DNA of 60,280 nt, counting the filler, from Globobulimina sp. (taxonomy: Eukaryota): NCBI GenBank assembly GCA_003354225.1. It is 11 parts of 11 records of this genome, joined end to end, with 100 filler letters (N's around TTAATTAATTAA, not from the genome) between each part and the next. Parts side by side here need not be neighbours in the genome. Positions count along the whole stretch, not along the records: positions 5,500 to 10,898 come from PIVH01000596.1; 10 more parts are not named here. One strand, written 5' to 3'. The position numbers and the translations under genes are program-made. A model generated the notes under the pieces. That model saw only the letters and a program-made list of their open reading frames with translations, made no database searches and was not told the DNA's origin. Below, piece after piece: positions 1-60,280 of the stretch. How positions within the stretch are numbered: the stretch's first letter is position 1; every line of letters starts with the position of its first letter.

Positions 1-74
1 CTAATATGCGTACCTCTTATCGGGAACACTACTGTACATAAATTGCATCTTTTATTACTTTCTTTTAACTGTTG

Positions 75-1846
75 TCATAACTGAAAATATCTTGAATTTG
101 TATTAATTAATTGCAAATTATACGGAAAGTCATTAGCAGTCACTTTTATATTTGGACCAGTCACATTCATCAATACTTTGATATTCGTTGCATTATAATC
201 AATATACGACAATTGATACAAATCATTGCCATCCACCTGAATAGTAATCGCATGCTGATCGCTATGGCCCCGACTCGAATTACTAAAATAAACCAAATAA
301 TACACATTCTCTTTAAATAACACATTCGCGTTACAACGGCTCACATTTAAGCCATGCGCCACCCCATACGACTCAAAATAGCAAAGAGACTGCAATTCAT
401 GAAACAGTGGATGCAATTTCTCATTCACCATATAATCATGAAACCAGCCAATCTTTGCTGCACTGAAACCCCTTAACTCTTTGCCCAGATTCCACCACAT
501 TATGCTCGTCGCGTCCACATTATCAGTTGCATTTGGAAGCAGACACTCTGAATGGCCCACCACATTTCCCTTTGCATTCCCCATCCAAAACCTATCCAGC
601 ATCTCCGCCGCAATGTTATGACCCCATCCCGCTGATATATTGCCTTCGTAGCCCTCCTCATCCAACACCACCGGCTTTCTCACATCAAAGTAGGATTGTC
701 ACCAAGAATTAGGAGTGCTCGAAAAACCTTGCAAACTGAAATGAGTGGTCCAAGCCTGACTGTAATTATACACAACTTTGCCGTTATGAATGGAATTTTC
801 TTTGTAATCAGTGCCATATGGGTCTTCCCTTTCAACTGTCTGGAAATACAAATCCCAAACAGGAAAAGTCATATTGGCCGTATTTCCTTCCGTTTGATTC
901 GGAAAGCCTTTCGTTTTACATTCCACATTTCCAAACTCATTTGGCCATCGAATACCACACATTTCTGAACGAAGCGACCCTCGCAATCAGATATTGCAAA
1001 TAAAATAGGTCATGGGAAGCGTTGTAATTATCGTAATCATGACGGCAGGCCTTGTAATTTGGATAGACGCAGCCCATACAATCGAACCCCCAATGTCCAT
1101 TATCGTACGGATGAAATAGGATTAAATCGGCAATAACTCCCATATCCAATAATGATTGCAAGCAATAATCCAAATGATTCCAAAAAGCCATGTTAAACAC
1201 ATCGAAGTTGCCCAGTCATTGGGTACGGTGCCAATGTATGGATAATACACCGGTTCGTCGTGAGTGTAGGAGTACCATTTTGGAAACACTGCCATTCGGA
1301 TTTTATTGAACAGGTTATTCGAAACTGCGTATTGCATGGTAGCAAGGGTGGAATTGTAGCTTTTCTCGTGAATCCAGGCGTAACTGGTCGTGCCTTTTTT
1401 TTTTCTTGTAATTAATATATGTAATTATATATTAAAAAAAAAGAATATGAGTCTTACCGGTTTGAAAGAATGGCGATGAGTCTTCCAAATATATGAATGA
1501 AATAATGTTGGATTTGTCGGCTACCACAGGTCCTTTGTTATTGCCCGTTGGTGCGGTTGCGCTCAAATTGCCTGTCATGCCATGCATCGATTTGACATTG
1601 CTTTTTGTGATATATTTGGATTGGCATGAATCTGATTTTATATTTGCCATTTCCATTATAAAATCCTCGCACATTCAATGTTTTCTCATTGTTTTCGTTT
1701 GTGAACTCTGCAAATATGAAATTATCCACAAATGGATTCCCATTGGATGGTCCGTCCACTTCTAATTCAAATTGACCCCAAATCTCCACTGATGTGACTG
1801 ACAACCAACAAAAAGAAACTAAACAAAGAAACGACGTCGACAGCAT
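75..1846 (-). pseudogene. Secreted DUF5060-DUF4038-DUF5605 type (apiosidase-like/putative glycoside hydrolase) protein, frame-disrupted
   Basis: Signal peptide from ATG 1846. Motifs WGQFELEVDGPSNGNPF, GFYNGNGKYKIRFMP, GTTSYAWIH, FNKIRMAVFPK, ADLILFHPYD, RVASFRNVWYSMA-NE, KPVVLDEEGYEG are in family order. GT-AG intron 1394-1457. Frame breaks near 1620, 1210 and 941, and an in-frame TGA at 699-701. Confidence 0.75.
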
Positions 1847-1913
1847 GTTAATATAAATTAAACAAAGTTTTATTTTCAGAAAAACCAGTATGTTTACTAC
1901 CCGCACCCAAGAC

Positions 1914-1950
1914 AAACTATAGAAAACCGTTTCTGGATTTGAAAAGCGTT
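1914..1950. repeat. 37-bp dispersed motif, copy 1 (copy 2 at 50000-50036; partial copy at 49955-49969)
   Basis: AAACTATAGAAAACCGTTTCTGGATTTGAAAAGCGTT vs AAACCATAGCAAGCAGTTTCTGGATTTGCAAAGCGTT, 32/37 identical, on different contigs. Confidence 0.7.
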
Positions 1951-2021
1951 TCTCAGATAATTAAATCAAATGTATACAACTTATCGACCAGGGGGTTTAT
2001 CTTTTAATTGGAATATATCGT

Positions 2022-2065
2022 TAAGTAAAGCAGTAAAGTTTACTAAGTAAAGCAGCAAGGTTTAC
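2022..2065. repeat. 22-bp tandem duplication
   Basis: TAAGTAAAGCAGTAAAGTTTAC followed by TAAGTAAAGCAGCAAGGTTTAC (2 mismatches). Confidence 0.8.
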
Positions 2066-2130
2066 ACATTGAAACATGTACAAATTAAAAATAATTAATC
2101 GTGTTATCAAACAAGTCATCTTACTCATAT

Positions 2131-3273
2131 TTATTTTTTAGGTTTCTGTGTTTGTGCTCGTTTCCTTTGATGTTTATCCTGTATTTGTTGATATTGTACA
2201 TCCTGATGGACGTCACCTTTCATAGTTTGATTTGCATTTTTATTGATATCCCTCAATTCTTTTTGATACTGCATTTGAAATTGGGTTGATTTGATACCAA
2301 ACAGCGCCCGAAACTGATTATTTTGCAACAACATCAATTGCATCATATATGACAATATGTTGGCAGACATATACAAATTGAAGCCAGCACTCCAAAAATG
2401 TGCAATTGGTATCATAGCACACGCCATTAAACCGAATCCAATTTTTATCATTCCCGGCGGTATGGCACCACCACCAATCATCATACTGTCACTATTCTGA
2501 TAACGCATTGCGTTCCAAAAAGAAAGAGCCATACAACAACCCACTCCGATGGGCAATAACCAGTATGGATCAGCAATGGATAGATTTACAAACCAATAAA
2601 TACCGCCGTACTTCCAATCCGGATACGATGAGTACATGGTTCGAATGGCCACATAAAAGGTCATATGCACCGGCAACTGGGCCAAACCTGTCAATAATGG
2701 GCGGAACTGTGCATATAACGGATTAAAGCCATATTTCGCTTTGATTTTATCCGTTAATAAATTGAATTTCTCCCTATCTCCTTTATATTTTGCGGCTGCT
2801 TTCCTATAATCTTTCATTGCGGTCGGTATTAATGTTAATATTTTGTCCTGTCGTTTTTGTGCAATTAGAGCTATAGGAATTGTAAAACAGAGTTTTGCTA
2901 AAAACGGGACCAGTATAATTGCTCCATAATACGGCATATAGTCATGCAACATATCAATGCCATTTTGAGCCATACTGATTGGCAATATCTTGCCTATCAT
3001 GAAATCATTGACTGTCAAAAAGTTATCTGTACTGTTGATTATATCAATGCTGTCTTCATCGATTGTTAGTCTTTTATAACGGTCTCGAAATGATAAGTCT
3101 CTTTGTTCTGGCTCGATTATGCGCTCTTTGGCGAATTTTAAAAAATCTGTTATTAAGTCCTGGTTTTGCATGTCTATGTTTGTACTGTTCAATCGTTTCA
3201 AATGTTGAATTGATGATAGCAGGTGGACACATTTGGTGTGTTGCTGTGATCTGTTGATGATGCGTGACATCAT
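2131..3273 (-). CDS. OXA1: Mitochondrial inner-membrane insertase, Oxa1/YidC family
   Basis: 380-aa ORF with presequence-like N-terminus. Motifs LHDYMPYYGAII, QLPVHMTFYVAIRTM, GGIYWFVNLSIADPYWLLP, SAGFNLYMSANIL. Basic C-terminal tail. Confidence 0.85.
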   Translation of the reverse strand: MMSRIINRSQQHTKCVHLLSSIQHLKRLNSTNIDMQNQDLITDFLKFAKERIIEPEQRDLSFRDRYKRLTIDEDSIDIINSTDNFLTVNDFMIGKILPISMAQNGIDMLHDYMPYYGAIILVPFLAKLCFTIPIALIAQKRQDKILTLIPTAMKDYRKAAAKYKGDREKFNLLTDKIKAKYGFNPLYAQFRPLLTGLAQLPVHMTFYVAIRTMYSSYPDWKYGGIYWFVNLSIADPYWLLPIGVGCCMALSFWNAMRYQNSDSMMIGGGAIPPGMIKIGFGLMACAMIPIAHFWSAGFNLYMSANILSYMMQLMLLQNNQFRALFGIKSTQFQMQYQKELRDINKNANQTMKGDVHQDVQYQQIQDKHQRKRAQTQKPKK

Positions 3274-3419
3274 GCTTTCGAATTGATGTTAGAAGTTTCC
3301 TGAAGATTCTGCTACAAAAAATATTATATTTAAAGCAAACTAATCAAAATTCATATTTAAAGCATACAACAAAATATAAATAAACCTAAAATATGAAAGA
3401 AAAACAAGACTTCAATTCA

Positions 3420-5140
3420 TCACACAATATCAACAGAGCCTTTATTGGAAGAAGTTTGGCTTAAATTCGCAGTTGAATCCAATGAAGATCTTTTAGGTTT
3501 TCGTTTTTGTAAAAGTTGTGTTTCTGTTGTAGCGCTCATCACTCTTTGAAGGCATGGTGCTTTATCCCAATTTATCATATCATTCACTGTATCTTTATTG
3601 TTATTTGTTATCTTCGTACTTAATGTTGCCAACATATTTGGAACACCATCCATTGATTCTGACATTTTAATATGTGCATGAATTGGATTATTATCTTCGG
3701 CCGTTGCAGATAATAACAATGGTGTTGTTAAAAAATCTTTCTTTTCGCCGCTGGTGCTCATCTTTGAGGTGCCTAAAATACATATATTTCACACATGTTT
3801 TTTTTTGTATATTGTCAATATATACAAACATATGTTACAGATAACATATGTTTGAAGAGTCAAATTACAAAAACATTTGAGAAACATATTTCATAATTAT
3901 TTCTCAAATGTGTGTGTAAAATAAGTAGATCGAAATATGTGATGAAATTTGTGACCTAATCCATTGCTAAATAATTGCTGTTCTTTTTGCATTTTATCTC
4001 TCATTTTATAAAATTTATCTAAGCCCTCCATTTTAATCTGTTCATTTGCAGATTCATGCAGCCTTTTTGCGCGAAATGTAAGTATCCCAAATACAAATAT
4101 TAAGATCCAATTTACTAAAAATAGCATCATTGAAATATATCCAATTCTCCACCATGTTTGAACCACTACATTGTCATATTTCGGATTTATAAAATATACA
4201 AAAGCTGATGCTAAACAAACACCGCTATTCACAATTGGTGGTAATAATGCCGCGGATATTGCCACACCAATCAGTGCCGATACTTGGTCCGATGACACGC
4301 CTAAAGCTACGCCAATGCCTGATGGCGCTGCTATGCCTATATACAACCAACAAACAACAACATAATCATAAGTAACATAAATATCAGCAAATAGTTACCA
4401 GCTCCCCAGGCCAACGCTATCCATTGACCACGCGATGAAATTTGCGTATTTGTACCAAATGCTAGCTGCTCACCCCTTGGCATGTCCATAATTGGTGCAG
4501 TGATGAAGCCCAATATGGCGCCAGTTAGAAAACACACGCCAACGCCAATTAATTCGTTACGGAATGATTTCCATAACATAACTTTATCTTTGATTATCGC
4601 TCCAAATGTCATACCAACAATGGGACCCATTAATGGTGAGACTAACATAGAGGCAACCACTGCCACGGCAGAATTTGTTAGCAATCCAATGGCGGCGATG
4701 CATCCTCCAATAAATAGCAATGCTAAATAATCAAATGTCAAATGCAATTGTCCGTCAATTGTATCATATACTTCGTCATATGCCAAGCGATCAGATATTT
4801 TATATTTTCTTTTTTTTTTAATTTTTGAATAGCTTTCATCCAAACTTACTTCTTTTAGGGTGGCAACCCGCGGTTTTGTCGACGTTAAGGCAGAGATATT
4901 GAAATGACCAAAATTGGATGCTACTCCGTACATTGTTAATAGTTCTATGAGTTCATGTGTTTTTTTGTTGACCACCATAAAGGAAAATAAAACTGATTCA
5001 ATTTGTGATCCATTATGTAATTCGGAGGTTGTTATGCATTTTCGATATGATAAATGATGGACACTACGATTCATCATCAATACATCACGAATCTCATTTG
5101 AATGTTTTGATGGAACTATGACTTCCAGTTTACGTACCAT
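3420..5140 (-). CDS. DUF389 (TIGR00341-like) multi-pass membrane protein, 3 exons
   Basis: Motifs IAAIGLLTNSAVAVVASMLVSPLMGPI and LIGVAISAALLPP. Introns 4337-4398 and 3773-3955 join the three ORFs in frame. Confidence 0.85.
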
Positions 5141-5399
5141 TACAGTTGTCAAGTTTTAAAGGCTGAGATCCGAAACTTCAAATTTTGTTTTTGAGTAAAA
5201 ACTAGCTCCCTCATTATTTTAATATACAACAAACTTAAAAAAACGATATTTGGGAAGGAACCATTTAATAAAACAGTTACAAGCAAATCGATTGTTAGAT
5301 GATGAAGATACTAATTGTGAGGTTATGAATGAATGCTTACAAGAATTAATGCCACTCTTTGGAATCAAATCTATTCTTAATTTGATAATATCGAATGCA

Positions 5400-5499
5400 N
5401 NNNNNNNNNNNNNNNNNNNNNNNNNNNNNNNNNNNNNNNNNNNTTAATTAATTAANNNNNNNNNNNNNNNNNNNNNNNNNNNNNNNNNNNNNNNNNNNN
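5400..5499. other. Artificial contig-joining spacer (N44-TTAATTAATTAA-N44); also at 10899-10998, 16391-16490, 21882-21981, 27373-27472, 32861-32960, 38348-38447, 43833-43932, 49317-49416, 54799-54898
   Basis: Identical 100-bp spacer with stop codons in all six frames, ten times. Intervening contig lengths fall monotonically from 5399 to 5382 bp. Confidence 0.98.
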
Positions 5500-7058
5500 T
5501 TGTTTTTCCCATGTAAATTGATATTGTGGTTTAATAAAACAAAACATATGCAACGCCATCAAAATAAACCCAAACAATGAGGGCAAATATGCCCAATAAA
5601 CTGCATACGGTGCATTGTTAATATATTTCACAGATTCACTCCATATAAACCCGGTAGTGACGGGACCAATCGCTCTCACTAAAGACGCACAGCTTTGTGC
5701 CAACCCATTTGCTTTACCGCAATGATTTGGTGGCACCGAATTATTTATAAAACACATGGAAATAACAAACAATATCGATGCAAATATAACCATTAATGTT
5801 TCACAGGCAAATGCACCAATTAATGCAACCCACGATTTGTTTAATAAATGGACTCTTGTCGTCCAATAGATAGACGGCATCAATATTATAGTAATTGCGA
5901 GCATGATGGAATTGAAAACGCCCATATTTCGGTGTTGAAAATGCTTTAAAAAATAGGGTTGAAAACAGAACGTAAATATTAACAAACTCGCACCGGACCA
6001 TGCTTGCGCATACCCAATGAATTGAGAATTGAATAACAATGCTTGCGCCATATAAACTGGATTCATTTCACGAAACATCATCACGCAAATTGCAATAATA
6101 ACATAGCATAAAAGTGTCTGAATTAAATCAGTTTGTCTCAGTAATTCCGACAACGAATTTATTTCTTTTTCGCTTGAATCATTATTAAATAACAGTGGCT
6201 TTCTTTGCTTATCATTTTCTGTCTCTGTCATAAAACCGCCAGTCAATATTGGTAACGACCAAGAATTATTCGTTTGATAAATACTCACTGCATTGTCAAA
6301 CATAGCAATATCGGACTTTGCAGTGATTGGATGAATGTCTGTCATAGATATTAAGTCAGAATCTAAATCATTATCTTTCTGATTTGCATAACCCATTGAA
6401 TCTTCTATATTTGCTAATTGTGTTAATCTGGCAGTTCTTGCTTGGTTCTCATTTTTAACCTGATATAATGTCCAAAATACTGCATTTCCTGATATTACTG
6501 CACCGGTTAAACACGGTAAAAGAAACGGAAAATCACTACCAAATATCCAAAATTTTAATATTCCAACAGTTGGTCTGTATTCATCATCGGGCAGATCCAC
6601 GTTATGTGTTTCAATCAGCAAACCACCCATCATCGAACCAAGAACATTTCCAAAACCAAACGAGATTGCAATGATCGAAAACGCAAAGCTACGGTTTGTC
6701 GAGTCTGTAATATCAGAGAGCCACGCTTTTATTACACCCAAATTGCCATTAAATAGACCACAAAGACATCTTGCTAGCATTGCATGAAAATATGACTTTG
6801 CAAATCCAAATACTACCACTCCAATTGTTGAGAAAAATAATCCTAACACTAAAGCTAAACGACGTCCATATTTATCTGAAAATGAACCTGTTTTTGGTTA
6901 ATTTTGTTTTTATTTATACACCGAAACCGAAATAGAAAATTGTTTACCCCAGAAATATGAAACCAGAAACTGGCAAAACATAAATGATGCGTTTAGTAAT
7001 GATGTATAAACTCCCAACATGTTTGTTTTTATGTATATATTTTTGCGGACATAGTCCT
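5500..7058 (-). CDS. MFS transporter (ZIFL/MFSD-like drug:H+ antiporter type), truncated at both ends; 5' part interrupted by the YR element
   Basis: FWG|SFSDKYGRR (MFS motif A across intron 6888-6947), ARCLCGLFNGNLGVIK, GKANGLAQS..SLVRAIGP. The upstream exon (IEDYVRKNIYIKTNMLGVY) lacks TM1 and abuts the element end. Confidence 0.85.
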
Positions 7059-7378
7059 CGATTGGCTACAACTACTAAATCAGATTGTGGAGTGGTTTTT
7101 GTCAAGCAATCAATAGAGTGGCTAAGCTGAAGCTGGACGCCTCCAGAGGTGAGCCAATCAATTGCTTGATGTTAAACAACAATATCGATAATTAATTATG
7201 GGATATAATCAATTGGTTGATATGTCTCAACAATCAATATAACCTAACTACCACTCGTCATAGCCAATCGTCCTAGACATGAATTATTCATGGTGTTAAT
7301 CATTTCAATTATTAATTCAATGTTAAATATAAATCACATTGATGTTTATAATTTATGTCTGAATACAAGGATATTTAT

Positions 7379-8482
7379 TCAAATTCTTTTTATTCTTTTC
7401 CTTTTCTTTGATAATGATTTCGGAGTTGTTTTCATGAGCTTTTTGGATAGTCGTTGGAGCCGATTATTCCTCATCTTAATATTTAGTTTTCTTTTCTTCA
7501 CAATTTTGTTGAATGCTTTGGTGGTGAATGTTTTGACTGTGTTGAAGCCTGATTGTTTGGCCACCATTTCGTGTAGGTGTTGCGGTTCCATTTTCATCTC
7601 ATAATACAACATTGTTGTGTTTGATTTCCACCCTGCCATTTTTTGTCTGGCAGTTGCACAAATTCCTATTTTTTTCATGTCATAATTACCTCCTCCTCGT
7701 GTTCCGTGCAATTTATGCTCAGCGGTGTCCAGTCCTTGATCTTCACAGATTATTTTGAATCTCGCTTTCAGTTTTTGATATGTTAAGACTGATCTGTCTT
7801 TTAACATCAACAAATTGTCCGTATCATTCCATTCTTTGGGTCTGAATTTATATAAACGGATAATTTCGCATAGAGCACATACTAAATTGTGTTTGCACCA
7901 ATGGAATAATGGGGCGGATTGTATGTTTCCGGCCTGATTTTTCTTTGAAAACGAGAACATGAAAATGGCGCTTTGATCGCTAGGCATCGGTGTTGACGTA
8001 CCGTTTTCGAAAACGATATTTTGCACTTGAATTTTGGTGAAGTTTTTTCTGATGAGTTCGTCACTCCTTCTGATGGTATTGTGTAGCATGGATATTCCTA
8101 CTCGATATATTTGGTTATTATATATCTTGTTGTTTAGGATTGGTGCTTTGAACCATGCCTTTATCATTTCGGAAGTGATTATTCTGGATCCGAGTCCTGG
8201 CGGTAATTCCACTTTCCTTCCGTCAAGCATGGCGTGAAATCTAGGCATTGCCTTCCTGTCTACTCTGATGACTGTGTCCAAGGTGGATAGGAATAGGTCT
8301 CTTATTCCATAGCATTCGGTTCGGATTGTTCCGGATTGTACTCCGTGTACTTTGAATCTATAGGCGCCATATAGGCATAATTTGTCTTGTGTTGCTATAG
8401 TTGGGCAATATCCGTATATTTTGTTCCATAGCATCCAGTGTTTCTGTGATAGGTTCCATGCGATGATTGTTCCTGCGGACAA
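7379..8482 (-). CDS. Tyrosine recombinase of the YR retrotransposon (frame open upstream to 8695, with no ATG in that stretch)
   Basis: Catalytic set R-K-HxxR-W-Y: HNTIRRSDEL, SKKNQ, HKLHGTRGGG, AGWKSNTTMLYY. Confidence 0.9.
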   Translation of the reverse strand: MSAGTIIAWNLSQKHWMLWNKIYGYCPTIATQDKLCLYGAYRFKVHGVQSGTIRTECYGIRDLFLSTLDTVIRVDRKAMPRFHAMLDGRKVELPPGLGSRIITSEMIKAWFKAPILNNKIYNNQIYRVGISMLHNTIRRSDELIRKNFTKIQVQNIVFENGTSTPMPSDQSAIFMFSFSKKNQAGNIQSAPLFHWCKHNLVCALCEIIRLYKFRPKEWNDTDNLLMLKDRSVLTYQKLKARFKIICEDQGLDTAEHKLHGTRGGGNYDMKKIGICATARQKMAGWKSNTTMLYYEMKMEPQHLHEMVAKQSGFNTVKTFTTKAFNKIVKKRKLNIKMRNNRLQRLSKKLMKTTPKSLSKKRKRIKRI

Positions 8483-8695
8483 TCTGTTGTGTATGAGGAA
8501 ATCACAATATTCTCCGAGCTCTGTTGTGTCGATCTTTGGCCATTGTAATTTACGTTTGTCGACTCTGTTAGACTTTGTTGTCTGTGTGTGGTGTTGTTTG
8601 TGTTTTTTAAGGTGTGCTGAGTTTTTTGGTTTTTGTAAGTATAAAAGAAAAACTGTTTTTAAGGCAAAATCATGGTTGCTTGCGCTGTCCTTTAT

Positions 8696-10669
8696 TTATT
8701 TTAATACAATGGGTTTTATGTATTGTGAATGCTTGCAAATGAATTCGCTGGCACATTTGCAGACGTATATCCATTTGGATTTGTCTCTGTTCTTGAAATC
8801 ATATACTGGTTTATAGTCCAATTGGTATTGGAATTTGGTTAATAGCTTGTCAATTGTGTTGCGGGCATTGGTTCTTTTTCTGTGCAATTTCATGGCCCTG
8901 TTTATTTGTTTTGGCATAGTGCCTCTGGATAATTTATCGGCGATTATGTTTTTCTTACCTTCGATGTGTTCAAGATAGAATTTGAAACCTGCTTTCCATG
9001 CTACCTGTACCAATACTTTAACCAATTCTGTTAAGTCTGGTCTCTGTAGACATGCACATTTTTTTACACATATCATGCATGCTGGCAAGTTGTCGCAGTA
9101 GAATAATATTTTTTTATTCTGGAATTGGTTTTGGTATAGCTCTGCTGCTGTGACTACACCCAATAGCTCTAAGAAGGTGATGTCTGGCAGTTTTCTCCAT
9201 GTTTGGAAGATTGGGTAATTGGACCAATTGTCACCGAAGTATCTACCATTATTCTTGTGTATGTAGCCTCCGACTCCAATGGAGGTGGAAGCATCTGTAT
9301 ATACCGTCATATCGCATGCTTCTTTTGTGCATGTTATCCATTCGAATGGCATTCTGTTCATCTCTGGGTTGAATATTATGTTTTTTATCATTTTGGTGTC
9401 TTTTATAGCTTGTTTCGTCGGGAATACATGGCTCAATTTTGTTGTCCATTTGTTATTGATCATTCTTCCTGGGACATTGGCCATGGCTTCAAGGGATCTT
9501 AGATATGGGATTAATATTGGCATCACCATTTGGATGCTTCTCATTTGTCCAATGACTGTTTGGAGGAACTTGAGTCGAATTGATTTGTTTTCGAGTATTA
9601 GTTGTGTCAGGTACATGATGGATTGCTGGTATTTGTGCAATCTCTTTTCTGTGACAGCTAATAATGCCAGTACTAAGTTGAAGATGAAGCCCAAGACTTC
9701 CAGTATTTTATTTGGGTGTGTGACTTTCTTGGGTTGTGTGGGAACACCCAATCCATCCCACCACCACATCAGGTGATCCATTTGGCGATGTGCGACCTCA
9801 ATGTTGTCGCTTGGGGTGCCTCCGATGAAGTCGTCGACATAATGCATTAGCAGATCTTGTTGTTTGTTATTCGCTTTTGTTTTGAATATAGATGGATAAT
9901 TATTTATAACTATCCAGTTGATCATGTCTGCGAATTCTGTGTATATTTTGGAGGAGCTGGCCATGCCCATTACTAATGTGTTGAAGAAGAAGCGCAGTCC
10001 GCATATTTTTATTCCAATCAGATGATGGAATTTTTTGGCAATCGGAACTGAATAGAAGGCCATCCATGCATCTACGGACCATAGCCATTTGATCTTGCAT
10101 GTTATTATCCATTGGATTATTTCTTTGATTACTATGTATTCGACTCTTTTATCTTCGTCGGGGACATTTTGGTTGAATGATCTGCCTTTTTCTTTGAAGG
10201 ATAGATTGACCAATAACCTATGTTTGCCTTCTTCCTTTTTGTAGAAGATTGGCCATTATTGTGGCGTTTGTCCGGGAAACTGTTTTTGGACTTCTTCGTC
10301 GTTTTTGAACGGGCCTAAAAACCTCTTGTGTTTTAGTAGCTTGAGTACTTTGTTGAGCCATGCTTCGATTTCAGCGATGGAGGCTTTATAGTTTTGCTCT
10401 GTTCCATCGCAAACAATTTCGTTTTTTGTGACTGGCCATCCGAGGGTATTATATTCAATCACTTGGTCAACTCGTTGTGGGTCAGGATGGTATTTTAGTC
10501 CATATCTCCACCAAATTTGACCGTTGAACCAATCAACTCTTTGTGTATTCGGAGTTATTCTGTTTAGTTCTTGCAGTATTGATTTTATGCGTTTGTGGTT
10601 AAGCACGGCTGAGCTGTCGTCTTGATATTTTTTATCTTGGACGAAATGTTTTGAGTTTACTGCGGGCAT
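8696..10669 (-). CDS. Reverse transcriptase-RNase H of the YR retrotransposon, with one in-frame TAA at 10256-10258
   Basis: RFLGPF...PQ*WPIFYKKEEGKHRLLVNLS...SFN, VDAWMAFYSVPI, LVMGMASSS, YVDDF, LEVLGF. RNase H motifs YTDAS, LELLGV, YCDN, NIIADKLSR. ORFs 10256-10669 and 8696-10213 share a frame. Confidence 0.9.
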
Positions 10670-11011
10670 AGCTGAGTTATGTCCGTTCTCTGTTTATTTT
10701 GAGATCTGAGTGCAAGGATTGGTTATTTTGTATGCGTATGATTTATAACTGCGATAAAAAATTAATTATTGTATAATAATAGGAATTATGTATAAAACGC
10801 ACATATTTATATAGCTTAGTCAAGTGTGTGCCGATTATGACACTTTCTTTCTTTTCTTTTTCCTTTTTATGTCGACCATGTATTGCTCCTTTCCTTCCNN
10901 NNNNNNNNNNNNNNNNNNNNNNNNNNNNNNNNNNNNNNNNNNTTAATTAATTAANNNNNNNNNNNNNNNNNNNNNNNNNNNNNNNNNNNNNNNNNNNNCG
11001 ACCTATATAAA

Positions 11012-12343
11012 GTGAAAAATCCAAATGTAATGAATCGCCTCTTATTTGGTAATGTGATCAAATCTTTGCCAAGGTCGCGATTGGAGGAATGGATAATTTA
11101 TCGTAATGAGCAGCTGTGTGCAAAGGTTGCCTCACATCCGCATTTTGACGTTTTATCGGAGGGAGAACAAACTAACGTTCGTGCAAATTATTTGCGCATA
11201 ATAAACCACTTCGACGTCTATAAAAATTGGATATTATCCATTTTCACCATAGTCGCTGACCATACCACATTTGAATCATTATTCCAATGCATCAATATTC
11301 GATATCATGAAAATCCATCGGATTTATTACGTCGCCTTCAACAATATTTCATCCAAATTACCGCTATCGTGGAGTTATTGAATCGTACGACGTATCGTGA
11401 CACCACCTACAAAGCTGCGGACCTATCACCGCGCGAAAAATTCAAAATATTGTATCGAATATATGTGACAAATAATTGGAGCAAACTGTTTAAAAACTAT
11501 GGCAAACATAATGAGAAGATGCGGCTTAACATATTGAGATATTTGAGGGAGAATGGGAATGATTATAATTCCATTAAAATTGCCATTAAAGAGCAGGATA
11601 CGAAAGTTATTCCTCTTGAAATACGCGATGAAACCATCGAAAAATACCATTGGCATAAATATGAATATGATTATAATGAATCCTCCGTATTCCTCATTGG
11701 TCGCAGCCCGAATATGTCCAAACGAAAACCACGCCGTAAAACCCGCGACAACGATGACGAGAAAGGTCCGGTGAAGAAACGTCAAAAGTTCACCTCCAGA
11801 AAACTATGTCGCGACGGGTCGAATTGTAACTATTTCATTGAAAATGGTGAATGTACATTCTTCCATACACCCGACCAATTACGTACGCTGTATAACAAAC
11901 GAAAACGATATTTATCAAACCAATCAAAAGATTTCAAAACAGATAAATATAAAAATAAATTTAGTGGTCGAAAACGAGAATGTAAGTATGGAACTGGATG
12001 TAGATCATACCAGGATGGAACATGTACATTTTATCATAAATATACTGATATGAAATGTAGTAATTGCGGCAAAACTGGACATCCAAAAGCTAAATGTTCT
12101 GCGAAATCTGACGATAAAAAAGTAAACAAAGAAATCCCGCATTATGACCCAAAAACAGCTATGAATGCATCAAAATCATTGGCGGAGCTCCAAAAATATC
12201 GTAGCAGCAATAAATTATCGGATTCACAGAATGCGAAATTATTTGCAGTCATCGGAGAGATCACCGGGCAACGTACCACCACCGGGCAACGTCCCCGGAA
12301 GAATAAAAAATGGCGAAGGCATAAAGATCGCGGTCCAGGATAA
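11012..12343 (+). CDS. gag: Gag-like protein (probably 5' partial) with two CCCH fingers and one CCHC knuckle
   Basis: CRDGSNCNYFIENGECTFFH, CKYGTGCRSYQDGTCTFYH, CSNCGKTGHPKAKC; directly upstream of pol. Confidence 0.85.
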   Translation: MKNPNVMNRLLFGNVIKSLPRSRLEEWIIYRNEQLCAKVASHPHFDVLSEGEQTNVRANYLRIINHFDVYKNWILSIFTIVADHTTFESLFQCINIRYHENPSDLLRRLQQYFIQITAIVELLNRTTYRDTTYKAADLSPREKFKILYRIYVTNNWSKLFKNYGKHNEKMRLNILRYLRENGNDYNSIKIAIKEQDTKVIPLEIRDETIEKYHWHKYEYDYNESSVFLIGRSPNMSKRKPRRKTRDNDDEKGPVKKRQKFTSRKLCRDGSNCNYFIENGECTFFHTPDQLRTLYNKRKRYLSNQSKDFKTDKYKNKFSGRKRECKYGTGCRSYQDGTCTFYHKYTDMKCSNCGKTGHPKAKCSAKSDDKKVNKEIPHYDPKTAMNASKSLAELQKYRSSNKLSDSQNAKLFAVIGEITGQRTTTGQRPRKNKKWRRHKDRGPG

Positions 12344-15300
12344 TTTATTTGCCCTTAATGATAAAAACATAGCCATTGACAACACCGAATACGTTCGCTT
12401 TGTCAATGATATTTATTCTGATATACCCGATGCCAATCACTCGCTCCTACAACCTCCGAATTATAGTTATCGCTCTGACGATGATGACATTGATATGGAC
12501 ATAGACGAGGATGACGATGTAAAGCCACCCTCCAATGGAAGTATCGATTTGCATACATTCTTAGATAGCGACTTTATTGCATCTGATGATGATGATTTCC
12601 ATATTAATATGATTGATACATTAATCCCTGAACCATACGACCTCACACCTTCGGTGTCGAATATATTTATGACACATCCTGCGTTCAATACAAATAATAA
12701 ATTATATCAAGAGGCCTTGGATTACCATTTTAATCGAAGTCCGATGGATAGGCTCTTGTTGATTGATAATAAGGACATTACGAACGTGGATTTAATACAT
12801 TTACCAATCCGCGAGGTCGAGATCGATGTAATAACGCATGATATTGGCAAAATAGCTGCCTTCGCTGATACTGGGTCCCGGATTCAAGCCATTGGGCCTA
12901 AAATTGCCGCAAAATATGCTCCGCAGATCCAACGTTCTCGGAAAGGGAAGACCCTCCAAACTGGCAACGGTATCATCGTTACGCATAAATATTTGCCATT
13001 AATCATTAAAACAAAGAAGAAAAACATTGAAAATAAATCAAAACATAAAAAGAAGAATAAACTAAAATATTTATATTCAAAATTCTGGGTCGTGGAGGAC
13101 TTACCAAAACAGCATGATTGGTTGATTGGTGATGCCATGATCCACGAACTCGGATACAAATTGAGCCACAAATACGAAATATATGAACATAAGCCCGAAC
13201 CCATTGACTTATTATCCGAGGAACTCGATGATATGGCTTGTATGCGCTATCCAGACGTATTCAATCCACCTACAATCGATTTGGATAAAGTAAAAATATT
13301 GAATAAGGGCTTGGAGTCATATATAAAGAATAAATTGACAGAATACCAAGATGCGATCGCCAAACATGAATGGGACAGTGGCTCCATACCAGGCAGACAA
13401 TTTCCAATTAATTTTATTGCTGCCGATGATCCCCGAAAGGATGGATTTGTGTGTACTGAATATCCAATGCGTGGTAGATTGCGTACGGAGGCCAGGCGAC
13501 AAATCCAAGGTATGGTTGATCATGAAATCATATCTCGTGGTACGTCCAAATATGTCTCGCCCGTATTCATTGTACCTAAAAAGACCGGCGATGTCCGCAT
13601 TGTATTTGACTATCGAATCCTTAATATGATCACCGAGAAGCTATACCATCCCATACCTCGCCAAGATCGCCTACTGCACCGCTTTAAGGATAAGAAATAT
13701 ATCACATCATTGGATATGAAAGGAGGATATTGGCACATACCAATTAAACCAGAACATAGAGAACGTACTGCATTCATTTTCGATGGAAATGTATATCTTT
13801 GGAACGTTATGCCATTTGGGCCTAAAAATGCGCCCATGTACTTCCAACAAACTATGCAGGAAATATTTGATGGTCTTGATTACGTATTGGTGTACATCGA
13901 TGATATTTCGATCGTATCTGAAACCCTCGAGGACCATAAAAAGCATCTCGACGAAGTATTTAAACGAATCCAAGCCCACGGCATCAAACTACGTATTGAT
14001 AAATGTATATGGGGCGCATCGGAGACTGAATATTTAGGGTTTGTTGTGGATAAAATCGGAGTTTATCCGAAAGGCAGTTATAAACAGAAAGTTTTAAACG
14101 TACCACAGCCAACCAATAAAAAAGAGCTCCAGCGGTTTCTTGGCCTCGTACAGTTTCTTGGCAGTTTTATACCGCAATTAGGCGCTCATACCTCCGAACT
14201 GTCCAAATTAATACATAAAGATTGCGATGATTCATTCGTATTCAACCATCGCCAACGTACCATATTCGCCGAATTAAAATCTAAAATCCAAAATATTGAG
14301 TATTTGCAGCATCCAGACCCCGATAAACCATTCCATGTATTCACTGATGCCTCAATGTATGGCGTCGGTGGGATGCTCGCACAAAAAAATGAAAAGGGCC
14401 AATATCACCCAGTCGCTTATTGTTCAAAAACATTTGATCAAACACAACAAAATTGGCATGTGTCGGAACAAGAGATATTTGCGGTGATACATTGTGTGGA
14501 GAAATGGCAATATCTATTGAATTGGAGGAAGTTTGTGGTACATACCGATCACAGTAACCTCGAAAACCTGTTTAATAAAGCCAAGGACTTTCGAGCTGGT
14601 AAACTGTATCGTTGGGCCGTACGACTCCAAGACTTCCATTTTGAATGTCGATTTATTAAAGGCAAAGATAACAAAGCTGCTGATTATCTCAGTCGCGATG
14701 CATTGGACCTGCCCGAAAATCGAAAAATACGCAACTTTTATCGCGCAAAACCAGCGGAATCAAATATTGATGGAATAAACATCATTGCCTCATACCAACA
14801 GTGCCTAATACGGGATGTCCTATGCCTCGAACCTGTTAAACATAATTATTTCTGCCCATTGCAGCCAGATCCAACGCCTGAAAAATATGTAAATCGTCCT
14901 ACGCCCGTTGGGAGCTCCAATAATTGTTTTGTGAGTAATAAAAGTAATGATATCGCCACTCCATTCTATCCAAACCAATCATTTATTGATGACGTATCCA
15001 GTGCGACGTCCGACAGTGACGAGCCACAACGCCATAAAAATAATCCCTTTGTGCCGGATTATGCCCAATCCAGTGAATCGAGCGAGGATTTGCCCAACAA
15101 CGACGCCGACTATTTTCCACCAGGCCATACTGTACCGATTGCCGCCGAATCCACTGACGATATCCCAGTGCGAGCATCGGAACGTATTGCTAACATTAAT
15201 GCAAATCCGTCGGATCGCATCGATCGCACTCCATTGGTACCCACAACCACTGCCTATTATGGCTCCAAATTGCTGAAAACGTCCATCGCTCTCCGTAACC

Positions 15301-16390
15301 AACGCGCTGATGATCGTAAAAAAGAGAAAGAGCGGAATAAGGAGATATTAAATAAAAAAGTATCATACCCGCTGTACAACAAACACATATTTTACCCATT
15401 TTATAGTACGCCAATCCAAGATTATTATACCTCGATAATAAATCCGCAGAATAAGGCAACCCAGAACCTGATCATTGAAAAACAACGCGACGACCCTTTG
15501 GTCCACGCTATAATCCGATATTTACGCGAAAATAATCCGGATTTGATCAATACTTTGCCAAAATATCTGCAGCGCTATGTATTGTCTGGTCGGTATAAAA
15601 TGAATGAGTTTAATGGTATGTTATATTATATGCATAATACCACAAACGAAGAATTGATTGTGGCACCATCTCAATTACGCAAATCCATTATGAAATTCGC
15701 TCATTCCTCACTCCATCCTGGCGCTACCATAATGAATAGGATTATTATCAAGGAAATGGGGTATTGGTGGCCTAAAATGCGACGTGAAATATATTGCTAT
15801 GCCACCACATGCGATACCTGCCAACGCGTCAAACCTGGGTCGCATGGTCGGAGTAAAAAATCGCATAAAATTAAATTATTTCCGGCTACGAAACCATTCG
15901 AACAAATATCTGTCGATATCGTCGGACCATTAATGGTATCAACGTCGCGAAATCGATATATCGTGACCATTATCGATAAATTTAGCCGATATTGTATGAT
16001 GATACCTGTCCACGATATTCGCGCAATAACTGTCATTAAGGCCATTGATAAATGGATCGCTATATTCGGACCGCCCGAAAGCATATTATCAGACAATGGA
16101 AGCCAATTTATTTCATCTATTTATCATAATTATATGTTAAATAACAAAAAAATAACGATAAAATATACCACTACATACCATCCAGAGTGTAATGGACAGA
16201 TTGAACGCTTACATCGATGGTTAAAAGAGAGATTGGCATTGATTGCGCGCGACGGAGGCCTTAATTTTCTCGATGGTACGGATGATTGGTCCGACTATCT
16301 CCCAATCATACAATATACATATAATTCGCAGCCAAATCGGATGACTACGTATGCGCCGATAAATATTATATTCGGCCATGACCCATATAA
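12165..16390 (+). CDS. pol: Pol polyprotein (protease, RT, RNase H, integrase), 3' partial
   Basis: ADTGS; VSPVFIVPKK..RIVFDYRILN; LDMKGGYWHI; MPFGPKNAP; YIDD; FTDAS; ADYLSR; H..LH...CDTCQ; VDIVGP; SDNGSQF; NGQIERLHR. Confidence 0.95.
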
Positions 16391-16490
16391 NNNNNNNNNN
16401 NNNNNNNNNNNNNNNNNNNNNNNNNNNNNNNNNNTTAATTAATTAANNNNNNNNNNNNNNNNNNNNNNNNNNNNNNNNNNNNNNNNNNNN

Positions 16491-17092
16491 TGCTCGTCGT
16501 ATTTCTGGTGCTACGACAGATCCTGCGACTCGCTTTGATGTAAATCCATTTGTGTGGATTATTGGCTGTATCAGTTAAGTTATACAGTATTTTATAAAAC
16601 AATGCAAGAATACATAAGTTCAATTGCAGATATTGCACGCAACACAATTATAGTTGTGTTTTGACGCAGAATCGCATCTGAACTTTATGTTTAACTCTGA
16701 ATACGATTATAAATTATGTTTTGTGTTGTTTGTAATAACGTTTAGTTGGTGGGTTGTTGGTGCTGTTTATGCAAATTTCATCATGTATTACAAGCAAAAA
16801 AATACAAGGATTAGTTATTGTATTTGCATTTTTGTATTGTTTCGTGGTTGAAATTGGTTTACCTGTTTTGGAAATTTATTGCAAATATCCACCGTATCTG
16901 ATTAAATCCCCACGTGATACGCCATATAATGTAACACAGTTAGTATGGGAGATTAATTATATATTCTTCCAACCATTATTTGTTAGGATAATTTCACAAG
17001 CCTTTATTTTTCGTGAAATGTGCCGTTATTATTCATTGATAAAAGAACAAAATTCATTGGCAGAACAGTTGTTTTTCGGAAAATATGCTTGA
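16491..17092 (+). CDS. 3' fragment of an unidentified multi-exon membrane protein
   Basis: Open frame at contig start and hydrophobic ORF 16754-17092; exon structure unresolved. Confidence 0.35.
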
Positions 17093-17797
17093 AAATGCAA
17101 TGACGTTTTTCATTGATTGATTGTATATTTAATTATAAGTACATTTTGTTTTCAAATATATACACAAAAATGCGATACGTTTGTAAATATACGGAAAGAT
17201 ACATACAACCAAATTTGTACATGTTTATAGTCTCAAATGTAAAATCTTAATTGATCCCAAAACGTGATTCTTGCATTACTGTTTACAGGTTGAGAATAAT
17301 CCATAAAATTATATGATTATGAATAGAAATATTTACAGCTACAATATTTACAGTAAGCAATTATGCACCATGCAAAATAACAATATGACTGTTTTCTCCA
17401 ATGATCATAGCAAAAAAAACAAAAAAACAAAAAATATCAATATTTTGATCATACTATATATACTATTTTATTTTATTTTTTATTGCAAAATCGCCTGTTG
17501 TTTTTGAGATTGCTTTTAAACTAAGATAGCATATGCTTATGTTACATAGATGTTTCGTATGTAAACCGCTATCGTAGTTTAAAAATCCAATCTCGGCTAG
17601 AAGTGACTGTAAAAGTGACATGGTCTAACATGTTATGTTAGCTAACTTAATTGGTTTTAGTCAATTTATCTTACATATTGAAGTTTTCTTGAAGTGAGCA
17701 AAAAAAAACCTTCTCTCAGACTCGAAGCCAACACCACCAAAACAAATCATACTCGAAGCTATTAAAGAATCATACTCTTATTACCTGACCTGCCATC

Positions 17798-18947
17798 ATG
17801 AAATTAGTACTGTTTGCTTGCCTTATTGGAATTATGTTCGCTGCAAAGCTCCCCGCTGGACCACATACGAAAGTTGGTTCTTCTTTTGTATATGTTGAAA
17901 TTCTTATGGGTTGGGATGACGCACAAGCATATTGTGCTAATGTCTTTGGTAAGTTGATAATGTTGATTTGTATTTATTTACAAAACAAACTGTGAAAACA
18001 TATACATGTACATATACAAAACAAACAGGTACCTCATTAGCAACGGTTGACAGCAGAAAAGACGTCAAATTGGTGACGCCCGTTTGTGACCCTCCGAAGG
18101 ACCCAAATGATGGTAAGAGTTGTCCATCTGACCAAGATATAACTCGCTTTGGCAACGCATTCAATTGTGGATGTTGGATTGGATTATTTCGAGAAAGTGG
18201 CACCCGATCTGGCGAAAATGGGCCGTGGCAATGGGCCGATGGTGTGACAGAATATGAGTATACCAATTGGGGAACGGGCAGTGTACGAACTGATCCGCAA
18301 CCTGACAACATAGACGGTGTTGAATATTGTGTATCACTTCAGAAAGATTTTGAGGGGCAACCGGATGGATCGTGGAATGATGTTAAGTAAAATACAAATA
18401 TTTCTAGTTTGGATGATATTTGGCAACGATAAAAACACAAACGAACTTGGCAAACGTCCTAAAATATCATCCAAATTGTCAAAATTTATATATATATTTA
18501 TATTTATATAGAGGCCTTGTGATGGAGTATCCGGTGACCATATGAGTCAATATTTTTTTTGTAATGCAGAAGTTCCAGTTACTACTACCACCACAATTGC
18601 ACCAATCGCACCAATTGATTCTTCAGATTCTTCAGGTGCTGGTTCTGCTTCTTCTGATGATTTTGAGTTAAGTTTTTTTAAAGTTTAATTTTTTTGAGCA
18701 TTGTTTTTCATTTGTTTCCAGGTTGGTGTTTGCCGGTGAATCTGTGGCAGATAATCAAGATGGAGCATTAAATGACAATCCCAATGAAGCTGTGATCTCA
18801 ATCAGTTTCGATGAAGCAACAAAGATACAATTTGTAGTGTTTTTTGTTGTAATGCTGATATTTACAAATGTGTTATTCTGGTGTTATAAATACAAATCTG
18901 CGAAAGGTACGGAAGTTGATCCAGTATCGTTTACTCATAAGGTTTAA
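17798..18947 (+). CDS. Type I membrane C-type lectin (signal peptide, CTLD, Thr/Ser stalk, TM), 4 exons
   Basis: WDDAQAYC..FG|TSLATV, CWIGL, WQWADG, YTNWG, QPDN...EYCV, WND|RPC, FFCN. Introns 17949-18028, 18382-18511 and 18667-18721 keep the frame. Confidence 0.9.
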
Positions 18948-19144
18948 ATAATTTAATATGTTTAAATAATTACGTTTAAATTAGTAATTTTTTCATTATA
19001 CTTTTTTTTTTATAAATTTATTAATTTTTATTTATGTTTATTCTTAATTAACTTTTTTTCATTGTGGTTCTGATTGCATATGTTTTTAATTTATGTGACT
19101 GATTTATTTTTTTCCCTCTCTCAGCCTTGAGATTTGTGTTAATT

Positions 19145-19396
19145 CGAATCCGATCCGGATCCGATATGTGATCTGAAATTAAAGTCTAGCAACAACACTT
19201 TATTAATATTCAGCAACAACAATATCTGAATACCAATATGCAATTAAACAGATACACCGCACATTTTCCAATATCATACTTTCATTCCATACTTTTCCAA
19301 CAAGAAAAACACATATTCTCTGGGTGTTGTTGCTGGATATCAATAACTTAGATTCGAACATATTTAATTCAGATTACATATCGTTTTCAGGATTCG
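19145..19396. repeat. Imperfect nested inverted repeat (fold-back, old MITE or hairpin RNA)
   Basis: Arm pairs 19145-19151/19390-19396, 19162-19183/19363-19383, 19185-19198/19324-19337, plus an alternative arm 19201-19220/19326-19345. Confidence 0.7.
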
Positions 19397-19694
19397 GACA
19401 CTTGTCATATTATATATTAATCCAGACTCAAATTACAGTGAAGTTTTTCTTCAAAACACTTACTTTGGAAAGCGTTTGGAGCACTGACTTGTTAAAAAAT
19501 TCCAGGTTTTTCTAAATATCAAGTGTCATCATCTGGAAATTTCAAGAACAAAAAATTTCAATTATGACAGAATGAGAAAATTGATGATCGAACGCGAAAT
19601 GATGATTATACAATACCAATATCTGTAAAACGACGCTTTAATTTTTGACAATTTTTTATTTAGAATTATAAACTGTGTATAACTGAATATACTA

Positions 19695-21881
19695 TTATTG
19701 GGAAATTGGTATGGCGTTAATGACAAATGTCTTTATGTCTCTCGGTGATAAATTAATAATCGAGCTCTGATCCTTTTCTTTTTGCCTCGTTTTTCGTTTC
19801 TCCTCGCTATATTTATCCCTTATTCTACGAATATCCCCATCAAAATCTTTAACATTCCATGCTAATCTATGCATATTGGTTAATGGCACAGTGGCAAACA
19901 AATTCATTTCTGTTTGGTTCCAAACCCTCAATATCGAGGCATCCAATATATTCGCTAAATCAATAGTAACATTTGTGGCTAAATTAGATTCGCCATTTTC
20001 AAACATATTTTGAATTTGCAACACAATGTCAGAATTATTGCCATTTCCACTGTAAACATATCTTAATTGTTGCAAAAATATTTGAGGCGGTAATCCTGAG
20101 TCAATTAATGAAGGATTTATTGCAGACCATGATGTATTATAATTGTCAGTCCATGATTTGATGGAATCAGTTAAACCAAAAAAGAATGAATGTTGAAATT
20201 GTTGAATTTGATAATATCTTCGATTAAAATAAGCAGTATTTTCATAATTATCCATTATTATCATAATTTGTGGCTCGCTATGAGAGCTTGTATTTAATAC
20301 TTCATTTATTGCCGGCTGGTTTGCAGTACATCTTCTTTGTAACATTATTTCATACTGACCATTAATTATATTATTACCGCCACCAAACCCAACACCATGT
20401 GCCTGATTAACAATGGTTGAGAACCTAACACCTGATGGATCCTGCAAATATGTAGCACCTGCGGATGGATAATAATTACCAGAAATACGTTCATCAGTAT
20501 ATGCGTCATATTCTCTTTTAATATATTCCAACCCTGCTTGATTTGTATAAAATGAATTCTCAGAATTAAATTCTGTGCTAAACCTGTGCAGTGTGCAAAT
20601 ACGTGCGCTCAGATGCAGTATGGTTTAAAATGTATACCATACTATACCTGGTTACTAATTCCGCTGCTTGGTCAATTGGACCAATATGAATTCGATTATC
20701 AATAAATTTTAAATCATCATCGTCCACATTAAACACTCTGAACGTTTGAGAATAACCATCTCGGGATGTTTGTTGAATTTCATCCATCAAAGGTCCAGAA
20801 ACCAACACATTTTGAATACTTTTGTCATCACTCACTGCTGATTCCAGTGTTTTTCGTTCGAACGCAATATACGAGATTTGTAATTCAACCACTTCATTTT
20901 GTTTAGAATACGGAAAGACATTCAACATAAAATGCTTCCAATCACTTAAAAATGTTGTCGTTGCAAAATATCCAACATCGGTGTTTGCATTTATATTTGG
21001 TGATATTTGGTATACCCCCATTATAATTACAGGTTCGTGCACAACAAAATCATTGTATGGATCATCAACATTAAGTTTATCATATGCAGCATATGAGATG
21101 TTATATTGTTGAGTGCCCGAAGAATCCGCTGGGATTGTAATAATAACCTCGCCTTGAATTATTGTTGGAGAATATTGGAAATTATTAGGATTATAAGCAA
21201 TGTAATCAATATAAATATCACCAGTCCAAGTTTCATTTTTATCAACCCGTTGAATCCAAACTGTTGCGCCTGATGTTGTGTGCTGTGCAATAGTTACTGC
21301 ATAATGCGATCCATCGCAGTTATTTGTTGATCGTACCGATACCAAAACAACTGGTGCTGCAATAAATGCTGCACCATCAAATCTTACAAGTACCTGTTTG
21401 TATGATACAGATTGCGGAGCGGTTACTTTCACAGATCCAGTTTTCTGACCACTAACGAAAGCACCATACGATGGGTTATTATTATCAAACACAAAATAAT
21501 CCAAAACTGGCTGTTCATTGAAACTAAACAAGTCTGCTCTGAATAACTGAACATTAAAGGATGAATTCGTGATATTTAAATCACAAATAGTTGTCGTATA
21601 TGCATTCATATAATTATTATCCGCAGCATTGCTTGAATGAGCTTGCACTAAAATACCTGGATTCGCATTTGGTGCCAATGGTTGTCTGAAAGCATTGGAC
21701 CAGTAAAACATTGGATTATTACTCTTTCTTTCTAGCAATATTCTATTATCCGTAGCTGGTCTGAATATATATTGTTGTGATCCTCCCCATCCATCAGATA
21801 CATTGCCACCACTCGGCACATATTGCCTGAACTGATTATCGATGTTAAATTGTTGACCGAGTCCATTGTTTGTAATTGATG
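19695..21881 (-). CDS. GH38 (lysosomal-type) alpha-mannosidase, C-terminal part with inserted H-type-lectin-like repeats; 5' partial
   Basis: QYIFRP, VSGPLMDEIQQ, IGPID...ELVTR|FST, FYTNQAGLEYIKR, ISGNYYP, GQYEIMLQRR, LSPRDIKTFV. Intron 20584-20647. Confidence 0.88.
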
Positions 21882-22056
21882 NNNNNNNNNNNNNNNNNNN
21901 NNNNNNNNNNNNNNNNNNNNNNNNNTTAATTAATTAANNNNNNNNNNNNNNNNNNNNNNNNNNNNNNNNNNNNNNNNNNNNGAGTAGCATCCCAGACTGT
22001 GGACATGAACCAAAGCATGGCAGCATGAAGTGTTATGTAACATGGTGACGTTACAC

Positions 22057-22152
22057 TTGTCACGTGACAATATTCCTATTTCTGTCACGTAGCATTATTC
22101 CTATTTTTGTCACGTAACACTATTTCTAATTTTGTCACGTAACATTATTCCT
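22057..22152. repeat. 25-bp minisatellite, about 4 copies, with TGTCACGT core
   Basis: TGTCACGT at 22058, 22083, 22108 and 22133; unit approx. TGTCACGTAACATTATTCCTATTTT. Confidence 0.9.
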
Positions 22153-22255
22153 TTGTGTACATTGTAATGGTTATACTTCACTTCAAAGGTTTTCACAGAA
22201 AAAAAATCTAATCATTCTAATCTAAACATTGTTTAATAAACTATAAATAACTTTT

Positions 22256-22436
22256 TTGGCTTAGTTTCGTTTCGTTTCGTTTCGTTTCAACGATTAGCAA
22301 AGTTGAGGTAGTATTCGATGTTGACATAGTATTCATTACCTAGTAATCCTAGTATTCGAAGTTGAAAACCATTCAAAACCACTCTAGCTAACCCAAAAAC
22401 TTTGCTAATCGTTGAAATGAAACGAAACTTAGCCAA
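22256..22436. mobile_element. MITE-like element, ~180 bp, with 39-49 bp terminal inverted repeats
   Basis: Left arm TTGGCTTAG(TTTCG)4TTTCAACGATTAGCAAAGTT vs right arm 22398-22436. Perfect 20-bp core 22285-22304/22398-22417. Confidence 0.75.
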
Positions 22437-22563
22437 TAAAATTTGTGGCCCAAAGAAAATAATGAGATTCAGATTCTAAAAAGAAAAGTTTTAAAGTGTG
22501 GTGAGAAGAACAATGAATACATTATTAACATACAAAATGAATCATATTTTAATTTAATTTAAT

Positions 22564-24624
22564 TTAATTAATTGTTGTTAGTTTTGATTGTTTGTTGTGG
22601 TTAGTTTCTTGTTGTTGGGTCACGTGGTTTGTGGTCGCTATTATTGGTTCACTACAAAAAGGATGCTTTAATGCTTGCTTTGGCGTAATTCTTTTGTTTG
22701 TATTTAAGTTTAACATTTTCGATAATAAATCTGCAAATTGATTTAATTTAATTTTTTCGTTGTAATTTAATTTAATTTGAATATTGCTATTATTGTTTGA
22801 TTGTAATTTGTTATACAAAATCTTTATTTTTTGGTTGTTTTTATTATGATTATTATTTAAATATAATTTATGTGGTATTTGTATATCAAACTGAGCGACG
22901 GCGTCATATTTGTTCTCTAAAAAATCTCCATTTACATTAAAATGCGATGTATAAAACATTCCAGTCTTATATTGTAATAATATATTTTTGTCAAAACAAC
23001 ATAAATTGACAATGTTTAATAACATTTCATTATTATCACTGCCTTTAAATAAGAAATTGGTGCAATAAATCTCAAATAAACTGCATGCCAACGACCAGAT
23101 ATCCACAGGAAAGGCCCATTTGCATCCAAGCATAATCTCCGGCGCCCGGTAGTAGCGGCTGCCGATTGTGCCGCTGATGTCCACTTCGCAGAGTTTGTAC
23201 GAGGAGCCAAAGTCACACAGCTTCACATTGCGATAGTCGCTGCTCACCAATATGTTATCCGGCTTAATGTCGGCGTGGATCAGCTTCAGTTTGTTGAGCG
23301 CGCACAAGGCGGACAGCAATTGTTTGCTGTATTGGTAGACTGCGCAGATAGACAGACCGCCGAATGATATGTTGATGTTCTTCAATAAACGGCGCAAGTC
23401 ACACTTCATGCTTTCAAATAACAGACACAAATGGTTGCGATACCAAAATGAGTCGTGCAGCCATATGATATTGGTGCAGCATGCGGCGCCAATCTCATTC
23501 AACAAAGCAATCTCTCGCAAACCCTGCTTTTTCATGTGTTCATTGTTGCGAATTACTTTGATGATATATTCTTGCTTCTCTTCGACGACCCGCAATACCG
23601 AGGAATAGACGCCTTTCCCTCCAATACCGAGAACAACATATTTGCCCAAAATAATGTCACCCGGCACCACTACGTAATATCCCTCCGAATCATCCCAATT
23701 GTGACTTAAATTAATATTAAAGTTATTGTCTCTGTCTCTGTTCCTGTTCCTGTTCACTTTATAATTAATATCATTCTCATCACACTTATCATTTTGAGCA
23801 AATATATCATATAACTCTGCTTCTTCTGCTTCTTCTGCTTCTTCTGCTTCTTTGATGACAGTGATTGTACTGTCCGTAATATCCGTATTTGGTGATTCAA
23901 TCGCAATGGCTATGGGTATGGGTATCGCTGTCTTTTTCTTTTTTTCTCGTAATTTCTGTAACCGTTTTAATCTTTCTTTCCGTTTATTTGCCGCCTCAAA
24001 ACAAGCTACTTTTTGTTGTTTAATTTCAATCTCTTTTGCTTTTAATTCTTCTTCTACTTTTTTGCTAAATTCTTTTCTCTCTTTCTCTCGATCTCTCTCT
24101 ATCTCTCTGTTTCTGTCTCTGTCTCTCTCTCTATCTCTGTCTCTGTGGTGGTGGTGGTGGTGGTGGTCGTGGTGTGATCGTGGTCGATGTCGATGTCTAT
24201 GTCTCCTCTTTCTGTCTCGTTTGTGTCTATGTCTTGGATTAGAACGAGAACGTGAACGAGAACGGGATCTATGTATTTATTAATTTCATTTATGTATTGG
24301 TTGAATGCAAAAAATAGAAACACATATCCTCGCACCAAATGAAATGATTTTTTTCCAATTTAAAATGGCAGTATTTACATCTGATTGATCTGAACGCGTA
24401 TTTAGTAAATTCAATGCAGAATAAAATGGAGGAAGAGAGGCGCGGAGCGGAGAAAGAGATGGAAATAACCTTTTTTTATGTGATGGGCGTTTAGATTTTT
24501 TCCTGTATGATGTTGATGAATTACATGACGAAGTAGATGATGATCTGCCTGGTTTTGGGTATTTATCGGATAGTGGTTGAGATGTTAAATGATGAGAAAG
24601 GATATCATCGTAATTGTAACTCAT
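22564..24624 (-). CDS. PRPF4B: Serine/threonine kinase PRP4 homolog with RS/RD-rich N-terminus, 2 exons
   Basis: WDDSEGYY, GKGVYSSV, IKVIRNNEHMKKQGLREI, HADIKPDN, LCDFGS, SRYYRAPE. Inferred intron 24269-24469 joins the ATG 24624 exon to an RSRSRS/RDRD tract. Confidence 0.88.
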
Positions 24625-24682
24625 ATTTATGCTGGGTTCCAATAAAAGAGTTTTTTCACTTTAGAGTTTTATTTATTTATTT

Positions 24683-26182
24683 TTACAAGAGCCATTTATG
24701 AGTAATCTGAAAATATACAAATTGCAATGATCCAAAGACCGTCGCAAAAACGCCCAAAATTATGAGAATAATGGGTGGGATGACATCTTTGATGGCATGG
24801 CCAAGTTTGCCGGTTGGCGCTTTCCAAAACATGATTGAATATGTTTTGCCTGCTTTCAAATGACACAAACAAGGCACGACAAATGCAATGTTGACAGCAG
24901 ATAATAAGCCAAATAATGTCATTACATGAGATAAGGTTTTAATGTACAACCCAATGCATAGAAAGCTTGTTAATGGAATAATGGTAAACAATATTTTCTT
25001 ATTTGTTGTCGTATCCTCGTAACTGTCATATCCCTGATATATAATGGCAAATAATACATGTCTGACCACATAAAAAGCGGTCGGAAATATAAAGGCCATT
25101 CTTATCATATAACATATCCTTATAACCACAATCAAAGAGTGCGAATCCATCGCATAATTACGTAATATATCATCTTTTATTTGCGAACCAAATGACATAT
25201 ATCCAAAACTGCACAATAACACACATAAAATACATTGTATGCCCATTCCAAATGATACAAAACATAAAAGCCCAAAATTTGTATGACTTTGACGCGTACT
25301 TTTAACCGTTTTATAAACCAGAAAGGATAAATCATGCTGGATTATGCTAAAAGTGATTGCCCCAAAAGAGCCTAAAATATCCATCAAATCTTGAAAGTGA
25401 AAATTACGCAAATCTGAATCATAAAATATTTTCCACGAATACTTATTCTGCTCATATTGATATTGATACTGCTCATAAAATTTATAAATAACAAAACCAA
25501 CGAAAAAAAAATAAATCATTATGCCAATAATTTGTATTTTTTCAATGAATCTAAAGTTTTTGCCAACACACAATGGTAAAATAACAAGAATGTAGACAAA
25601 GGTGACAGAGAGATATCTGCTTTTATCCGTATATCCGGGTAGAAGGTCCTCGGCGCAGTTGGCCAAAATAATGGTATAACACAAACAGGCGCCGCTATCA
25701 AACAATAAAATGCAAAGCGATATGAGATAATATCCAGACCAACCAAAACATTTACTGACCAATCTCTCATAATCTTGACATTGCAACTTAATTCCAGTTA
25801 AAATCAATAAATTCAAGGTATAAATCGACACAATGGATATTAAGGCCGTAATGATGGAAGCCAGTATAATTCCTCCTGCATTTAAATATTGTATGAGCAA
25901 TCCGACCACGCCGCAACCTGCCATCATATTAAATATTGCCATATAAACTGGAGACTTGTATTTGTTTAATATTATATCTTTCCGCATCTGGTCCATTGAG
26001 TAATAGGTTATGCCCTCTGTCCAACTGCAACATTCTGCATTCGATATCACTACTTTGTCTTCGCTGATTGCATGTAAATGTAAATCATGCAATGAAAGTT
26101 CTGTTGCTGTTGCTGTTGCGCCGTATAAAGAATGTGTTTGGTTTGCATTGCATTTGCCATTTTGATTTGGTAGAGTAGACAT
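24683..26182 (-). CDS. Amino-acid transporter, AAAP/SLC38 family (SLC38A11-like)
   Basis: 499-aa intronless ORF with ~11 TM segments; AIFNMMAGCGVVGL, DYERLVSKCFG, FGYMSFG...DILRNY, AFVVPCLCHLK. Confidence 0.85.
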   Translation of the reverse strand: MSTLPNQNGKCNANQTHSLYGATATATELSLHDLHLHAISEDKVVISNAECCSWTEGITYYSMDQMRKDIILNKYKSPVYMAIFNMMAGCGVVGLLIQYLNAGGIILASIITALISIVSIYTLNLLILTGIKLQCQDYERLVSKCFGWSGYYLISLCILLFDSGACLCYTIILANCAEDLLPGYTDKSRYLSVTFVYILVILPLCVGKNFRFIEKIQIIGIMIYFFFVGFVIYKFYEQYQYQYEQNKYSWKIFYDSDLRNFHFQDLMDILGSFGAITFSIIQHDLSFLVYKTVKSTRQSHTNFGLLCFVSFGMGIQCILCVLLCSFGYMSFGSQIKDDILRNYAMDSHSLIVVIRICYMIRMAFIFPTAFYVVRHVLFAIIYQGYDSYEDTTTNKKILFTIIPLTSFLCIGLYIKTLSHVMTLFGLLSAVNIAFVVPCLCHLKAGKTYSIMFWKAPTGKLGHAIKDVIPPIILIILGVFATVFGSLQFVYFQITHKWLL

Positions 26183-26224
26183 TTAAAAATTTAAATTAAA
26201 AAAAAAGAAAAGAAAAGAAAAGAA

Positions 26225-27372
26225 TTATTGCAATAATTTATCAATTAATGTCCCAACGTGCATTCTTTTTAAATCAGGATATTTTTGTCCGGTGCCAATA
26301 AAAATAATCGGTTTTCTTGATTTATACGTCATTGAAATTGCAGCACCAACTTTATCGTCGACTGTATCAAATTTTGTTAAAATAATAGCATCCACCAAAT
26401 GGGTATTACCGCCAATGCTTAATGCTTTATTAAATTCCATTAATTGGTCGACGCCATCATTGCCAACCAATGCTTCTCCAACAAATAGGGTTAAATCTGG
26501 CTTATTTCTTTGTATTAAGGATGCTAAACTTTTCATCAATGGCGCATTATTTTGCATTCTTCCGGCGGTGTCCACTAATATCACATCGTCGCCTTGTTTT
26601 GCGCCCTCTTTGATTGCGCGAGAAGCCACAGAGCCGGCATCGCGTGCATAGCCCTGCGAAAATAATCGCACATTTAAGGCGCGGCAATGCGTTTTTAACT
26701 GTTCAACGGCGCCGCTTCGGAATGTGTCGCAAGCGGCCACAGAGACGCGTAAATTGCGCGATTTTAAGTAATAAATAACTTTTGATAAAGAGGTTGATTT
26801 TCCAACACCATTAACACCAATAAATACGATCGTATACGGCCGATTTTCACTTTGCGCACTTTTTATACCATGCAATATATTAATTGGTCGCTGCGGTGTT
26901 AATATGCGTTGCAACGAGTCGGTCATTGCCCTTTTCACCACGCTTCGGATCGTATTAAATGTACCGATTTTTTTGCCTATCAATTGTTGTCTTAATGAAT
27001 CGCATAATTGTCGCGCAATTGCATTGGCCACATTTTTATCCGATAATTGATTCTCTAAATCGCGCAAAACAGACTCTATATCGCTGCTTTCTAAGGCTTT
27101 ATTTCCAATCAATTTACTGAATCTATTCCAAATTCCAGTGCTTGTCACCAATTCTTCCTCTTTTTGTAGCAATAAGTCGCTATAATCATCGTCAGAGTCC
27201 TCGGATTCCTCCAAATCAGCACTCCCCGTCGGACTCCACAACAATTCCTCCAAATCATCATTACTCTCATTCCAATTATTCTCATTCTCATTATTCGCAA
27301 AATTTAATTCATCCATATCTTTTTGTGACACTTTTTTTTTTTTATTCCTATACACATCAAAGGAAATCCAAT
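26225..27372 (-). CDS. SRPRA: Signal recognition particle receptor alpha subunit, NG GTPase domain; 5' partial
   Basis: GVNGVGKSTSLSK, AACDTFRSGAVEQL, DTAGRMQNN, FVGEALVGND, TKFDTVDDKVGAA, GTGQKYPDL. Confidence 0.95.
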
Positions 27373-27472
27373 NNNNNNNNNNNNNNNNNNNNNNNNNNNN
27401 NNNNNNNNNNNNNNNNTTAATTAATTAANNNNNNNNNNNNNNNNNNNNNNNNNNNNNNNNNNNNNNNNNNNN

Positions 27473-30400
27473 CATGAGGTCCCAGCCCATTGCCAGGGCA
27501 TGCATGAGGATCGGAAGGTAGGTTTGCAGTCTCTACACAGAGACAAATGGCTCAATATTCAGAAAAATAACGCCATAATCTCCTTAAATCAGATGTACAA
27601 AAAAGCAATAAATAGGTACCGCACCACAAACAAAGAACTGCGCGAATATAAAAATTACATGGTCAGCAAAGTGATACAAGACTACATCACCAACGACCAG
27701 CACTCTGACGCAGACATTCCAGAAATCATTTTGAAGTATCCATTCATGCAAATATATGCTCCCGATGTTGAACCAATATCCTCCACAAAAATCAAAATAA
27801 AAAACCTAAAAATAGGATTCCTGAACATCAATGGCAAGGCCAAAACTAAAATCAACCAAATGCATCCATATATGCAGCAACTTGTCATGCATCACAAATT
27901 AGACATAATATTATTAATCGATACCAGAAGAGTCCATCGGCCCAATTGGAAACTGCCCGGATATAATTTAATGGTCCACAAAGCCCCAATTGCCACAAAT
28001 AATATACAAAATGTCGGAGGAATACTAATTTACTACAAATACACCCTCCGCAACAAACTAAAATTAGTGCAGAAAACTAAGGGCCATAACACCGCCTGGA
28101 TCTCAATACAGATTGAAGGACAATCGAAACCCTCTTACATTGCCATCAATTACGCCCGCACTTATAAGCCAAATCTCAGTGACCGCAGCCGTAAATTCTA
28201 TGACTCCCTGACTGCGGACATTAACAAATATAAATCGCATTGCCACAGTATGTATGTTATTGGCGATTTCAACGCCAGAATGGGCTCCATCACCATGGAT
28301 CATAATACCAATGGTCATTATCGATACATGAAAGATATGTTGGATAGAACTGGCCTAAAAATTGCAAACCCCCAATTTGCACCCAAATTCTTGACCTGTC
28401 TGGCTAAAGGATCCCAAAATAGTGGAGGTTCCATCATTGATTATGTCATCACCGACCAGTTGGCCACCATCCAGTCAATGAACGTTGATACTCATCCAGT
28501 GTTTGCTGACCACAGACCAGTAGTTTTCACGTTGAATAATATCAAATGCGAGACCAGCACCATTGATAAGCATCTGATCCTAAGATCCTATAAACCGAAT
28601 GACCAATTGATAGCAATCCATAAATCCATATTGGAGAATGCCACTAGGCACTTGGACAAATTCTCCACTTCCACGGAGCAATTCGATAATAAGAAAGATC
28701 ACATTTACATCTCCCATATAACATCGATCACCGCAGCCTACATAATACACCTTGCCACCATAAAAACGTTTGGTTTGTCTGACTATAATGCTTCCAATAA
28801 ATGGTCATATATCTCCCGCAAACAGGTTACACTAAATATAAAACAGAGACTATTAATGAACACAAATAACCAAACAAATGCAGGACAGCAGCTCATAAAA
28901 GATGCAGAGGAGCAATACACCCAAAATAGAATTGATACACTCACACAAAATACCATCCGTTTCGGCAATTTAGATCATGCGAATAAACTAAAAAAATTCA
29001 AAACATACAACAAAAACACAGATTTCATATTAGATGAACCATACCTACGTTATAAAAACACCATAATGGACAAAAACAAAGCACTTTCTGAATTCTTTTG
29101 TGATATAAACGGTCCAATTGATGACCCGACGAACAATCCACACATAACTGACATCAATGCGTTCCAAGGAGAGCTGCAAAAACATAACACGAATGACCTT
29201 AAATTCATTCCACAAAAACCAGATAAACGAACGCTGATTGACCCCCTGATACCCTGTCAACCCTCTGACCTCGGCGCGAGTTCTCCAGATAATGCCTCCA
29301 CAACAGATGACAACGAGCATGCAGTACCGCACTATGACCCGAACTATATACCGCCGACCCAGCCTTTATTGGATGAACTCTTCAATATTGAGTATGATGA
29401 TAATACCCATGACAGTGATAATGAAGTCGCCATTGAAATGGAGCTGGAGACAGCTGGTTTGACACCGGGCAACAAAATCAATCGTAAAACAAAATATAAA
29501 TCCATTGAAATGGCAGTTTCTTATGCCAATCAAAATAGTGCGCCGGGCTATGACGGCATAAAATCCATACACCTTAAAACAAATGGCCGCCAAATCAACA
29601 ACCTGCTTTGTGTCATGTTTAATGTATGGAATACTACTTACTTCATCCCATATTACTGGCGGCTTGGCTCCATCATCCCGATCCTAAAAACGAAAACAGG
29701 CGACACCCCCAATAGCTACAGACCCATAACATTGCTGCCTATCATATTCAAAGCCTATGAACGCTTAATACTGTGGGAAATGTCCATTACCCACAAGTTC
29801 CGACGTAATCTACACATACTGCAAGGCGGCAACCGTACGCGCAGAGGGGTCCCGGAGCAAATAGGCGCTATCAATTTAATTGCTGAAACTGCGAAGATGA
29901 GAGAGATTCCGCTATACAGTGCCTTGTTGGACATACGTAAAGCATTTGACACTGTGTGGCGTAAAGGGCTATTATATAAACTAAACACCCACTTCAATAT
30001 ACCACTAAACTTATGTAAAATAATCCAGGCTATCTATAACAACTCCCATTCTGCCATAAGAAATCTACCATTCATCACCAACAAATTCCTCCTCCACAAT
30101 GGCGTGCTCCAAGGATCTGTTTTATCGCCGGTACTATATGCTGCCTTTCTCGATGATCTCATTGAAGAGCTGCAACTGTCCAAATGTGGAGCGGCCTCAC
30201 CAGACCCGGATACCCCAATAGCTTGCACGTTGTACGCGGACGACATCATCTTGACTGCGAACAAGATCTCACACCTCAGCAAACTCCTGAAAATATGTGA
30301 GGGTCATAGCAGTAAATGGCGGTACCAATTCAATCAGAAAAAATGCAAAACAATAATCTATAATGATAATAGCATAAATAATAATAACATTGACTCATAC

Positions 30401-32600
30401 AACACCAATGACATCATTTTACTAAACCATGAATACTATACCAACCTGGGAATAAATAACGGCAAACCTGCCCCAATGATACTCCTTCAAAAGCCCATAA
30501 ATAATCAAATCACTGCAATAAATATCCATAATCAAATACAACATTACAATAAGAATGAGATACCGCAAAAACATCTAAATAGATTCCTTGATCACATAAA
30601 ATTCTATAATGATATAAACAATAAGCCTTTTCCAATAATGTGGGACAATATACGATATGATCGCCACTATTCCCCGTCGGTGATGCACTTGAAACTAAAA
30701 CTGAATGGAGCCAGTCTACACTGCACAACATTCATTAGATATCTTGGTGCAATGCTGTGCAGCTACGACATGACCAATCTGGTGTCGACCCAATATACAA
30801 ACGCCGCTTTTCTGAAAAAACTTGACTGTAAAGCCAGAATTTTGTCAGATTTGGATTTCAATCACGTTTATATCCCGCTCGATGATAAAATAAGAATCCT
30901 AAAAACATTCTATTTAGTTTACACAGAAATATTTGCACAAGTTTTAGATGGAGAGAAGATTAAACTAAAAGAAGCCGCAAACAAACAACTACAAACAATA
31001 CGTATACAAACAAGAATAAAGGAGTTTGTCCCGGAACAGCTATACCTTTGGGCCGGTATCCCAACACCTTATGAGCGATGGGTCTCCCTTAAAATTGCAT
31101 TTTATTGGAAATTACTAAAAGGCGGAGAAATTTCATTGATGCATAAATGGGCGCATCTGCCACATATTCATCACCATAAAATATACAAACAATACATTAA
31201 TCTAAGAAAAGAATGGCTGCCGCGACAAAAACAAATCATCCAAAATAAAGTCCATTGGATAGATCCATTCGACACTGTCACGCATTCCCATCAACTCAGA
31301 CCACTGATCGTTTTAAATCAACACAGACAAATTGTGAGAGGATTAAATCACTACCACCCCATAAAAACGCTAAACCACATAACAGATCACTACAAACCAA
31401 TGAATATTTACGAATATGACGAATTAGCCGAATATGTCAACAATGAAATGATCCTAAAATACAGAGCACTGTTTTATAATTTCAACCAAATGCTTAACCA
31501 TTGTAACATCTGCCATACTGACACCAAAACACCAATTGAGCATCACTTAGTAGTCCAATGTCCAGCATTAAACACTTTACGGCATGAATATTGGAATCAT
31601 GCTTCCTTCACCTTTTCCAAAAGCGGTGCCGCCATAAATCACATCCATCACCACCTATACATGCAGAGATTAATAGAAATGTGTTGCAATGTCAACTTCC
31701 ATAAAACCGCATTCTGGGAAATCATCTGTGGCGCCAATTATTATGATTCGGAAGATAATAAGTTTGCATATAAACATAGAAACATTGACATAAATAAAAT
31801 GAAAAACACCCTATACAGAGATGTCATTTCCCAGTCCCATAGATGGCTGTACCATGTCCTGCAGATTAACAATAATAAAACCACGATCAGTAGAATCCAA
31901 TGCAAACATAATTTAATACCATCCGAAATGATAATGTTCCACATAAGAAATGATAATTTACCGGAATGGCACCAATACAAACATAAATTGAGACCCAGTG
32001 ACATTATCATTGCCACTGACTCCTCCCATGACCCCCACACAAATACCACTGGCATTGGAATATGTATTATTGACAGAGGGAACATACATTGCTTTGCACA
32101 GCCAATAGGTGACCAAAGTAACCATTATGGCGAATTGTATGCCATTTTCAAATCCAAATTCCTTCTAAGCCATGGTAATATAAACACGACAAATCGAAGA
32201 ATTATAATCTTTACTGATTCATTATTCAACTTCCTTCCCTTAATAATCACCCCAAAACGACGAGAGAAAAATCCAAATTCTATCCTATTTAAAAACACAC
32301 AAAATTATATCAAAAACAACAAAATAACCCTTTGGAAAGTCAAATCACATACCAAGCCAAAACAACAACCCTTCAATCAAGTGGCAGATCTCCTAGCAGA
32401 AGTAGGACGAATGCATCCTAGGAACTCATGCTTCATAATCACCAATTTCAATTCCATACGATACGCCAAATACAAATCATTCCACTATCCAAGGGGTATT
32501 AGACCCTGCCAACTTTATTCTCTCACCGGGATGTTCAAGCAATTGGTGAGTATGGAGCCAGACTTGGACCCTGGCTGAATGTGCCCCCACTACTACTACA
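27473..32600 (+). mobile_element. Non-LTR retrotransposon (LINE) ending in a short (TAC)n tail; 5' end beyond contig
   Basis: Single long ORF; stop at 32578 followed about 10 bp later by CACTACTACTAC, then an abrupt change to T-rich host sequence. Confidence 0.92.
27500..32578 (+). CDS. LINE ORF2: APE endonuclease, RT, CCHC-like finger, RNase H (frame open to contig edge 27473)
   Basis: EN: FLNING, GDFNA, IIDY, ADHRPV. RT: APGYDGI, YRPITLL, DIRKAFDTV, QGSVLSP, YADD, RYLG. Finger: CNICH...EHHLVVQCP. RNase H: ATDSS, GELYAI, FTDS, KVKSH, NQVADLLA. Confidence 0.95.
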   Translation: MHEDRKVGLQSLHRDKWLNIQKNNAIISLNQMYKKAINRYRTTNKELREYKNYMVSKVIQDYITNDQHSDADIPEIILKYPFMQIYAPDVEPISSTKIKIKNLKIGFLNINGKAKTKINQMHPYMQQLVMHHKLDIILLIDTRRVHRPNWKLPGYNLMVHKAPIATNNIQNVGGILIYYKYTLRNKLKLVQKTKGHNTAWISIQIEGQSKPSYIAINYARTYKPNLSDRSRKFYDSLTADINKYKSHCHSMYVIGDFNARMGSITMDHNTNGHYRYMKDMLDRTGLKIANPQFAPKFLTCLAKGSQNSGGSIIDYVITDQLATIQSMNVDTHPVFADHRPVVFTLNNIKCETSTIDKHLILRSYKPNDQLIAIHKSILENATRHLDKFSTSTEQFDNKKDHIYISHITSITAAYIIHLATIKTFGLSDYNASNKWSYISRKQVTLNIKQRLLMNTNNQTNAGQQLIKDAEEQYTQNRIDTLTQNTIRFGNLDHANKLKKFKTYNKNTDFILDEPYLRYKNTIMDKNKALSEFFCDINGPIDDPTNNPHITDINAFQGELQKHNTNDLKFIPQKPDKRTLIDPLIPCQPSDLGASSPDNASTTDDNEHAVPHYDPNYIPPTQPLLDELFNIEYDDNTHDSDNEVAIEMELETAGLTPGNKINRKTKYKSIEMAVSYANQNSAPGYDGIKSIHLKTNGRQINNLLCVMFNVWNTTYFIPYYWRLGSIIPILKTKTGDTPNSYRPITLLPIIFKAYERLILWEMSITHKFRRNLHILQGGNRTRRGVPEQIGAINLIAETAKMREIPLYSALLDIRKAFDTVWRKGLLYKLNTHFNIPLNLCKIIQAIYNNSHSAIRNLPFITNKFLLHNGVLQGSVLSPVLYAAFLDDLIEELQLSKCGAASPDPDTPIACTLYADDIILTANKISHLSKLLKICEGHSSKWRYQFNQKKCKTIIYNDNSINNNNIDSYNTNDIILLNHEYYTNLGINNGKPAPMILLQKPINNQITAINIHNQIQHYNKNEIPQKHLNRFLDHIKFYNDINNKPFPIMWDNIRYDRHYSPSVMHLKLKLNGASLHCTTFIRYLGAMLCSYDMTNLVSTQYTNAAFLKKLDCKARILSDLDFNHVYIPLDDKIRILKTFYLVYTEIFAQVLDGEKIKLKEAANKQLQTIRIQTRIKEFVPEQLYLWAGIPTPYERWVSLKIAFYWKLLKGGEISLMHKWAHLPHIHHHKIYKQYINLRKEWLPRQKQIIQNKVHWIDPFDTVTHSHQLRPLIVLNQHRQIVRGLNHYHPIKTLNHITDHYKPMNIYEYDELAEYVNNEMILKYRALFYNFNQMLNHCNICHTDTKTPIEHHLVVQCPALNTLRHEYWNHASFTFSKSGAAINHIHHHLYMQRLIEMCCNVNFHKTAFWEIICGANYYDSEDNKFAYKHRNIDINKMKNTLYRDVISQSHRWLYHVLQINNNKTTISRIQCKHNLIPSEMIMFHIRNDNLPEWHQYKHKLRPSDIIIATDSSHDPHTNTTGIGICIIDRGNIHCFAQPIGDQSNHYGELYAIFKSKFLLSHGNINTTNRRIIIFTDSLFNFLPLIITPKRREKNPNSILFKNTQNYIKNNKITLWKVKSHTKPKQQPFNQVADLLAEVGRMHPRNSCFIITNFNSIRYAKYKSFHYPRGIRPCQLYSLTGMFKQLVSMEPDLDPG

Positions 32601-32960
32601 AGAATATTTTCATGAAATGGTTTTTTGCATTTTTGTATTTCTGTCGTCACTTTAATATTATTGTGAAATACTACTTTCGGATTTGTTTTTATTTATTTTG
32701 GAAAATATGACATGTTTCCATTGGAAGGAAAATAGGTTAATAATAAAATGTTTGTTCTTCTTTTTGTTATACTTTTTTCTGACAAAAACATTAATTGTAT
32801 AATTATATCTGACACTTAATTGTTTTTTTGTTTACTATCAGCATCAGAAAACGAAGGAGGNNNNNNNNNNNNNNNNNNNNNNNNNNNNNNNNNNNNNNNN
32901 NNNNTTAATTAATTAANNNNNNNNNNNNNNNNNNNNNNNNNNNNNNNNNNNNNNNNNNNN

Positions 32961-33328
32961 ATCCACAAATTCCATTGCATTAAAATTGATATCTGTCCTT
33001 GGTGTTACTTCGAATTCATGTGATGGTGTCCACGGTGATGGTGGCTGTGGTATATATAAAATATCTATCATTCTTATATAAAATATAAGTGTTTTTGGTT
33101 AACTTTGTGAGTATAATCATCATTAATTGTAGCATTTATATAGTCAACATTGCTTGATTCAATTTCTGTAGCTTCTATGGAATCAATGCTATGTCGAGAT
33201 CTTGTTAAATTATGCGTTGTAATTAGCATTTGTTGTTGGGCTGCGATTACATATTCATTGTTCCGACTTGTTGGTTCACAACATTTTGAAGCACAAACCG
33301 CTTGTAAATCTGACAGAGCTGTGCCCAT
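32961..33328 (-). CDS. 5' part of a hypothetical protein with predicted N-terminal acylation motif (MGTALS...CASKCC)
   Basis: MGxxxS start with nearby cysteines; a probable short intron leads to exon PPSPWTPSHEFEVTPRTDINF, which runs off the contig. Confidence 0.5.
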
Positions 33329-33368
33329 TGTTTAAATCATTTACATTTACTGAAGTTCAGTTGTAACA

Positions 33369-34832
33369 ATGCTACACCACTTTGCTCGTAGTTCATTATT
33401 TTGCAAAATAGCTCAAAATCGTTGTTTATGCCTTCAAAACATCCGCTGTTGCAATACAGCTCAACCTGAACCAAATGAAGCATCATACGAAGCAGCAGAC
33501 ATTAACATTCACGCAAGAAAAGTTGATAAAATACCAACACGGAAACCAGCATTTTCGAATGATACAATATCATTAATTGAAACCCCATCATTATTGTTAA
33601 ATATGCAGCAATTACAAAATAACATAAATTCTATGAACAATTACATCGATACAAGCCCAAATAAAGTAATATTACGACCCATAACAAACATTCATAAGTC
33701 ATCCGATATTATTCAACTCCAATTAAAAATGCATAATCAGCCAACTGGCTCAACAAAGAAAATAAGAATGGAAGGAATTGGTTGCTCCACAATAAACGAA
33801 TCAGAATTATTAATAAACTCTGCATCAAATTTTTTATCACCAAACACCGAGTACAAAATACGCGATATATTATTATGTAATATCTGCATAGATTTGCCAA
33901 AGATGTGTCGCTTTGTGCAATTATATGATACAACTGTTTCAAATATGCGATTATCAACGTTTATTGATGATATTTTCCAAATACATTTATGGAATTATAC
34001 AATGGATGAATTTAAAAAAACAAATCAAAATATTTCGAATTTACATAGTTCTTCGTCTGGCGATGGAAGAATGCATCAAAGCGCTTATTTAAAATTAGGT
34101 ATCACGCATTTTTATGTTATTTAAACTGCAAAAAAAAACTATATATAAAAAGGTGTAATGCTGGTTTTAAAATCCAAAAATGATGAGCTCGGAATCAATA
34201 TTAACAGTGATGATGGAATAGAAAGTATAAGGGAGATATTTGATGTTCTGAGTGAGTACGGAAATAATTTATATTTTCGGGGATTTCATGTCGATAAAAA
34301 AGATGAAACTGCAAAGGATTGGATATTAAATACAGACAATCAGAAAAGGATAAACGTGGATAGTTATTTTGATAAATTGCACATTGGAAATGTGAATGAG
34401 ATATATGATGATGAATATATTTTTGATAACTGTGGATTAACGATTTTAAGTACAATATCAAATGTTTATTATGAAGGGGATAAATTCATACATTTGTTAG
34501 ATTGTGGTTATAATAGTTATGCCGATCTACCATTGGAAATTGCCAAATATCATCGACCAAACTATGTATTAAATAATGATACATCATTATCAACAATGAT
34601 TATGTCCGATGAATTGAATACATATAAATGTGAGATTGTAAATAATAACAATAATCAACATAATACATTATTAATCTGTGATAATGAGTTGGATGTTGGT
34701 GGCAAAGTTGAGTTAGTACCGAATGGGTATAATGCAACTGTAAATTTATACAATTATTTTACTATCGTAAATAATGACAAACAAAATGTTGAAGCAGTAT
34801 GGCAAATTGATGCACGAGGCCCTGGCCATTGA
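33369..34832 (+). CDS. DSD1/D-threonine aldolase-like (fold-type III PLP family) protein, degenerate active site, 2 exons
   Basis: IETPSLLLNMQQLQNNI, LRPxxxxHKS, GIGCSTINESE, VGGKVELVP...TVNLY, WQIDARG. Intron 34099-34152. Confidence 0.75.
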
Positions 34833-35006
34833 TATGTGCGTAAAGTTTTTGAGTAAGTGTAGTCGATCTAAGATTATATTATTAATTTAAAAAAAAACGA
34901 TGATTCTGTTGCACGTGTTTCTAACACAACAGCATCGTTCTGACTGCTTCAACTTTCATGATAACCGTTTTTTAATAGCTAGTGATCTAGCCATCAGTGT
35001 TTAACA

Positions 35007-36290
35007 ATGGCGGATTTGCAATATGAAGAGAAACTAAATGCATTTTTTAAGACATTTGAGATTCCATCGCTATGGAATATTCATTTACTACAGACATCAA
35101 CAGCAAAATGGCAGCCATTGGCGAAACCAGCAAACATAGCAAAAAAAAGTAGCGATTTATTATTTTACAGTTCAATGACTGATAATAGAGATTATATAAT
35201 AATAATAACAAAACGAGGAATTGATAGATTTGATTTACAAGACAATACAAGCACTCATTTAACAGATTTCCCCGATAATTTAAAATGTAAAGGATGTGAA
35301 GTTGCAATAAATTGTAACAACGGTGACTTATATTTAATTGGCGGTGCATCGAAATGTTTTGCTATTTATAATACGGAAACAAATGAATGGGACATAAAAT
35401 GCTTGAATAAAGATGTTGATCGAGCAAAAAGTAACGCATATTCAATAAGTTCCGTTGATAATTTACCAAAAATCATTGATAACATATTATATGTAAGCGG
35501 TTGGGACAGCAATCGATGGTATAATTCACAGCACGATACATTCATTGATATCTCACAAGAAAATACAAGTGTTTCCGCCACACCATCAACGAATAAAGAA
35601 ACAAAAATAATTTATAATCGTTCCTTAAATAAATATATTCATTTTGGATCAGATTCTTCTTATTTATTTAGCTCAAATTTATCAAATGAAATTTGGTTTT
35701 TTGGTAAACATGAAAACAACGAATGTTTATGGTATTTGAGGTATGTTTTTATAAATATATTTAATATATTTTATATGTAATAATAATTTAAATAAAGTGG
35801 TATTGGATTACCATCCATTTACAAGAGAATGACATTAAAATTTGTATTATCCTTTGAAAGCATTATTATTTTAATATATTTCTCCAAAGACGATGCTCTG
35901 AGTAATGATAATATGTTAGATTTACAAAATGAAGTTTGGTGCTTAGATTTGCAAACAAATGAATGGTTCAAAGGGAAAGCCAATTTGGATGTGATTGAGG
36001 ATGAGGATAAGGACAATGATGCAAATAATAAAAATAATAATTTTGACCAATATAAATTATTTATTACCTATGATGGGGAAATACATTTAATTAAATTACA
36101 TGGTGAGAATACCATGCATTTATTTATGCATTTATGTGATATTTTAGATGATAAATTATATCAAAGATATGCTCAAAAATATGATTGTTTGGTCAAAGGA
36201 TTTATTAAAAATATAGCAAAAGAGATTAATCAAGCGATTGATTACTCTTTTTTACCGTTAATGTTATCCTGTTATACCATCTTCAAATAA
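35007..36290 (+). CDS. Kelch-like beta-propeller hypothetical protein, 2 exons
   Basis: LYLIGG..FAIYNTETNEW, LYVSG, VWCLDLQTNEW, GEIHLI. Intron 35741-35797 restores frame. Confidence 0.65.
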
Positions 36291-36390
36291 ACGTGTGTGA
36301 TTTGTTGCATTTGCTTGACTTTTTAAATGTGCTTTGTTTTGCTGTACCAGCAAAACTTTTAATTTCTCACATCAAACCCACTGCAACGCC

Positions 36391-37975
<1,585 letters not shown>

Positions 37976-38028
37976 TGTTTGACTAACAAAAAATATTTAA
38001 AATGTTTTCTCGTTTTTGTCAATTGCGA

Positions 38029-38217
38029 TTATAGAAACAGTTTGTTGCAAAATATTGCTATGTTTGAGTATATTCTAACAATGACACTGTACAATGCGTG
38101 GAAGTACTCGATATCCACTCTGTCTTCAATTGTTTCAAAAACAAGTTTTTTAACGCCATTCACAGAAAATGACAACTTTCTTTCATCCAAATCCAAAAAC
38201 ATTCCAATAATATCATA
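38029..38217 (-). CDS. SPRY/B30.2-like C-terminal fragment (last exon or gene remnant)
   Basis: Translates YDIIGMFLDLDERKLSFSVNGVKKLVFETI, resembling the SPRY GDVIGxxLDLDxxxLSFxxNG pattern; preceded by an in-frame TAA. Confidence 0.45.
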   Translation of the reverse strand, partial: YDIIGMFLDLDERKLSFSVNGVKKLVFETIEDRVDIEYFHALYSVIVRIYSNIAIFCNKLFL

Positions 38218-38447
38218 TTAGTGTCGAATATTGTGCATTTGATTCATTTTTAATACCATTATAACTTTTCATCATTGATTCTATTTCTTTTTTCGCTCTC
38301 TTTAGTTCTTGTTGTATTGCTGAGGAACAGTCGTTTCTGTCATTTATNNNNNNNNNNNNNNNNNNNNNNNNNNNNNNNNNNNNNNNNNNNNTTAATTAAT
38401 TAANNNNNNNNNNNNNNNNNNNNNNNNNNNNNNNNNNNNNNNNNNNN

Positions 38448-40718
38448 TCATTTCGAAATTTTCGACAATATTTAGCTCCATCGCATATTTTAAACAATAC
38501 TAAAATTATACCCAATAAAAATTATACGAGAGAGAACATGGATAAAATTACAAAGTATTGGAGTGGCTATGGTGAAGGGATGTATAATGATAAAGTGTTA
38601 CCGTTTAAATTTTATTACAGTGTACCCAATGAGAATGGTGATGGATGGATCAGTTGCCAGACGATTAACGTTCACATTAAATCATGCTGCAAAAGTTAAT
38701 TATATTTGTACAAAAGTTATACTTCTACAGCACATTTTTTGTTTGTTGTTTTGTTGTTATTTAAGGTGATGGCAACAACATCATTAAGTACAATATTTTC
38801 ATTTATCGGGAATACAACCTCTAAATTCCCAGCAGTTTATACCTTTGGCGCTTTTTCAGCCTGGTTAGTGTTTGTAAATTATTGTGCAGTGGTTCTATTT
38901 TATCCGACCGTGTTAGTGATTCATGACAAATATTTTTATACTCCCAATCTAAAGCGACCATGGTGTTATAATAAAAATTGTTCAATAGCAAAATCTAAAT
39001 ATGACATTGCAAAAGGAGCTAAAACGTGTTATAATGTTAAATTGAATGATGAAATGAAACAAAGAAGAATTGATCAATGGTTTGAAGATGTATATTATTG
39101 TAGATTTATTCGGAAGTTTAAACATATCATATTAATAATCTTTGGTTTAATATTGTTATTATTTGGTTACTATGCAAGTGGGTTAGAGCCAGATCCCAAT
39201 GTACCACAAATATTTCCATCAGGCACTAATTACCAAGAATATCGAAGTGATTTATCATCACATTTTGCCACAGAAAATGCATTTCAAATGACAAATTATT
39301 TAATATTTGGACTAAAAGGTATTGATCGCTCAGGAACCGATGCGACGTTAATCGATGATATTGGCAGTCCAATTTACGACGAGAAGGTATCATTTGCTTT
39401 GGCCGAGGAACAGCAATATATTGCACAAATTTGTGATGATTTGTTATGTGGATACAAATCCTATGATTGCCGATATAAGTCCATTTGGTCCGATTTGAAG
39501 GTAATAAATCCAGATGAAACGTTTGGTAGTGATGCTTCCTCGGACATAAAAGTTGTAAAATGTTTTATGACAGAGTTCAGACAATGGGTCCAAACAGAAC
39601 CAGTCGCAAAATTAAATAGGAGCCATATTATTCATATTGTAGATGAATACAATTTAGATATTAATGCATCAGTGTTTGATGAATGTGTATTTGATGGAAC
39701 ATTTCCAGTACAATATCCACAATGTTTTGGCTTATTATTCGCATTTGTTTGGATGAATCAAGAAATTCCAACTTCAAATCCGGACTATTCGGCTGGTACT
39801 ACAAATTATGATTATTGGAAAGAATATATATGGGCAACAAAACAAGACGTCGGTCCAGTAGCAGATGCTCTCACTCTCAACGCGAAAGTACGGTTTATAC
39901 AAATATCGATTTTGTTGGATTTATATGCAAATACAGCATACACGGAAGGCATATATGCTTATGATAAATGGGAAGAATATGTATTAAAATGGAGAGACAA
40001 TACGGATGGTTCCGTATCAATGGATAAATATTCAAATGATTTTGTAAAAACACCGTCAAGCTTAAAATCAATGTCATTTACCGACGTAGGGAAATTTGCG
40101 TATTTCTTTCTCCAAAAACAAATAATTGGCGAAGCATTTGTAGGCATATTTTTAAGTTTGACATTAGCATTAATTGTATTGATTTTTGCGACAAACAATT
40201 ATATTATTTCGTTAATGTGCGTATTTGTAATCTTTTGCATTGTAGTTTGTGTGATTGGTTTTACTGTTTTGATGGGCTGGAAATTGGGGGTCATAGAAGC
40301 AATAATATTTGTATTAGTGGTTGGAATGTCCGTAGATTATGTTGTCCATTTAAGTGAAGCGTATTTATCATCGAAAAAATATTTTAAATCTGTTGATAAA
40401 GCAAAATCTATGTTGGGTATTGTTGGTGGAAGTGTGTTGTCGGGCGGATTGAGTACAATTATTGGTGTTTCCTGGTTATGTTTAGCGGATATTGGATTGT
40501 TGAATAAATTTGGTATAACCATATTATTTCTAATTACTACTTCGTTATTATATGCATTATGTGCATTTTCTGCCTTTGTTTCAGTCTTTGGACCAAATGG
40601 TAACAAAGGCAACGTGTTCATGATCTTTTTAAGATGTTATAAATCGTGTAATTGTTGTCAACATCGGAAAAATGGAAATCTGGATAATAAGAATATTAAT
40701 CTTGTTGAGATTGCATAA
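38448..40718 (+). CDS. Dispatched/Patched-like RND sterol-sensing-domain membrane protein; 5' partial
   Basis: RRLTFTLNHAAK|VMATTSLST (intron 38695-38765), FYPTVLVI, large luminal loop, GWKLGVIEAI..LVVGMSVDYVVHL, GGSVLSGGLST. Confidence 0.85.
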
Positions 40719-41009
40719 ACAAACTGAATCCTTGAAGTAGATCGTATAATTTATATTTGATGTAGTTCACCTCGTTTTAAAAATGAGATCATCACCAAGT
40801 GGTTCTAACTCGTCATATTCTAAAGTATACATTCAGAGCAGTTTGTATCCAGCGGGTATTTATTTATGAACACTGCAAATTCTTCATTCCACACCTCTCT
40901 AGTCATATATATGCAATTTATAATTCATTTGAAAAAAATCTTTTGCATAAAATTATTAGCCAGTAAAAAAATTGCACTTTCTGTGTTACAGTGTGACTTT
41001 GTTCATCTA

Positions 41010-41296
41010 CATACTGTTGATGTATGGCAGAAACCAAAAAAACGAACCATGATGATCGGACGATGCTTTGAGAACTTGTTATTTGGCACTAATACGTGTA
41101 TAGTGCTGCATTATTAGTTTCTCCAGATTTTTAGTATTGTGCACCGATTAGATTGCACTTTGTGGTGCGCACCGATATTGTAAAAATGGTGCGCACCGGT
41201 TGGTTCACGGGAAAGAGTGCTAAAAAAATGGTTATCAAAGCATCGTCCGATCATCATGGTTCGTTTTTTTGGTTTCTGCCATACATCAACAGTATG
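41010..41296. mobile_element. 287-bp MITE with 66-bp terminal inverted repeats and TA flanks (Tc1/mariner-type)
   Basis: 41008-41075 is the reverse complement of 41231-41298 with one mismatch; ends read TA|CATACTG...CAGTATG|TA. Confidence 0.9.
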
Positions 41297-41503
41297 TACA
41301 CAGTCAGAAACATTCTCGTTTTTAAAATTAATTAAACACATACAAATAAACGTATACAAAGAGGGGGTCGTGAACTTTGATTTTATTAATAACTAAAAAA
41401 AAACATTAAAATGACAAACAAATAGAAACAAAAAAGAAAAATAGAATTGAAACAAAAAAGAAATTAAATTGCAAACACAATGCGAATTCTAACAAAAAGA
41501 AAA

Positions 41504-42547
41504 TCATAAAATCATAATATTGTCTCCATCCATACACCATAGATATAAATTGGATATCCACAGAGAGACCCCGGCAGCAATTAATTCCGCCACAATGCAC
41601 CAATAAGAAATCCGGCTCACAAGCTTCACGTCTTCATGTTTATGGGGACATTTCAGTAACAACGCACAGTAATACATCGCAGTCACCATCTGAAGCGCGG
41701 CCAGCATCACTGATAAAAATGTAAAATTCTGATATAACATAAATGCAAATGCGCCTAACCCAAACACACAAAAAGCACCAATGTAATGCATCACCGATGA
41801 TAGCTTCGAATTCTCCGTTTTATTCCAAATCACGCGAATTAACATTCCAATGTCATACATAAAGAATACATACACCGACACCCATTGCACAGCGAGCACC
41901 TTTGAGCCATTATCCGTCCATTCCTTGATTTTAATGACAATGGCAATCAATACCAATGTATATTGCATATAATTCCCCACTAAAAACAGCGAATTGAGAG
42001 GCGAGCCCGGTAAGGTTAAGATATCTGATATAGATTTTATACATTGATTATAAATAGTCTCTATTTTATTTGGCACAGTGAATATTTGATGGCCATAAAT
42101 CTCCATCATATGGTATCGGATGAAATGTAATTGTTTGGCGGAGGTTATTAACACTAATAAAGTGGTGATATAAATGGTTGAATACACGATGCAAAAAATA
42201 CAGATTATCTTGTAAACATTTAAAGGAACGCATATCATAATTATTGCAATTACGATGGCTATGGAGGTTAAACATAATTTCACGATGTGCGATATTAATA
42301 TATAGCGGTCAGCTTTACCGTCATCTTCTGTCGAATCTGCATCGGCTATTTCATTTTCCTCTTTTTGGTCTTCAGCGGCGATTTCATTCTCATCTACTTT
42401 TAGGTCCTCCCCTGCGTTTTCATCCTCCATACAGATGGTATCGGCTCTGCCTCTGTCGTTTTCATCCTTCGCGAGCTGGACAAAGGTGTGGACGCTGTCT
42501 GCTGGGTCGCTAAAGGATGTTCTGACCCTAGTTAAGCTATTTATCAT
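41504..42547 (-). CDS. Multi-pass membrane protein, possibly Frag1/DRAM/Sfk1-like
   Basis: 347-aa ORF, acidic N-terminus, about 8 TM segments; SISD, MHYIGAFCVFG and AELI motifs. Confidence 0.6.
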   Translation of the reverse strand: MINSLTRVRTSFSDPADSVHTFVQLAKDENDRGRADTICMEDENAGEDLKVDENEIAAEDQKEENEIADADSTEDDGKADRYILISHIVKLCLTSIAIVIAIIMICVPLNVYKIICIFCIVYSTIYITTLLVLITSAKQLHFIRYHMMEIYGHQIFTVPNKIETIYNQCIKSISDILTLPGSPLNSLFLVGNYMQYTLVLIAIVIKIKEWTDNGSKVLAVQWVSVYVFFMYDIGMLIRVIWNKTENSKLSSVMHYIGAFCVFGLGAFAFMLYQNFTFLSVMLAALQMVTAMYYCALLLKCPHKHEDVKLVSRISYWCIVAELIAAGVSLWISNLYLWCMDGDNIMIL

Positions 42548-42668
42548 TTTTGAAAATTGTGTTAGTTAAGGTTTTTTTGCTCTAAATCTTTGCTAGTGAA
42601 CCTATGGACCATGGGATATGAGCAATATTAGTACATTTATGATCTAGAATTATTGTGTTCAGTCTAAG

Positions 42669-43814
42669 ATGCTCTCCCCAAATATTCAGAAACTTCCAGT
42701 AAATTCGTACTTACGAATTTTACATAAATCATTGCACCCAAACATATATTCATTTGGATCACTGCAATATCACACTCATTATCATATTTCTAGCCTCCAT
42801 CGCCATCAACATTGGCATTTCTGTGTGCAGACAACAAAAAAGAGACAAGCACAGTTCATCCAGCGGCAAAAAGAAGTCCAACAGCAAGAGATTGAGAAGC
42901 AAGAATTGCAAGCGATATATCCCGGTGATTTATCAGACAGCGAAGACGAATATATACCGGAAGTGGATTGGGATCATACACGATTTGAATCTCATTATAA
43001 ACGAATCTGGCAACAAGAACCCGAACCGGAATCAAACCGCGAACGAATATATGATAAAGTATTGAAATTCTTTGTCATTGGAACATGGATAGTCGGTGGC
43101 GGCTGTTTCTTATTTGGTTGCTTTGCATGGTTTAAAATGAAAAGGCAATTAAGATATGTTCGGAAGACACAAAGGTCGATACGTTTTATGCGCAAAATCT
43201 ATGATAAACACTTAACCAAATTATCACGGCTAATCCCATTGTATTTTGCCACCATGGATGTGAATAATATAAAAAATATATTATTACCGCTATGTGATGT
43301 GGATGAGAGGCATATGTCAGTCGAAAATTTGAATGATAAATGTGAGATATGGCAGGAGTTTATAGCTTTAGAGTTACCGTTAAATGATATCATTGATTAT
43401 GAAGGGAATGGATGCTTAGATGTTGAGGATGTCACTTATTTTATAGCATTGTTACATTATTTTTTAGGGCAAACCCGACGCAAAGGAACGCCGTCGGTGC
43501 GCAGACAAGTTCGCGATGATATATATAAAATGTTGGAGTGTTATAGCGATGGAAATGTAACATTGAAAAATATGGGCTCCTATGCATGCGCCTGTTTTTG
43601 TTTAGCGATCATATCTCCGCCAAATTTAGGGGATGAAACCATTGGTGGACAGACATTGGACGAATTTAAATCAAATTATTGTAAATATATGTTAAGAGAT
43701 GAAGAGATGGAAATTGATACACCGGTTTCGAGAAGAAAGTTTAATTTTATTTATAAAATATGTGATTTTAGTATTGGATTAACGCCTGAAACAAGAGGAC
43801 AATTATCGAAATAA
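42669..43814 (+). CDS. Hypothetical single-TM protein with presequence-like N-terminus and EF-hand-like motif
   Basis: 381-aa ORF; TM FFVIGTWIVGGGCFLFGCFAWF; DYEGNGCLDVED loop. Confidence 0.6.
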   Translation: MLSPNIQKLPVNSYLRILHKSLHPNIYSFGSLQYHTHYHISSLHRHQHWHFCVQTTKKRQAQFIQRQKEVQQQEIEKQELQAIYPGDLSDSEDEYIPEVDWDHTRFESHYKRIWQQEPEPESNRERIYDKVLKFFVIGTWIVGGGCFLFGCFAWFKMKRQLRYVRKTQRSIRFMRKIYDKHLTKLSRLIPLYFATMDVNNIKNILLPLCDVDERHMSVENLNDKCEIWQEFIALELPLNDIIDYEGNGCLDVEDVTYFIALLHYFLGQTRRKGTPSVRRQVRDDIYKMLECYSDGNVTLKNMGSYACACFCLAIISPPNLGDETIGGQTLDEFKSNYCKYMLRDEEMEIDTPVSRRKFNFIYKICDFSIGLTPETRGQLSK

Positions 43815-43932
43815 ATAAATGTGACTTATCTANNNNNNNNNNNNNNNNNNNNNNNNNNNNNNNNNNNNNNNNNNNNTTAATTAATTAANNNNNNNNNNNN
43901 NNNNNNNNNNNNNNNNNNNNNNNNNNNNNNNN

Positions 43933-46900
43933 CAACTCCCATTATATTCAGTTCCAACACTGAGATTACAATGAATAATAATAATTTTCTTGGCAATGCA
44001 CCGATTGAGTGCACGGATGGTGGCAAAATATCTATTTATCAGTCCACATTTAATAATAATAATTATTTGCTGTCTCCGCCAGCCATTTGTGGTGCGCTGT
44101 ATGTTCGGAACAATGTGAATGTGTTTATTGATGATGTCGATTTCATGAATTACACGCAATCATTTTTATGTTTATCCGATTTGAATATGGTGAATATCAC
44201 AAACAGTCGGTTTGAGCACTCCAAAGCCAGTGATTCTGGCATAAATATCTCAAATAGTTCGAGCTGGATCAAATTATCGACGTTCAGCCACTTCCAAGAA
44301 ACGGGTATTTATGGAGTTGGACAAGACACAAATCTGAATATTTTTGATTGCAATTTTTCGAATATTAATGATATGGCGTTGTCTGTCGATGGTTGTGACA
44401 ATGTTCAGATAGTTAATACGGATTTTGATCAATGCCAATCAAAGAATAACGGCGGTTCACTGGCTTCATATTCCACCAATACAATGACCATAATTAATGC
44501 ACAATTTTCCAATGATAAGGCAATGAATAATGGCGGCTCCATTTATATGATCGACACTTCGTTGACTATGACCGACAGCAAATTGGCACAGTGCACTGCA
44601 GATAATAATGGAGGCTGCATTTATATGGATACGAATTCATTCATCTCTATGACAAACATCGTGTTTACGAATGGCAAGGCAATGAATGGCGGCTGTTTGT
44701 ATGTGAATGAGTTGAATAACAATGTGCTTTTCACCAATTTAACCACAAAATCGTGCTTTGCGCATAACAGTGGCGGCGATATGTATGTGTCCATATTGAA
44801 TGACAAAACATTATCCATTTATGATTATAATTCGTTTGATTCGTTCACAAATTCGAGTGCCGCCATTATGTATATTGTCGGTGACAAATCGAATGCATTG
44901 ATATCGAGTGTAAATATCGAAAATATCAATATTAAATCAACGAATATATTGTCGAGCACGAGTTACTATGTAAAGGATGGCATTTATCTGTTAAATTTGA
45001 ACGCGTTTCTCAAGAATTTGGCGATTAATAATAACAATGATATCAGTAATGGCAGCATAATAGTTTGGGAGCGAGACGATGCCGCCATATTGGTGCGAGA
45101 CTATAAGATTGAAATAAATTCTTCCAATTTTACCTCCAACCAAATAACCTCCATTTCCATCGTCAACATTGCAAACGGAGATGAGTTGTATTTATTTAAT
45201 AATCGATTTGAAAATATCCATTCCTATGCGACCTCCGTTCAATATCTCGACTCAAATCAGACGAGAATGCGTTTTGTGGACAATATTTATCAAAATAATG
45301 ATGATTCAGTGACAAACAAGGCATTAATTCAAATTAATCCTGAAAATTATGTCTGTTCCGCCGATTATGAAACAAATGGTTTTATCGTTTTCTTGCATAA
45401 CAACGATTTTACAAACAATAATATTCGGCCATTTGTCGACATCGCCTGTTTAAATGTGCAATTTACGCAAATGCAGGTAAATAATAACAATTTCTCCGCT
45501 CTCTATCCATTTCTAATCAATTCCGAATGGATGAAAATTAGCATTCAAGAATCCACCTTTTCGGACAACAAAGAAAACCTATTTATCACCACAGATTACA
45601 CAATATTTGAGTTTCGAAATTCTGTCATCACTTTGCACGAATCTATGATGGCGAACTTTAATTTGAGTGATACTGTTTGGACAAATATAAATATTACAAA
45701 TTCAATATCAACGGCGGACCCATTTATTTTAATGGCATCCACAAAAAGCAATTTATCCCACGTACGGTTTGAGGACAATTTAGCAACGATTATTGATGCA
45801 GATTATGGTGCCATTGATTTGGTGGATGTTGCTTTGATAAATAATGCAATTAATACTAATCCGTATTTACTGGATTTGCAATATGCCAATGTGTCGGTAA
45901 AAAGGACCAGATTCAAAGAGAATTACTGTGGCTATGGTGTGGATGACAGTTGTTTGCGAACACAAAATTGTTTTATGACTATGGTGTCGTCGCAATTCGA
46001 AGGGAATAACGGCACAAATATCTGGAATGTGGAAGAGACGGATTTGTTTGTTGGAGATAGCACCGTTTATAACGAGAATGGCAACGCCTTTATGTATATT
46101 AGCAACAATTTCACCTCAACCAATTTGATACAAATTGCAAACAGTAACATGTCGTCTTCTTATTTGGATTTCATATTTTGTATTGATGGCATTTTTGATG
46201 CTGCACTGAATGCTAACTATAATAATAAGGGTTCCTCTCTGTTGTTGGACAATATGCGATTTCGTCGGATCCAGTCTGCGGTGATCAAAGCGGACTATTA
46301 TTTGAATGTAAATGTTTCGGACAGCTTGTTTACGACAACTGCATTAAAGGTGCGATTATTGGATGTGAACAGTGATTCGGTTACCTCTTTGATCAAATTC
46401 ACGAGGAACACATTCAAAGAGTATTCCGACCATTTTGCGGAGGAATACCTGTTTTCTGTTCGCAACAATCAGTACAATCCGGTCATCTTCATCTTAGACA
46501 ACAACATATTTGATTGGCAAAGCATTAACATCACCAAATACTATCTGATCACCAACGGCCCCGTTTCCGTGACCATCAAAAACCACACAACCAATGAGAA
46601 TACGGGGCAGTTCGCCAACATCGTGGATCCCAAATACATTCTCATCAAAAACCATAGGTTTGGTCCCGACTTCGACGATTATGCGGTTCATGTCACCCGA
46701 CGCAATGTATCGAGTACGCCCTCTTCGCGCATTGAAATTATTGATTCCATTTTTGAGCACAGCACCACTGACAAAGAAATGTGCCGCTTTTATAATATCC
46801 AGCCAATGGATGTGATCCTCATCAAAGGCACAACATTCATCCATTCTTATTGCAGCATTTATTTTGGCGAAAGCGATGCAGTGAGCAGTAATTATTCGTT

Positions 46901-49316
46901 TGTCATTGAAAACTGTGAGTTTCGTAATTATTCGACGCATTCTTCCCTTTACATCGCTGATATTGCGGAGAATGACTTGTTTACAATGCAGAATCGGAGC
47001 GAAATGTTATTGAAAAATAATTTATTCCGATATCATAATGGTCCCTCGGCCGTAATCGATATGAAATTGGTGGCAAACAATAATAATAATTATCAAAAGC
47101 ACCGAATCTCCTTTTTAAACAACAACCGATTTGTGGACAATACGGTGGATGACGTGATCTATTATCAAAGCGGCATAGCCACACAAAACAAGCAAGCATT
47201 CAATGCAAGTTATCCCGTCTCCATTTCCTCCATTTATCTCTCAGATGTTGTGTTTGCGGACAATAATATTAATTATGTGGTGAATGCAAAGAATTATGGC
47301 ATTCAACCCATTGTAGAGATTAATTTGGCGACTTTTACCAACAATAATTTGGCGAATGCTATTATTATATTAGATTATGCCTCCTTTTATTTTGCAAACT
47401 CAGTGATTACGCATCATTTATTAGTGATTGATGGCGTTAATCCAATCAATATCGCAACAAATAACGTCCATGTCAACAATACGCAATTCCTCAAATTGTA
47501 TGACAACCGAAACGAGAATATCTTTGAAAAGATGTTGATCGAATCCTCCATCTTTTCCTCGCATAGAAAGAGTTGGTTTATGTATCTGACGCCATTCGAT
47601 TCCATTTCCATTACAAACAGCCAGTTCATGGACGCCTCCGTCATAATCTATTGCAACAATGACAACATTTCTCCTTCTTCGGTCGCACCAAATATCGACA
47701 TTTTGTCCACCAATTTCTCGCAATTCACAAACCGCAACGCATTATATATCAATTCGAATAATTCCAACTGGTTTCCAAATATTACCGTGGCGCAATCGCA
47801 AATATTTGACAATGTCAACTCCAACCAAAGCAACGCATTAATTACAATCTACAATGAAAATGTCAACAAAATGTATCCATCCATTCTGGCATTCAGTCAA
47901 TGCTCCTTTGATAAGAATGAATTTATATTTACAATTATCGAAAATAATGAAAACTCAGTGTTTGCCTTTTCCGATTGCAATTTCACAAACAATCATGAAA
48001 ACATTTTGTATTATATACCGCCGTCATCCTCTGCGTTGACTGAGACATTCACCAATTTCGAATTTAATAATTGCATTTGGAGCAACAACGAGGCGGTCTC
48101 TCAAAGCCATTCATTGCTGCAATTCACAAACAATAATATTTGCGATCGAAGCCGGTCGAATGTATTTAATATCAATGCGTCTCCGTTTGGTTTAACAATC
48201 TCAGGCAACACATTTGTGGACAATAACTATTATGAGGATGGCTTATTGAATGCGTATTGCATAATTATTAAGATTGAGGCCAGTTCGTTTGAGGCGAATG
48301 CCAATAAATTGCTGCAATTGTTGGATTCGGATATTTTAATGCGAGATGGCGACATAGTGTCTCATGTTGGCGATGTAGCAAAGTCTGACATCAATTTGGA
48401 TGCGTTGACCAATGCTTATTTTGATAATATTCTATTTTCCCACAATATTGAAAATGTCATCAACATTGTCTCAAACAACAACATGGTATTAACCAATTCC
48501 TCCATTCTCAACCATAGCGGCAATTTTCTACATATTAATAGCCATTCCAGTGGGCCCTACTTCACCTTATTGAAAGATGTGAATTTCACAAATTCAGTGA
48601 CCAATTCGAGCCAAAGTAAGAGTTTCATCTTTATTGACAATGACAACTTATTCAACCAAAGCATCAAATTTCTGAATGTCAACTTTGCAGATAACATTGG
48701 CACAATATTTGATTCACAAACCTCTCTTTTAACCAATGTCTCGAATTCCATCCAATGTCCAAGCAATCTGGAAACATATCGGAATGATGGAATTATTGAA
48801 TTTGAAAATGTTGTGGTTCGCAATAATCGCATTGCTGAGGTAAGTTCTTCTTTATTCTTTATTAAATTGCACAGAATCAAGTTTGTGGGCTTCCGCTTCG
48901 AATATAACCAATGTAATAATGACTGCATTTTATCCCAATTCAGTGCATTGCAAATAATATCCGCCTCATTCCTCAACAATGTGATTGCCAGCAATAACGA
49001 CAACATATTCTCTCTATATTCGACGCAATTATGTATTGATGGTATTTCCGTCAATAATGACGATGCCAATGCATTTATTTCCATCTCCCCCAACAATTTG
49101 AGCACCGATCTGATTACAATCAATAATGCAAACATTGAATCGGCTCATTTGGAATATTTTATTTATTTTGAGAACAATGTGGAAATGGTTCTGAATGCAA
49201 TGAAAATAAGCAACATATCCTCATCGACCATCAAATGGGTCACCACCGCGCCAGTCACCAATATCAATCTCAATATTACACATTCTGTGTTTAAGACCAC
49301 TGCGTTGGCGCTGCAA
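43933..49316 (+). CDS. Very large Asn-rich parallel beta-helix (Pmp-like/pectin-lyase-fold) protein, internal fragment
   Basis: About 1,790 uninterrupted codons spanning the contig; repeated AxNNGGxIY and FxxN motifs; many N-x-S/T sites. Confidence 0.85.
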
Positions 49317-49416
49317 NNNNNNNNNNNNNNNNNNNNNNNNNNNNNNNNNNNNNNNNNNNNTTAATTAATTAANNNNNNNNNNNNNNNNNNNNNNNNNNNN
49401 NNNNNNNNNNNNNNNN

Positions 49417-49766
49417 TATTTGTCTGGATTGTAGATCCATTTTCGTTTTAATGGTAGCATTAACAGACAAGTATGTAATATAAAGGATGGACATTTTCGC
49501 CATGTTTGGTAAAAACCAATTAAACTAACAAATACAATACGTCTTTGATCTAATGAATTAATATCAATATGATTTTCATTATGCTGATTTCTTCGATTAT
49601 ATTTTATGATAAAATCGTCGTGTTGTCTAGAATGCGCATTTGTTTTTCGGGTTGTCTTTAATTTTGATTTGATTTTGATAGATATCGACCTCCATAAATT
49701 CGTGACATGTTTAGTTTCTCTAGTTTCTCCATTGGAGAAAACGTCTCTCCTCAATTGATTACCCAT
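49417..49766 (-). CDS. 5' part of a hypothetical protein
   Basis: ORF from MGNQL running off the contig edge. Confidence 0.4.
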
Positions 49767-50054
49767 ATTGATAATTTATAAGAATTTTAGGAACGTGCTA
49801 TCAATGTCAGCGCATTAGGAGCAAGATGAATATCAAACAACCAAAAGGATGAAAAACAGCTTAAATAAATCTTTTTGTTCACATGATTAGAAAAGTCCGA
49901 TCAGTGAATTGATTTGTATACATTTGGTTCAATTATAAATTTGTTCTGACTTTGTTCTGGATTTGCAAACCCATTGAAGACAAAGTTATAACAAACACAA
50001 AACCATAGCAAGCAGTTTCTGGATTTGCAAAGCGTTATGATATAAATACAACAA

Positions 50055-50771
50055 TTATCTCTTACCCTTCTTAGTTCGTATTTTCCTCATTTCACCATCA
50101 TATCTAACACCTTGTCCTTGTAAATTCATTTTTTTTGCTTTCCGTAAAGAAGCACAAACAGTTCCGAGCTGTTCAATATCAATTCCTCGGACAACAATCG
50201 GGTATCCACTATCATCGGATTCTAACACATTCCACGAAATTCCAATGGGTGCAGTTAATACCATTGGTTTTGCAAAACCACATCTCATTATTAATTTACG
50301 TTCATTTTGAGTATCAATCGATGCACGAAATCCTTTACCAAATAATCGCATCCTTTTTTCCCATCCATTATTTACTCCATAAATCATATTTTTTATAACC
50401 TTCGCTGTGGTCATAGATTGCATTTTTCTCTCTCTATCTGTCCTCCAGCGAAATTGTTGGGTCATGAATTCCCCATTTTGTATAATAGCAACATCTCCGC
50501 ATAGAGAACGTCTCAGTGTTCCTAGACGACCGGTTATGGTAAGCATGTAATGTCGAAATGCAGTGTTTGGTCGCATGCACGGTCTGTGCTCATTTGGCTC
50601 AATCATAATAAAGGTATCCCTTGGCATTGGCATAAACTTCCAATCAAATGTTGACTCTCTATCACGAACTAATAATATTTGTTGAGAATTTTCTGGAATT
50701 TTTAATGGTGGTAATCGACGCGGTATTGCTGGTTGGATAAATCTCATTGCTTTTGGTACTGTTTTAGGCAT
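50055..50771 (-). CDS. MRPL6: Mitochondrial ribosomal protein uL6m
   Basis: LTITGRLGTLRRSL, IKNMIYGVNNGWEKRMRLFGKGFRA, MRCGFAKP, IVVRGIDIEQLG, GQGVRYDGE..RTKKGKR; first ATG at 50771. Confidence 0.85.
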   Translation of the reverse strand: MPKTVPKAMRFIQPAIPRRLPPLKIPENSQQILLVRDRESTFDWKFMPMPRDTFIMIEPNEHRPCMRPNTAFRHYMLTITGRLGTLRRSLCGDVAIIQNGEFMTQQFRWRTDRERKMQSMTTAKVIKNMIYGVNNGWEKRMRLFGKGFRASIDTQNERKLIMRCGFAKPMVLTAPIGISWNVLESDDSGYPIVVRGIDIEQLGTVCASLRKAKKMNLQGQGVRYDGEMRKIRTKKGKR

Positions 50772-50887
50772 TGTTTTTATAAAAAGCTGTTTCCTGACAG
50801 CAAGCAAGCAATATATGGTTTAGGCTTTATTTATTGTATTTTCTCTGAGACATTTCATCTCAAGTTTTCTTTCTGAGTGTTCAAACA

Positions 50888-52929
50888 ATGGCTACTGTTG
50901 CCATACATGTCCAATCACATGTCGTAGCTGCAATACTATGCTATTGCACTGTAGCATTATTCTTATTTTATATGCTATTAATCGTACACAGTTCATATAA
51001 ATACTGGTGTGCTCGCAATAATATCATACTACAAAAAAGATATTGCCACATTACGATATATACCGCCATAATAATGATACCGAAAATAATATTCAATGCG
51101 ATAATGTATTGTTCAGTATTACACATTACTGAGACATCAACATTATATACAATATATTTAGCAGTCGATGACTTATTAGGCATAATATTTTATTATTTAT
51201 GGGTATGGAAATTTTGGCTTATTTTCTATGACACAAAATGGACCATTTCGATATTAAATCGTCGATGGCAAAATCAAATAAATCCAAAACATCATTTAGT
51301 AAATAAAAGCAATAATTTTTTCCTCCTAAATAGATTATCGTACGGCAATAGTAAATGGGTTTGGTATCATCGTATATTGCCAATTATTATTTTGTCCACC
51401 ATATTAATAGCGGTGCCACCAATAATATTGTCCTACATCACTCACTATAATGATTCCATGCAATATGACTTCAAAATGAATGTTGTCCACTTAATATCTT
51501 CTTCCTTATATTATGTCCCATTCTGTATATTGGCGGTTCTCTTATGCAAATTGCCTGCATTCAATGACGAATTCTTTATTATTTCTGAACTAAAACGTAT
51601 ATTTATTACTTTTTGTGTGGACATTGCCTGCCATTCGTGTGTGTTTTTAGTGCCAATGATAATTGAACATAACGCAAGTATGCAAAATCAAATGGATAAC
51701 GGATATGTGGCGGACAAAATATTGTATCCCGTCATCGGTTTTAATGTAATCAGTGTATCACAGACCGTCGCTGTACTAATATCCACCAAATGGGTCATGA
51801 ATAAGGTCTATATTTTGAATAATATCTATGATGTAAGGAAGGCAAATATAAAAATACAAAAACGGAATGGATTTAGCGATATCGATACAGTGGAACGCTC
51901 ATTGTCTGTCAGTGTGCAGGTATTAAAATTGCATCATACCCAAAGCAGTTTCGCGCAGGAATTAATTAATAAATACACGTTTAATTACGGCGATGATTTA
52001 GGCATTACATTGATTGATATATTAACCAATGAACAATCATTTGATATTTTTGTTAAGCATTTGTCGTTGGAATTTAGTTTAGAATGTTTATTGTCACTGA
52101 TTGAGTTTATACAATTTCAACAGTTTATTGATAAATATATTAATAGTTTGCAAGACCAGATTGCCAGCCGTCGAGCATCTATCTCCACCTCAGGTATTTT
52201 ATAATATATATATCAGATATAATAATTAATTAATTATAATATAATTAAGATTCATATATGATACCATCGTGCAATGGCAACATTAACGGTGATAAAACAA
52301 GTGGACTAATTACACACTTTATCAATCAAATATTCTCAGCAACTAAAACTAATAAAAAGACCGTGGACACAGTTGAGAATTCAGGCAATGAGTCGTTGAT
52401 AATTGCAAATAATGCGCAGGAAATAATAAGTGATGACGAATATAGGGAGATGAAAAAGAGACGATTTTTATATAAAAGGATTATATTTCCAGGCAATGTG
52501 CCAAAAAGTAAAATAGTTTATGTCGACGGAGAGAATGTAAATATAAATGATTCAATCAGTGATAATAATACTTGCGAAGTGGATGATGAGTTTTTACGTT
52601 CGTGTAAATTAAAAGCATTTACTTTATATAGGAAGTATATTGTTGGAGGATGTGGTTTGGAAATAAATGTCGGATGGACTATAAAGAAAAAATTGTTATC
52701 CATTATGGGGAATAATGATAAAAACGTATTGGATATTTCATTGGTGGAATCATGGGATATTTCATTGTATGGTTTAATTAAATTATTTGATAAATGCTGT
52801 AATCAAATGTTAGTTTTAATGAAAGATTCTTTTGATAGATTTAAACAAACAAAACAGTTCGATAAATTGAAAAAGGGCGTGTTTAGCAATCAACAACGTG
52901 TTAGTAATAATGATATTGTATATGAATAA
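50888..52929 (+). CDS. Seven-transmembrane RGS protein, 2 exons
   Basis: Seven hydrophobic segments, then RGS motifs FVKHLSLEFSLECLLSLIE, LYRKYI..CGLEINV, LFDKC..LMKDSFDRF. Intron 52194-52249. Confidence 0.85.
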
Positions 52930-53013
52930 TTAATTTTGAAATTATTTTTATGGTTTTAATTGATTTCTTAGTGTTTTGAAGATTTAAAGATTTTTTTGAA
53001 GTGAGCCAGGATA

Positions 53014-54578
53014 ATGGCATCTGAAGTCAGCTCACCAGACGATGCACATTTTGCAAATATGAAAGAACACAATGATAATACAATAGAGAAAGCATTACAA
53101 AAACAAGCTGAATCAAGTATGAGCAGCAAAAAATTAATAATTGCCGTATTTGGTTCGTCCATTGGAAATTTATTGGAATGGTTTGATTTTGCAATATTTG
53201 GTTTGCTCGCAGATGAGATTGGTGGCAATTTTTTCCCACACAAAAACAAAGGCATTCAAGTGTTGGAATCATTTGCTGTATTTGCTGCAGCTTTTTTTAT
53301 GCGGCCCATAGGAGGGGCATTGTTTGGTTATATTGGTGATAAATATGGACGCATCACCTCATTGCGTCTCTCGTTGTTTATGATGGCAATTCCGACTTTT
53401 TTAACTGGCTGTTTACCAAACTATGAACGCATTGGAATAGCAGCGCCGATTTTGTTATGTTTATTCAGGTTAGTACAAGGTTTATCGGTTGGTGGTGAAT
53501 TTACGGGTGCGATTACATACATTGTTGAAGTTTGCCCACCACATAAAAAGGCATTTTATAATACGTTGGTGCATGTATCTGGTACTGGCACGCTGTTGGG
53601 AACCATTGTGGTTGGCATTATGCGGGCTACCTTCACAGAGACACAATTAGGTTGCATTTCCATTTTGAAATATCCATTTTCATGCAAACTCTCCGACATT
53701 CGTAGGATTTGATATTCCGACTCCGAATGAATGATTAATGTAATTATGAATGAACATGTATGAAAATGAATATTTAAGACACCTGGGCCTGGGGCATACC
53801 ATTTTTGTTTGGTGTGGTTGTGGCAGTATTTGGCATTTGGATGCGAAAAGGAATGGAAACAAGTCATGAATTTGAAAAACAGAAACAAGACGGAAAGTTG
53901 TTAACGAATCCAACATTTGAAGTATTGAAAAATCATAAAATTAAGCTGTTGACCATTGTGTGCCACCTAATGTTTCAAGCAGCGTTTTATTATTCAATTT
54001 GGATTTGGTTACCGGAATACGCATATAATAAACAAATAAATCCAATACGAAATATCTATTTAATCAATGCAATCAATATGATAATCAATATGTGTTTCAT
54101 GTTATTATCTGGCTGGATTATTGATAGATATTTTGACTGTGATCCAAGCAAACCGTTAATATTTTGGGGTGCCATTACAATTATTTATACGCTTCTGATC
54201 TTTCCTTTTTTAGGCGGCGTCAATACATTTCAAATTCTCTCTATTCAAATGATCTGGGCAATATTTAATGGATTGTACCATGGCGGATGGTCTTTGTGGG
54301 GCATTGATAGGTTTAAAGAAGAAACAGTGATAAGATATTCTGGATTTGGCATTGGATATAATATAGCTTTGGCATTATTCGGTGGCACAGCACCGCTATT
54401 TGCCACTGCGATAATATTGACTTCTGGCCCATGGGCATTGGGAGTGTTGCTATTTGTTTATGGAGCAATATCAATCATAACTGTTTCTGTGTGTTATTAT
54501 TTGAACAAAAAAAATAAGACTGAATATCACGAATCTATACAAGAAATGGAGTTGCAACATCTGGATCATGCAGACTAG
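53014..54578 (+). CDS. MFS metabolite:H+ symporter (ProP/MHS family), 2 exons
   Basis: IGNLLEWFDFAIFG, FFMRPIGGALFGYIGDKYGR, RLVQGLSVGGEFTGA, WAWGIPFL, GYNIALALFGGTAP. Intron 53651-53778. Confidence 0.92.
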
Positions 54579-54898
54579 TACATTTAACTTTTTTGGCTTT
54601 GTTTCGTTTGTTTCATTTCAACGATTGGCAAGGTTTTTGGGTGAGCTAGAGTGGTTAAATTACTTAAATAGACGCGTTAGAAACACTTCGTTTTGGAAAA
54701 ATGAACCACTTGGTGATGATCTCACCACCAAGCTCCAACAAAATTACTTGCGAATGTGCGAATTTTAACTCTGTGCAGCCAAAAAACTATACTGACTGNN
54801 NNNNNNNNNNNNNNNNNNNNNNNNNNNNNNNNNNNNNNNNNNTTAATTAATTAANNNNNNNNNNNNNNNNNNNNNNNNNNNNNNNNNNNNNNNNNNNN

Positions 54899-56684
54899 AA
54901 TAAAGAAACGGTAACAAATAAATTCGGATTTTTGTATGAATTCGCAAGATTTAGGTACATTCCATATTGGTCACCTTGGACTGGAATTGCTCAATTTTGT
55001 CAGGCAAACGATACGGATCAAATTAATCCACATACGATATCACCACATATCCATCAACACAATGCAACATTTGACGAACTGCAAAATAGCATAAATCACA
55101 TTGGCAACCAACCATTAAATAGAAAGTTGCCGTGGTGGGATATCCATATAATTCATTGTAACAGCAACGAGAATGCCAACCAACAAGAATCGTTTAGTGT
55201 TGCTTATAATATCTGTTTTCAATTAATTTATACCATTTGCACATTTTTTATTTTTAGATCCCAAACAATTTTGGTTCTCCGATGGTATGTACTGTGCATC
55301 TACTTTTTTTACTTGTTTTTATGATAATTTCATATTTCAAATCCAACAGTGATCATTGCTTAGGCGATGGTGCCACATTAATGAAATTTTTATTGCCACG
55401 TTGCTTTTCGAACAGTGATGGAAAAGCAATCAATGTTAACATTGCTCACAGGAAACTTGCTGCTTTTTCATGGTTGCTCTATAAATATATTTTCATTTTG
55501 CAAATTAATTAATTGCATTATTATACAGTTGCAGCATATTTGCAATCATTATTAATGCAGTATGGTGTTGCTATTGTTTGTTATTGAAAAGAACTGACAC
55601 TTTTAATGAAATATTTTGTAAAATGCATGCTCGGTTCGGAAGTCAATCGTTTTTGCATAAAAGTGTTACAGCAGACACAGTGGAAACAATTCAGCAGATT
55701 TTCAATAAAGATGCGAATGTTCGAAATGAACTGAATGTTGTGGATGATCATTATATCTCTATTAATGATATTGTAATGAGTATTTGTTCAGGTTTGACAA
55801 TTTTGTCTCTGCTGCATGACAATGTTTTGATTGTTTATACATTAAAATGTTTAATTTGTTGAGGTGCTTTTCGTGGTTTATTGTTACGAGAAACAGACGC
55901 CGTCGCCGAGTCGATTAATAATGGAATTTTTAAATCTTTAATTGTTATCTCCAAACCTTTTGAGATGGAAAAAGCAAAAACAATTCAAAATGGATGGATT
56001 CTTGCATCGGTTCCTTTTTTTGTAAACATTGAAAATCATATAATCAGAGTTATTGAAACAGCAAATGTTTTAAAAATAGTTAAGGTAATAAGGAATTTAT
56101 AGTATTATCAGAAATGTGTTTCTGTTGTATATAATATCAGGAAACAGCAACAAATAATAGGTGTTATATAATTTTGAAGCATCTGAAATTATATACAATC
56201 AGTATTATTTGTTGCTGTTTCTGAATAACATTATGCACAGAAACATAATTAACATATATTACACCTTCAGAATCGATACCATTTATGGGCTACATTTGGA
56301 TTTTATGAAAATGTTGCAAATCTTTGGATTTTTGCTATAAAAACACTTAGTTATAGATTATCCTGCACTCATTCTTGTCATTATTCGATGCTTAATTTTA
56401 GATCGTATGTTGAAAATGATACGTTTATATTTGGAACAGATATTAAATTAACAGATATTGGCATTTTTGTGGGTGATACAATTAAGACACACATGATCGA
56501 AGTATTTAAATTTGGAGACAGATTAAGTTTAAATATATGTTGTGGTAATAAAGGAGAGCAATCTGCACAGCAATGGTTCAGTCAATTTGATGTTGTTCAA
56601 AAGGAACTATTACAATCCTTGGAAACATTGCAACGACAGCCACCAAATCCATTAATCGGATTAAATGAAAAAACATGCAAATAA
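54899..56684 (+). CDS. Wax ester synthase/diacylglycerol acyltransferase (WS/DGAT)-like protein, multi-exon, 5' partial
   Basis: PLNRKLPWWDIHI, LVLR-C-DHCLGDGATL (HHxxxDG-like, across intron 55284-55349), ISINDIVMSICSG. Several short introns; full structure not resolved. Confidence 0.7.
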
Positions 56685-56730
56685 TCTCTAGTAAAGTTTT
56701 AAATTTGAGTCACTTAAACCTAAAGGCATA

Positions 56731-57432
56731 ATGTCAATCATACTTGTAATATTTACAGCGGTGTCAATTGCCTTGGGATTGGCTGTCGAATTTTTTAATG
56801 TGGAAAAATTGATACAAAATGCGTCAGGATTACCATCCAATTATGGTTTAATTGGCGTGATGATGTTATTCAATGGTTACATTTTAATGTATTTAGGTAT
56901 CTGTGTAGGAAAAGCAAGAAAGAAATACGGCGTAGAATATCCGACTATGTACGCCGATGTTCATCATTCAAAAAATAAAAAAAATGCAAATATATTCAAT
57001 TGCATTCAAAGAGCTCATCAAAACTCATTGGAACGTATGTTTTGCATCAGAAAGTTTCTGACAATTTTGACAATTTAATATGCATTTTCTGAAATTAATC
57101 CGTTTGATACGTGTACAGAACAACCATTTTTTTTAATTATTAGTTTTTTGGCAGCACAACAATTCCCATTGGTGGCGGGTGTGGCAGCGTTTGTGGTTAA
57201 TCTCGGTCGTTTAGCTTATGCCGCAGGTATTTTATATAGATTTTTATGATGTGTTTCTATGAGATTTTCATGCATAATAAACAAAGGTTATTCAACTGGA
57301 GATCCAAAGGCAAGGTATCGCGGAGCTTTTGGTTATATTGGATTATTGATGTTGATTGGGTGTAGCTGGGTGGTTTGCTTTGAGAAAATGGGGTTTGATA
57401 TAACAAAAGTGATTGCCGGATTGGTGAAATAG
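56731..57432 (+). CDS. MGST3: Microsomal glutathione S-transferase 3 (MAPEG), 3 exons
   Basis: ARKKYGVEYPTMYA, FNCIQRAHQNSLE, GRLAYAAGYSTGDPKARYRG. Introns 57035-57118 and 57227-57286. Confidence 0.92.
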
Positions 57433-57636
57433 TTTCATACAAATAGTACCAAATCGATCGCGAACAATTGACGCAATTGTGTGTTTATTATAATATGTAA
57501 CTTATAGCATTATACTTGCATTAATCGTACAGTTAACTGGTCTTTTTTTGCACTGACTGACTGACTGACAGCACCAAATGTGTTTTTTTAAGCAACTTAC
57601 ATTGAAAAACCTTGGTCAAATACGCATATTAAAACA

Positions 57637-58638
57637 ATGTCTTCGAGCAAACATTATTGTTCATGCAACCCTAAATCTAAAGCAGTTATGCTATTATGTG
57701 TAGCATGCACATTCTGTTATTTATATTCAACATAAAAGGCATCGCAACGCGAAGAAGCTAAATGGTATTGCTTTCGACACCGTCGTTTTTTATGTGACAA
57801 TTGCATTTACGATGAATTAAATCAACGTCATATAGCGTGTATGGTTGGTACCTACGATGAATTTATAAAGTCGCCCGCCGGCTCATATGCTAAATTTAAA
57901 AAAAATATGTGCGCCATGTGTGATAAACAACTCCCTGACGATGACCAACGAGGCGTGGTACGCTTAAATTGTGCCTGTGTGTATCATACAAATTGTTTGC
58001 AACAATACTTATTATCGCACGAATCAAATAATATCCCATGTCTCCAATGTAAGAAACTAATCACAAAGAAACAAAAATCATCCAATTTAAGCCAATCTGT
58101 TGATAATTTCTTACGGTCAGTGTCCAGGCAGAGATTATGGAATAAGCCCAAAAAAATGGCATCTTCCATGGATACTAAACAGAGCGGAGATGTTATATTG
58201 GACACAGGCGACATGACACGTCATCGTACAGTGACGGCCAACGTCGCCAGCAAAGCATCGATGAATCGAGATGGCAATTTGGAGGATGATAAATATCATA
58301 AACCGGCACATACACAAAGCAGGAAAAGGAATAAATTAATTAAAGGGTTGAAACATAAAAATAAAAATGAAAAATCGTGGTGCAGTACAAGGAAAACGTT
58401 AGTTGTGTTGTTGTTGTTTTTTGCATTGATTGCACAGTGTTGGTTTTTGTATATGGTGTTTATTAAAAAAAATGTGGAGGATTCTAATAATGCGCATTTT
58501 GGCCACACCGATAAGATTAAAATGAATGCAAATTCTAAAGTGGAAGGGATTGTGAATGATTTAAGACCAAAATTGAAGCAACAAATATTAGGCAATAAAC
58601 TAAAATATCAACAAATGCAGAAGAGGTTAATTGATTGA
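57637..58638 (+). CDS. ZFPL1: Zinc finger protein-like 1 homolog (B-box-like, RING/PHD-like, C-terminal TM), 2 exons
   Basis: CSC...WYCFRHRRFLCDNC...HIACMVGTY, CAMCDKQL...RLNCACVYHTNCL, CLQC, then a TM. Intron 57685-57738. Confidence 0.75.
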
Positions 58639-58891
58639 TGTTGATTAAATCAGTGTGTTTTTTTTTTGCTTTGAATTTCCGACATTTTGCATGACACATC
58701 CAGCAAAGCTATCCGTTGCAGAGTCAGAGTATCTGTCATTAATTGTTAGGATGCGAACATAAAGAAGATGATAGATTTCTATTCTGCAACAATTGTCTAT
58801 CTCAGTTAATACACGACAAAGCAAAAATATCTGAACAAACAAAGCAAGTTACATTACGACACTATGTAACGACAGTCATAATATCTTTTTT

Positions 58892-60200
58892 TTATACACA
58901 GTATACAGCAATAACGGCAACAACTACTCCGAATCCCCACATAGCGACACATCCCTTACTATTATCCTTTCCCCCTGGCGTGACCGGCGAGGGAGTATTG
59001 TCATTTTCATGTGAACACACTGTGGTTATTGTCGCAGAACCATGATTATCAATACCATGAAACATAAACGCCGTTCCCTCTCCATGGGCAGATATTACAT
59101 CTAAAGTATTAACTTTCCGCGCCATAAAATTAGTAAAATCATAGGTTTGCGCAGTATCATATGGTCGGATAATTTTTATTGTTCTAATACCATCTTGTGA
59201 CTCATCGTCGGGTGCAATTAACCATGTATTACTTGTCAACATTGTGCTATTTATCATTCTCATATCCGATGGGTTGTCAATGCCATCTGTATACGACGTA
59301 TGTTGTCCTAATATATATTCTGTAATCCCTGCGTCACTCACCACGATGGCGTATGTACTCTGCATCGATCTCGACCCAAAACCTGCATACAAATGATACA
59401 ATGTACATATTATGTATTAGACATAACAAATATTCTCAGCTGACAGTGCCTGACATATATAAACATTATATACCAAACGCAAACCACGCTGCGTCAGTCC
59501 CTTTAATTACAATTTGCATCACATCATTCTGCGCATTTCTGCTCAATGCAAGTGATATTGAACCAACAAATTGCGTATCACTTACACACGTTTCATACAT
59601 TAAACCGCTGACATCCACTGTTGGTGCTACAGTTGGAGGGCTTGTTGGTGCTGCCGTTGCTAATGTTGTTCTGTGGTACATAGAGTGACCAGTACCAGCC
59701 GTAAAATCGTTATTGTTGCCAACTACAAACATTGTTGGTATCGAAGTTTCCGTTGCTGAAAATACATAGCAATTGGCACAAATGGCACTGATATCGTTAT
59801 CTCGTGATATTATATACGAAGTGGTACTGCTTCCAACTGTTTCGTCAACGGTCCATGGAGACGTTGCCGGTGTGACTTGTGTTCCCGATGTGTGATCTCC
59901 TAAATTCCATTGGGATAAGCCAGAAACATCCAAAATTACTGCAGTTTTGGAAGCTGATTGGATGGGATAAAGTTAGATAATGCGATGGATAGTTAGTGAT
60001 ATATTGAAACGCATACTTGACATCGTAGTGCTATCAAATGCTATGCCAACCCAATAGTTGTTAGGTTTAATAATTGTAATAGTTGTTGTAGTGGAAGCAA
60101 CATTGATTGTGAATGAAAAGTCTGCTAATGATTGTGTTTCAAACTCAACACTTTGTACAAATGTGAATGCGGCAAACGCACCAAATAGAATGGTCAACAT
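58892..60200 (-). CDS. Secreted/GPI-anchored tandem DOMON-domain protein, 3 exons
   Basis: Signal peptide; WVGIAFDSTTM...SMYH and WFAF-GFGSRSM...FMFH; Thr/Pro linker; hydrophobic C-terminus. Confidence 0.75.
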
Positions 60201-60280
60201 TGTTTATACTGCAGATTAGTTGTGGACAGTTTTTGAACTTTTAGTGTCGACTGATAATGAGCCTTAACATAGGCTTTATA

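Follow-up and report, generated by a model that had tools for sequence, protein, structure and literature searches.

The window analysed here is the whole 60,280-nucleotide stretch of DNA from Globobulimina sp. (GCA_003354225.1), and the element of interest lies on the minus strand of one of its parts, contig PIVH01000596.1 (Table 1). It is a defective copy belonging to a large family of Ngaro-like tyrosine-recombinase (YR) retrotransposons that encode gag, reverse transcriptase–RNase H (RT-RH) and YR. The RT-RH frame terminates at TAA 8698-8696, where the RT of relatives also ends, and a reading-frame check upheld the initial annotation in taking this stop as real, with a recombinase in frame downstream. 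A second in-frame TAA (10258-10256), downstream of the ATG at 10669 but ahead of the RT core, breaks the RT of the window copy; the same position is a sense codon in the 8 relatives aligned, and relatives have RT open frames of ~590-690 codons. This premature stop had been overlooked in the initial annotation. An altered genetic code with TAA as sense was rejected, since ORFs of the host and of gypsy elements stay open over 466-1827 codons when read with the standard code; it is also ruled out by the sense codon at 10256 in relatives. No gag was found in the window contig, whose end lies ~230 nt before the RT ATG, and the A2-spacer-B2 part of the terminal repeats is absent from it. Compared by themselves with Pfam, the window proteins gave no RT or YR match, RVT_1 matching the RT of relatives and not that of the window; a PDB sequence search returned an MLV-type RT at E 1e-3 and, for Cre, nothing better than E 2.3. 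The element appears to have inserted into a host MFS transporter gene, which seems to lack its first ~28 profile positions; an empty insertion site in this gene was searched for and not found. Alone, the window copy is defective and unremarkable.

Table 1. Features of the element and its surroundings in the window.
Feature	Position	Strand	Evidence or remark
Spacer upstream of RT, to contig end	10670..10898	-	gag exons lie on C4198, C8304, C37167 and C25744
RT-RH N-terminal part, first ATG to premature stop	10259..10669	-	aligns with RT N-termini of relatives
Candidate phase-0 RT acceptor position	10646..10648	-	CAG in sister copy L006, CAT in window copy
Premature in-frame TAA in RT (copy RT-defective)	10256..10258	-	sense codon in 8 relatives
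RT core (YVDD) and RNase H (D, E, D, D), C-terminal CxC-C tail, no methylase	8699..10255	-	
Donor GTATTA of the initial annotation, phase 0	8702..8707	-	weak, not conserved
True RT-RH stop codon TAA	8696..8698	-	same RT end in relatives
Non-coding, indel-prone spacer ending in phase-0 acceptor CAG	8582..8695	-	close copies; contains a T tract, a branch-point-like CTTAC and an A/C-rich run
Tyrosine recombinase exon, 400 codons (R, K, H-x-x-R, W, Y conserved)	7379..8581	-	no ATG until 8434
Doubled ACGA(G/T)TGG motif just before repeat B	7251..7271	-	also in C509, C584, C13 and C363
Terminal repeat B, 228 nt, element 3' end	7025..7252	-	ends in junction core AAAC
Host MFS transporter gene adjoining element 3' end	5500..7020	-	intron 6947-6888

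Continued past its stop, the RT-RH frame is open for 438 codons (8695-7382) and ends at TGA 7381-7379. Its first ATG, codon 88 (8434-8432), falls within the N-terminal region of the recombinase, as had been claimed; the claim of an open stretch without ATG after the stop also stood, but its length of 71 codons did not, the distance from stop to acceptor being 38 codons. The residues R, K, H-x-x-R, W and Y are invariant in the 6 aligned YR sequences, so that the catalytic ones (R, H-x-x-R, Y) are present. The window YR shares 26% identity with that of C509 (E 1e-19), PF00589 is above cut-off for the YR of relatives C509 and C363, and the Atlas neighbours of the YR at 0.98 are eukaryotic YR clusters. 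A metagenome scan with this single YR gave 98 stretches, none confirmed, and an AlphaFold model from 6 sequences (pLDDT 41) was set aside. Comparison of a host gene with phage records gave no match and was uninformative. Homology to outside relatives begins at codon 46 of the window frame, where the outside homologues P0017-P0019 begin with Met; Met starts are also found in P0001-P0011.

The family can be placed among known YR retroelements by its gene content. Gag-like, RT/RH and YR ORFs stand in this order and orientation in the complete relatives C509, C363, C286, C170, C231 and C84, and likewise in the window subfamily as pieced together from contig fragments; gag is identified by where it lies and by a Cys/His knuckle at its C-terminal end, Pfam and Atlas giving only weak leads (for gag exon 2, a best Atlas value of 0.87). 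The initial annotation's reading of a divergent YR retrotransposon devoid of methylase was borne out: no Dam methylase match was obtained for the RT of the window or of 5 relatives, whereas the control P0020 does match Dam, and only ~75 residues follow RNase H. On a quick RT tree, which has weak deep support and holds no named Ngaro references, the family lies apart from methylase-bearing RTs, and P0020-P0023, DIRS-type RTs that carry a methylase tail, stand on a starred branch of their own. In the available passages of PMC8547959, PMC9210276 and PMC3783388, Ngaro elements are defined by a gag-like ORF, RT/RH and YR, with split direct repeats arranged A1-ORFs-B1-A2-B2. ORF order, split direct repeats and absent methylase thus suggest that the family is Ngaro-like, and solo A-B copies are a further likeness. 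It differs in that gag appears to be split by introns and that the RT and YR ORFs mostly have no start codon and seem to open at splice acceptors, as well as in its A2-B2 spacer of roughly 80-250 nt, an extra ORF in some subfamilies and no SGNH hydrolase seen. DIRS1-like and PAT-like elements, as described in excerpts, share RT/RH with YR and have neither protease nor DDE integrase, and PAT also has split direct repeats; in contrast to them, our family has no methyltransferase domain, inverted terminal repeats (ITR), internal complementary region (ICR) or long ORF overlap. A DIRS1-like assignment was rejected for the absent methylase, the absence of inverted repeats in 9 contigs and the direct repeats found instead, and a PAT-like one because the split repeats are present without the methylase. 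VIPER/TATE elements place YR before RT/RH, the opposite of the order seen here in 16/16 elements, and were rejected on this ground; the excerpts at hand define them by SIRE-derived ends.

The layout of the elements is A1 - gag exon(s) 1 - gag exon 2 - RT/RH - YR - B1 - A2 - spacer - B2. B1-A2-spacer-B2 was read in C7314 and C20521, and a solo A-B in C35890. For the window subfamily the repeats were assembled from pieces, with A and host flanks in 4 contigs, the B-A junction in C19621, and A, spacer and the start of B in C12308; its repeat B is at twice depth, with a second upstream sequence. Both element ends and the B-A junction share a short core, AAAC in the window subfamily or TATAAT in the C509 clade. 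Split repeats were not seen in 14 phase-1 contigs compared with themselves, where assembly collapse is likely. In C19621 one piece of B is inverted.

Among the relatives, the AGs that open YR, RT and gag exon 2 agree in phase with the donor closing gag exon 1; one clade uses phase 1, the others phase 0, and these conserved AGs mostly have no ATG nearby. In the phase-1 clade, YAG stands at one position before YR (17/17 and 10/10 rows), before RT (7/7 and 9/9) and before gag exon 2 (6/6, read by eye, and 9/9). The codons flanking the conserved AG vary, in-frame stops occur within 60 nt upstream in 13/17, and an ATG lies within 5 codons of it in only 1/17. The gag exon 1 donor is found in 17/17, 7/7 and 5/5 and stays GT even where Gly is replaced by Ser. 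Of the conserved phase-1 donors in gag1, gag2 or RT of six elements, this one alone is host-like, scoring 4.5 against at most -0.3 for the others on a matrix built from 14 host introns.

Phase-0 elements follow the same pattern. AG precedes RT in 9/9 and gag exon 2 in 6/6 rows of the C509 clade, and precedes YR at one offset in 14/17 and within two codons in 17/17; the gag exon 1 donor is present in 12/13, and C286 and C363 fit with canonical phase-0 donors. The C509-clade donor GTTTAG and one window-subfamily donor, GTTAAG, score -5.4, below all 14 host donors, and could be merely conserved ORF ends. Gag of the window subfamily is split by introns with phase-0 donors, one of which scores 3.5. 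The CAG at 8582 is kept in the close copies L002, L003 and L004, with indels lying upstream of it, and in C13, C748 and the outside locus L179 YR opens at a pyrimidine tract and phase-0 YAG, after which no ATG follows for at least 60 codons in C13 and L179, or in the 63 codons of C748. A phase-1 acceptor at 8521, shared with C13, was dropped because outside homology extends upstream of 8521 and because C13 and C748 share the phase-0 site. The RT of the window subclade keeps an ATG in 4/5 rows, and a good phase-0 acceptor for RT is lacking in C13. Sites of these kinds, AAG acceptors among them, are also used by host introns, which, read by eye, measure ~50-145 nt, as against the 1.4-3.9 kb of the predicted skips. 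On the quick RT tree splice phase changes only once, which reduces the counts to about two independent lineages; by simple arithmetic, both enzymes would match the donor phase in both lineages by chance about once in 81. Processed, intron-less copies were not found among 211 loci, and deletions joining RT and YR in C22737 and C8304 were rejected as processed introns since their ends are not GT-AG.

The patterns of phase and conservation make it probable that a single gag exon is alternatively spliced to gag-C, RT-RH or YR. In a transcript from repeat A, the gag exon-1 donor would pair with any of three alternative 3' acceptors, yielding Gag, Gag1-RT/RH or Gag1-YR. The shared Gag1 piece would supply the start codon and would probably bring the enzymes to the particle or nucleus. 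Unspliced RNA would be the template for reverse transcription, which we propose as the reason why introns persist in DNA copies, and YR would insert circular cDNA at the short core. What the DNA itself shows are non-overlapping ORFs in varying frames, split direct repeats and a short junction core at both ends, besides the phase-matched sites. In the window copy, 8582 would be the YR acceptor and TAA 8696 an ordinary stop, the in-frame arrangement being incidental. That a whole radiation of YR elements replaced ORF overlap and frameshifting by alternative 3' splice-site choice, donor and three acceptors changing phase together, seems to us somewhat less firmly indicated, if still the likelier course. 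Splicing to gag would not be universal, given the Met of P0017-P0019 and the YR-specific ATG of outside locus L180. Such own starts, and a sense codon in place of the RT stop, were what the initial annotation had set against its reading: the former exist, whereas the TAA is kept in L004, the sole close copy spanning it.

Two explanations would derive YR from the RT-RH frame itself. Programmed readthrough of TAA 8696 into an RT-RH-YR polyprotein, one of the two routes offered initially, is highly improbable: the frame is open across the spacer in the window copy and C584, but the YR frame directly continues past the RT stop in only 2/16 elements, it is shifted in L002 and L003, and the spacer of L004 has stops. 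Moreover, run X1, which may be the window's own source, has a one-base deletion at 8600 with a depth of 37.9 out of 53.1, and no RNA structure follows the stop (z = 0.29). RT and YR share a frame in 7/16 elements, not above one third (p = 0.26). Nor is a same-frame YR unusual: in the available passage of PMC3783388, the YR ORF of fungal Ngaro is in frame or frameshifted in all groups. The other initial route, removal of an intron 8707^8582 or from a similar RT-end donor to give an RT-RH-YR fusion, we consider improbable. GTATTA at 8707 and CAG at 8584-8582 are, as described, GT-AG sites in phase 0 and 126 nt apart, within host intron sizes; both survive in L004, and in 7/16 C509-clade rows the RT has, close to its end, a Val codon that provides a phase-0 GT. 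However, the 8707 donor is chance-level, its score of -3.1 being matched by 22/49 GTs in the RT frame; no phase-0 GT lies in the last 15 codons displayed of C13, C748 or L179, the best shared GT near the RT end of the phase-1 clade occurs in only 4/14 rows, the same acceptor pattern before RT and gag exon 2 would be left unexplained, and the window RT is broken upstream. The acceptor at 8582, which does resemble the 3' end of intron 1 in the RUVBL1-like host gene, is more than chance and well supported by its conservation. Of the initial proposal, splicing would remain the most likely route to YR, with 8582 as probable acceptor, and its likelier partner is an upstream gag exon outside the window contig. 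Run X1 behaves as DNA, with no joint at host intron 6888-6947 or at 8707^8582, so missing junctions there are no evidence either way.

The remaining explanations dispense with splicing or with the gag partner. RT and YR might be translated with no splicing at all, by reinitiation or from subgenomic RNAs that arise at internal promoters, with an own ATG or non-AUG starts, and the AGs would then be by-products. In the window subfamily TATA-like words lie ahead of the RT ATG and of an extra ORF, and this reading would fit them as well as the Met starts of the outside homologues and the ATG of L180; this too is a doubtful account, as the first ATG of many elements falls within conserved domains, 58-127 codons in, no near-cognate start is conserved after the AG, and the AG is fixed while its flanking codons vary. 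Alternatively, the AGs may be real 3' splice sites served by a short leader exon from another part of the element or a trans-spliced leader, either of which would contain the start codon or lie before it, with no long Gag tag. This is unlikely, though less so: several elements have an acceptor-like TTTTTAG ahead of the gag exon 1 ATG, AG is directly followed by ATG in 3/17 rows of the C509 clade and 6/10 of the C114 clade, the C509 donor is weak and a short phase-0 exon comes earlier in the window subfamily. Yet most ORFs have no ATG for tens to >100 codons, the host gene examined starts at an ordinary ATG and contains a cis intron, the acceptors of the phase-1 clade match the phase of the gag exon-1 donor, and phase-0 and phase-1 ORFs coexist in the genome, so that one trans-spliced leader cannot serve both.

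Splicing from a shared gag exon would have parallels in other retroelements. Foamy virus pol is made from a spliced mRNA. Retroviruses, according to the excerpts at hand, form multiply spliced mRNAs from one 5' donor to alternative acceptors (env). Here, likewise, one donor would serve alternative downstream acceptors, but the shared 5' exon would be a long coding piece (~165-740 codons) fused in frame to each product, and integration is by a tyrosine recombinase. In Ty1/copia elements (EVD, BARE1, Drosophila copia), splicing sets the ratio of structural to enzymatic proteins and unspliced RNA is the genome, as given in the available part of PMC5580714. The present model resembles these in both respects; there, however, the spliced RNA encodes gag only and the unspliced one gives Pol, whereas here full Gag, RT and YR would all need splicing. 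DIRS-order elements are described by three ORFs and their overlaps in passages that are silent on RT/YR translation, and such splicing for this kind of element was not found described among the literature passages at hand. If the model is true, a retrotransposon would need the host spliceosome for every full-length protein, in parallel to retroviral splicing, and three named junctions per element are predicted from DNA alone, a precise answer as to how RT and YR are translated. ATG-based ORF calling would then miss the real N-termini of such elements.

Members of this family probably express their proteins by shared-exon splicing, the part of the analysis most worth following. The window chains separate contigs with runs of N between them, and the copy in question lies on contig C596 of assembly G000 (70.2 Mb, 48,370 contigs), from a eukaryote that uses the standard code and has short introns of the GT-AG type. 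A single minus-strand frame runs through 145 codons, a TAA, 519 codons, the TAA that ends the reverse transcriptase/RNase H (RT/RH) part, 438 codons and a TGA. The initial annotation had proposed an RT-RH-recombinase fusion by splicing or readthrough; its stop, donor (8707) and acceptor (8582) are all present in the sequence, and the resemblance of the acceptor to a RUVBL1-like intron end is real. It overlooked the first TAA, which precedes the RT core and is replaced by a sense codon in 8/8 relatives shown; RT frames of intact relatives have ~590-690 codons. The element is real and this copy defective, unable to make RT-RH, fused or unfused.

Neither the RT nor the tyrosine recombinase (YR) of the window matches Pfam, but relatives score above the cut-off for RVT_1 or PF00589. 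Alignment of the window YR with that of element C509 gives E 1e-19, catalytic residues are invariant in 6/6 aligned sequences, and in the Atlas the window YR lies next to clusters of eukaryotic recombinases. G000 contains a large family of these elements, with 74 RT matches and 44, 61 and 101 YR matches from three queries, counts that are lower bounds rather than copy numbers. Complete members carry ORF1 (gag exon 1, Gag1), ORF2 (gag exon 2, with a Cys/His knuckle and frequently RGG-rich), RT/RH and YR in this order. As first noted, a methylase is absent, from the window RT and from relatives (Pfam, where a methylase-positive control does match). Extra ORFs, some with their own ATG, occur in the gag-RT interval or downstream of YR; the one in locus L006 has no convincing Pfam match. 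Two copies have internal deletions, one fusing RT residues 1-175 in frame with YR 147-321, the other losing RT at a microhomology of 6 nt. In the sequencing run X1, which may be the window's own source, the YR part is about 6-8 times as deep as RT, hinting at many RT-less copies.

For the acceptor sites, rows were anchored by tblastn. Duplicates were removed, as were loci whose identity fell below a threshold (28-55%) or whose upstream sequence was too short, leaving for example 17 of the 38 loci anchored for the first table and 7 of 16 in the second. Before YR in the C170 clade, a phase-1 YAG stands at a single offset in 17/17 rows; the codons flanking it vary, an in-frame stop lies no more than 60 nt upstream in 13/17, and an ATG occurs within 5 codons in 1/17. 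The same pattern precedes RT (7/7, one a codon off) and ORF2 (6/6, by eye). The C114 clade is likewise phase 1 throughout (YR 10/10, RT 9/9, ORF2 9/9). Phase 0 prevails in the C509 clade, before RT (9/9), ORF2 (6/6) and YR (14/17 at one offset, 17/17 within two codons; 13 AAG, 4 CAG). The 8582 acceptor itself holds up: its phase-0 CAG is retained in L002, L003 and L004, with the frame behind it intact in L002 and L004 over the available sequence, and YR opens at a T-rich tract and phase-0 YAG in C13, C748 and the outside locus L179. RT may be self-starting in the window subclade, because no good RT acceptor is present in C13, the candidate CAG of L006 corresponds to CAT in the window copy, and RT retains an ATG in 4/5 rows. 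Also telling against splicing, three outside YRs begin with Met exactly at the start of window homology, and that of outside locus L180 has its own ATG. Three tandem 63-nt repeats lie just 5' of the RT ORF in C13, the sole element without a clear RT acceptor.

At the end of ORF1 a conserved GT has the same phase as the acceptors: phase 1 in 17/17, 7/7 and 5/5 rows, and phase 0 in 12/13 C509-clade rows and, as canonical GTATG, in C286 and C363; C1999 has no such donor. On a matrix built from 14 host donors chosen by eye in the window (self-scored at 0.1 to 7.2), it is by far the top conserved donor of six phase-1 elements, at 4.5; against the model, two lineages have phase-0 donors with low scores. 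Window-subfamily gag is located on C4198, C8304, C37167 and C25744. Its gag exon 2 is preceded by two exons with phase-0 GTs at their ends, one host-like (3.5), the GTTAAG type not (-5.3). On a quick RT tree all 10 phase-1 rows fall into a single starred clade and the phase label changes once, so the agreement of the donor with its three acceptors counts for about two independent lineages.

The DNA displays these site patterns, and the frames and repeats, directly; the splicing itself we infer. One ORF1 donor would be joined to three alternative acceptors, yielding Gag, Gag1-RT/RH and Gag1-YR. Unspliced RNA would be the genome and, owing to a stop after the donor, would encode Gag1 only; YR would insert a circular cDNA at a short core, as the available text of PMC7192593 and PMC3266345 describes for the DIRS order. 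Gag1, basic, helical and charged, might at a guess be a packaging or nuclear-import tag. Against the model, the implied skips of 1.4-3.9 kb greatly exceed the length of host introns, and processed copies are absent from 211 loci. Phase-1 elements and the distant C286 have in common an almost perfect hairpin (CATGACAT...ATGTCATG) in their gag2-RT spacer, found at 8 distinct sites in 223 loci; it is possibly a packaging, priming or splice-control signal.

Readthrough of the RT stop would demand a YR in the RT frame. In the 16 elements that have both ORF ends, the YR frame equals that of RT in 7, is +1 in 5 and +2 in 4 (same frame against an expected third, p = 0.26), and YR is open straight after the stop in only 2/16. 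Close copies differ in the spacer: it is one base shorter in L002, has a deletion and an insertion with intervening stops in L004, and is degenerate in L003; X1 shows a one-base deletion at 8600 (depth 37.9 of 53.1). RNA downstream of the stop has no unusual structure, and the fungal Ngaro survey, in its available text, gives in-frame and shifted YR in all groups (PMC3783388). Readthrough thus fails on the variable frame, the indels and the lack of unusual RNA structure. Splicing from the 8707 donor is not supported either: the site scores -3.1, 22 of the 49 RT-frame GTs do at least as well, and no conserved, host-like, phase-matched donor appears in the RT of six phase-1, six phase-0 and four window-clade elements (best 0.18) or at RT ends (14 and 16 rows). 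Shared-exon splicing from ORF1 remains the likely reading. No paper on spliced RT or YR expression in DIRS-order elements came up in the literature searched, including the available portions of PMC7192593, PMC6681497, PMC3783388, PMC3266345, PMC5580714, PMC8547959, PMC9210276, PMC4157794, PMC12789967, PMC5633606 and PMC9940879, and 'splic' and 'intron' are absent from the fungal (PMC3783388), Xenopus (PMC9210276) and DIRS1 overview (PMC3266345) papers; the 2004 Ngaro paper, a 2015 review or Repbase notes may contain a precedent.

Positions of the features discussed
Feature	Sequence	Position	Strand
Contig C596	window	5500-10898	
TAA before RT core	window	10258-10256	-
RT stop, TAA	window	8698-8696	-
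Closing TGA	window	7381-7379	-
Repeat B, 228 nt	window	7025-7252	
Element end near MFS exon	window	7018-7025	
Ty3/gypsy element	window	10999-16390	+
Non-LTR ORF	window	27482-32578	+
Tandem and nested inverted repeats	window	22058-22157, 22249-22443	
Inverted piece of B	L019 (C19621)	675-751	
Insertion after host-like ORF	L202 (C4717)	1051-1992	
Insertion within a YR	L156 (C9792)	near 819	
Internal deletion	L024 (C22737)	590-610	
Internal deletion	L003 (C8304)	1097-1169	
63-nt repeats	L068 (C13)	3518-3712	
Extra ORF	L006	275-703	
Extra ORF	L069 (C748)	1931-2635 (oriented)	
Extra ORF	L152 (C283)	3321-4046 (oriented)	
Extra ORF	L139 (C479)	3620-5113 (oriented)	
Hairpin	L076	3052	
Hairpin	L077	3851	
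Hairpin	L078	4122	
Hairpin	L138	3557 and 3619	
Hairpin	L114	46	
Hairpin	L191	2076	
Hairpin	L199	2981	

The split direct repeats (A1...B1-A2-spacer-B2) match the Ngaro layout as given in the available text of PMC8547959 and PMC9210276, and with the missing methylase they make the family Ngaro-like in structure. In the C509 clade the order YR-B1-A2-spacer-B2-flank is seen in C7314 and C20521, C35890 is a solo A-spacer-B, and TATAAT is common to ends and junction. The window-subfamily 3' end, at 7025, is fixed by five other contigs with differing flanks, and a sixth ends there; the 5' repeat A borders host sequence in 4 contigs, a B-A junction is present in C19621, and C12308 carries A, spacer and the start of B, each of these centred on a core AAAC. 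In X1, repeat B is a separate contig at depth 69.4 (35.2 adjoining) with a second upstream sequence. On the window contig the order is YR-B-flank, the result of either assembly collapse or recombination between B1 and B2. In contigs C509, C363, C191, C91 and C143 the two ends overlap each other by 119 nt, compatible with collapsed repeats, tandem copies or circles. After the B-A junction of C19621 comes an inverted piece of B. An ATG sharing the frame of a host MFS exon lies 4 nt downstream of the 3' end of the window element, and since that gene apparently lacks its first helix, the insertion may have split it. At one inserted element a host-like ORF continues in frame into gag exon 1, and another element has entered a related element's YR at the TATAAT core.

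The window holds other mobile elements. The next contig carries a Ty3/gypsy element, its gag with Cys/His fingers and its 1425-codon pol (RT, RH, integrase) in a different frame, with a long insert between RH and integrase. An intact-looking non-LTR retrotransposon ORF of ~1700 codons encodes an APE endonuclease, an RT and, by eye, an RNase H-like C-terminus. At the start of one contig lie four tandem repeats of 25 nt, along with nested inverted repeats; these are possibly the end of a DNA transposon.
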